From the NCBI GenBank assembly GCA_951406725.2, contig OX597825.1:31372001-31436000 (forward strand): a stretch of 64,000 nucleotides of DNA, given 5' to 3'. Source of the DNA: Octopus vulgaris (Eukaryota). This document shows positions 1 through 64,000 of this stretch, piece after piece. A program made the position numbers and the translations under genes. The notes under the pieces were generated by a model that did no database searches, was not told the DNA's origin, and saw only the letters and a program-made list of their open reading frames with translations. Positions within the stretch are counted from its first letter, which is position 1; the number at the start of each line of letters is the position of its first letter.

Positions 1-329
1 AGCAGCCTCTATCTGGTTATTCAGTCTGCTAGACATAGCAACTAAATATCTCCCAAATCATATTTCTGATAAGCTTAACATGTTAAAGAAGAAAATGACA
101 TATTAGATAATCTAATATTAGATAATCTAATACTTCATAGTATTACATAAACTCTAAAAAGGCGACAATAATGCTCACAGTTGTAATACCTTTGATCCCA
201 GACCTAATTAATCAGTTTAGATATCAAGATGACATTGAATGAGATCTTCTTTTGAAAGACAGAATAACTTCTGAGTCGATTCGAAGAAGAAATCCTAAGA
301 AACCAGTGAATCTAGTCTCTCTATACACC

Positions 330-377
<48 letters not shown>

Positions 378-1201
378 CTCTCTCTCTCTCTTGCTCTCTC
401 TCTCTCTCTTGCTCTCTCTTTTTCCCATCTGCTTCTAATGGTAATCGGACTAATCCCTTATAAAACGCTCTCTCTCAAATCACAAAAGATCAAGCAATGC
501 ATTTAACTTCATCATACTGAAGCAAAAAAGAAACGATCACATCTTTTCTCACTCCCACTCTCTCTTTCTCTCTCTCTCTCTCCCTTTCACGCTCTCTCTC
601 AATCTATCTATCTATCTACCTATATATCTCCATCTCTCACCCACGTTATTTCTTTCTTTCGTTCCTTAATCAACTTCCACGAAAACCTGATTCTTCCCCT
701 TCACTGATCGCCATTTTTTTTAAAGATTACATTTGTTCCCCACTCTGTCCCTCGGGTTATTTTTTTCCTACAATCGTCTCCCTCGGTGAAGTTCAGCCTG
801 TTGCTGCCATTGCTGCTGTTTCAGTCGGTTGCTGCCAGGGTTGCTACCATAGAAGCTGTATTGCTGCTGTTAATATCACTTTTAACACAGCTCTTAGTTT
901 TTAGCACTGCTGCTACTACAGTCGCTGCATTTCACAGAATATCTGCAATAAATGCTGCAACCATCACCGTTGATGCACTTATGGCATTTGTTACTAGACG
1001 TGGCGATAGAAACTTTAGTATTTTTCTTGTTGTTTCTGTCGCAGTCGTTTGCAACTGCTGTAACCTAACATCTAAGCGCCATTCACAGCATCAATGAGTC
1101 TATTATGAAACTAGGTGACATTATAGAAATTGTACCAGGTTCTTTGATAGAATACAGCAACGTCATATTTCCACCAAAATGGCTCTCCTGGTAGAGGTGA
1201 A

Positions 1202-1251
<50 letters not shown>

Positions 1252-1410
1252 TTAAAAGGAGGTAGTCAGAATTTCGATGTTTCTTTTATTTAGCGAGAAC
1301 AAAGAATTAGATATAAAACTATCCAAAATTCTGACAACCACCTTTATATGTATAGAATCTTGATGTATAAAATCTGTACACTACTTCAAACAATATATGT
1401 ATACACACAC

Positions 1411-1471
<61 letters not shown>

Positions 1472-1643
1472 CAAAATGAGAAAATGGAGAAACATACTTA
1501 AATTAATCAATCATCAACCATCAGATAATACCCAATCAATACTTTATTACACCATTACATAACAGCAATAACATTATGCATAATATATTGCAAATATAAC
1601 TAGACATGGAAATAGAAATATAAAATACAATTACATCATATCT

Positions 1644-1689
<46 letters not shown>

Positions 1690-1692
<3 letters not shown>

Positions 1693-2546
1693 GGTGCGGT
1701 GAATAAACTGTCGTCTAAATTATGCAAAAATGAAAGTAACTCTGGCATCTCATTTTAACAGATATATTTACCAAAATTACATACAAATATCTTGAAATAC
1801 TAAAAAATAAATATATTCAATAAAATTTCCATTCGCTTCAACCAGACGACTTCGGAATCGTATGCAACTCTTCTGGATGGTCTCCTTGTTTAAGTTGGTG
1901 GATGCTGCCATAATACTTGCCTTCAGTTCATCTTTGGTATTACAAAGAGTTTTGTTGATCTCTCGCTCAACTGCACCTCACACATAATAATTAAGGGGGT
2001 TGCAGTTTGGGGAGTTAGGTGGCCAGATGTTAAGGGTGATGTGGTCGCAGAAATTATCTGACAGCCAAGCCTGGGTTCTCTTGCTTGTTTGGCATGGTGC
2101 AGAGTCCTGTTGTCAGACGCAGGGTCTTCTAGGAGCCAATCTCTTGACCCAGGGTAACACTACCTCCTCCAGGCACTTGATGCAAGCCTTCGTGCTGAGT
2201 CTGAGGCCGTGTGGGGAGATGAATGGAGGTATAATGTCAGCATCACTAGTGATCACTCCAAACACCATAATGCTGACGGGATGCTTGATTTTTAACACTC
2301 TCGGTACATGTCCTGAGATTGCACTGTCCTCAGTGTTACTATTGGAGCTTCCAGCACGAATGCCAAGCAGGACAGCATGTCGCTTCCAAATTTCTATCAC
2401 AGGGAATTGCGTAATGGTACTGTTTTTCTTACAGATGGTGCAACTGAACCTACTGTACTGTGTAGTTGACAAGATCAAAAACAAACAACGTGCATGCGCT
2501 AAATTTAAAATATAACATGGTGACAATTTACCCATCGAACCCCGTG
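1690..2546 (-). mobile_element. Decayed Tc1/mariner DNA transposon, maT/DD37D type, internally deleted
   Basis: Minus strand reads IMVFGVITSD...V*QQDSAPCQTS...WPPNSPNCNPLNYYV*GA, with 37 residues between the second D and the (mutated) third D position. Degenerate TIRs (CAGGGTGCGGTGAATAAACTGTC vs reverse complement of 2522-2546) are flanked by TA. Confidence 0.85.
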
Positions 2547-2572
2547 TATTTTTATATATATATATATATATT

Positions 2573-2950
2573 CTCTTTTTCTCTTTTACTTGTTTCAGTC
2601 ATTTGGCTGTGGCCATGCTGGAGCACCGCCTTTAGTCGAGCAAATCGACACCAGGACTTATTCTTTGTAAGCCTAGTACTTATTCTATCGATCTCTTTTG
2701 CCGAACCACTAAGTTACGGAAACGTAAACACACCAGCATCGGTTGTCGAGCAATGTTGGGGGGAGGGACAGACAAACGCAGACACACAAACACACACATA
2801 CACACACACACATATATATATATATACGACAGGCTTCTTTCCCGAGGCTATAGCAGAATACACTTGACCAAGGTGCCACACAGTGGGACTGATCCCAGAA
2901 CCATGTGGTTGGTAAGCAAGCTACTTACCACACAGCCACTCTTACGCCTA
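2573..2950 (-). mobile_element. tRNA-derived SINE, family A
   Basis: Near-identical to copies at 12303, 27977, 34084 and 37373. Pol III A/B box-like head (GTGGCTGTGTGGTAAG...GG[A/T]TCAGTCCC) and an internal (TA)/(TG) tract. Confidence 0.85.
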
Positions 2951-3139
2951 CATTTATTTTAAAAAAGTGAAAAACAAAATGAAAATTTTAAACAAAGTAA
3001 AATTTTTTTTAAATAACTAATCAAACGCTTATCTTACGCAAAACACAACCTAAAGAAACTATTAACAAAGGCAAAATTCAACATGAACAAACGGGATAAC
3101 ACATTCGCAGTATCCAAGTGTAATGATAACAGATGTGAA

Positions 3140-3268
3140 ACGTATGCATTATCGGAACGCTCACGAGTCCACAGACAACAAATCCGGAACACCAATGTTC
3201 GCAAAATTCCCTTCAGCGAACATATAGAGACATGTGGTCAGAAAATGTTTCTAATTTTTCCTTTCCAC
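3140..3268. repeat. Unclassified dispersed repeat (second copy about 41496-41616)
   Basis: TGCATTATCGGAAC...CAAATCCGGAACACCAATGTTC...TGTGGTCAGAAAATGTTTCTAATTTTTCCTTTCCAC occurs twice. Confidence 0.75.
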
Positions 3269-3680
3269 GCAGTACACGATACAAGTGAGGCTGGAAAAAA
3301 GATAAAAGAAAAACGATTTATTAAAATGTTCTAACTTATTCTGAACGGAAATAGCAGGAATCATATAACAACCAGTTAATGATGTGGATAAATATATATA
3401 CACGTTACAGAATATCGGTACGTCTGACAAACCGTGATGTTTGAAAGCAAGCGGATTGATCAAAAAGGTATTCAAAAAATTCATCTAGCTGGAGTGTTCT
3501 AAGAGGTACTAAAGATGTCAAGAACTCAATTTGAAATCTGATGAGTATACTATGTATGAAAGAGCGAGTTTTGTTAAAATATCATAATAAAAACGTGAAA
3601 ACCAGACTATGTTTTAACTTTATTCAACTGATATATTATTCTACACAAATAGGAAACAAAATATTGATATGTATGCGTGC

Positions 3681-3788
<108 letters not shown>

Positions 3789-4014
3789 TAGATAGTTAGA
3801 TAGATAGATAGATAAAGATATACGTGATCTGATGGATAAGTTTCTGGACTGTTGCCATAGTAAGGAAGCTAAACCACGTAGAGTAAAGTCGCTTGGCACA
3901 GATTGACCTTAAACTCTGTTGTGCATGTACACTAAGTTTTAACGTTCTGGTTTACTTTCGATATTTACAGCAGTTCTTGGAAGGAAGGTGTGTAACGTGT
4001 GATCGTCGCATTGA

Positions 4015-4385
4015 CCATGATAGCGAAAATTAAGCTGAGAATCTGTATCAAATTTTGATAAAAGCTTGGCGATACCTAATCAGAAGCCTACGCAAAGTTT
4101 TCAAAAAGTTTTCAGCATTCTTGACACAATCAAGGAGATCTTGTGCGACTGAAACATGAGTGTCTTTTTGCTCAGCTGAAAACAGTTTTGACACAAACTT
4201 GGCAGACATACATCTCATACCCAAATCTTCAGAGAAATTAACTGAACCATAACTAATCTGCACATCCTCTAACAACTCACGGATGGTGATTCGACGATTT
4301 CCCCTCACAGCTGCATGGCTGCTTAAACAAAAATTCTCACTGTATTATCCACTCTCCAGGACTGCCTTCAGCTGATTTTCTACAG
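4015..4385. mobile_element. Rearranged mariner transposase relic
   Basis: Minus: NRRITIRELLEDVQISYGSV...EDLGMRCMSAKFVSKL (second HTH and linker). Plus: RICIKF*..LG N-terminus at about 4035 and a PxSPDLAPxDF-like remnant at about 4345-4380. Confidence 0.75.
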
Positions 4386-4880
4386 AAAATTGCCTAATAA
4401 CTTATGAATGACAGATACCTTTCAAACAAGATGTCTACTCAAATTCAGACTGACTGACATCAAGTTTCTTACAGATACATTCCAGCCTCTGACAGAGACA
4501 TACGCTGTTTCCACTCTGCTCTCGGCCTTTTCTTTTGCTAGACACTGGTTTCGGACCCTTTATCATCACTTTGCTCTGAGTGACCTCCCAAAAGATTACT
4601 CCCCGCTCACTTGAAGGATCTTGTTTTGGTGCCTAGAAGAAAGCACACAGTACACTCTTTACAGAGGTTGGAGTTAGAAAGGGCATCCAGCCATAGTAAC
4701 CGTGTCAAAGTAGAAGTTGGTGCTTGGTGCAGTCCTGTCTCGTCAGCTCCTGTGGAACAGTTCAACACATGCCAGTAAGAAAAGCAGACGTTAGAGATGA
4801 TGATGGAGATGATGATGATGGTGGTGATGGTGATGATGATAATGAGGAGGAATAGGAGGTTATACATGAATCACACACAC

Positions 4881-4971
<91 letters not shown>

Positions 4972-5263
4972 CCATATGTATATTATATATATATATATAT
5001 GTCCATATGTATGGGGAGAATGTGTGAATGGTGAGAGGGGAGTGTATTTGAACGTTATGACTTGGAAAGTGAACAATGAAGCACAGTTTAATGCATGGTA
5101 TGTATGTGGTATGGACATAGATATTTGCTAAATTACTGTCACTAATTAAAAGATAATTAATTCCGGTGGAAAAAAATCTCTCTCAGGAACTACAAGAGAC
5201 TCATGACTCATGACCCACCTACTAAAAAGAAACAAACAAACGAGAATATAAATACCAAATATA

Positions 5264-5299
<36 letters not shown>

Positions 5300-5939
5300 T
5301 GTATGTATGTATGTATGTATGTATGTATGTATGTATGTGTAAATGTATATGTGTATTTGATACATGCTTCTATATTGTGTGTGTGTGCGTGCGTGTATAA
5401 ATAGATACATACATATACACACACCTGTACATGCACACATATGTGTGTAAGTATGTATGTATGTATCTATGTACACCCACTTGCACGTCATATGGCCTCT
5501 TTATTTTATTACACATGTAACTTTTTTTATACATGGTTTTTAAGCAGGACGATGAGATTTGTTAAAGAGGTTAAACTGCACCATACAAAATCAGTTCTTT
5601 TTTTTCTGGCGCCGATGTTCTAATTTCAAACCTCGCAAATAACTGCTTTAACTTTTATTAACGATATCTGGAGATGATAAAATATGTAGCAGTAATATAT
5701 TGAGGTCTGTTCAGTCGACTGTACTCACACAGATGGTAGACGTTTTTCTAGTTTATTACAAACCTCAAACCTCACGTATTCGCTGAATGCCAAAACCTAT
5801 GTAGTTGGGCGCAACATTGAAGACAGAAAAAAAGTGAACACAATATTGCAACTTGACGAAATTTTCATTAATTTCACTATGTTTCTACTTGTGCCCTACG
5901 ATATTCCTACACTGTGATGGCTATTTACATTTCGGTGGA

Positions 5940-6216
5940 CAAGCCCGTCGGCTGCGGGGTCATTCCGAAAAGCTCTATCTGATACGATTTCATCTCAATC
6001 GAAGGAGAGGGGCTTTCTCCGTCCGGGTTGCGGATCCGTGGAATAAGCTGCCGGACGAGATGGTGAAGATGCCGACGACCGCTCGGTTCAAAGTCTCCCT
6101 TGACCACAATTGGCCTGAACTCTTTACATGAAAACCACCCTGTACATAACTCCAGGTCCCCCTACATGGCCTTGCTTTTTGCTTTTTGAGCCAAAAAATT
6201 AACTAACTAACTAACT
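5940..6216 (+). mobile_element. 3' end of a CR1-clade LINE
   Basis: LRGHSEKL...RRGAFSVRVADPWNKLPDEMV...FKVSLD is the typical CR1 ORF2 C-terminus, followed by a short 3' UTR and an (AACT)n tail. Confidence 0.85.
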
Positions 6217-6502
6217 GATTGCAGAAATCAAAGACAATACTAACGTTGACAAGGAACGAAACAATTGTCTCTTGGTTGCTTGTACGGTAATTTGTCGTTC
6301 ATTTTCTACAGGTTTGCATCTCAATGAGCAAGCAAAATGTTTCTAATATAGATATGGGAGGAAGGAGCTAACCGATAAAATTGAACTCAGGACTTTGATG
6401 ATATATTATTTTGTCTGCTTCGAAGGATGAAATCATAATTTGTCCTCTTCGGAATACCGAAAAGGATTTTGTCCCTCGTGTTTATGATTCGGCCAATTTA
6501 CT

Positions 6503-6735
6503 TATTTATTTACTACCCACAAGGGGCTAAACACAGAGAGGACAAACAAGGACAGAGAAACGGATTAAGTCGATTACGTCGACCCTAGTGCGTAGCTGGT
6601 ACTTATTTAATCGACCCTGAAAGGATGAAAAGCAAAGTCGACCACAGCGGAATTTGAACTCAGAACGTAGCGACAGACGAAATACCGCTAGGCATTTCGC
6701 CCGGCGTGCTAACGTTTCTGCCAGCTCGCCGCCTT
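6503..6735 (-). mobile_element. tRNA-derived SINE, family B
   Basis: Head AAGGCGGCGAGCTGGCAGAA...GAGTTCAAATTCCGC. Many homologues in the window (about 9760, 10960, 11270, 12782, 24132, 31328, 44030, 50300, 57145, 57971). Confidence 0.85.
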
Positions 6736-6925
6736 ATGATTCGGTCAATTTATCGCCTTCAACTAAGAAAATTGTAATTTAGGCACAAACCAATTTTTTT
6801 CGAGGAGAACAGGTTACTCGATAGTATCGACACTAGTACATGACCGGTACTTTATTTTATCCACCTTGCAAGGAAGAAATGATAAGCTGACATCGTTGGA
6901 ATTTGAAATTAGAACGTAAAGAACC

Positions 6926-6999
<74 letters not shown>

Positions 7000-7384
7000 C
7001 TGTGTGTGTCTTAACGTCTTAACGTGTCTCCCAATTTATCGCGCCTGAGTAAGAAAAGCTAAAGGCAGCCAAAAATAGGTAAATGAATATTAATTTTAAA
7101 ATATAAAAAACACTTTACACGTCTTTGATTCGAGGTTTGTTCTACCAAACTTTCTTGGATGTTTAAAGAACCAGATGTATTTTAACTTCTCATACTGTAA
7201 GTAATCCACATAAACAAATAATTCCTTCTCATATTGACAAAAACGCTTTTGTAAAAGCAAAACAAATGGTGTAAAAAGTATTGTATACTGTTTCTAGCGA
7301 AGAATGAGTGATCCAATTTACTTTTACGATATGGGTGTATGTGAGTTTGTGCGTATGTGCGAGCGTGTCTGTGTATATGTATAC

Positions 7385-7431
<47 letters not shown>

Positions 7432-7747
7432 TGCAAATTCAATTTATCAAGTAAATAATGGCAAGTAATGCCAATATTGAAACATTTCCTGCGGTTATAT
7501 TTAAAAGACTTCCCCACCTCAGCAATGAACACGATTTCTAATAAGCATAATAGTAATAACAACAACAACAACAACAACAATAATAATAACAATAATTATA
7601 ATAATAATATTGGTGATGATGACGACGACGACGATGATGATGATCATGAGGATGATGATGATGATGATGATGATGATATAAAGTAATCTATTTCAACCGA
7701 GATCTATTTGTTGACTGAATTTTCATCAGATGAGAATAAGTTGCAAG

Positions 7748-7852
<105 letters not shown>

Positions 7853-7860
7853 CATACATA

Positions 7861-7971
<111 letters not shown>

Positions 7972-8026
7972 ACAAAGAGAGGGAAAAAGAGCAGTTAAAG
8001 CCAAACTCCAACGTGTTGATTGGCCG

Positions 8027-8068
<42 letters not shown>

Positions 8069-8282
8069 GAAATATCATTTCTAAATCTCTCTAAAGGAGA
8101 GACATGGCAGTAGTACTAGTTATTAATATTTATCGCTAAGTTTACGTGGCAGCCCAGAGAAATAGGACGAATACTCATGTTAATTAGCTCCAAGAAGTTA
8201 TCGCCTCTAGCTAACTATATGACACATATCTGTGTCCATAACAGCAGCATTCCTATTTCTCTGGACTGCCACGTTAGCTTGG

Positions 8283-8322
<40 letters not shown>

Positions 8323-8551
8323 GGGAATATAATTTAAAAACTTACAGGGAAAAATTCAATTTAGCAATTCTAAATCAAATTTCGCAATATATAATATATG
8401 TATAAAACTTAGAGAATAACTTCTATTAAACAATTCAATAATGAAAGACGTTATTCACATCATACAAAAAACATTATTCTAAAATTAGATTACATAAACA
8501 ATAAATAGTATTTACTATTTATGATTTATGTACTCTATTTATATATATATA

Positions 8552-8594
<43 letters not shown>

Positions 8595-8812
8595 CATACA
8601 TACATATATATACGTACATACATACATACATAAATACGTACATACATACATACATACGTAAGTACGTACATACATACATACATACATACATACATACTTA
8701 CGTATACATATACATATACATATATATATAAATATATATATATATATGAATTAACAGAATGAGATGAAAAAAAGTCAAAAACTATGAAAGATTTCAGATC
8801 ATTTATAGAGAA

Positions 8813-8860
8813 GTCTTACAGCTGTTTCCGGGATATTTTATACATCCCTTCATCAGAGAC
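8813..8860 (-). ncRNA. Minimal type I hammerhead ribozyme motif
   Basis: Minus: GTCT-CTGATGA-aGGGAT..ATCCCg-GAAA-CAGCTG-TA-AGAC. Canonical core, stems I and II pair, palindromic stem III. Confidence 0.85.
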
Positions 8861-9163
8861 GGTGCAAGAAAATAGTTAAGCAATAGTTATTGTAAAGAAG
8901 ATATGAAATACAGAGTGTAGTGGAGGAAGGAAAATATAAGTGAGATATATAGTGAACAGGTGAGATTCGGAGATGCCCAGTATAGGAAACAGTATAATGC
9001 TCAAATGATTTGAAGTTACAATCCGAAATTTTTACGAGAACTAAGTTTACAGGATAAAGAGTGACGATACGAGAAATGTAGGTGATCTGATATAGAAATA
9101 GTGATGTACATAAACAAATGAAAATGCTTGGGCTTGATATATAAAATAGATGTCAATCTCCCC

Positions 9164-9304
9164 ATCCTGAAGACGGAGGCCGGATTTACGGTAATGCTTA
9201 TACGCATCCACTACTGATTGCATATCCTTGACTTTTTGCACACTCCATCTACCAACGTTACTGCTATTGCGTAATTCCGAGCCCTCACCCAAACAGCTGT
9301 CGGA
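9164..9304 (+). ncRNA. Degenerate hammerhead motif with long stem II
   Basis: CTGAAGA at 9167, long stem II (GAGGCCGGATTTACGGTAAT/ATTGCGTAATTCCGAGCCCTC), then cAAA-CAGCTG-TC. G12 is mutated and stem I is weak. Confidence 0.55.
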
Positions 9305-9417
9305 CCTGAAATATCATGCCCTATGCCCTTAGTTTTCCGTATCTTTTCTACTCCATGTAAATCTGTTCATTAAATACCTACATGCTTATACATGAATGTT
9401 CATCAGAATATTTTCAG

Positions 9418-9541
<124 letters not shown>

Positions 9542-9759
9542 TTACATGTGTATATGTATATATTCCGAAAGAATGAAAAATTCGCCATACCTTGAAAGTA
9601 CAAAGTGAACACTTACGGTTATATTCACATACATTCACGCATATATACATACATGCACACATACATACATACATACATACATAAATACATACATACATAC
9701 ATACATACATACATACATACATACATACATACATACATACATACATGCATACATATATA

Positions 9760-10105
9760 GAGGGGACAAACAATGGCAGACAAAGGGATTAAGTCGATTA
9801 CATCGATCCCAGTGCGTAACTGGTACTTATTTTATTGACCCCGAAAGGATGAAAGGCAAAGTCGACCTCGGCGGAAGTTGAACTCAGAACGTAACAGCAG
9901 ACGAAATACCTATTTCTTTACTACCCACAAGGGGCTAAACACAGAGGACAAACAAGGACAGACAAACGGATTAAGTCGATTATATCGACCCCAGTGTGTA
10001 ACTGGTATTTATTTAATCGACCCCGAAAGGATGGAAAGCAAAGTCGACCTCGGCGGAATTTGAACTCAGAACGTATCAGCAGACGAAATACCGCTAAGCA
10101 TTTCG
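9760..10105 (-). mobile_element. Two tandem SINE family B copies
   Basis: GGATTAAGTCGATTA...GTCGACCTCGGCGGAA.TTGAACTCAGAACGTA.CAGCAGACGAAATACC occurs twice in tandem. Confidence 0.85.
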
Positions 10106-11609
10106 CTGCCTTAGGCGGATGTATAATTAAAACAATTGTCGGGGGAGATATCATTGTGATGCAGAAAAAAGCAACATTAGTGACTTCGCATGTTTTCGGA
10201 AATTGGACTGGGGGAAATTTGAACACAGAACATTTTCTTTCTTTCACTCAGAAAAAGAGGATGTGTCTCTGAACCGTTTTGGGGTCTCCAAGATTGGTGG
10301 TAAGGAAGAAGGAATGTATCCTCAAACTGGAGATCTAGTTTGAAGGGTTGCAACAGAATGAACTCTGCTAAAAGCAAAGTACCAGATGGTGGTGCTAAGT
10401 CTACTAACTATGGCGGGATTTGAACTCGAATGCAAGGAATCAGACCACAATCTACAAGACCTCTGTTTTTATTGTTCCACTAATATACCGATTTGATTTT
10501 AACCTTTTTTATCGGCCTCGGAAAGATGAAATGTAAAGTTTTCCTCTGAAGGATTCGAACTCAGGGCATTGAAAGCCGGAGTAAATAACTCAAGGAAATT
10601 TATCTACTAAGCTACCGATTCTTTCCTGATCATACAGCTAACTGTTAGTGGCGGAAAGAGTAAGGTCGAAGTAATGTGTACGGGGAAAATTGCAAAGTGA
10701 TCAAGACATCGGTAAGATTTGAACTTAGAAAGTGTAGAGACGTAAGGTGTTTTAGTTGAAGAGTCACGGCCCTTGTAACTGCTAGAATAATCTTTTCTAA
10801 CAAACACAATGATCCGATTACTTAACTGCAACGGAAAGACGAAAGACAAAAGACAACATTTACTGCGATAAATATTGAACTCACTACATTAAGAGCAATA
10901 ACAGCATTACTTTCTGACTTACGCACAAGGCCAATAATTTTGAGGGGAAATGAGTTAATCGACCCTGGTCGAATGAAAGGCAAAATTAACCTCGGCAGGA
11001 TTTGAACTCAATAAAATACACTCAAAATGCTCTTCCGGCGCTCTAAGAGTTCTGCCATCTCATTACCCTTGAGACTTATAACAACTATGGCTAGTAATTT
11101 ATTTCATCGACCCAAGAGGGTGAAAGGCAAAGATAACTTCGTCGGGATTTGAACTCAGAATGTAAAAAAAAAAACTGGACAGCATACTGCAAAGTATTTT
11201 CTTTCTCGACTAATAGTTGCTCATTTAGGCAAGCTGTCGACCTAAGTACTTGACTGCTCCTTTATTTAATCAACCCTGGTCGAATGAAAGGCAAAGTTAA
11301 CCTCGGCAGGATTTGAACTCAGTAAAATACACTCAAAATACTCTTCGGGCGATCTAAGAGCTCTGCCATCTCGTTGCCCTTGAAACTTATAACAACTAGC
11401 AGGACCCACGGAAATTCCAAACTTTTATAAATTTCCTTATTTGTATCATGACTTATAGACCTTCATAACATTGCTTCATTTTATTAATGAATAAAATTGT
11501 CAACAATTTTGTTTCGTAGTTATGATTACATGTAAAAGGGTATGTAAGAACAGGAAGAATAATATTATAGAGAGGTAGGATCCATGGAAATTCTATGCTT
11601 TATAATTGA

Positions 11610-12096
11610 CTAGCAGCATAGCCCAGCATTGCCCGGGTATGTAAGAGGCCCTGCAACAGACATGATGCTCGCTGTGAATTTTTTTAAAAATTCCTGTCAA
11701 TTTGTGAAAGATATTGTCGAAAATATGTCATCTCGAATTTGAACGCGATTTCCCAAAATGGCATGATTTTATCGATTTTTTCTGATGGTAAGGTATTGCA
11801 TGGAAAACTAAAGTCAGAATCAAGTTTCTTAGGGTAACATTAAGCGAAAACTACAACAGAAAATGTGTTGCAAATAAAAAGCTTAGATTCTCGACCCCAT
11901 GTCGAATTTATCGATTTTTTTCAGAACTGGAGGAACTTTTCAAAATTTTCGCTGCGTTAGTTTTGAATTATGACATTGGGCTATGTGTGTGTCAAGTTTC
12001 ATCAGAATCGGTTGAAAGCCGTGGTCAGGGTGAGGGTACAACCTGACAGACACACAGACACACACACAGACAAACTGCCGTTTATATATAGAGAGA
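11610..12096 (-). mobile_element. Non-autonomous Helitron
   Basis: Minus strand starts TCTCTCTATATATAAACGGCAG and ends with hairpin CCCGGGCAATGCTGGG then CTAG. Inserted between A and T with no TSD. Confidence 0.8.
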
Positions 12097-12302
12097 TTTT
12101 ATTTGGTTGCATAAATTTAATGAAATTCATAATTTCCTTATATTTCCTTGTTTCCACTTTTGTTCCATATTTAATGGTTGTTTAACTCGTGATACTTGAG
12201 TATATCACATTCTATTAACGATTTAGATTATCTCGTTGATATTTCGTTCTGCACTGATAGTTGTTTCAGCGCAACACTCGATCTTATTAGAGTATACTCG
12301 TT

Positions 12303-12502
12303 ACTCTCTTTTACTTGTTTCAGTCATTTGACTGCGGCCATGCTGGAGCACCGCCTTTAGTCGAGAAAACTGACCCCAGGACTTATTCATTGTAAGCCTA
12401 GTACTTATTCTATCGGTCTCTATTGCCGAACCGCTAAGTTACGGGACATGAACACACCAGCATCGGTTGTCAAGCGATTTTGGAGGGACAAACACAGACA
12501 CA

Positions 12503-12548
<46 letters not shown>

Positions 12549-12759
12549 AGAAGCCTGTCGTGTATATGTATATATATATATATATACATATACACGACAG
12601 GCTTCTTTCAGTTTCCGTCTACCAAATCCACTCACAAGGCTTTGGTCGGCCCGAGGCTATGGTAGAAGACACTTGCCCAAAGTGCCACGCGGTAGGACTG
12701 AACCCGGAGCCATGTGGTTGGTAAGCAAGCTACTTACCACACAGCCACTCCTGCGCCTA
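12303..12759 (-). mobile_element. SINE family A, full length
   Basis: Colinear with the copy at 34084-34485. Confidence 0.88.
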
Positions 12760-13375
12760 TAAAGTATGTTAAAGAATAAATTGGCGAGATGGCAGAATTG
12801 TTTCTGCGCCATAAAAAAATTCTTAACCTCATTTCTTCCGGCTCTTTATGCTATCAATTCGAATTCCGCCGAAGTCGACTTTGCCCTTCATCCCTACGGT
12901 GTCAATAAAATAATAATCAGCTGAGTACGGGAGTCAATGAATTCAAATTACACCCAACGCCACCAAAAGTGTGCAAAAAATTGAAACTATTATATTAAAG
13001 AATTAGTTTATGTCGTCGATTTTGTTTCATACCTCTTTAAATGCATAACAGTCGAATCTGGGGGGAAAAAAACAAGCAAAATAAAATTACAGATGATTTG
13101 AAATTTTGCTGCAAAGGTAAACGTTTGGTGAAGAAGTCGAAGCCGAGTTCAATTATTTAAATACGAGGCTATTTTATCAACTCCGGAAGGTAAATCTAAC
13201 CGCTCAAATTTTGAACTCGGAAATTAAATGGACATAACTAAAATTTTCAAATTATTTACTTTCATGCTGTATAGATTTCAACCACTAATTTGAGACGGTT
13301 ACAATAATAAACGCAGTTGAACAGATACAAAGAGAACAGCATATAACAGAAAAGGCATGATTTTGAATATCCTTC

Positions 13376-14507
13376 TGTAGCGGGAATAGACGAAGAATCA
13401 GTTCTGTAGAACGACCGTGCGAAAGGGAGAGGTGACGAATGAAGGACTCCTTTAAACAACGCACGGTCGCCTTACAATAAAAGCCGAAATATGGATAAAT
13501 GAGTATAAATGCCAGAAGGAATAAGAAAGACGACACAAGCGTAGAATGCTTAAGAGAAAGGTTTATTTAGATGTTATCATGTGGGTAGCAGAGTGTGTGT
13601 CTGTGTGTTCGTCATAAGTACATATATTATAAGAACAGTAATAATAGACAGGCCGTAATGCATACAATAATGTGTATGCGTGTTAGCAGAGTGTGTCTGT
13701 GAGTTTGTCAGAAGTACATATATGATAAGAACAATAATAATAGACAGGCCGTCAAGCATACATAATGTGTATGTGTGTACAAACAAGGGTGTATGCGTGC
13801 GAGATAAAATACAGAGCATAGAAATGAGTCTGTCAGGACGCTAGAAGTTCAGACACAAAATGAAGATAATACCAGTCCGTAGTAAGTTGCACAATAGTAG
13901 TAGTTCTGTAACAAAAAGTTGAGGCGAAAAGGGCAGAGCCGGTCACTACGTGTCGTGTAGAGGTTGTGACTTCTATGCTGTCCCGGGTTACTTGGTACAG
14001 AAGGTTCTCGCAAGTTGAGCTTACTGTTAACCATGGTGAAGTATTCACAAACAGTGAGAAGTTAAACCTGGGCGAAGTTGCTGTTGGCGTCGTTAAGATG
14101 AAGGCGACGGTGGTGGAGATGATGTAAAAATGAAGGTGACGTTAAAATGAAGGCGACGTTTAGATGAAGGCCACGTTAAGATGAAGGCAATGTAGGTGCA
14201 GATCCGGAAATGCTGCTAGTGTTGTCTGTCCATGTCTGTCGCTGGAACTGGCTGTGTCGCTCTGTGGTCAGTGACTAGACCTTAGAATGTCTATAGCCAA
14301 AGACGCTCGATTCAATGAATCGCTGTGTTTTATAGCAAATTATAGGTTCAAACGAAGCTTTAGAAAAACTGTGTCACAGGTTGCGATTGGTTGGGTTGCA
14401 CATTTGGGGCGTAATACATCAAGAGACAAACTGCGCCAATACCAACCAATCAGAGTAGTGGATACAACGGGGCCCAAGCTTCCGAAGGTTAGCTGTTATC
14501 TGCTACG
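13376..14507 (-). mobile_element. Possible solo LTR
   Basis: Ends TGTAGC.../...GCTACG. Minus strand has CCAAT boxes (about 14385-14450), TATAAA (about 14330) and AATAAA (about 13562). Internal tandem repeats (about 98 bp at 13585-13775; AAGATGAAGGCGACG units at 14095-14190). No clear TSD. Confidence 0.35.
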
Positions 14508-14525
14508 TCCGTATTTATGTTATAT

Positions 14526-14582
<57 letters not shown>

Positions 14583-14844
14583 TTTCGCTAAGGAAACGCT
14601 ACAGTACCAAACCCTCTGCGAATTATAAGAATATATAAATTTTGATATTGAAATTGTTCCATAAATAAATAACGCAAAACTATTTTCGAACTCAATTTTT
14701 CTTTTAATACAATTTTATCTATAAGAACTAATTTATATATTAGTTTATATATGTATGTGTGTATGTATGTGTGTGTGTGTGTCTATGTGTGCCTGTGTGT
14801 ATGTATGTATGTATGTATGTATATATATATGTGTGTGTGTGTGC

Positions 14845-14881
<37 letters not shown>

Positions 14882-14954
14882 TATACATATATATACATAT
14901 ATGTATATATATATGTATATATCTATCTATCTATTTATTTATATATATATATTC

Positions 14955-15030
<76 letters not shown>

Positions 15031-15289
15031 GGATGAAAGCAAAGAAAGGAACATGCTTGGGCTGTACATATACGATCTACACGCATATATACATGTAAAC
15101 ATGTAAGGGTTTTTCATTCTTTCTGAAACTATTTTTGTCATGAGGTTATTGCCCAGCTCCATTTTTTTAGTCGTTGTTTTACGATTTTTTCCCTTTTTTT
15201 CTTTCAACGAGTATTTCATTTTAAATTATTTTATTATTTTTTTTTGCATTCCTAAAAATAAGACCCTTTGATTTAACGCCCCTACACGA

Positions 15290-15525
15290 ATAGAAATTGT
15301 TTTGATTGGTTGCGTTGTTACCTAAGAAACAAAGTGGCATTTAAACATGACAGTTAGTATCATAAATTTTCAACTTATCCTTAGTAAAATACGGATCTTT
15401 GACGGCGTAGCTAAGTGGCGAAGGTTTTTCTTTTTTTCCCAACGGCCGTGGTGGGTGGCAAAGTAGGATATCGCTTCTGATGACTTCATGTTTGATCAAC
15501 ACAGATTAATTGACCGGAAGTCAAA
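15290..15525. promoter_or_regulatory. Candidate promoter
   Basis: Unique CpG-containing patch with GATTGG (CCAAT), X-box-like GTTACCTAAGAAAC and ETS site ACCGGAAGT. Confidence 0.4.
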
Positions 15526-15648
15526 GTCACTTAAACGTTACATGAACTGATCGAATTCACCGATTTTTACGATTCGTTCTACACACACACACACATACAC
15601 ACGCACACAAATAACACATGCACACAGACATATACATATGTATGTGTG

Positions 15649-15684
<36 letters not shown>

Positions 15685-15865
15685 CAGAGACAGACAGACA
15701 CAGAGAGAGAGAGAGAGAGAAACAGACAGAGAGAGAGAGAGAGAGAAACAGACAGACAGAAACAGAGAAAACATTGCATATGAATGAATGTATATGTATA
15801 TGAATATATAATGAATATTCATATATAAATACATATAAATAGGTGCGTGTATATATATATATATA

Positions 15866-15911
<46 letters not shown>

Positions 15912-15945
15912 ATATATATATATATGTATATATATGTATATATAT

Positions 15946-15979
<34 letters not shown>

Positions 15980-16240
15980 GCATATATATATAAATATATA
16001 TATATTTATATATATATATATGTATGTATATATATATATATAAATATATATGTATGTATGTATATATATATATACACGTGCATACATATACCCTATTTGT
16101 TAGGTTGCTTTGAAATATTTTCCCCTTTATTTGTCCCTATAGTTTCTTATCGGCTGATCTGGCAAAAAGTAACCAATAAAATTGACATTTTAATTTAGTT
16201 AGATGCTATATATGTGTCTGTGTGTATATTTGTAAGAATG

Positions 16241-16282
<42 letters not shown>

Positions 16283-17326
16283 GCATACACATATGCACTG
16301 ATACTCATGCATATAAATGTGCTTGTATTAACGTGCAAATATATGTATCTATCTATTCATATATACATACACACACACACGTGTGTTGTGAGTGTATGCG
16401 TATGTATATATGCATGTATCTATGCATATATATATGTATTCATATGTATATATATATATATATATATATACACTTTTTTCATTCGTTTATTCTTCTACTC
16501 TTTTCAGTAATTTGACTGCGGCCATGCTAGAGCACTATATATACATGCATGCATATATACATAGATGTATGTACATTAGAAAGAGACAATGCGTCTATAT
16601 CTGTGAGTGTATGTGTGTAAGTGCTTGTGTGTGTGTGTGTGAGTGTGTGTGTGTGTGTGTTTGTGTGTGTGTCTGTGTGTCTGTGTCTGTGTCTGTGTCT
16701 GTGTGTGTGTAATGAAACGAAACGATTATTGACCGTAATTTCATTTTCACCGATAATAATGGTAGAAGTTGATTGATTGGTGGGAGATATCGGATGTACC
16801 ATCTGCTACTTGTCTGTCCTGCTATTGTAGTTTATCTGTTTAAATATCGAAGATATTTACCTCTTAGTTTCCATGAAAATAATACAATGTAGTTGAAAGT
16901 AAACTCTGGAAATTACTGGAAATATAACGTAATACAGGACACTAATATGAAACAGGATCATTTTATAACAGCAAATCAGGAATTTTCATTGGATAACAGT
17001 ACAAATCAGAATATTTGATTGGATGAGCATGCACTTCTTCCTAATGAATAACGATTTCATTATAATCTGAAGTGTACCGCCTTTGCAATTAAGTTAAAAA
17101 TTAAGCAATGAATAACTTACAAGTAGTAAAGCATATTTTTATAGATGGGTAAAGGATGTCTGTGCAGTTAAGGATCTTACGTGCAGCCTCGTAGTTTTGG
17201 GTGCAGTCCCATTGTGCGACACATAAGGTAAGGCTCTTCTCCTATAGCCATATGCCGACCAATGCCTTGTATGTGGATCTCGTTGATAGAAACTGAATAA
17301 TAATAAAAAACGTCCGATGCTTATAT

Positions 17327-17383
<57 letters not shown>

Positions 17384-17529
17384 TACATATGTGTATGTAT
17401 CTGTGTGTATTTATATATATAATAATTATTTGAGGGAATATTAATCCTAACTTACAGGGGAAAATTCAATTTAGAAAAACTAATCAAATTTAATTGTTCA
17501 TTTTGAATTGATAAAAGGTGTTTTTTTTC

Positions 17530-17625
<96 letters not shown>

Positions 17626-17660
17626 ATGTATGTATGTATGTATGTATGTATGTGTGTGTG

Positions 17661-17752
<92 letters not shown>

Positions 17753-17882
17753 TATATTGAGGGTACTACTATTCGTAGATACCAACACGCTAAGAGGGAC
17801 CAATGCGGTCAAAACTACTAAAAATAAACAAAATTTTACCGAATGCAAAACTTCAAAACACATCATTTTAAAAAAGAATTCA

Positions 17883-17947
17883 GTTACATATCACATGTGA
17901 TTTCGCATTTAAATGCAGAATATGCATTTTATGTTCATCAGTGCAAC
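17883..17947 (-). ncRNA. Type I hammerhead ribozyme motif (copy 1)
   Basis: GTTGCA-CTGATGA-aCAT..ATGc-GAAA-TCACATGTGA-TA-TGTAAC. Confidence 0.88.
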
Positions 17948-18381
17948 AAACTCAAGAAATATAAGAGAAAAACATAACATTACAAGCTCGATAGCCAACC
18001 GTAGAATTCGTCGTAGCATGTCCGAATGTTTATCTTTACATATCTATGCAAATGGCGGGCTTATTCGCAATGCATTTCGGTAACAAATTGTCTATTCGGA
18101 ATAAAAATTCAGTATTGAACCATTCCGGTGAAAAATATAAATTAACAATTGAGGATAAAATCTTTAAAAGAAATTATCAGTAGTCAGCGTGAAAAACCTC
18201 GTAAGAGAAAAAATCCGTAAATTCTTCCTCTTTGAAAATATTCATTTATATTATATTGAGGGTACTACTATTCGTAGATACCAACACGCTAAGAGGGACC
18301 AATGCGGTCAAAACTACTAAAAATAAACAAAATTTTACCGAATGCAAAACTTCAAAACACATCATTTTAAAAAAGAATTCA

Positions 18382-18446
18382 GTTACATATCACATGTGAT
18401 TTCGCATTTAAATGCAGAATATGCATTTTATGTTCATCAGTGCAAC
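18382..18446 (-). ncRNA. Type I hammerhead ribozyme motif (copy 2)
   Basis: Same sequence as copy 1, 499 nt away. Confidence 0.88.
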
Positions 18447-18458
18447 AAACTCAAGTTT

Positions 18459-18504
18459 GTTGCACTGATGAACATAAAATGCGAAATCACATGTGATATG
18501 TAAC
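18459..18504 (+). ncRNA. Type I hammerhead ribozyme motif (inverted copy 3, short stem II)
   Basis: GTTGCA-CTGATGA-ACATAAAATGC-GAAA-TCACATGTGA-TA-TGTAAC. Confidence 0.85.
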
Positions 18505-18738
18505 TGAATTCTTTTTTAAAATGATGTGTTTTGAAGTTTTGCATTCGGTAAAATTTTGTTTATTTTTAGTAGTTTTGACCGCATTGGTCCCTCTTAGCGT
18601 GTTGGTATCTACGAATAGTAGTACCCTCAATATAATATAAATGAATATTTTCAAAGAGGAAGAATTTACGGATTTTTCTCTTACGAGGTTTTCACGCTGA
18701 CTACTGATAATTTTTTTTAAAGATTTTATCCTCAATTG

Positions 18739-18787
<49 letters not shown>

Positions 18788-20454
18788 CATAGATGGGATC
18801 TAGATATTCTCCGTATAGAATAGAACACACTTAGTAGTGCTCAAGGGATTTAAACTTGAGCGGGTATATAAGTAAATGTAGTGATAAGCAAATTAGACAG
18901 ATCAATATATAAAGTATATTATATACATGAAATACAAAGTTGAAATTTCTTCGTTTTGACGGGGATTTTTTCCAATGTTTTTCACCAAAGACTTCAGAAT
19001 GATGGAAGGCATCTTTTCACAAAAAAAAAAAGAAAAAAGTTTGAAAGTTCATTTTTTTCACTCTCGCCACCCTCTCACCACCGTAGTCCGAAATGATTTT
19101 GGCTTTTTTTTTCACTACGCACTTAAAACCCATGAGAGAAACATTTTCGGTTTAAAAATAATAATTTCAGAAGAAAATGTGTGATTTAAGGGAGATCTAG
19201 CTGTTGTTTCTAGCACATCCCAAAACTTCCCTCCTCGTTTCTTTCTCATTCACACATCTATTGATATTTTTCAATATTTTTCTCCCTATAAACAAATTTT
19301 ATGGAATGATGATGTCAAAGTAACACACGTGTAGTCCTCAGCGAGCGAGGCCGTGTTAGGTGCGTGTAAGAAAAAATCACTTAAAACATCTTTATTGTTC
19401 ATATCAATTTGTCAAATGTAATGCTTATTCGTTCACGTTATTTTGAAATATTCAGGCTCAAGCGGGGTGTCCACAATACTTGTAAATTTTTTACATACAG
19501 ATTTGAAATTTTATCAGTGGGTGCTTTATATACCACTGGTTTAAATTTATGTAATTTTAGCTGATCTTGCTGACTAAATTTGGCTTTTATGGGCAGGTAA
19601 ATTTAATTAACAGGTGTGAAATCAATAACATTATGAATAGACACTAAAATCAAAATTCTTAATGCATCTTACCTGTTTGATTTGTTACTAAAATTATCCC
19701 AGATGGCAACCGACAAAAATTTTGCAGCTTTTCAAAATGAGGTACATTAATTTGAATTAATTAAGATGCAGGTATAATCGGTACATGATTTCATTCTTTC
19801 CGTAAATATTTCGTACTTCGGTGAGGAATAATTTCTTTCCACAGTTTTTTCGGGTGCATTCAACGTATCTGATCTTCAAACCTGCTGCTAGCTACTTTTT
19901 CCGGAAAAGAAAGGTGTGAGGTGTGGTAGAGACCTCGAAGTTTCCTACCAAGGGAGTTTTGTTTTGCGGCCTTTTTTTCTTTTCTAGGTTATTTTGCATA
20001 CTTTCAACGAATGTGACATCGAAATTAAGCGTAAACGGCTCCCTTTTCCAGAAAAGGAAAGATTTGGCTGCTATTTTTAGCATGCCCTACTACCAGGTAA
20101 CAGCTTTTTGCGTTCACACCGAAATATTTACCAACATTTTTCCTTCTATTTTTTCCACTTTATGGAAGTCAATATTTTCTCTGTTGACATCCACCTCAGC
20201 GATGTCACGGATGAAGTGGAAACATCAATCACTGTTCCCTCTTGACGAGACAAAGAAATTTCCGGCTGTCTTTGCAAGCAACAAACGGGTGGATTTCGTT
20301 TCAAATCCAGACAGGCCCAAATGAGGTCCTACAAGTTATTTATAATAATAAGTGGCGTTATATCGGGATTGAAAGAATGACGTGTACAATACTAAATATG
20401 CTATGGCAATCTGAAAGCAATAGAAACTTTTAAACGATTACGAGTTTTTATGAA

Positions 20455-20622
20455 ATTATTGGGTTAACGGACTTGAGTTAACGGAAGCTAAATGTAACGG
20501 AAGTTAATTAGTCCGATAATGATTTTCAAAGCTAACTTAAAAGTTAAATCGTTAACGAAATGTTAACTTCGTTAATTAACGATTAACGGATTAACGGATT
20601 AAGGGAATAACGCCCAGCTCTG
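20455..20622. mobile_element. hAT-like DNA transposon end
   Basis: Terminus reads CAGAGCTGGGC on the minus strand, with clustered TTAACG subterminal repeats in both orientations. Confidence 0.5.
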
Positions 20623-21314
20623 TGTATACATATAAAAAGGTTCAATTTACATGTGATATCGAGAATTAAAGAGGTGGAAGAAAATATTACAAATCTAACA
20701 GATGTTTCTGGGGACTCGGTGCTCCATGATAGTGTTTGTAGATTGATTCCATCATAGGATGAGACGGGCCTCCTCGGGGAAGAGATCTTACGTTTGAGAT
20801 GTTAAAGGAGAGAATTTCAAAGATGGTTCCATTTTTTAACTTCTCTCCTTTAAGATCTCAAACGTAATTCGTCTCAGCGGGGACCAGTAAAAATGCCAGT
20901 TATATTTCAGCTTTCAGAAGTCTTTTCCATGTCACATACTCGCAGCCAGTAATAAGCTCAGCAGGTGTTTGTCATCTCTATACTGAACGGCCTCGTTAAG
21001 ACTTGTGAATGACTAAAACAAATGAAGAATAAATAATAAATAAATTAATAATTTGTGTATTTCATTATTGATAAACATAAATGTTTCAAGACACAGCGAT
21101 ATTAATTTCATTGAGGTAAAAGTCAACCTCAAATCGTAAATAAACGTAACAAAAAGAGCAAGGTAATTTGTCCAGAACTCTATCTTATCCGGCACAAATC
21201 CCACTATGGTCATCTTTATTTTCCATCCTTCTGGAGATGAGAAATAGCACTTGTATCGATTTAATCAACTAGCCACCCCAACAAAATTCCAGATCTTGTA
21301 CCTTCGTCAGAAAC

Positions 21315-21411
<97 letters not shown>

Positions 21412-23339
21412 AAGTACTGCAATTAGTTTGAAGTGTGTAGTCTGGAATTCACATAGTGTGACGCTTTCATCATCATCATTGTTCGACCGTGGTCGAGACT
21501 TTCATAGTCTTTTCAAATGGCTAATAATGTGTGCGCGCGCCACTACTACACACATTGGAAAGCATTGTACAACCAAGTACTAAAGAAGATCTTTCCTCCT
21601 CCATGAAACAAAGCTGTTCCCGCTGGACGTCAACCCAGTATTTCTAAGCTACGGACCCAGTGATTTATTGTAAGGTTATCTCCCTAGATAGATTGCCTTC
21701 ACTACGGCTAAGAAGCCCTTTCTACCCCATGACGCTTTACATGATGAGGCTACGCAGAATAACATTTTTTAATGTGGAATTTCTAAAGAGAGAGTTAGAT
21801 ATTTTTTATTTTTTATATAGATTTTTCATTTTTTTATGCAAAAAGTAACTCTAATTTACTTAGCAAAATATTTTGTTTTCTACCAATCGTAAGCAAACAA
21901 AATGACTGCAGCATTTAATTCCTAATCCAAAAGAAAAACACGCAACACGATGCTTGCATGACGGTTATCGGTGCAGGTCTTTACAATTTTTTGAAGCAAT
22001 ACGAGTAGGTGTTAAGCGTGGAAGTAACCAAAAGCGGTGTGCGATCGGATAGTGTCTTTATGGCCACACGAATGCTAACGGCCTCTGAATATCGTCGTAC
22101 ATATCGTCGTACACGGTGTTGGACCGTGTTGTAGATGCAGAAAGAGAACTCATGAATCTGGATGTACAAAGCAAAAAGGCAAAGCTGTTTACACTTGTAG
22201 CAAAAAGTTATAATTTAGGATCTTCTGCTGCCCTGCGAAACCAGAAAAGCAGCTTCAGATTCAGAAATAAACACATCAGGTGTCAAAAATTCATTTCGAG
22301 TAACATCACTAATCAAACAAAGCTCTTGAAATGACAGAGAACAATCTTGGTCCCAAATACTGGAGACACTGACACTTTCATTTCCTAACAGTTCGACCCA
22401 TATTCTTGCAACGAAGGGGAGCACATGTTTAACCCAACCTTACAGGAGATTTCTCACTTGTTTGTCGATGGGTTACTTTAATGATTTCATGCTTTTTAAT
22501 AACTCTATTTTTGTTTGTTTTCAGGATTATCTATTTATCCTGTTTTAAATTTATGTGAAATGTTTCACACTTCCATATATTTATTGTAAAGCCAATTTAA
22601 CCCTGCAATCGTTTTTATAGATATTTGTTTAGTCCGTCCACACGATTTTCTGTTGCGTATATGAATGTCACTGGCAAATAAATACATTGTTATCCGGTTC
22701 TTTACGTTTTGAGTTCAAATTCCTAAAAGAATACATGCAAAGGGGATGGGGTTACGAAACACTAAACGTGAGATTCCAAACTGAGGAAGCAAAATCTAAC
22801 TCTCGCAAACCCCTCAAAAGCGAGATGTTGTTAGTTCAATTCTACTGAGGCCAATGACTAACGAAAATACAAATTCGATATGTGCCGTTATAAATAGTCA
22901 TTTCTTGGTTAATTGCTGCAGTTACGATAGACATCGAGAAAAACACAAAATCCTTGAAGTCCAAAAAACAGATCTGGTCGAAGCTGAACGCAAGCTTGCC
23001 GGTACGCAAAGCTTTCAGAGACCGGATTGGCGGATTAGTTAAGCGGGCATTGACAGGGGCGATCGTCAACAACAAATGATGGTTCGCCTTGAAAAGGATG
23101 ATTAGAATAGAATGGATAAGGACAATCAGTATTGGGTTTTACCATGAACAGCCCTCGAACGTCTCCTCCATATTGAGGATTATACATTTATACCTTGTTA
23201 AAATCGTTTTCTTTTATTACGTTAAACTTGCTTACACGCAAAACCCTCACAACACACATACACACACAAACTTTGTTTTCTCTCGTGCTGTCCATAATAT
23301 TTTTCTTAATATAAACCCTTTGTGGTCAATAAATAAATC

Positions 23340-23392
<53 letters not shown>

Positions 23393-24589
23393 TGCACCGA
23401 CACGTACACCTTGAAACCTTTCACAAGTGTTGTCTGCGCAGTACCTGCAACATAAAATGACAAGATACGATATCAAATGTCAATATCTTAGAAAAATGTG
23501 ACATTTCCGGTATCAGAAGCATGCTACTGAGAATTTAGTGCAGATGGGTAGGACATGTCAAATGAAAGATAACCGCATTCCGATTTTTTTTTGAATAGCC
23601 AACAAGTAGAGGAACACCGCAGTAAAAGAAGACCCATCCTTAGATATTAGGATAAGTTGAAGCCTTCACTAAAGTCTCATAAGATTAATTTAAGATCATG
23701 GAAAAGTCATTGCTTAGATTGATCTAAATGGCGTAAAATGTGTCATATCCTGCAATCAACAGACATAATTGTCCAATCCCAGTCAAGATCATCAGTGTCT
23801 CCTGGACGACTTCATAGCAAAATTCATACCTGTACTCAAATTATATTCCCACATCATTCGCAAGTAGATACAGCTCCTTTTATTCTTTCATTTTTAAAGT
23901 TTTTTGTCTTTTTTTTGTTGCTCGCACGCCTTTTCTTTTTCTAATAAAAAAATTTTTTTTTTCTTTTAAATCCTCTACTTTTAAACACTCATACGTCGAA
24001 ATCGACGGGAGTGATCATCACCATCATCATCGTGGTGGTTATCATCACCATTATTATTATCATTATTATTATCATTATTATTATTATTATTACTACTACT
24101 ACTACTACTACTACTTACTATTGTTATTATTAAGGCACCGAGCTGGCAGAATTGTTTGAACGCTTAGCGAAATGCTTCGCGGTATTTCGTCCGTCTTTAC
24201 GTTCTCAGTTCAAATTCTGCCGAGGTCGACTTTGCCATTCGTCTTTTCGGGATTGATGAAATAAGTAATGAGGTCGTTGTAATCGACAAGTCCTCGCTCC
24301 CAATATTTCAGGCCTTCTGCCTTCATTAGAAAGGATTATTATTATCCTTATTAAGGCGTTAGCACGCCGGGGAAAATGTTCAACGGCATTTCTTCTGGTT
24401 CTACGTACCAAGTAAAAAGGCCGACTTTGCCTATCTTTGTGCTAAAATTAGATCATTATTCTTCGATTTAACTCTCAGAATTTATGTGGGTAGTCGTTTA
24501 TTACATTGTACTCTTAGATATCCACATAATTTCAATAAATCATCAAGTGCTCAAAACCCATTTGATAATCTTCCCTGTTTTTAAGAGGC

Positions 24590-24950
24590 AAACATTTCGT
24601 AGAAGCTGTCCATGACATTCCGTTCCAGTTTCCTCCAGTTGTCTATACCATTACTTACAACAATTATTACAGGCATAACCTTTACAGTTTCCACATTCCA
24701 AATTCATGCAATTTCAAATTTTAAGGGAGTGTGTGTTTTCTTGTTGCTTTGGAGTTTTTTGGGGGAAGGGGGGTATTTTGTTTTCATTTTTCGTTTTTCT
24801 TTCTTTACAATCCTGGAATCAAACGGACATGATGAATCAATCGGTCAACAAATTCGATTTTCCTTGTTATACCTGCTTTATTATTTTTTATCTTCTTACC
24901 CATTTGAATTGGAAAATCCCATAAAATCTTGCATTTCTCCGACACAAGCA
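24590..24950 (-). mobile_element. Decayed RLE-type non-LTR endonuclease fragment
   Basis: Minus-strand remnants ILWDFPIQ and EIA*IWNVETVKVMPVIIV, homologous to the 27140 fragment. Confidence 0.6.
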
Positions 24951-26379
24951 CATTTCAACCTAATGATTAAACCAAGTATTTCCTGTTTTGTTGTGCTATG
25001 GTGTGAACAGACATACTGTAAAGCCTCTTAGAGAGACTTGAGTTCTTACCAAGTTTATTAACTAAAAAATTAATTTTGACGAAGAATATTTTCAAAATTT
25101 TTATTTAGGAAATAATTTAAAGCGTCGGTATTTAATGTAGAACATGGGGTAGGCGAAAACCGTCCTCTTTTAAACATATATTTACATACACTTACGTATA
25201 GTTCTTGTTCTAGATGAGCAGGGAATATTTTCCCAAAAGCGTAACGACTAGCTTAACAAAAAGTGCCAATCCAAATAGAAGACAAATTCAAGCAGACTCA
25301 CACTTCGTCAAAGGAAAAAGTTACATTTTGATAAGTGAAAACAAATTTGCATGACGTCAATGTAAACATTAACAGCAACAACCAAAATTATTTTCGAGCA
25401 CTACAAGCTAAATAAAAAGGATTAAGTATCACTTATCTGCCGGAGAAACAAAAACAATATGTTTAGAATTTGTCACAAAAGAAAGTGCGTCAAATTTATC
25501 AAAGAACGGGCAGTAGGAGGAATATGATTTATCTTTACTTCACGAATAACGAAGATTGTTTACGATTGTTCTCAAAAGAACAGTTGAAGGTGGTTCTAAT
25601 TTGTGCAAATATGTTCCTTCCATAAGTCAGGGCATGGCATAAAGAAGTGAGGATTCGATTTTCAAAACCGAGATTGAAGCAAGGAAACCCATAAATTGAC
25701 GCTGCAATACATCAGACGGTGCAACATGAAGTGTATTTCTTTAAATATTTAATTATTCTGTCACAAGAAACGAGTGAAAACAGAAGAAAAACGACATCTT
25801 CACTAGAATATGTTTGTGCGTGCGTCTGTATCAACACTTGTGTGTGCACGCGGGAGAAAGTGTATGTACATGTACGTACGTATGAGTAGGTGTGTGTGTA
25901 TATACATGGATGTGTGTACGTGTGTGTGTGTGCGTGTGAGTATGTGTGTGTGGGTACGTGTGTGCGCGTGTGAGTGAGAGAGAGAGAGATGTTGCTGCTA
26001 ATATGTCGCATTTTATTTCATTGTGCTAGTATTGTTGTCCACTTTGGGGTAATAATTTCTTTCATTGATTTTATGGCAAGAATTTCTTTTTGAACGTTTT
26101 TCGTTTCCTCTTTGTTAATTCTTTGGGCGGGTTTTCATTTTCTTTCATTTTGGCGATTTGCTTACATGAATGTTTTAACAAGGCAAAATGTTTAAAAACT
26201 AAATTTTATTTGTCTAAACCCCTCACAAGCAGACTTTCCAAACTTTTCCAAGCTCTCTGTGTGTGACTATATTTGAAAAAATACTCTTCCATGCAATTGT
26301 ACGAGGTAAAAATCTTTTCTTTGAAGGAACAACAAAGGCATACAGGAAAATTAGAAGTGAAAAAAGCTGCTGACAGCTG

Positions 26380-26790
26380 GGAGATGGAAAACTGAAAGAG
26401 AAAGTGAATCGCTGATCATAGCCGCTAAAGAAAAACCCATTAGAGGAATTTTACAAAGACGAAGATTGATAGCACACTGCCAGGCAGCAAACGCAGAATA
26501 TGCAGAAAAGTAGACGAAAGCGAATGCTATAAGCTTGAATAAAATTGAGTATAAACGGAGGTAAAAGAATGCATTGGAACGTTTACCAAATTTGTAAATT
26601 TAAAATGACGGAAAAGTGGTAAGGACACAAGCCAGAGGCTGGCATAATAAATGATAATAACAAGATTTGAAGAGAATTTCTGCGTTAAGAATCATTAAAC
26701 TATGAAAGAAAAAGGAACAAATATAATCGAATAGTAAAAGATGAAAAGAAAAAACATTGTATAGTCATTGACATTGCAATCCCGTACAAT
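26380..26790 (+). mobile_element. Decayed RLE-type non-LTR fragment (zinc knuckle and endonuclease region)
   Basis: Remnants ESLIIAA, CRIC-like, EYKRR, KW*GHKPE and VIDIAIP, with many indels. Confidence 0.55.
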
Positions 26791-27139
26791 CAGCTCCGCC
26801 ACGTGACTTTTAGAAGCACCCTGCAACTTTTTGTTTCGAGGCCTCATCCCTTCAATCAAAATTCATAATCTACGCACCTTTTATTCACAGCTATACTTTA
26901 CTTTATTCTATCTGAACTTCAATATTTCACGTTATCCTAAAGAACATCTTTAAAAGTACAAGTTAAATTTATTTAGGTCTATTACAAATTTCAGTAAGTA
27001 AAACTTCCAGATATGAATAAAAAAGCACTTTTATAACCCTGGCCACTTTCAAAGACAAACACGGCGCACTTTTCACTTCGCGAAATCATCGATCAGTTCA
27101 GAATAATCAAGCTGAGAGCTAAATTCGTGTTCAATAGAT

Positions 27140-27550
27140 ATCATAGACAATCCACAAAGGACCATCCTGAAGCCGTGACTGAGGGAGAAAATGTGTCGAT
27201 TCTATGGGACTTCCCGTACATACAGACAAAGCTATAAAAGCTAATAAACCGGATATTATCATAAAAAGATCAGACAAAAGGGACGTGTTTATTAATTGAC
27301 ATGAGTATTCCTTGCGATCCCAATATAGCAACGAAAGAATTTGACAAGATCAGTAAATATAAAGACTTGCTAATAGAAATGGAAAAAATGTGGCATCTCA
27401 AGGCGACTACAGTACCAGCGATTGTAGGATCTCTAGGAATGATAAATAAAAAAAAAGGTACTGAAACCTATTTGAAAATGATACCAGGAAGTGCAAGAAA
27501 TCGTGTTAACTGGAACGGCTCATATCCTGAGAAAAGCATTATCGCTGTGA
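27140..27550 (+). mobile_element. 3' end of an R4/Dong-like non-LTR retrotransposon (restriction-like endonuclease)
   Basis: ILWDFPVHTDKAIKANKPDII..LIDMSIPCDPNIATKEFDKISKYKDLLIEMEKMW..VPAIVGSLG, a PD..D..K.Y RLE motif, frameshifted. Confidence 0.85.
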
Positions 27551-27655
27551 AAACAACATCCATTCATGAATTTATTTATTCATTAATTTTTTAAATACAT
27601 ATTTTACCTGTGAATTTGCGTGTGTAATCTGGGAATGCATACAATGAGCTTCTCA

Positions 27656-27716
<61 letters not shown>

Positions 27717-27746
27717 AATAATAATAATAATAACAACAACAACAAC

Positions 27747-27825
<79 letters not shown>

Positions 27826-27976
27826 TAATAATAATAACAATAATAATAGTAATAATAGACAAAGCAAAATCCCAACAAAATCCCAAAGACTACTAAATAG
27901 ACAGTATTTACACTGGAAAATGTGTAAACTCCACAAAATCAGGACTCCTACTTACTGGCATGGACATCATTTTGAG

Positions 27977-28335
27977 CCTTTAGTCGAGCAAATCGACCCC
28001 GGGACTTATTCTTTGTAAGTCTAGTACTTATTCTATCGGTCTGTTTTGCCGAACCGCTAAGTTACGGAGACGTAAGCACACCAGCATCGGTTGTCAAGCG
28101 ATGTTGGGGGGACAAACACAGACACACAAATATATACACACACACATATATATATATACATACAAATATACGACGGGCTTCTTTCAGTTTCCGTCTACCA
28201 AATCCACTCACAAGGCTTTGGTCGGCCCGAGGCTATAGTAGAAGACATTTGCCCAACGTGCCACGCAGTGGGACTGAACCCTGAACCATGTGGTTGGTAA
28301 GCAAGCTACTTACCACACAGCCACTCCTACGCCTA
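27977..28335 (-). mobile_element. SINE family A
   Basis: Matches the other family A copies. Confidence 0.85.
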
Positions 28336-28575
28336 TATCTGTAAAGGAATTCGAAAAGCTAAGTAAATATAATTACTTGGAAATTGGAATACAAAAGATG
28401 TGGCCATCTGAAAGCGAGAACTGTTTCTGTTATTGTAGGTTCCCGAGGTATGATAAAAAAGGGATGTCAGAAACATTTAGATAAGATCCCAGGATAACCA
28501 TGTCTCAGAGAAATCCAAAAGATTGTATTAACAAGTACTGCCCACATCCTTTGGAAAACCCTATCCATTTAAATG
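28336..28575 (+). mobile_element. RLE non-LTR 3' end fragment
   Basis: KEFEKLSKYNYLEIGIQKMW...EIQKIVLTSTAHILWK, paralogous to 27140-27550. Confidence 0.75.
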
Positions 28576-28748
28576 TCTGTGTTCTATTGAGTGAAGTTAT
28601 TTCACTACTTCCCCTCCCCAAGCTTTCAATCACTCGCCCCAAGACACTGGCTGTGTCTTGGCAAGTGACTGTAACGAACATGCTGATTAAAAGTAAGAAA
28701 TTAATAATGATGATGATGAAGATGATGATGATGATGATGATGATGATG

Positions 28749-29190
28749 TCTTTTATTTGTCAACAGGCCGAAGGATGAGGGGACAATAGAAAGATAGATA
28801 TTAAGAGCAGGTATTTACATATAATGAAAATTGAGAAAATAAATATATGCTAGTGTGTTTTTTCTGGCTTTGCTCCAGCATAGCCACATCACTGGAACTG
28901 AAGCATGTAAAGGAATAAAAGAATATATATAAACGTGTAGAAAGTATACACAGTATACAATAAGACAGAGAAGGGAAGCATACATAGTATACAAAAGTAA
29001 AAATACAATAAAATATAAAAAACAAAATGAGTATGATAATAGTGATGAAGCCCTCCTGACACAGGAGGACCTCTAGGACCCCCCCCACCTCCGTCCAAGA
29101 TCTCGCATCTCTGAACACGTAGGGCTGGTGCCGTCTCCTCTTTCCTCCAGTTGATGTTACATGCACCGTACCTCAATTAAACAATTGACT
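28749..29190 (-). mobile_element. Possible Tx1/L1-like 3' end abutting (GAT)n
   Basis: Minus strand has an F...W-type ORF end (VFRDARSWTEVGG), a T-rich UTR and AATAAAAGA joined directly to (CAT)n. Confidence 0.4.
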
Positions 29191-29194
29191 ATGT

Positions 29195-30800
29195 ATCGAA
29201 GGCTTGGAACTTATTTCTTCCAAACAGTTTTGATCGCCGCACCCGTCTAAGTCTACATAAAACTCTGCTTCATTTCTTCTTCCATCACTTCATTCTTCTC
29301 CAATATGCTCAGGTATTTATACTCATTTATACTCATCATCAATCCTTTCCATGATTTATCCTCTACCGTCAACTCTTACGACTTTACTCACATTAGAGAT
29401 CTTACTTCACATTTTTAGCCCAAATTCAATTTTGGTGTCCTTGGTAAATCAATGAACTCTGTTCACCAGATAACTGAGATGAACTTCGTCCTTGAGTTTA
29501 TTCTTAAATAAAAGATGGTTGATCTTATTTTGTTTTCCTTCAAACTCACATCCAGTCATTATTATTTTTAGCAGCAATGTTAAAGGAATCTTGTACAAAA
29601 CGAATACTAAAGGAAATACGCTGTCTATTTGAAAAATCCCTCTCTTGATTCTTAGCAATCCTAGATCCTGTCCGAATGGTGTGAGCTCAGTTTTACTCCT
29701 TCCCATGCTTCTCTAAAACCTCAAACATGTCAAACATTCAATGATCCACGAATGTGCTATCATGTCATAGGTGTTGCAGTAATCCATCCAAACCGTTGCT
29801 AAATTTGCTTTCTATCGTTTAGATTTTTTCACCATTTTATCTATGAGCTGCTGGTCTTTAGTTCCCTTGCAATTCTTTACAGCTTTTCTGCTCAGTAGCT
29901 AGAATTCTATTATCGTCAAGAAGTTTATACATTTCCTCAGCTATTATTCAAGTGGGCAGCTTCTAAATATGTAGGAGGCATAATCTGTAATCATCCACAG
30001 TCTTTAATTACCCATGTTCTGTAATAAAACACAGCATTTTCATTTGAAGCATGCTTCAAACACAGAACTGCTCGTCCAATAGTTATTCAACCAGATTACT
30101 CTTAATTTCCATTGATCTCTGCATTCTGCAGTTCTACTTCTCTTTTTATGATACACTTTAATCCAATAGCCTCGATCACCATCAGGTCTAGATGTTTCCA
30201 GTCACTCATCTTCCTATTCTGCTTCACATTCTCTCTTCCAGTTCTAATTTCTTCGAGCTCCTTTTAAATCTTGTAGTCATTCAATTACAGAATTATGTTG
30301 CTCTTCTTTACTCCACATCTCATTCAAAAATACACGACCTTCTTCTTCGTTTGGTATAACTCTTTCGTGTGCGTTTTTTCCGACTTATCTCTTGATAAAA
30401 TGTCTTCTGATCAATTTGGAATAATTTATTTTGCCTATCCTACTGCACTCTCTGAACATGTCTTGTTATTGTCCCTTTTCTTTGCCAAAATGCGCTGTTT
30501 TAATTCTTCAATCACAACATTCAGCGCTTTTCTGTTAATACCATAATTTTCGCCAACCTTCCATATCTATAACCGTACCAAAGCTCACCATTCCTCTTTC
30601 TTCAAATTCTGATACACCGTCAATGACCTTAACTATATCTCCTAATATTCTTCTTTACCCCCAATGGGTCTTTATTTTGTGTATTTTCGTGCTATTTGTT
30701 CTTTTACTGACTTTAATTCTTTCCATAACTATATTATCTACCTTGATAAAACATATCGGTTTCTTTTACGTTGTTGGGTCAAAATTTTGTCAACTTCCTT
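29195..30800 (-). mobile_element. Decayed R4-like non-LTR reverse transcriptase
   Basis: Minus-strand motifs EQK..KGTKDQQLID, NLATVWMDYCNTYDMIAHSWI, IKRGIFQIDSVFPL, KINHLLF and YKYLS, with many stops and frameshifts. Confidence 0.85.
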
Positions 30801-30806
30801 TAGTTT

Positions 30807-30880
<74 letters not shown>

Positions 30881-32021
30881 ACTTTGCTCAATTTCCAACA
30901 ATCAGCTTTTTTGAAGTCATACACACATTCTAAATGTTGGGAATTTACTTAAATATTCTAGTTAAAACTCCACCTCTATCAGTATCCTGCTGATCAAAAG
31001 TAAAGTCATCAGAATTTCGATTTGCTACCTTTTCGGATCCGTTGCCTTGAGTAGTATCATTCATCTCTTCAGTTTCTACCTTACTCTTCTGCACCGTATC
31101 TTCTTTGCCTGATTCCTGCTCGACACTTTCATTAATTTATCTCTTGGTGGCTTCAAATTCGATTTCAAACAACCATCCGTTCTTTCGAATTGCATTTGTC
31201 TGGCCACAAATCCTCTCAGCTTTATATCATTCAAGCACTGAGATCGATGGAATTGACTGTCCCTCACCCTCAAACTTTCAGGCCTTCTGCCTATAACAGA
31301 AAGGATTGCTATTATTATTTTTATCAAAAGGTGACGAGCTGGCAGAATCAAAAGGTGACGAGTCGAACAAATTGCTTAGAAGAATTTCTTCTAGATTTAC
31401 GTGCTAATTTTAAATTCTGCCGAGGTCGACTTTGCTTTTCATCCTTTTAGATTCGATTAAATAAGTACCATTTGAGCACTGGGGTCGAAGTAAATGACTA
31501 GCGTCCACCCACTCGAAATTCTGGCCTTGTACCTCGAGTAGAAAGGAGTGCCATTGTTCTTGTTGTAGTTTTATGTTTCCATACCTGAATTTGAGCAAAT
31601 TTTTAATATGGAATAATATGTATCAAATGTCATCTACTGTCTTTTTTATATACGTATTTCTTTACAGTAAAAACAGTTTTTGAAGAAAAAATATTTCTAA
31701 TTAATTATACGGAGCAAGAATGTTCTGATAAGATTTCTTTCTTTCTTTATTTTTTTTTTCTTTCTTGTCTGAGATTCATCAGGAAAATGAAGACACAGCT
31801 CACATTCTATGCATATGTTTGGACACGATTTAAGGTTCAGTTTGTATTTGAAGCAAGTTAATTACATTCGACAACGAAAAATCAATATTAAAACCTCTCA
31901 CATTTTTCAATATGGTTTTTGTATTGTTTGCATGAAATTTAGTTCTACGTATTTTGTTTCGTGATCCTTGTTATTGCTGTGACTGATATTTTAAATTTCT
32001 TCTTCAGTATCATCCTCATTA

Positions 32022-32142
<121 letters not shown>

Positions 32143-32241
32143 TTATTATTGTTATTATTATTATTCTACTGCTGCTTAATATTTCACATTGTTCCTTAAT
32201 AAATTACATTGTAGTTATATTTACATGCATATATATGTATG

Positions 32242-32280
<39 letters not shown>

Positions 32281-32330
32281 GCATATTTAGAGAGGGAGAG
32301 AAACACACACATATATGACATGTATGCATG

Positions 32331-32383
<53 letters not shown>

Positions 32384-32525
32384 TATATGTATATATATTA
32401 TATGTATATATAATTATACATATATATGTATATATATTAAACATATATATGTATATATATTATATGTATGTATATATACATGTATGTATAATTTATATAT
32501 ACTTGTATATATATATGCATGTATA

Positions 32526-32558
<33 letters not shown>

Positions 32559-32668
32559 GTAGGCTCGAAACGTAAAAGACTTTCATTTGCCCATGTGTTA
32601 AACTAATACACTTGCTTGTTGTTCGTACACCTGTCTTCGTCTTTCGTTTTACTATAATTTTCAACTAC
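32559..32668 (+). mobile_element. (TA)n-flanked fragment with hammerhead 3' half
   Basis: GCTC-GAAA-CG-TA-AAAGAC. The downstream sequence is homologous (reverse complement) to 59581-59770. Confidence 0.55.
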
Positions 32669-32687
32669 ATATATATATATATATATA

Positions 32688-32730
<43 letters not shown>

Positions 32731-33194
32731 ATGTATGTATTTATGTATGTATGTATATGTATATGTAATGTGAGCGCTAAAATTACTTGAGAAAGCTATC
32801 TATTGTTTCATTTTGCGAGTCATCAGATTGATAAGAAAAGAAGACAAGCATTTTAGATAATGAGGAAAAAGCGTGGGAAGCTTAAAAATCCGGGAAAATC
32901 AAATAATATGCAGACAGGTAGGAATAATATTTTTTTTAACAAAAAGCAAATTATGGGGGAAAAAAAGCCTAATATTTTTCATCGATTATAGTGAAATTAC
33001 TGTATGTTATATACACGATAAATTTATATTAATAATGTTAATATCATGTAGGAAAGGGACATGATTCTAATCATGGTTATTTTTTAGAAACCAGTTTATT
33101 TTGCGGGAAATGCGGAATGGTCCAAAAGAAAAAGGGATAGTCTCTGGTGATTTTGATTACTAATAAAAAATATGTATATAAATGCGCCCTTTTA

Positions 33195-33453
33195 AATAAA
33201 TATAAATGCGCCCTTTTAAAGCCTAGCCAGACTTATGGGCCCGGTTTCCCGGTTTCCACGGCGTATGTGTTCCCAAGTTGGATGGGACGCTAGTCCATCG
33301 CAGCGTTACTCATTTATGCCAGCTGAGTGGACTGAGGCAACTTGAAATGAAGTGTTTTGCTCAAGAACACAACGCCTCGCCCGGTCTAGAAATCGAAACC
33401 ACAATCTTACGATCATGATGCTGACACCCTAACCACTAAGCCACGCGCCTCCA
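33195..33453 (-). mobile_element. tRNA-derived SINE (head D, tail Y)
   Basis: Head GTGGAGGCGCGTGGCTTAGTGGTTAGGG...GGTTTCGATTTCT; tail shared with the 48750 copy. Confidence 0.8.
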
Positions 33454-34083
33454 CGATTACTAATAAGTATTGGGCAAATTATGGCATAACAATAGTGTGT
33501 TTCTTAGATAAATGAAGATGCCAGTATATTTTAAGTTATTATATTTCAAATAATTAGAAGAGAGTCGAAATAAAAGAAGAATGTCTAGATTGATGAGAAA
33601 AGAAGACTGTCTCGATATCAGGTTTGTGAGTTGAATTAATTTAATCAGGCGCGTCTTAACAACATTACAGGCCCCCGAGCAAATCAAGGCACTCGGTTCT
33701 GTAGTATTTATATATTGACAGCAAGCCACTATACAGATAGATCAAAATTGGACCCCTAGACTCGTGAGGCCCCTGACACCTGCCCAGTGTTCTCATGCCT
33801 TAAAGTGGCAGAGGATTTAACATCTTAAACTTTTTTTATTTTTGTAATAAGATTCCGCGTAATTCCTGTTATTTATGAGTATGTTGCTCAGTGCAGAAAG
33901 GAAAATAAGTACGTTAAACCTTTTTGTTACCATATTTCTGTTGAAATACACTGTCTGTGTCTAAATTAGTCTTGAAAATAATAAAGAGTTTATTAAAACG
34001 ATTACTTTTATTACTAATCAGGTGTCTGAGGCATAAGTTAATATGTAATTCTGAGGGAAGGTTTTAATTAAGATTATTTAAAG

Positions 34084-34485
34084 CAAGGAGTGGCTGTGTG
34101 GTAAGTAGCTTGCCTACCAACCACATGGTTCTGGGTTCGGTCCCACTGCGTGGCATCTTGGGCAAGTGTCTTCTGCTATAGCCTCGGGCCGACCAAAGCC
34201 TTGTGAGTGGATTTGGTAGACGGAAACTGAAAGAAGCCTGTCGTATATATGTATATATATATAAGTGTATGTGTTTGTGTGTCTGTGTTTGTTCCCCTAG
34301 CATTGCTTGACAACCGATGCTGGTGTGTTTACGTCCCCGTCACTTAGCGGTTCGGCAAAAGAGACCGATAGAATAAGTACTGGGCTTACAAAGAATAAGT
34401 CCCGGGGTCGATTTGCTCGACTAAAGGCGGTGCTCCAGCATGGCCGCAGTCATATGACTGAAACAAGTAAAAAGAGAAAAAGAGA
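34084..34485 (+). mobile_element. SINE family A, full length
   Basis: A/B boxes at about 34090-34145; tail GGTGCTCCAGCATGGCCGCAGTC...AAGTAAAAAGAG. Confidence 0.88.
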
Positions 34486-34896
34486 AAAAGGAGTTTTTTA
34501 TCAAAGAACCACTACAGGTTCAAGAAGGGATGGAATGAATAGGGTTCGATTATGGAAGAGGGTTGTACGAGAAAAGTCACGGGTATACAGAATATTTCAA
34601 TGCGTGATTCAGGGAAAAGAGAAGTTCTTTTATCTTCTATCTTTTATATGTTTCAGTCGTTTCACTGCGGCCATGCTGGGGCAACGCCTTGAAGACTTTT
34701 TAGTCGAATGAATCGACCCCGATACTTCTTATTTTTTAAAGCGTGTTACTTATTCTTTCGGTCTCATTTAGGCGAACCGCTAGTTTGCAGGGACGTAAAC
34801 ATACCAATATCGGTTGTCAAGCGGTGCAGTGGGAAAGACAAACACACACACACACACAGGTGTGTGTGTGTATGTGTATATATATATATGTATATA

Positions 34897-34964
<68 letters not shown>

Positions 34965-35022
34965 TACATATATATATGTATGTATGTATCTATCTATCTA
35001 TCTATCTATATATATATATATA

Positions 35023-36230
35023 CTAGCTGAAGGTGACCCGCTCTACGCGCGGGTAAGAGTGTGGTTGTTACTTTCTGTTGCTTCCTTTCAGCACGTAAAA
35101 AGCACCATCCGAACGTGGCCGATTGCAGCACCGCCTTGAATTGCTTCTGTGCCGGTGGTACGTAGAAAGCACCAACCGATCGTTGCTGCTGCAAGCCCCC
35201 CTGGCACCTGTGCCGGCGGCACGAAAAAAGCACCCACTACGCTCACAGAGTGGTTGGCGTTAGGAAGGTCATCCACCTGTAGAAACACTGCCAGATCAGA
35301 CTGGAGCCTGGTGCAGCCTCCTGGCTTCCCAGACCCCGGTCACACTGTCCAACCCGTGCTAGCACGGAAAACGGACGTTAAATGATGATGATGATGATGA
35401 TGATTCTCCGTCTTTGTTTCTCTCTCCTTTCTCTCTCACTTTCCTACTCTCTTACTTTTCTTTTCTCTCGGACTCTCCCTCGCTTTCTCTTACTCTCTAT
35501 CTTTATCTATCTCTCTCCCATTTATAAACAACAGAAGATCTTGAGTAAGTTGAGAAATAAAATATTTAGAAAGATCAATCATAAATATCAGGCAGTGGCA
35601 ACGGAAAGGTCTGCTTCAAGGCAGACAGCAAAACGCTAACATTTAAAAGGGACAGACGAACTTGCGAGCTGAATAAAAATAATAAAATATTGGAAACCAA
35701 AGTTTGAAGGGATAGAATCTGAGGATAGTAGAGTCACCATGGCTGGCATTTCTTAACGACGGACAGCGACGTATTGACAGTTTAACGGCTGGCGTAAAAT
35801 TTTGAACTTGATGTAAAAGAAAATTCGTAAACACCAAGTTTTGAAGTGATTCTTTCTCACGACAGTAGACTCACCATGGCAAGCATTCAAAACTTCTTTA
35901 TCGTGGACGGCAACACATTGACGATTAAAAGGCTGGCGCAAATTTTTTAGCTTAATGTAACAGAGAATTCCTAAACACCCGCTCCTTGAAATTTTAATCC
36001 CCTTCCAGCCCCATTTAGACCCCTTTTCACATTTTGGTTAATATAACCCGATTTCATTCGGGTCTACTGGGGTCACATTTTATAAGATGAGGAATTTTGT
36101 CCTAGAGGTGACGCCTTTCATTTGAGGAAAAAATAGTTGTCATGCAAACTTGCCAGCACTTTTAACATAGGTGTGCATATTTTCAGCTGAATCGACCGAC
36201 TACGTAATACACACATTATATATATATATG

Positions 36231-36264
<34 letters not shown>

Positions 36265-37044
36265 CACGCATTATATATACAAATGTATACAAATGAGATA
36301 TATATCTGTATAAATTAAATTAGAGATAAAACCACTAATAGGCAAATCAAACAGTGAAAAACCAAAAACAAAAACACAAAAAAATATAATATATAAAATA
36401 TATAAAATAAAAAATTGAAAAATTCAAATTATTTAAATAGAAAATAAAAATTATTAAATTATATATATAATTTGTTTAAAAATATATATAACTATGAAAA
36501 AGTATGAAAAAGTTAAATATACATAAATACAGATATATACACTTTGTATATATACATTATATATACATATTTATATATAGAACACACACACGCACATACA
36601 TTATATGTACATATTTATATATAGAACACACACACACATATAAATGAACGCAAGAATATCTGATTCATAATATTTGTTCTCATGCTCGTGTGTTGTTGGT
36701 GACAGACAGATACATAAAAGAACGCCGAAGTGATGAGAAGGTAGGAAACAGAGTGAGTGAAAAAGAGAGGAAATAGCGAGAGTGACAGATACATTAAATA
36801 ACGTGAGTGGAATTGTGAAAGTTATAAATGAAGGGGAGTGAGAGGGGAATGTAGGAAATAGCGTGAGTGAGGAAGATGGCCCCTAGCAACCACACCTTTT
36901 AAGATATGGATTTCTAAGGTAGCCCACGGGTATCGTCACCTCATTCTACATGTCCCTGTAAATTTTGGAGCGAATCGGACGGGACGTAGTGGCATTGAAA
37001 TCGATCCAAGCTGTAAAAACGCATTTCAGTTTTATATATAGAGA
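35023..37044 (-). mobile_element. Non-autonomous Helitron with nested insertions
   Basis: Minus strand 5' TCTCTATATATAAAAC, 3' hairpin ACCCGCGCGTAGAGCGGGT then CTAG, A|T target. Internal repeat of about 130 bp at 35720-35980. Confidence 0.65.
35075..35403 (+). mobile_element. SINE/LINE 3' segment with (ATG)n tail
   Basis: TTGGCGTTAGGAAGG.CATCCA.C...GGACGTTAAATGATGATG; a related copy lies at about 4610-4840. Confidence 0.7.
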
Positions 37045-37372
37045 TGAAATCAAAATAAACAAGAATGACTCCGGTAATTTGGTACGATCGTTTCGTACTA
37101 CATCATTTTATTAAATGTTGTAAGTATTACAACAGATTTAAGATGCTGAGTACTCATCATCTTAAATATGTTGTAATACTTACAACATTTAATAAAATGA
37201 TGTAGTACAAAACAATCGTACCAAATTACCGGAGTCATTCTTGTTGCTTATTTTGATTATAATCACACCACGGATTTTTATGGATAACACCATACAAAAT
37301 TCTGGTGCATCTAAATTAAGTACCATATTCATTTGAATCTAAATTTTTGCAATATATATATATATATATATA

Positions 37373-37640
37373 CTCTTTTACTCTTTTACTTGTTTCAGTC
37401 ATTTGACTGCGGCCATGCTGGAACACCGTCTTTTGTCGAGCAAATCGCCCCCCCACCCGGGACTTATTCTCTGTAAGCCTAGTACTTATTCTATTGGTCT
37501 CTTTTGCCGAACCGCTAAGTTACGGGGAGGTAAACACACCAGCATCGGTTGTCAAGCGATTTTGGAGGGACAAACACAGTCACACAAACATATCGACACA
37601 CACACACACACATACACATACATACATACATAAATACATA

Positions 37641-37711
<71 letters not shown>

Positions 37712-37824
37712 GACGGGCTTCTTTCAGTTTCCGTCTACCAAATCCACTCACAAGGCTTTGGGTAAGTAGAAGACACTTACCCAAGGTGCCACGCAGTGGG
37801 ACTGAACTCGGAACAATGTGGCTG

Positions 37825-37825
<1 letters not shown>
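37373..37825 (-). mobile_element. SINE family A, head truncated by the (TA)n/PLE insertion
   Basis: Matches family A; stops at the (TA)n run at about 37828. Confidence 0.8.
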
Positions 37826-37873
<48 letters not shown>

Positions 37874-37912
37874 TAAAACATGGAGTTAACGCAGGTGTAA
37901 ACAAATATTTTT

Positions 37913-37998
37913 ACTTTCGACACATGTTTCGAAAATTCCACTGATACTATTCAAAAGAATAAATGGTATAAACAATGCAATCTTCTCTTCGGGAAAGT
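37913..37998 (-). ncRNA. Type I hammerhead motif of the PLE (U4C core variant)
   Basis: ACTTTC-CCGAAGA-GAAGATT...AATTTTC-GAAA-CATGTG-TC-GAAAGT, with a 6-bp stem I and a 7-bp stem II. Confidence 0.8.
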
Positions 37999-38199
37999 GA
38001 AAAAAACAAAACTCGTCAATACGACATTTTAGCAAAAAATGATGGATTTGTATAGCGATAGACAGAACGCTATTAATATTGTTTAAAAAAAAATTATATG
38101 ATATAACGTCATAAGTAGCTAACAGAAAGAGTAGGGATATTAATAATGAATGTTAAATATAAAGGAAATTAAAGTTTAAATTATATATAATGATAGAGA

Positions 38200-40526
38200 C
38201 TACTTATATGAACTAAATGTATGTTTTTGCCAATGCTTACATCTGTATGCTCGCTCTATAACCCTGTTTACTAGAGTATTTTTAGAAAAAATAATAAAAA
38301 ATAGCTCAGAATTGCAGAGAAGACAGAATTTCTTGCCTTTGTCATATGGTATTGAAATTGAGAGGATCAACCATTCTAAATGAAATTGTTCATTGTGGTC
38401 TTTTAAATCCCAAATCAGTTTGCTGAGACCGGTACTATTCCGTTTATTTCTATCCCTAAATGTTGAGTAATGGATAGAAATTCTTTTAGATAACTCTAAC
38501 GATGTGCTTCCAATGTAAAATCGTACTTTATTACGAGTACTGATTATACACTGGTATATAGAATTTTTAATCTTAGAGTTACTTGACATAAATTTAATTC
38601 TATTGGAATTGACTTCAGATACAATAACCTTGTTATTAATATTTCTAGAGGGTTGGATGGTATTAGCTAAATTAATGTTAGTATTAGTAAATGTATTAAT
38701 ATTTAACAGTTTGCTATTATGAGAAGATATAATTTGCAAGAGATTTTTTGTGTTTGAAAAACCTATCCTAACCTTATGTGAATTAATTATAGAGTAATAT
38801 CTAGAATTGTTTGGAAAATTCCTAGCAATAGCTTGACGAAACAGCAGTGGGAGATTAGATTTAATTTGTCTCCCGTAAGGAATTATTAACCAAATATTTT
38901 TACTAGTATTCATAGCGTAATTACTTTTGAAGGTGTTATATTTACTTTTAGATCGATAATAGGGGATTAAATAAGGGTTATCTGCCTTCATTCGCTTTGT
39001 ATCGGTGCGTAAGTTATGTTTGTTATCAATAATTCTTTTACGACTAGAAATCTTATCTACATTATTGAATTTACAATTAGACTGAGCAGAATCAATGTAG
39101 AAAATTTTTTGTGTATAACCTGCTTTGCTTAAGGCAGAGTTATAGAATTCAGCGTTATTATTGAAAATATCAACATTAGCAGATAATTTAGATAATCTAA
39201 ATGAAATATTCTTAACCAAGTTCTTAGTAATTGCTCCAGGATGATTACTAAATTTGCTAATGTACTTAAGATTGGTCAACGGTTTATGATATGGGAAGTA
39301 AGAGTCACTGTGTAAATTAAGCGTAATATCTAAAAAGTTGACCTTCGTCAGATCGTCATCAAAAACGATTTTTAAGCCCATTCTACTGAAAAAGTTAACT
39401 AAACTATTCTTAACTTTCTGTACCTTTTGGTTGGAAACATTTTGGAGGTAAAGTAAACAATCATCACGATATAGACCTCCATAAATGTTAGGGAACTCTT
39501 CAGCCATTTCAAAAAGAATATATATACAGACCAAATCAGCTATCTGTGCTAAATCAGAACTTCCCATTGTTATATCGAAACTATCTGGTGTGTCTTTACG
39601 GACCCACAACTTATCATCAAATTTAATAATAGATCTTCTGGCTGCCAACACAACATTAATTTCTTCTCGGGTGAGACCAGCTTTGTTATGAGCAAGCCAA
39701 AGTGCCTTATTAAGTACTATTGGATTAATAGATGAATAAAAATTGGAAATATCAAACTGGATAAACTTTGTACTCACCTTACTGTTAATAGACCTAAACC
39801 AGTCAACTACTTCAAATGAATTAGTCCATAAACTAGTTTTAATGTTTTGATTAAATTAGGAATATATTTATCTATTATATTTTTACTAAGGATACCGATA
39901 TCAGAGCTAGAAGGGCAGATAAGCCTTAATGATGGGTTAGTAAAAAAATTTGGTTTGTGATCCTTCAAAATGAACTGAGGTTGCTTAGGAACAAGTGGTT
40001 CTGTCTTCATTTGTAGGTTATATTTCTCCATGATTTTCATAGCCTCAATGTTGGCTTTCTTAAGTATTCTTTTATCAGCAATGTTATACTTTTTCTGAAT
40101 TTCTTTTTTAAGTAATTCCAAATAATAGTCTTTATAAAGTTTGTACAGATTTCCAGTCTTATCAGATTGAACCAACATAGTATCCATAGAATTGATTTCT
40201 TTGGTGATGTTGCGAAGATACCTCAGATGTTCATTTCTTAGTGGTGATCATTGAAATTTAACATTTCTCACAATGGACCAGAGATCATCTTCAAATTGCT
40301 TCAATCTTGGGTTAGGCGGCGGACTATTTTTAGATTTAAATAACTTGTTGAACTCAGATGCTTTATCATTAGTGTGTTGTTGAGTGTAATTTTTGTCAAA
40401 GAAAAAGGTAAGCCATCTTATTCGGTTGATGAATGAATTAATCTTATTGACAAGTTGTTTAAGGAAAACATTCTTAGGTGGAATAGGAATGTCTTTAAGA
40501 GATGCGTTAATATTCAATAACTCCAT
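38200..40526 (-). pseudogene. PLE polyprotein (reverse transcriptase + C-terminal GIY-YIG endonuclease), about 775 aa, one in-frame TGA and one frameshift
   Basis: SLKDIPIP..RIRW N-terminus; SDKTGNLY, LKDHKPNF, RLICP, FDISNFYSSI, ITMGS, YRDD, VNFLDI; SIYQC..FYIG..KR..H; terminal CLLC..E..N..CKH. TGA at 40248-40250 is in frame with the next ORF; frameshift at about 39836. Confidence 0.93.
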
Positions 40527-40759
40527 ATGCTGTAACTATTCAGTTAGCAGGTTATTAATAAACCTGATTAAAGTATTATAAATAGATGAGTGTATTTTTA
40601 CCTTGTTAACAATTAACACGGAAAAATAAATAAATAGTTACCAGGGCAGCAAAAATCTCACAAGTAAAGGTGTTGTAACTCCTTGTATATAAAGGTAGAA
40701 ACTTCGTATTTACGTTGAATATTTGAATATGAATAAAAAATGGAGTTAACGCAGGTGTA

Positions 40760-40825
<66 letters not shown>

Positions 40826-41886
40826 TTTATATATGAAGGGATTCTTTCGGTTTCTATCTACCAAATCGACTCAGAAGGCTTTGGTGTGTCCGGGACTATA
40901 GTGGAAGACACTTGCCTAAGATACTACTCATTGGCACTGAACCCGGAATCATGTGGTTGGAAAGCAAACATTTTACCACACAGTCACGCTTGGAAGAATA
41001 TTTTACGAGATGTCCAGCTGAACGATTTAAGAGGAAGACATGCAATGAAGGAAGAAAAATGCAATGTACTTGGCTGAGTGTAGGAGTAATAAGTGCAATA
41101 TCATAAAAATTAAAATAGATATGGAAATATTAGGATTTTTTTATAGTGACGATTGATAAATTGAGAGTATTAAGTTTTCATCTGTTTGTATGACTGTGTA
41201 TACACATGTGTGTATGTATAATTTCATACGTGTGGGCAACTTCTAGATAATATATATCCTCTCAATGGATTTGTAAGTAATTTAGTATGTTGTGGCTGAC
41301 AGAAAAGTATAAAAACTGGGGAAAGATGTGTTATAGTAAAAAGTAAATAAAGAGCTGAGAGTGCCCGCTAAAATAAAAAAAAATTATGAATGTGAGTGCT
41401 GGGATTAGCAAATTATCATTGACGTCATGCATTAGGGAACGGAGTTTTATATTGGTATCAAATATCTCTTTTTGCTCATTTTATGAGACGGGGAATGCAT
41501 TATCGGAACACTCACTAGTCTACCGACAACAAATCCGGAACACCAATGTTCACCAAATTCCATTCGGCGAACATACAAAGATGTGGTCAGAAAATGTTTC
41601 TAATTTTTCCTTTCCACAAACTACACAAAAAATAAGGATACAATCTATATAAGATTTTACCGAGTAGCCAGCGTGTAAAACCAGTTTTACATATAAAGGA
41701 GAAAATTATATATTTTGTATTAATTTTTTTCCTTAATTGGTTTTACACGCTGGCAACTCGATAAAATCTTATATAGATTTTATCTTTATATTTATATATA
41801 TACATATATAGACACATATATATATACATATATATATACATAAATATGTATATATACGTATATATACATACATATATGCATACATA

Positions 41887-41942
<56 letters not shown>

Positions 41943-42177
41943 CATATATACACACATATATACACATATTTAGACAATATATATACATATATATATACAA
42001 AGATATACATGTACATTCATATATATTTACATATATATATATATATATATACATACATACATACATACATACATACATACATACATACATACATACATAC
42101 ATACATACATACATACATACATACATAGGGAAACTATTAAAAGTGAAAAAATAAAAGTGAAACAATACAAAAAATGA

Positions 42178-42501
42178 AACTATTTATAACTGTTACTCCG
42201 TCGAAGGTTGTATATATACATATATTTTCCGAGCACACAATCTTAGATGAAGTCACTTGCTATGCAAGTACATCTCTCTAAATAGAAGGATTATATATCT
42301 ATGAAATGTTCTATTGTTTTAACTGAAATGAAAATAAAACTTTGTATTGACATTACCAGCCTTCGCATATATATAGTATTGGTTTTACTCGCTGGCAACT
42401 CGATAAAATCTTTATATTTATATATATACATATATAGACATATATATATATACATAAATATGTATATATACGTATATATACATACATATATGCATACATA
42501 A

Positions 42502-42532
<31 letters not shown>

Positions 42533-42611
42533 CACACATATATATACACATATATAGACAATATATATACATTTATATATAGAAAGATATACATGTACAT
42601 TCATATATATT

Positions 42612-42648
<37 letters not shown>

Positions 42649-43070
42649 CAAAGTTGAGTTGTGGGGTATCGCACGAGTGGAATTATATACGAAAGAAGGT
42701 TTGAAAATGCAATTTAAAAGATGTTTATTTACTTAACCGGTTTCACTCTTTGGAAAAAGATTGTCAAAAGTAACATAGAATATTATGAATTCAAAAAAAA
42801 TTTACATAATTGCCACATTACATGTATATATACAGCCTTTGGTAACAGGGACATGTTAAGGACATTACAACTATTTATAACTGTTACTCCGTCGAAGGTT
42901 GTATATATACATATATTTTCCGAGCACACAATCTCAGATGAAGTCACTTGCTATCCAAGTACATCTCTCTAAATAGAAGGATTATATATCTATGAAATGT
43001 TCTATTGTTTTAACTGAAATGAAAATAAAACTTCGTATTGACATTACCAGCCTTCGCATATATATAGTAT
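42178..43070. repeat. Local direct duplications around a hammerhead-bearing element
   Basis: 42178-42378 is repeated at about 42868-43070; about 41737-42040 is repeated at about 42379-42630. Confidence 0.8.
42729..42773 (-). ncRNA. Minimal hammerhead motif, U3-A8 core variant
   Basis: TTACTT-TTGACAA-TCTTT(ttcc)AAAGA-gt-GAAA-CCGG-TT-AAGTAA. Confidence 0.7.
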
Positions 43071-43584
43071 ATTTGATAACGTACCTCATGCGGAAATACA
43101 CACTGTGAGATAAATACGCTCATACACTCGCACGCATACATTCACAGACAGATATAGTCATATACAAAATATGACGTCTTTGTGGTTAACCCGCCCTTAC
43201 ATACATATAGTATGTTTAATAATGTACCTAACGCGGAAAGACGCATACACTGTGAGACATATACACACGCATACACTCACTCCCATACATCGATAGGCAG
43301 ATACACAGTCATATACAAAATGTTACGTAGTCGGTGTCGTCGTGGTTAGAATTAAAAGTAAAAGTATAAAAGTGAAACAATATATCACATTACAATATAT
43401 ATGCTATTGCTTCACTTTTATTCTTTGAGTTTTGACATGGAATATGGAACCAGTGCCAATTTTACACTGTTTTAATCCAAAAAATTACATGTTGATACTC
43501 ACTGGGTCTGATATAATTATCATGTAAAATTTGATTTGACTTGGTTGAGAATGCATTGGGAATAGACAGAGATATAAAGGATTG

Positions 43585-43670
<86 letters not shown>

Positions 43671-43671
<1 letters not shown>

Positions 43672-43910
43672 GTTTCTTTATTGGCCACACAGGGCTGCAC
43701 ACAGATGGGACAAGTTACAAGGTAGAGCTTTTCTTTTGGGGGATGAAAAAAACAAAAAACAAAAGAAACAAAAAAAAGGGGTGGCGTAGGTTTTCGATCA
43801 AGAGGGATCGTAAAAGGGAAGAAAAGAACAAAAAAAATAAAAGAAAATAAAAGAAAAGAAAAAAGAAAAAGAAAAAAAGAAAAGGAAAAGGAACAAAAGA
43901 AAAGAGAAAT
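43671..43910 (-). mobile_element. Tx1-like non-LTR 3' UTR inserted in (GATA)n
   Basis: Same 3' terminus as the copies at 50441 and 50953; (GATA)n on both sides. Confidence 0.75.
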
Positions 43911-44003
<93 letters not shown>

Positions 44004-45611
44004 GTAGCTAGTCAAATATATCGACACCAGGGACTGCCTGATACTTCTTTTATCGATCCCGAAAAAGTGAAAGTCAAAGTTGACCTTGGTGAAATTCGAA
44101 CTAGAATTGCAAAGACAGAAGAAATGCTTCTCAGTAATTTTTCCGGCACGTTAAGGTGGCGAAATGGCAGAATCTTTAGCTCGCCGCATTAACGTGCTTT
44201 TTAATAATTATTTAGTAACATCAGCATATAAATGTTTTAAAGAAAAACAAAATTGCAAGATTGTAATAATTATAAAAATAGCTTAAAAGGCAATATGTAT
44301 ATCCAAATTAACGTGGATGTTGTGTTAGAATACCGAATACTACGAATAAAAACACTCATATTTATATCGTTGGTAGACGAGAGTCGGCTGTGGACACCGA
44401 AACTACCAGGTCATGATATTTCATCCTGCCCAGGCTCTTCAGTGACAGACGTTACTGCTGAATCTCACTGTCCATGATATATAGAACTTCAGTGTCTTTT
44501 CAGGAATTGATGTCGCAAATAGCCGGTAGGTGCATTATATGCATCAGGCATCCATATGAGAGAGCCTCTCATGGTTAATAACGCAGTATTCGGTGTCCTA
44601 ACACAACATCCATGTTAAGGTGGATATAAAGATTGTCTTTTGGTATTAATACTGCTCCCGTTGGTATCAATTATTTTTTAATAAGCCTGCTGGCTATTTG
44701 CGGCATCAGTGCATTGAGAAGTACTTCTTACGTAGGAATTATATTTGAGACTTCAAGAAAAGGATGCATTTCTGAAAGCATCTTGGTTTCAATGTTGTTA
44801 TCCATATGTCATCACCATGGATTCTTCTGTTGCGGGCGACAGATGAGGTCTTTGCAATGTCATGCTGCACTATCTGCACATGGTTTGTTTATATTGACCA
44901 AATATTTGCACTGCACATTAGAACATTCCCTCCATCAAATTAACATCGCAGGTACAGGTGCACAAGTGTGCCACACGTCATATGTCGAAATGATTGCCGA
45001 GCAACGTGAAATGAAGTATTTTGCTCAAGAACACAATGCACCCCTCCTATCAGGGAATCGAAACCACGATCTCGTGATCTTGAGCGCAATACCCTAATCA
45101 CTAGGTTACACGCCTTCACTATGTACGCTTTAACTAAAAGTGGATTTGTTGCGATATGATTTTCAGGCGAAATTTAGGTTTTGAAAATGAAGAGAAGATA
45201 GCAAGAGATGAAATTTAAATGAATTCGTGTTGATATGTATGCTGTGTTTGTTTGTAAAACTAATATGGATATTCTAAGAGAATAAATACAGCTCTCTTGC
45301 AGCGTATTAGCACGATACTTAGTCTTGAAAATAGTAGTACGAGACACCTAAAAATGGCCCTGTGTTTGAGGAGTATTGTATTGTAGTAAATGAGGGAAGA
45401 TTAACAAGAGACAAGAGAAGAAAATTAAAATTTAAAATCAATGAATGCCAGAAGCAAATAAATGCATTTAGAGTAAGGTATAGATAGATGATGCCAAAAC
45501 CTAAGAATTATTTCTATATTGGAGTGAGGGTGTCTGTATATGAGGGGAGGGGAATATGAGCATAAAGACACACACACACACATACATACACATACACACA
45601 CATACATATAT

Positions 45612-45642
<31 letters not shown>

Positions 45643-45665
45643 CGTGTATGTATATATGTATGTAT

Positions 45666-45722
<57 letters not shown>

Positions 45723-45816
45723 TCCAATTCGTCTTGATCGCGCTATATTTTCCCATCTTGACCGAAATCGCTCAACTAGATCGTCTTTCTGTTACTTCTG
45801 CAAAATATTAATAAAA

Positions 45817-45847
<31 letters not shown>

Positions 45848-46019
45848 CTATCTCTTTTATACGTTTCAGCTCTAGGGCTGTGGCCATGCTGGGGCTCCGT
45901 ATCGCATCGAAGACGTATGAGTGCTCAGTGAGAAGACAGTAAAAGAAATCCAACCAAACAGACAATCAACCACACATTCACACTACAATTACTACCATTC
46001 ACCAATGTTTGTAATTCAT

Positions 46020-46400
46020 TCACTTCGCCTGATGACTCTTCACGTGTGTCTTCAGGTCACCAAAAGCAGTATGGATATGAGTATGACTTACTGAACCGGC
46101 AAGTCATCTAGCCGAGAAATCACAATGTGGATAATGGTGGTTGTTCTGTTGGTTTATTTTCCTATTCTCTTGATGAATTATTCGTTGAGTTATTTGAACA
46201 TGGAAGGTAACCTGGTCCAACACGAGCATTAAAATCTCTCAACAGAAAAATTTTATTTTTATTGAGAATTTGGTCCAGTAATATTTGTAAATCGGAATCG
46301 AACTTATTTTTAGCTGCGCCTGTAGAACCAAGTGCTGGTACATAAGCACTCACCAGTATGGCATATTTTTCTAAGCCAATTGAGATTTGCAATAACATAT
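46020..46400 (-). mobile_element. RTE-like LINE APE endonuclease fragment
   Basis: LVSAYVPAL..KNKFDSDL...IFLLRDFNARVG, matching the GDFNARVG motif. Confidence 0.8.
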
Positions 46401-46679
46401 CTATTATATAAATCCGTTCTGTCTGTGTGTGTGTGTGTTTTCTAGGATCTTGGGCGTCCTCCATCAGATTGCGCTCAAATTAGATGTGTAGATACCGACA
46501 GTATCTGGGCGTGTATAAACCTTGAAAAAAATTACAAAAATCCATTCCAGGTGAGAATGCAATCGATAAATCCGTGGAAACCTGCATTTGTACGCGCAAG
46601 TATATCAGCTGTTGCGATCGATACTACGCGTACGCGAGAAATATGTGTGTGTGTGTATACATATATATACATACATACA

Positions 46680-46728
<49 letters not shown>

Positions 46729-46732
<4 letters not shown>

Positions 46733-47653
46733 TAATAAATAAAATAAAACATATGCATATATATAAACATATATGTACGTACCTACCTCTACATGTACAT
46801 ATACACGCATATATGAGTACAGGACACCAAAAGGACGTCGAACACAATGAGAAACGAAAACATAGACACAAACCAAAGGAACTGGACATTTTCTTTAAAC
46901 AACAAATTAACACAAAGAAAAAAGCCCTTCTTCAGTCGCTATGGTTTCATCTACTCTACGTTTCGAAGGATAAAAGCGAGACGTATCTTCGACAAGAAAC
47001 TTTCCTTCCTGCGAAAAGCAAATCAATTAAAATTCTGAGATCTTTTCGCAGAGGAGTAAAAAATGGTAACAAAAACAGGACAGTAACGACAGTACAAATT
47101 ATAAACAGTAAAAGACAGGACAAGGAAAAACAAGATAAGAAGGGCTGTTAACGCCGAACGAAAAAAAGTATTGCGAACGCGGATTTTTTTTATGAACGAC
47201 GAGCGGAGCAAAAAGAATTGTAGTCCATACCTTGAGAGGGCCAGGCCAGAAAGACAGCAGCGGAAGTCTCGTCGCGGGTCAACGACGGGAGGAAGGAGGA
47301 GGAGCAAGAGAAAGGGAGAGAAGAAGGGGAATGGCGGCGAGGAAACCATGAAGAATGGAGAGGGGGAGAGAGAGAGTGAAGAATGAGAGAGAGGAAGAGA
47401 CAAGTTAATTAGAGGAAAAGGAAATCAAAGAATGAAGGCTGAGAAAGGGATGGGACAGAAAGGTTAAGAGTGCGCATCAAAGTTAATATCAAGAACAAAA
47501 CTTGATATAAAGAACAATCTTACTTAAAAGGGATGTGTGCGTTTCGTCATATAATATATTAATAAATAAAATAAAATATATGCATATATATAAACATATA
47601 TGTACGTACCTACCTCTACATGTACATATACACGCATATATGAGTACAGGACA
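46729..47653. mobile_element. Element bounded by direct repeats of about 100 bp (PLE-like partial tandem)
   Basis: TATTAATAAATAAAATAAA...GAGTACAGGACA occurs at about 46729-46825 and 47557-47653, next to (TA)n. Confidence 0.6.
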
Positions 47654-47809
47654 AAAGTACAACAGGGGTCGCCACCACACCCTGCCGGAGCCTCGTGGAG
47701 CTTTTTAGGTGTTTTCGCTCAATAAACACGCACAACGCCCGGTCTGGGAATCGAAACCACGATCCGCGGACCGCGAGTCCGCTGCCCTAACCACTGGGCC
47801 ATTGCACCT
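47654..47809 (-). mobile_element. SINE head C fragment
   Basis: Nearly identical to 48890-49048, including the adjacent flank. Confidence 0.8.
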
Positions 47810-47819
47810 CCTTGTTTAT

Positions 47820-47855
<36 letters not shown>

Positions 47856-48234
47856 GTATGTATATGTGTGTGTGTGTGTGTATGTATGTACACATGCATA
47901 CATACTATATGAGTATAATATTACAATTCATAAGAGGAATGACCACTAAAGTTGATTCCTATACGCTAGAGATAGACGTCAAATCGCCTTAACACAAAGA
48001 GTGAGTTCTCAAGAAGAAACCCAGCAAACGCGTTTCTTGAGAACGCACTCTTTGTGGTAAGGCAATTTGACGTCTATCTCTAGCGTATAGGAATCCACTT
48101 TGGAAGTCATTCCTCTTATTAATTGTAATATAATTTTTGAATCTTCGGATTCTTTTTTTTTTTTTGAATATGCTAGACCACTGGTTTAAATTGATGTTTA
48201 TTGATTGATATCAATTTCTACATTCGTTATTTTG

Positions 48235-48343
<109 letters not shown>

Positions 48344-48479
48344 CCAAAAAATATTGGGTGCGTCGGTGCAAATTTATGTTTATGAATGAATATATTTTTA
48401 TATATAATATGTATGCATACTGGTGGACACGTGTGGAGATATATGTCTATGTCCATATACAAGTGTGTGCATATGTATG

Positions 48480-48655
48480 ATTGGTACAAAAGTAAATTTA
48501 TAATGTGGACATAGAAGCTGAAGGTTTCTAAACAGTTGTCCATAATTATCCTCTTTCTCTTTGACTTTCAAAGAGATATTCACACCAGCCGCACAGCTGA
48601 CCTCCATGATGTTCCAAGCAACAATATCCGGCCTGTTATATTTACACTTGACTGA
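48480..48655 (-). mobile_element. RLE non-LTR endonuclease fragment
   Basis: KYNRPDIVAW..EVSC...KVKEKEDNYGQL...FVPII. Confidence 0.7.
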
Positions 48656-48749
48656 ACGTATCCATATATATGCATACAAGTACATACATACATAGAAGCA
48701 TTACTTTGCATAAATTTGTATGTTTATACACAATAAAAAAAAACGTCAC

Positions 48750-49048
48750 CCTTTACAAGCCTAGCCAGGCTCATGGGCCCGGCTTCCCAGTTTCTGTGAC
48801 GTATGTGTTCCCCCCAGCTGGACGGGGCGCCAGTCTATCACAGCATTACTCAAGAACCAGGAAGAGAGAATGAGAGAAGGTTGTGGCGAAAAAGTACAAC
48901 AGGGGTCGCCACCACACCCTGCCGGAGCCTCGTGGAGCTTTTTTGGTGTTTTCGATCAATAAACACGCACAACGCCCGGTCTGGGAATCGAAACCACGAT
49001 CCTCCGACCGCGTGTCCGCTGCCCTAACCACTGGGCCATTGCACCTCC
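48750..49048 (-). mobile_element. tRNA-derived SINE (head C, tail Y)
   Basis: Head matches the 60573 copy; tail matches the 33195 copy. Confidence 0.8.
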
Positions 49049-49053
49049 TTGTT

Positions 49054-49092
<39 letters not shown>

Positions 49093-49460
49093 GTATGTAT
49101 ATGTGTGTGTGTGTGTATGTATGTACACATGCATACACACCAGTATTCAATAACAGAGAGAATCTCCATATTTATTCCAGAACAGGCTTTTTGTGAAATG
49201 GCGTTGTATATTGATTACGGATGGCGACGTGTCACAGAAGGAAGAAGTACATTTTTGGGAAGCTGCTAATCACATGTGTGATATCTTCCACAGAAATATG
49301 ACATAATCTATATTTTCAGTTACTTCTTGGAGCTTCTAGACCTTCACTATCTCTTTTGCTTATCAGGTATCTCGTGGCAATTTTCTTTTCTTGGATTGCA
49401 AAATTCATAGTCTTCGAAGTGTTATGGGATGGCACTGTCCGAAATTGAGTTTCAGCCACC

Positions 49461-50045
49461 ATGTATGTATGTATGTATGTATGTATGTATGTATGTATGT
49501 ATGTATGTATGTATGTATGTATGTGTGTGTGTATGTATGTATGTATGTATGTATATATGTATATATGCATGTGTGTATGTATGTATGTATGTATCTATGT
49601 AGTATGTATGTATGTATGTATTTATGTATGTATGTATGTTTGTATGTATGTATGTATGTATGTATGCAGGTACGCATGTATATATGTATGTATGTATGTA
49701 TGCATGTATATATGTATGTTTGTATGTATGTATGTATCTATGTATGTATGTATGTATGTATATATGTATATATGCATGTGTGTATGTATGTATGTATGTA
49801 TGTATGTATCTATGTAGTATGTATGTATGTATGTATGTATGTATGCATGTATATATGTATGTTTGTATGTATGTATGTATGTATGTATGTATGTGTGTAT
49901 GTATGTATGTGTGTATGTATGTATGTATGTATGAGTGTATTATGTGCGTGTGTATGTATGTATGCGTGCTTGAGTGTATGTATGTATGTATGTGCATATG
50001 TGTGTATGCATGTACATATGTATATGTGTGTGCGTGTGTTTATGT
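49461..50045. repeat. Long compound (ATGT)n tract with higher-order duplication
   Basis: The variant block GTATATATGTATATATGCATGTGTG...CTATGTAGT recurs within the tract. Confidence 0.9.
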
Positions 50046-50046
50046 G

Positions 50047-50290
50047 AAGATGCGTGGCTTAGTGGTTAGGGTATTCGGTTACGACCGTAAGATCATGATT
50101 TCGGTTCCCGGTGACGCATTATGTCCTTGAGCATGATAATTTCCTCCACGTTGCTTTAGTCCACTCAGCTGGCATATACGAGTTGTAACTGTATTTTAAA
50201 GGGCCAGCCTTGTCACATTCTGTGTCACGCCGAGTACTCCACACATTAATTGCACATTAATTTCACGAGCAGGCTGTCCCGTTGAGCGTA
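50047..50290 (+). mobile_element. tRNA-derived SINE (head D, tail X)
   Basis: Head GCGTGGCTTAGTGGTTAGGG; tail GCCTTGTCAC...TTAATTTCACGAGCAGGCTGT as in the 60573 copy. Confidence 0.75.
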
Positions 50291-50440
50291 TCAGTTGACA
50301 GAATCGTTAGCACACCGGAGAAATTACTCAGAGGCATTTCTTCCGGTTTTACGTTCTGCATTCAAATTCCGCCGAAGTTGACTTGCCTTTCTTCCTTTTA
50401 GAGTCGATAAAATAAGTACCAGCTGAGAGATAGATAGATA

Positions 50441-50869
50441 AGTTTCTTTATTGGCCACACAGGGCTGCACACAGATGGGACAAGTTACAAGGAAGAGCTT
50501 TTCTTTTGGGGGAGAAAAAAAAGGTTTTCGATCTAAAGGGATCATAAAAGGGAAAAAAGAACAAAAAAAAGGAAAAGAAAAAAAGAAGAAAAAAAAGGAA
50601 AAGAAGAGAAAAAAGAAAAAAGGGAAAAAAAGAAAAGAAAAATGAAAAAAAGAAGAAAAAAAAAGGTAAAAAGGGGAGAGGAAAAAAAACGATCAATAGG
50701 GATCGCGTATCACAGTGTCATGATGTATGGTGTAAAGGGGAAAGCAAGTAAGGTTTATCTGTGGGAAGAAAAGCCTACGAAAAAGACCCCGGTAACCTTG
50801 GTCAATATTGTTATATGTTACCACATTTGTTTGCAAGTGGGAAACTCTCTGTTTTCAATTTCTGGGTTC

Positions 50870-50948
<79 letters not shown>

Positions 50949-51424
50949 CAGATTTGTTTCTTTATTGGCTACATAAGGCTGAACACAGAGGGGACCAAAT
51001 ACTAAGTAGAACTTTTCTTTTAGGGAAGAAGAAGAGAAAAATAAGTGGGTCGAATTTCATTCAAAAGGGACCGTGGAAAAAAAAAAGGCCGATCAATAGG
51101 GATCGTGTATCACAGAAATGTCAATGTAAAAAGGGAAAAACAGATTAGGTTTATCCGTCGAAAGAAAAGCTTACAGAAAAGACCACGGTAACCTTGGGCA
51201 ATAATGTCATCCAAAAACGCTTATTACAGTAAGTGACTCTCTTTTTTCCTTTCTTTTTTTTTTTCTTGGTTCATAGGATTATGCTCAAGCTGGCTCCGTC
51301 ATCACACGTGCCACTCTTGCTACATTCACCCACCTTTGTTTGAAACATTCACTAGACAAAACTTCCCTCTCGGCTCTCATATTCCTCTTCAAGTGATACT
51401 TGGAGAAGTTGATTAGAGATTCAC
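50441..51424 (-). mobile_element. Two successive Tx1-like 3' ends in one (GATA)n array
   Basis: Copies at 50441-50869 and about 50953-51424. The second retains an ORF end LINFSKYHLKRNMRAEREVLSSECFKQRWVNVA. Confidence 0.75.
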
Positions 51425-51572
<148 letters not shown>

Positions 51573-51798
51573 GGACTGACGGATGGATGGATGGATAGAT
51601 GGATAGATAGACAGACAGTGACAGACAGACAGATAGATAGATAGAGAGACAGAGAGAGAAAGAGAGTGTGATAGATAGGTATACAGAGAGAGAGGGGGGA
51701 GGCAGACACACAGACAGACGGATATGTAGACAGGCAGAGACAGAGACAGACAGATAGACAGATATAGTGACAGACAGACAAAGTGACAGTCGGGCAGG

Positions 51799-51873
<75 letters not shown>

Positions 51874-52236
51874 ACAGGCAGGCAGACAGGCAGACAGAGA
51901 GGGAGACAGACAAACAGGCAGACAGATAGATAGAGAAAGAAAGAGTGAGATGGTAGGAGGAGAGATTGTTAAGTTCTTCCCACTTTTTGATGTAGTTGAA
52001 ATTTTTCCAGGATGTTTTATCATGTTTTCTCCCCTGATGTAACTTCTTTATTATTAATTTCTAGGGGAAATGAATGCGGTTTCCGTCATCAGCATGCACA
52101 ACTGTACTTCTTTAAGAATAATTTGGTGGAGATTTGAAACATTTCATGTGGCTGATAGAAATTTAGCAAGATGCGATAGATAGAAAAGACGTTTTTATTG
52201 ATAGACACTAAGATAAGAAAAAGAAGGTAGACAGAC

Positions 52237-52349
<113 letters not shown>

Positions 52350-52411
52350 CAGTCGGGCAGGCAGAAAGTCAGACAGTCAGACAGACAGATAGATATATAG
52401 ACAGACATTCA

Positions 52412-52442
<31 letters not shown>

Positions 52443-52446
<4 letters not shown>

Positions 52447-53138
52447 CATAATTAAGGGCAAACGAAAAAATTTCTAATGCCAGATATGCCGAAAAATTGG
52501 ACAAATTGTCCATTAACCATATAATTTTTTCACAATATGCACGCTACTCGAAAAAAGGTCGACAGAAATTGATAAAATTTTTTGGGGAAAGGAATATTTT
52601 TTTCGAAAAAAAGATTTTATCCTACATTAGATATAAATTTGAGCGTTCACTTCCGGACTCTTTCACTCTGTGAGAGCATTAGTTCAAATCGCACGTGTCT
52701 TGAATGGGCTGGAGTATTTCTACTTTGGATGTATTTGGGGTACTTAATTGTGTTCATGACTTAGTGTTCGCTTCTTCCATGGGTATGAGTAAGTATCTCA
52801 TTTATTTCTTTTTGCCACATGTATCACCGACGAAGGGTGGGCTGTTATAAGCTAACCATGAAATCGGTTCGATATGGTAATAATGGAATGTTTTAGAAAT
52901 TTCTGTCGACTTTTTTTCGAGTAGCGTGCATATTGTGAAAAAATTATATGGTTAATGGACAATATGTCCAATTTTTCGGCATATCTGGCATTAGAAATTT
53001 TTTCGTTTGCCCTTAATTATGAATTGTTTATAGATTTAACCTTTAAAGGTATTTTTTGATATGCTGGTCATTGATAAAATTTTTGGGGGAAAAGAATATT
53101 TTTCTCGAAAAAAAAAAAATTTATCCTACATTAGATAT
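52443..53138 (+). mobile_element. Non-autonomous PLE-type element with inverted and direct terminal segments, inside (TA)n
   Basis: 52443-52570 is inverted relative to 52898-53025; about 52569-52636 is directly repeated at 53070-53138; internal hammerhead. Confidence 0.8.
52821..52875 (+). ncRNA. Hammerhead motif, U4C core variant, partly decayed
   Basis: GTATCa-CCGACGA-AGGGTGGGCT..AGCTAACCAT-GAAA-TCGG-TT-cGATAT. Confidence 0.65.
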
Positions 53139-53153
53139 ATATATATATATATG

Positions 53154-53292
<139 letters not shown>

Positions 53293-53368
53293 GATAGCAG
53301 ACAGACAGATAAATAGACAGACAGACAGATAGATATATAAACAGACATACAGACAGATATATATATAT

Positions 53369-53460
<92 letters not shown>

Positions 53461-53548
53461 ACAGTCAGACAGGCTGTACAATTAATTAGTAGAGAGACGC
53501 ACATATAGACAGAGAAACACATAAATAGCTAGAGAGAGACACGGACAA

Positions 53549-53583
<35 letters not shown>

Positions 53584-54001
53584 GTCAGACAGACAGTCAG
53601 ACAGACAGACAGTCAGACAGACAGTCAGACAGACAGTCAGACAAACAGACAGAGAAGCAGACAGATAAATAGATACACAATGGCAGGAATATACCTAGTC
53701 TGAAAGAGACTCAGAAAGACAGAAAGTCAGGCATGCAGGCAGGCAGGTAGGCACAACAGAGAGACAGACAGACAGACAGACAGACAGGTATCCATATAAC
53801 GCACTGAAGAAGCGAAACTCATTTTGCCACCCCCGCATTTTAGCTACGTAGCCACCACCTCCCGCCTACATCGCACCACCCACCGTCACTTAAATTCTCT
53901 CTTGTATCACACCCTCTTCCAAATACATTGCACATGCACACACACACACACATACACACACACACACACATCACTCTCTCTCTCTTTCTCTCTCTCTCTT
54001 C

Positions 54002-54039
<38 letters not shown>

Positions 54040-54187
54040 CTCTCGCTATATACACATACATACAAATATGTATATACACATACCTATAAAGGATGTTTTA
54101 TATATATATATATTATATATATTTTTATATATATCTATATATTATATATATTATATATATACATATATATACATATATATACATATA

Positions 54188-54261
<74 letters not shown>

Positions 54262-54480
54262 TTATATATATTTGTATATAAACATGTGTATATATATATA
54301 TATAAATCCACACACCCACATATATGTCTATATATATATATACACACATGCACATATGCACATGCGTACAGCCTCAAACACACACATATTTACATCGTCA
54401 TGCACACATACAACCACAAGAGCACTAACACGCTGCATCTTCTGTAAAACACAAACCAGTACTACTACTCCCATACACAC

Positions 54481-54523
<43 letters not shown>

Positions 54524-54836
54524 CACTTCAGCATAAACACATATACGACCCTACAGCATTATCAACACAAGCCAACCACACGCACACATACACACACACA
54601 GGTACAGTCACATACAGCTTTACTGGGAAAATGCTTGCTTTCACTTTCATTTTCATTTTCACTATTCCTCTTACTGCAACCCCCACACATACAGGCAGGC
54701 AGAGACGCATACAGATAGGTATCTATGCATAAACACACACACAGACACAAACACACACACACACACATATGTATACGTGCGTGCATGTGCGGTGGGGGTG
54801 GGGCTTGCATGTGTGTGTGTGTGTGCATATATATAC

Positions 54837-54923
<87 letters not shown>

Positions 54924-54948
54924 GACAGACAGAGACAGAGAGACAGAC

Positions 54949-54979
<31 letters not shown>

Positions 54980-55030
54980 CAGAGAGATAGGAGAGGAGAG
55001 AGAGATATAAATACACTCACACACACATGC

Positions 55031-55100
<70 letters not shown>

Positions 55101-55810
55101 GTATGTATGTATGTATATGTATATATGCATATAGCATGTAAATGTCTATATATATATATATACATTCAAACATGCATAAACGCGCGCGCACAAACACACA
55201 CTCTACTAAACCTATTAGAGCACATACCACCCACATATTCTCCACACACACGCACACACACACACATATATACACATACACAACACGCGCGCACGCGCTA
55301 ACTTCTTGAGGCAATGGCTTGGCAGAGCCGTTTAGAGCGATAGATAAATTGATATGCGATATTTGTTCTGGTTGTCTCCGCTCTAAGTTCAAATCTTGCT
55401 GCCGTCGACTTCGAAAGTATTTCACTTGTAGCCCCTTTTCGTACCCATACTCGTATACGAACCTCTTTCCCTACACACAACCCCAACCCCGTTATCGTCA
55501 GGTATCTTCGAAATAAACTGCTGCCTTCGCTACACAATAGCAACCACAATAAACGCAACCACCCGATTACTACCACCCGTACCACCGGTATTAATCTCAC
55601 TACACCACTACCACCATGCATGCCATTACGACCCCCACCTCATTATTACAGACGTCAACTTCACCACCCCACCACCACCACCACCACCACCGCCATCATT
55701 ATTGTCACTGTCAGTAACCCTTCCCCCCTCCGTCATCATCACCTTCCTCCTCATCGTGCTCTTCCTCATCATCGTCATCTTCATTCATTATCATCGTCGT
55801 CGTCGTCGTT

Positions 55811-55850
<40 letters not shown>

Positions 55851-58195
55851 TTACCATCGCAACCACCATTTCCGCTCCAATCAACACTATTACTATCATC
55901 ACCACCACCACCACCACCACCACCACCGCCGCCGCCACCACCACACATCGATATACATACGTGCACAAGCATGCAAACCTGCATACACACACACACACAC
56001 ACACAACCACACATACCTACATAGATACATCCAGACGCACCAGCACACATAAACACAGATATACATATACACACCTGAACACATACGCAGTCATTCACAT
56101 AGTCACAACATACACTATAGTGCACGCGTACACACATACACACACACACAAACTTACAAAAATGTACAAGTATCCTGTATCACACACACAGAGACAATCA
56201 TATCTCGTCCCCACCACACACACACGCACATATCTTGTCCACACACACACACACACACACACCACACACATGCTCACGTACACAATCACACATATACACA
56301 CTCACACGTCTTTCTTTACGTGGACACCGCCATTACCACTACATCCATCAGGATAAACTGCGGTTCAAGAATTTGGATCTGGAGATCTCCATTTCCAGCG
56401 ACTTCAATGACCACCTCCAAGTGGTGTCGGGCATCAACGAAGATCCCTTGACTAAAACAAGACGACCAAAGTTTTTTTTTCCAAGGTCTGGGGTCTCCCG
56501 CTCCTAAGCCCTAAACCATCACCTAATCACCTTTACCCGTCTTGTTGCTTAACAACAATAATCAGGATAAACTTACAACAACAGCAACAGCAACAACAGT
56601 GACCAACCCTCTACGGCGAAATGGTGAAGCAGTCAGAGCATCGGACGAAATGCCTCTCCATATTTATCCTGGCTCTCTTGTTCTGAGTTTAAATACCACC
56701 GAGGTCAGACTTGCCCTTCATCTTTCCAGGGTTAATAAATAAAGTGTGCGTTTGAGATAGTCGACTGGCGAATTCATAAGAGCCTTGGACAGGATACTCA
56801 GCAGCATTCCTTCCTACTCTTTACGCTCCGATTTTAAATCCCGTCCTTGGTTGATAGATCAGATCCAATGCGCAGTTGAACACCACCAGCTGTCACTTTG
56901 GTGTCTTAACTCAAAGCTTTCGGGTCATGTCTCCAATTTGAGGATATTTTCCTCTTTCTGAATCCTTGCTGACAAAGGAGAAATAAATATCTCCAAAAAG
57001 CTCGATCTCACCCTGTGTCTTTAAACGGAAGGACACAGGAGAATGCTGTTAGCGGTAGATAACCCTTAAATGACCGGTTAGCTTAGGTTTGCAATGATTT
57101 ACTTCATGTCTACTTCTATATCGATTCGCCTCTGGTTCAATAATAACAATAATTCTTTCTACTGACGATACAAAGACTGAAAATTTCGGAGAGGGAATAA
57201 GTCGATTCCCTCGACTCCAGTATCTGAATGGTACTTGTTTTATTGAATGCGAAGGGATGGAAGGCAAAATCGACCTCAGCATGAGAACGGACGAAATGCC
57301 GCTAAGCATTTTAACCGGCGTGCTAACGATTCTGCCAGCTCGCCCCACGATGCGACTAGTGTCTACCCACGGTCGCTCAACATGCTGGAAATAGCAGCCG
57401 AACCCCTTACGACTTTCCCTACTTTCGATGTCAATAAACAAATGTACACATCCAAAGGGGGAATCAACGGGATTGTTAGGGCCTGGTGTGAGATTCCCAC
57501 GCTATTTTACATTATGAGTTCTTGAATCGCAAGCTTAATACGTCCCCTACCTCCAGTTTAACAGCAACACCCTGGTAACTTAGCTCCTTTTAGCGGGGTT
57601 AAAGACAGCTTCCTTCCGTCGCCATTTTTGAAAAGCGTTGAAAATAAAGATTCATAGACAATGTTCTTCCCTTTCTGATTAAATGGGAATAAAAACAAAA
57701 TTGTACCACTTTATATTGATGTTGCTTCTTGTCTCAACACAAGGCTTGAAATTGAGAGAAGGGGTTCAGCTGATAACATCGACTCCAGTATTTGACAGGC
57801 ACTTATTTTAACGGCACCCGAAATGATTAAAAGCTGAGTCGACTTCGTTGGTATTTGAAACCGGTCCATAAAGAACCAGATGAATGAAATACCGCTGAAT
57901 GTTTTTGTCCGGCAAGCAAACAATTCTGCTACTACGCTGTCATTGTTTTGACGTTATATTAAATACACAGAAGGCGGCAAATTGACAGACTCGTTGACAT
58001 TCTGGACGAAATGCTTAGCGGCGTTTCTTCTGACTTTACGATCTGGGTTCAAACACACCCATGTCTTTGACTTTGGCTTCCCTTCTCTCGGGGTCAATAA
58101 AATAAGTACCAGTCGAACTATGGGTTCGATGTAATCGACTGACCCCCATCCCTAAAAAGTTTTGTGCTAAAATTTGAAACCAATATATTAACTAC

Positions 58196-58295
58196 CGATA
58201 GTACATATACTGAAATTGGGATGATACAGAGAAGATTAGCATGACATCTGCACAAGAATGACACGGGAATTCATGCAGCAATCCATATTTTTTTT
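58196..58295 (+). pseudogene. U6: U6 snRNA retrocopy (5' end eroded)
   Basis: ACATATACTgAAATTGGgAtGATACAGAGAAGATTAGCATG...ATGACACG..AATTC.TG.AGC..TCCATATTTTT is colinear with U6 (ACAGAGA box, AGC triad), with many substitutions. Confidence 0.92.
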
Positions 58296-59458
58296 ATTAC
58301 AGTTGTGCTCCAGTATGAACGCAGCCGCATGGCTGAAATGCATAAAAGATATCATTTTGAATTAAGCTCGTTAAACTCGAAATTGAGGAAAATAAATCTA
58401 GCAAAAACTGCGAATAACTATAAAGATATATTTTTTCTGTATAAAACTATTCCCCTATTTGAAAAAAAAAAATTCCCATCAAAAAGCGGAGATTTTTCCC
58501 CGGAAGGGAATAAAAATTTCATTCAAGTCAAGAAATAGCGAGTCCGTAATCGAAATAATTATAACTTAGATTTTCTCCAACTCACATCTCTTCAACGTAT
58601 TGACATACGTGGGATAAATGTTATTTGTTATTATTGTTGGGCTTGTTTAACCCCATGTCATCACTCTCAAGTGATCAAATATCGTCATCGACTCTCCTAT
58701 ACCAGACGAAAGATGAGGCTTCTGCAATTTCTTGCTGAACAACCTGAACATGATTTGTTTATAGTGATCAAACGGTTGTAGTGACATTAGCTTGTTCCCG
58801 CTATCGATAATATCGGTACAGGTTCACGATGTGCCACTAGTCAGATGTTGAATTGATCGCAGAACAATATGAAATGAAGTGTTTCGCTGTTGCACACAAC
58901 GCACCACCCAGGCCGGAATTCGAAACGGTGTTCTTATGATCGTGAAAGCAACACACGAACTACTAGGTCATGCGCCTTCACTGTATGATGAAAAATATGC
59001 CGGCCATAAACCTCGATTTTTGTTTATATTTTTATACGTCTGTATCTATATTGTTTGATGTGTCCTCTATTTTATCTTTTGGTTGGCTAAGATGTGAGAG
59101 AGATTTGGCTGTTATCTCTAGGAGATCAAGCGACTGTATGACTGTTCCCACGTTGATTCGTGTTGTTTTTTCTGATGTTATGGAGCGTCGACTATATCGT
59201 GACTGTTGTTGTTGGGAGGGAGGTGATGCCTCCGAGCAAATTCGCTGAATGGTGGATGACAGTGGTAAGCATTGTCCAAGTGAACGGGTTTGCTCTGAGC
59301 ATGCGCCTGGAGCTTGAAGGAGAATAAATGGCAGAAAACGTTTGACGTTGTCCCCAGCGTACCTGTTGTTTTGATAGGATTTCCCATCATCAGCCATCGG
59401 AAGTCTACTTACATTTGGAAAATTTTTGTTTGCTTTATTTTCATTTGTCATTTCACTT

Positions 59459-59500
<42 letters not shown>

Positions 59501-59551
59501 TGAACTCATTAGAAATAGCAGCTAAAAAAACTTTTTTAAAACTATTTCCAA

Positions 59552-59580
<29 letters not shown>

Positions 59581-59582
<2 letters not shown>

Positions 59583-59772
59583 CGGGAAGCTTTATGAAAA
59601 TAGACAAAAGACGAAGGCAGGTGGAAAACAAACGAACAATTGTATTAATAGGTTAATCCAAACGGGAAAACAGAAAAAACAACAACACGTGGAACAATTA
59701 CAGTATTATTATTATTAGGCGCTCAGGAAAATGGAAGAAGGAGGGTATGACGTTTCGAGCGGAGCTCTTCAT
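59581..59772 (-). mobile_element. (TA)n-flanked fragment with truncated hammerhead
   Basis: Minus: GAAGAG-CTCCG-CTC-GAAA-CG-TC-ATACC; the 5' core is cut off by a microsatellite. Confidence 0.55.
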
Positions 59773-59835
59773 ATGTATGTATGAATGTATGAATGTATGT
59801 ATGTATGTATGTATGTATTTATGTACGTATGTATT

Positions 59836-59886
<51 letters not shown>

Positions 59887-60572
59887 CCCCACACTGTATT
59901 GTCCCATACCATCCTCGGTCTTTTTTGTCAAACGTCGTGGCTAATAAAGAAAGCACTAATGATGTTGGCATCGTGGTTGTTAAGGCAGTGTATTAGAGGA
60001 AGACATTTGAGTTTTGTATTACAATTCCATCCATGTTTAAGATGTTTTATAGGAATATTAAATCAAAGACACGACTGCATATTTTATAGACTCCAACTGA
60101 ATGAAAAGCAAATAAATTTAAGATCAGAAAGATCTGAATTCAGAGCGTAAAAATTTGCTACTAAATGAACGCAAGCGTTTTGTTCGAAGCATCGAACTAT
60201 TCTGTCAATCTACTGTCTATTGCTGTATATAATTTTGTCCCTTCGTTTTCATCTCAAATTCTGCCTGTATGGATTTTATCGTTTATATTTCCGGGGTTGT
60301 TGAAACATATTCTAATCGAGCCAAGTGACTCGACAGTTCTGTTTCCTGAAATATTGTGGTGATATGCTAATTGTAGAAATCATTATTATAAGTGTTGTTG
60401 TTATTGCTGATACGGCTTTACGATTCTATCTAAGTATGGGTCCCTGTTCAGAACTACAGATCCCAGCTCCAAGTAAATTGCTTCACTACCTACGAGAGAA
60501 AAACTAGGGAGCAAAAACTATAATCAATCCGGATCAGAACCTCCGGCTTTCTAACCTGATACTACAACAACA

Positions 60573-60980
60573 GTGGAGGCGCAATGGCCCAGTGGTTAGG
60601 GCAGCGGACTCGCGGTCGTAGGATCGCGGTTTCGATTCCCAGACCGGGCGTTGTGAGTGTTTATTGAGCGAAAACACCTAAAAGCTCCACGAGGCTCCGG
60701 CAGGGGATGGTGGTGATCCCTGCTGTACTCTTTCACCACAACTTTCTCTCACTCTTACTTCCTGTTTCTGTTGTACCTGTATTTCAAAGGACCGGCCTTG
60801 TCACTCTCTGTGTCACGCTGAATATCCCCGAGAACTACATTAAGGGTGCACGTGTCTGTGGAGTGCTCAGCCACTTACACGTTAATTTCACGAGCAGGCT
60901 GTTCCGTTGATCGGATCAACCGGAACCCTCGTCGTCGTAACCGACGGAGTGCTCCTACCTACTACAACAACAACAACAAC
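60573..60980 (+). mobile_element. Full-length tRNA-derived SINE (head C, tail X)
   Basis: A box TGGCCCAGTGG, B box GGTTTCGATTCCC, (AAC)n tail; TACTACAACAACA on both sides (possible TSD). Confidence 0.88.
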
Positions 60981-61634
60981 TACTACTACCACAACCAACA
61001 ATAATTTCTGTGCAAAGCAAGTACAAACGTTTGAATCCACTTCAATGGTCAGAACATCTCCCTTCACAAATTGGTAGCTAGATGATACAAATCAGGATTT
61101 TACCGAGGCCAGAATACAATCAACTCACACAAATAAATGCTATTGTCTTCCTTCCCTGCTTTCGTTATGTGCCAACGATCGAAACTTGGGACTTGAGCAA
61201 TCTAAAGCCAATGAACGCTTCACTCACGTCCACATTTCATAAATTACATAATGTTAAAACTAAAATGCTGGAAATCGAAACACATTCATACGAATTTTTT
61301 GTAACATGATATTTCAGGGAGAATTTTCCTTTCAAAGTTCATAGCACGTCATAGCACATCGCTGAGTGTCACTTCTGATACAGGTGCAATAGATTCACCA
61401 TCATTGTCCTAGAACAAGCTTGAATAATTCTCTTGCACTGTCAAAATTTCATATAAAAGATCGCGTATGGACAAGGTATATATAAGCACATGCGTAATTT
61501 ATTTGTTTATATACACGTGTGCATGAATGTGTGTATATGTATGCGTGCGTGCGTGTGTGTGTGTGTGCGTGAGCGTGCGTGCATGCATGTATATATATAT
61601 GCATATATATACGAACATATTTGCATATGTGTGC

Positions 61635-61669
<35 letters not shown>

Positions 61670-61674
<5 letters not shown>

Positions 61675-61738
61675 ATATAAACGGCAGTTTGTCTGTGCGT
61701 TTTCTGTGTGTCTGTTTTCTCGTACCCTCTACTGCTAG
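61670..61738 (+). mobile_element. 69-bp mini-Helitron derivative
   Basis: TCTCTATATAAACGGCAGTTTGTCTGTG...TGCTAG between A and T; both ends match the 11610-12096 element. Confidence 0.7.
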
Positions 61739-61854
61739 TATATATATATATATATATTTATAATAAGAGTAGATCGTATACGAGTGGGTATATATGTGTA
61801 AAAAAAGAAGTTTGAAAACGCCACTATATTAGATAAATTTTAATTTTCTTATGA

Positions 61855-61899
61855 ATTTTACATGTTTCGGTTCTTGAAAAGACGAACCTTATCAAAAAT
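61855..61899 (-). ncRNA. Minimal hammerhead motif, U3-A8 core variant
   Basis: ATTT-TTGATAA-GGTTC(10 nt)GAACC-GAAA-CATG-TA-AAAT. Confidence 0.75.
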
Positions 61900-62174
61900 A
61901 TTATACAAAGTGAAAATTGAAAAGTTCATAATCGTTTCTTACTGTTAATCGCTATATTCCTGTTGAGTGTATTGAAGAAGTCCATTATTGTTTCTTGCTG
62001 GTATTAAAAGGAACCGCTTTTTTGTTACTTTGTGTTCCAATGGTAGCAACAGTAGTGATTGTTGGTCGTAGTAGTTGGTCGTAATTTTGGCAACCTTGGT
62101 GGTGGTTGGGGTTAGTAGTAGAGGAGGACTGTTGATCGTAGCAGCAAAAAGTGGTGGGTTCACTGGCACTGTTC

Positions 62175-62205
62175 ACTGACGTCACATAATTCCAAACCAA
62201 TCAAA
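62175..62205. promoter_or_regulatory. Candidate CRE + CCAAT promoter module
   Basis: TGACGTCA at 62177 and CCAATCA at 62197 in unique sequence. Confidence 0.3.
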
Positions 62206-62231
62206 ACCAAACTTCAACGAATACAAGGTAA

Positions 62232-62432
62232 AGACCCCTAACTATATCATGTAAGGAAACCAACCAAGTAGAACGACAAGCTTGACCGCGGAAGAAAAAC
62301 GTCATCAATTTTTTAACGAATCAAAATCAGCTCTGACCCTTAACTGTATCCTGTAAGGAAACCAAACAAGCAGAACGACAAGTTTGACCACGGAAGAAAA
62401 ACGTCATCAACTTTTTAACGAATCAAAATCAG
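62232..62432. repeat. Two-copy tandem repeat of about 103 bp
   Basis: GACCC.TAACT.TATC.TGTAAGGAAACCAA...TTTTAACGAATCAAAATCAG occurs twice. Confidence 0.85.
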
Positions 62433-62894
62433 ATTTGCTCGTACAAAAAAAAATTTTTCCTTTATAAATTCATTTTTCCCCAAAACATACCACTTGGTAT
62501 GCATATATACAGACAGACATTCTATCTCCGAGGAGTATCAAACAAGATCCGAAACCAGTCAAATAGATCAATTTGTTCACTGAAAGAAAGCAAATCAGAG
62601 AGATATTTGTTTACATTAGTTATAATAGAGGAATACTCCGGTGTATTGTTCGAAGAAAACAGGTTTACACTTTGTCCTATAATACAAAGCACACACATAC
62701 ACATCCACTTTCTCACACACACACATGCACAGTCTCTCACACACATTCACACAGATTGTATGAACTTAATACATAATCGTAGATTATAAATTCGCTACTG
62801 AATCTTACAATTCACTACTTAAAGTTTCTGGTTTACGATTTCCGAACGTGACACTATCCGTCTTCCATTCACCTCTTTCCCTCTTTCTTTCTAT

Positions 62895-62930
<36 letters not shown>

Positions 62931-63200
62931 CTGTTTCTCTCTCTTTCTGTCTCTCCCTCTCTCTCCCTCTTACTCTTACTCACTATCTCTATCTCTCTCC
63001 CTCCGTATCTTTCATCTAAAATCTTCTCCATTTATCGCTCAATCGATCGATCAATTTGTCTATCTATCTTTTCGTCTAGCTATCGATATAATTGACTCTC
63101 TCTCTCTCTCTCTCTCTCTCTCGCAATATAAAGAATTATTCAACTAAGATAATCTAAATAATTTGTAGTGAAAAACTGTCCCTAGATAATGTTTGAATTT

Positions 63201-63299
<99 letters not shown>

Positions 63300-64000
63300 T
63301 AAAAACGAGAAGAGAAAAGTCCAAAAATATCATTTCATCGAAAGTTATGGACAATATAAACAACGATGATATTGATACAGCATCTGGTTTTTAAAAACAT
63401 GGTGCAAACAAGGGACATGTTTCGATCGTATTAGACCTGCTTCACGAAACATACTGGAAAAACTTAGAAGAGATCACTATGTATGTATGCATATATGTAT
63501 GTATGTAGGTAGGTATTATGTAAAATACACACACACAAACGTGTGTGTGTGTGAATGGCTGTATGATGTAGCGGCGTAGTTATGAAATTCGCTTGGCAAC
63601 CAAATGGTTTTGCAATTCAGTGCAAATGCGCAGCACGTTAGTCAAGTGCCTTCTATTATACCATCGAGTCGCATGCGTGCGTGTTATTGTGTTTATTCCT
63701 AACTTTTGCCGCTTAACACCCAATATTATTTTGCTTGTGTCCCCGTGACTAGCGGCTCCGCATAAGAACCCGATAACATACGTGCTAGATTAAAAAGAAA
63801 ACGATAGGGACTATCGTTGGCGTGGGGCGTTGGGGTGTGCAATTTGCTAGATTAAACTCTTCAAGGTGCTTCTTCACCAAGACCGATGTCTAATGACAAA
63901 TTTAAGTAACAAATATCAAATTATATTGAGTCTTCTCATAAATAATGCGGCTTTTTCAACTGTATGAACTAAAAGTCGGAGGGGGACGGGATAAACTACA

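Follow-up and report, generated by a model that had tools for sequence, protein, structure and literature searches.

We propose that positions 17747-18743 of the 64,000-nt stretch of Octopus vulgaris DNA analysed here (the window) are the product of a single recent insertion, in which a non-coding 499-nt repeat of high abundance, bearing a type I hammerhead motif, was likely written into a (TA)n microsatellite by the reverse transcriptase (RT) and GIY-YIG endonuclease of a Penelope-like element (PLE), and that this particular copy is predicted to be a dead end and not a source of monomers. We consider this reading as a whole probable. It is built on the observed architecture of the locus, the identity of its arms, the abundance of the family, a common end at (TA)n and the lack of an ORF, and it is from these that we infer the mechanism.

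Architecture of the proposed insertion

The repeat unit lies on the minus strand and is present as 1.42 tandem copies plus a third, inverted copy, in the overall order (TA)n, 1.42 units, inverted 0.6 unit, (TA)n. The left flank (17534..17746) is a compound microsatellite that ends in (TA)n and is the likely insertion target. It is followed by a partial second unit (17747..17956, minus strand; unit positions 1-210), which stops 9 nt past the motif CCTCAAT, where the (TA)n begins, and by one full 499-nt unit of 31% GC (17957..18455, minus strand). The partial unit is identical to 18246-18455 (0 differences in 210), a direct repeat that the earlier note had rightly called identical but measured at 209 bp instead of 210. 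The right flank (18742..18784) consists of (TA)n and then unique sequence; since (TA)n stands on both sides of the element, a target-site duplication is unreadable.

The third copy (18456..18743, plus strand) is inverted and 5'-truncated, covers unit positions 7-315 and carries hammerhead C (core 18465-18471). It is identical at 287 of 288 aligned bases, with gaps of 19, 1 and 1 nt, the two single-nucleotide gaps falling in homopolymers. The 19-nt deletion in this arm lies between two AAATGC repeats and removes the stem II hairpin, and the outer end of the arm is the end common to the family, abutting (TA)n. The element had previously been delimited as 17748..18455, an extent that captured a real tandem but missed both the inverted copy at 18456-18743 and the (TA)n flanks.

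The two arms meet head to head where hammerhead stem I has its 5' edge, in a fold-back junction (18447..18459) whose loop is 4 nt long (18451-18454). Deletions flanking hairpins arise by slippage. We consider it more likely that the inverted arm arose by fold-back copying of the cDNA than by a second, independent priming, because the arms start within 6 nt of each other, both carry a minority allele at unit position 271, and the listed variants of the family do not include the hairpin-skipping deletion of 19 nt. That the arm stops at the family end, on the other hand, would be better explained by two independent primings. The fold-back junction of this locus is not among the joints seen in the family contigs described below, which contain one other strand-switch joint, at different breakpoints.

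Both outer ends lie 6-9 nt past CCTCAAT, a motif that occurs just twice in the unit, each time downstream of a predicted hairpin. A conserved motif, the hairpin, CCTCAAT and the shared end together form the 3'-terminal region of the family as defined by its contigs (18135..18198, minus strand), which is a candidate site for the start of reverse transcription. The partial tandem, the inverted and 5'-truncated head, the microsatellite target and the fixed 3' end are those of a PLE insertion: PLEs integrate into microsatellites as partial tandems whose 5' end often carries a 5'-truncated copy in inverse orientation, and the Hydra and Naiad clades prefer (TA)n (PMC8557442). In one respect the insertion departs from this pattern. 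Its outer ends, at unit positions 210 and about 315, are some 105 nt apart, whereas a PLE tail between the ends is usually 30-40 nt long.

The absence of coding capacity, as claimed earlier, holds. Stop-to-stop frames wholly within 17748-18455 reach 64 aa at most, a comparison of the unit with 26 PLE-like proteins gave a best E value of 0.24 and thus no ORF remnant, and the unit contains no ORF for RT plus GIY-YIG endonuclease of the kind that marks an autonomous endonuclease-bearing (EN+) PLE. No tRNA was found in the window. A sigma-70 promoter scan, which gave no more than chance level (7 matches against 4.8 ± 1.9), was set aside, this being a bacterial model unsuited to a eukaryote.

Hammerhead motifs and their predicted folding

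On the minus strand, two identical hammerheads have cores (CUGAUGA...GAAA...UA) that begin at 18440 and at 17941, a spacing of 499 nt in agreement with the earlier note. Hammerhead A (18375..18452, minus strand) has its predicted cut between 18388 and 18387, and hammerhead B (17876..17953, minus strand; core 17941-17935), of type I, has its putative cut between 17889 and 17888. Cleavage at both would be required to yield the predicted cut-to-cut monomer of 499 nt (17889..18387, minus strand). When the unit is numbered from 18455 as position 1, stem I is formed by positions 10-15 paired with 69-74 (6 bp), with 5 bp more past a small internal loop; the core CUGAUGA occupies 16-22 and GAAA 53-56. 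Stem II (24-51) consists of 3 bp, an internal loop, 7 bp and a 5-nt loop and is longer than canonical. Stem III (56-67) is a 12-nt palindrome when the A15.1-U16.1 pair is counted, two nucleotides more than first reported, within which hammerhead B has a 4-bp stem III, and the predicted cut follows the triplet AUA at 68. Decimal positions such as these belong to the numbering scheme used for hammerheads.

The core and stems of a type I hammerhead are thus present (CUGANGA, GAAA, NUH, stems I-III, with stem I open). The pair that closes stem II (10.1-11.1; unit positions 23 and 52) is A·C in all three copies in the window, whereas G10.1-C11.1 is conserved in canonical hammerheads (PMC4209133); the window copies therefore lack the expected R-Y pair, which part of the family does have. 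The term 'canonical' applied to these motifs earlier is accordingly right for the type I core and stems and wrong for the A·C closure, the long stem II and the lack of an Rfam match: no hammerhead family of Rfam was found at the gathering score or at E values up to 10, and the miRNA families that Rfam did return were discounted as a product of the palindrome. A type I descriptor that tolerates the A·C mismatch, and whose thresholds were chosen after the motif had been seen and not blind, matched exactly three times in the 64-kb window on both strands, and never in 20,000 dinucleotide shuffles of the unit or in 60 shuffles of the window. The hammerhead motif is not a product of chance.

Folding predictions were made for the A·C allele only and are model-based. 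The 85-nt motif alone is predicted to prefer an inactive fold (-15.0 against -12.8 kcal/mol) with the core bound to the 5' strand of stem III (P 0.71) and stem III itself rarely formed (P 0.12); the best fold of the circular monomer contains this pairing of core and stem III too. Folded together without constraints, two 85-nt copies are predicted to adopt a double hammerhead as their best structure (-44.4 kcal/mol, compared with 2 x -15.0 for single copies). In silico, folding supports activation as a dimer, and with it the earlier suggestion that stem III pairs between the two copies. Hammerheads that depend on dimers are known to cleave multimers while leaving circles intact (PMC4209133).

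The same models bear on what the locus itself could do. In nascent-chain snapshots the probability of hammerhead A stem I falls from 0.50 when the transcript starts at 18455 to 0.07 at 18462 and 0.00 from 18466 on, so that any start at least 11 nt upstream is predicted to lose this stem completely; hammerhead C on the plus strand behaves alike. In equilibrium folding of the full length, which does not discriminate, hammerhead A has a probability of about 0 whether or not the inverted arm is included, and the predicted blocking by the arm is therefore drawn from the nascent-chain snapshots. The fold-back of about 290 bp is thus predicted to block the upstream hammerhead A in read-through RNA, and for this reason the locus is likely a product of the family and not its source.

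This prediction runs against the view that the locus is an active source, whose minus-strand transcript is cut at both hammerheads to release a 499-nt circle. Two identical intact cores at unit spacing, a double hammerhead as the predicted best fold of two isolated motifs, and several contigs of one sequencing run (X7, guessed to be RNA) that are identical to the window over 72-171 nt would all fit such a source. Its transcript would have to start within about 10 nt of 18455, however, because in transcripts that begin further up hammerhead A is predicted to pair with the inverted arm; transcription from a promoter inside the unit would include hammerhead B alone, and stem II closes with A·C in place of the conserved G10.1-C11.1 (PMC4209133). 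We therefore consider an active source unlikely, and the release of a monomer from a minus-strand transcript of this locus, as had been proposed, is probably wrong, with stem I predicted to drop from 0.50 to 0.00. The first reading was right at the level of the family and probably wrong for the locus.

A family of repeats in public sequencing runs

The dead-end copy proposed here belongs to an abundant family. Twenty of the 24 public runs listed, from 12 studies and under 8 organism labels, contain the stretch or part of it, and 16 runs contain half or more of its words. Four runs were compared as contigs with the permuted monomer 17748-18246: X1 and X3 are DNA runs, X20 is the only one on record as RNA (oligo-dT), and RNA is a guess for X7. 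Contigs that match the unit number 1214 in X1, 788 in X3, 76 in X7 and 1 in X20, with identities from 99% down to under 90%, and all 30 bins of the unit are covered in X1, X3 and X7. The family is multicopy, contig depth not being equal to copy number. Among the runs guessed to be RNA, seven contain 0.39-0.55 of the words and four next to none; X20 contributed a single contig of 250 nt at a depth of 2.2, which runs across an intact cleavage site. The unit pattern was found in no viral contigs, metagenome contigs or prokaryote genomes, as expected for an animal repeat.

The ends of the contigs are informative. At 18135, the outer end of the inverted copy, 13 X3 contigs and 5 X7 contigs have loose ends that consist of (AT)n; the family therefore has a common 3' end at a (TA)n target. 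This common end, the PLE-type architecture and the abundance of the family together support the assignment made in the earlier note to a retrozyme-like, PLE-mobilised class. The junction from the unit end to the hammerhead is bridged by 2 of the 25 records listed (record 4 of X1 and record 9 of X20, under a 31-letter rule). Joints that go back 499 were rejected as evidence for longer arrays or circles, since that continuity is already contained in the full unit.

Sequence variation was found at 20 places in the 499 nt. The base at 17934 that gives G10.1-C11.1 makes up 54% of the summed contig depth in X1, 16% in X3 and 20% in X7, 6 X3 contigs have a variant in the loop of stem III that breaks the palindrome, and the base at 18121 is nearly private to the locus (about 44 of a depth of 119,695 in X1). 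Conservation of the catalytic core is not significant, with 0 listed variants (>4%) in about 40 core and stem positions where about 1.6 are expected. In X1 the summed contig depth over the hammerhead (17884-17951) is roughly 10-20 times below that of its flanks; the dip is far shallower in X3 and absent from X7, and it may reflect subfamilies with a different stem II or an effect of the tool. Depth also drops at 18224-18246, where diverged variants end, and contig depth cannot rank parts of the unit.

These contigs also speak to the idea that an autonomous PLE has the unit as its pseudo-LTR or terminal region, the copy then being truncated or internally deleted and not a member of an independent non-autonomous family. 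The architecture is that of PLEs, Xenopus retrozymes resemble PLE pLTRs (bioRxiv 10.64898/2026.07.22.740005), and there are 137 loose-end rows beyond those listed. The path of 499 nt closes on itself, however, with contigs running from the unit end into the hammerhead, and next to none continue into unlike sequence (a share of 0 in X1, 0 in X3, 0.03 in X7 and 0 in X20); all 18 of the loose ends listed look like homologous variants or (AT)n, with no attached ORF seen. Together with the lack of an ORF remnant in the unit, this makes a terminal region quite unlikely, and we retain an independent non-autonomous family.

An origin at the level of DNA, in which a satellite-like unit was spread by recombination and the inverted arm was added later by a replication template switch resolved in self-complementary (TA)n, is very unlikely in our judgement. 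In its favour, slippage on single-stranded DNA typically leaves a fold-back with a 4-nt loop and a hairpin-spanning deletion, the window has 83 (TA)n tracts that together make up 3.7% of its length, and hammerhead satellites of about 500 bp are known (pDo500, PMC2837043). Against this, the inverted arm ends where 18 other contigs in two runs end, the copy is dispersed without an array, and the arms are near-identical, as a single event would give. As for an artefact of assembly or of long reads, a perfect 210-bp repeat with a palindromic centre, and a fold-back junction that was not recovered among the family contigs, are what a collapsed repeat or hairpin chimera would leave; but the inverted arm is marked by a 19-nt deletion and a substitution of its own, it leaves the mirror path exactly at the family end to enter (TA)n and then unique sequence, and the unit-to-unit junction is confirmed by the bridging records, so that we regard an artefact as most improbable. 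That the motif is a box C/D snoRNA (UGAUGA ... CUGA) is scarcely credible, the weak Rfam match to SNORD27 (17884-17946 and 18383-18445; 19 bits, E 3.9) being far under the gathering score of 52, with no terminal stem beside the boxes and with GAAA, stem III, UH and stem I all fitting a hammerhead.

A model for mobilisation and the partner question

We propose the following model for the insertion of a 499-nt hammerhead repeat by PLE enzymes. The family likely spreads through self-cut RNA circles, cleavage and circles being expected by analogy with animal retrozymes. Multimeric transcripts from other loci would fold two motifs into a double hammerhead via the 12-nt palindrome and be cut into monomers of about 499 nt, which a host ligase would close into circles, and the lone motif would then misfold, leaving the circle protected. 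A PLE protein would nick (TA)n, the Hydra clade being the best candidate and Naiad or Neptune possible. Reverse transcription would start inside the RNA, 140-250 nt downstream of the hammerhead and just past the hairpin and CCTCAAT. At this locus one cDNA would have run 709 nt (1.42 units) across two intact cleavage sites, so the template would have been a circle or an uncut multimer. The inverted arm may stem from the same event, by fold-back copying of the cDNA with slippage across the stem II hairpin, and the resulting hairpin of about 290 bp would trap hammerhead A in read-through RNA.

The separate steps have precedents. Retrozymes of coral, mussel and axolotl give multimers that are cut and ligated into circles (PMC7229834); against this, of nine predicted Xenopus retrozyme dimers only one cleaved in vitro (bioRxiv 10.64898/2026.07.22.740005). 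With the Poseidon PLE protein of Anolis, reverse transcription starts inside uncut RNA, downstream of the hammerhead, and both nicked strands are extended (PMC11167929).

The octopus unit has the genomic features of animal non-LTR retrozymes (PMC7229834; bioRxiv 10.64898/2026.07.22.740005): head-to-tail non-coding tandem units with one type I hammerhead each, low GC content, and abundance without LTR, PBS or PPT in a genome that also has PLEs. The likeness is one of genomic features, and circular RNA is a prediction from it. At 499 nt the unit is longer than the 170-400 nt of PMC7229834 and lies within the 51-972 bp of consensus lengths in bioRxiv 10.64898/2026.07.22.740005. It differs from these retrozymes in its long stem II, its A·C closure and a stem III of 4 bp that is nonetheless predicted to depend on a dimer, and its inverted head and (TA)n targeting with a common end are not described for animal retrozymes in the available portions of either source. 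The class is already well known, and the octopus family is a further member. No description of a cephalopod retrozyme was found in the literature searched, although the supplement of PMC7229834 may list cephalopod examples; in the giant squid, 235 loci match Rfam hammerhead_1 (PMC6962438).

With EN+ PLEs, especially the Hydra clade (PMC8557442), the insertion has in common the partial tandem, the inverted 5'-truncated copy at the 5' end, the (TA)n target and a hammerhead upstream of a fixed 3' end, but the unit has no ORF, and its hammerhead differs by eye from that of Hydra-1_Obim in the supplement of that source. The non-autonomous Chlamys PLEs, e.g. MRC1 (PMC8557442), are likewise non-autonomous, arranged head to tail with pLTRs and moved by PLEs; they differ in that most Chlamys elements lack canonical hammerheads and the non-autonomous ones have 3' sequence in common with an autonomous partner, none having been found for this unit. 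The pDo500 satellite of Dolichopoda cave crickets (PMC2837043) is also a hammerhead unit of about 500 bp with single and double hammerhead models, its multimers being processed to monomers; it is described as satellite DNA, whereas the octopus copy is a dispersed 1.42-mer with an inverted head.

A near-complete Hydra-type PLE with RT and C-terminal GIY-YIG lies in (TA)n at 37871-40764 (minus strand), 19 kb from the unit. It has a stop near 40248, a frameshift near 39810-39855, a terminal repeat of 38-46 bp and (TA)n at both sides. Its DKT, CxxC and CxH motifs and its size are those that define the Hydra clade, and by eye it is like Hydra-1_Obim. The two named proteins among its 26 homologues come from Octopus bimaculoides (66%) and O. 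sinensis (57%); these are labelled GATA- or Myb-like at the source, probably through misannotation. Pfam returned no family for its frames. Near its 3' end stands a hammerhead-like motif with a long stem II and an altered core (CCGAAGA), and relative to the predicted cut position the element starts about 13 nt after and ends about 50 nt after.

No autonomous partner was found for the unit. The nearby PLE shares with it no similarity detectable by BLASTN or TBLASTN, the two hammerheads are unrelated (p 0.91), and the PLE tail does not resemble the unit (p 0.28); a comparison of that tail with the diverged relatives (p 0.02-0.03 among seven tests) was not accepted. In the PLE supplement of PMC8557442 there was no match to five short DNA motifs, each drawn from the unit, from a variant of the family or from the nearby PLE, or to one protein motif. 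What the nearby PLE shows is that a (TA)n-targeting clade is present in this genome, and not the identity of the partner. Animal retrozymes are assumed to borrow the enzymes of PLEs. According to a 2020 review, their repeats show no motif that points to a partner (PMC7761336), and a Xenopus preprint argues for the PLE link from co-occurrence and pLTR phylogeny in frogs (bioRxiv 10.64898/2026.07.22.740005). What the octopus locus adds is a PLE integration pattern on a retrozyme (common end, (TA)n target, inverted head) with a candidate start signal, and the (TA)n-targeting clade in the same genome provides a concrete pair of template and enzyme to test.

Tentatively, we raise the further possibility that an octopus family of circular-RNA retrozymes parasitises Hydra-clade Penelope elements, that its insertions record two internal starts of reverse transcription (hairpin plus CCTCAAT) and a fold-back step, and that its hammerhead carries an off switch, stem III keeping the core paired in the monomer or circle and only dimer formation releasing it. 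If true, this would supply the recruitment signal that reviews describe as missing for animal retrozymes and make the partnership of retrozyme and PLE testable in vitro, and copies with an inverted head would seed double-stranded RNA hairpins of about 290 bp across the genome.

Several further repeats were observed in the window. Diverged matches (about 79%) to the terminal 60 nt or so of the unit occur at 41627-41784, as a head-to-head inverted pair, and at 42380-42420 (p 0.001 each); in two of the three, TA-rich sequence takes over at the corresponding position, and they possibly belong to an older family that used this end signal too. For the relative at 41627-41690, homology past these terminal nucleotides was rejected, because its score of 136 was reached by 69 of the 300 stretches in the background. 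A stretch of some 650-700 bp at ~41740-43000, with microsatellite and unique sequence included, appears by eye to be duplicated in tandem. A match to U6 snRNA at 58185-58292 (plus strand; 75.8 bits, full model, several substitutions) is probably a retroposed pseudogene. At 9764-10092 there are 1.8 tandem copies of a 182-bp unit, which presumably resembles a common octopus SINE-like repeat, and further dispersed repeats lie at 2584-2806, 12575-12752, 27976-28328 and 34086-34472.
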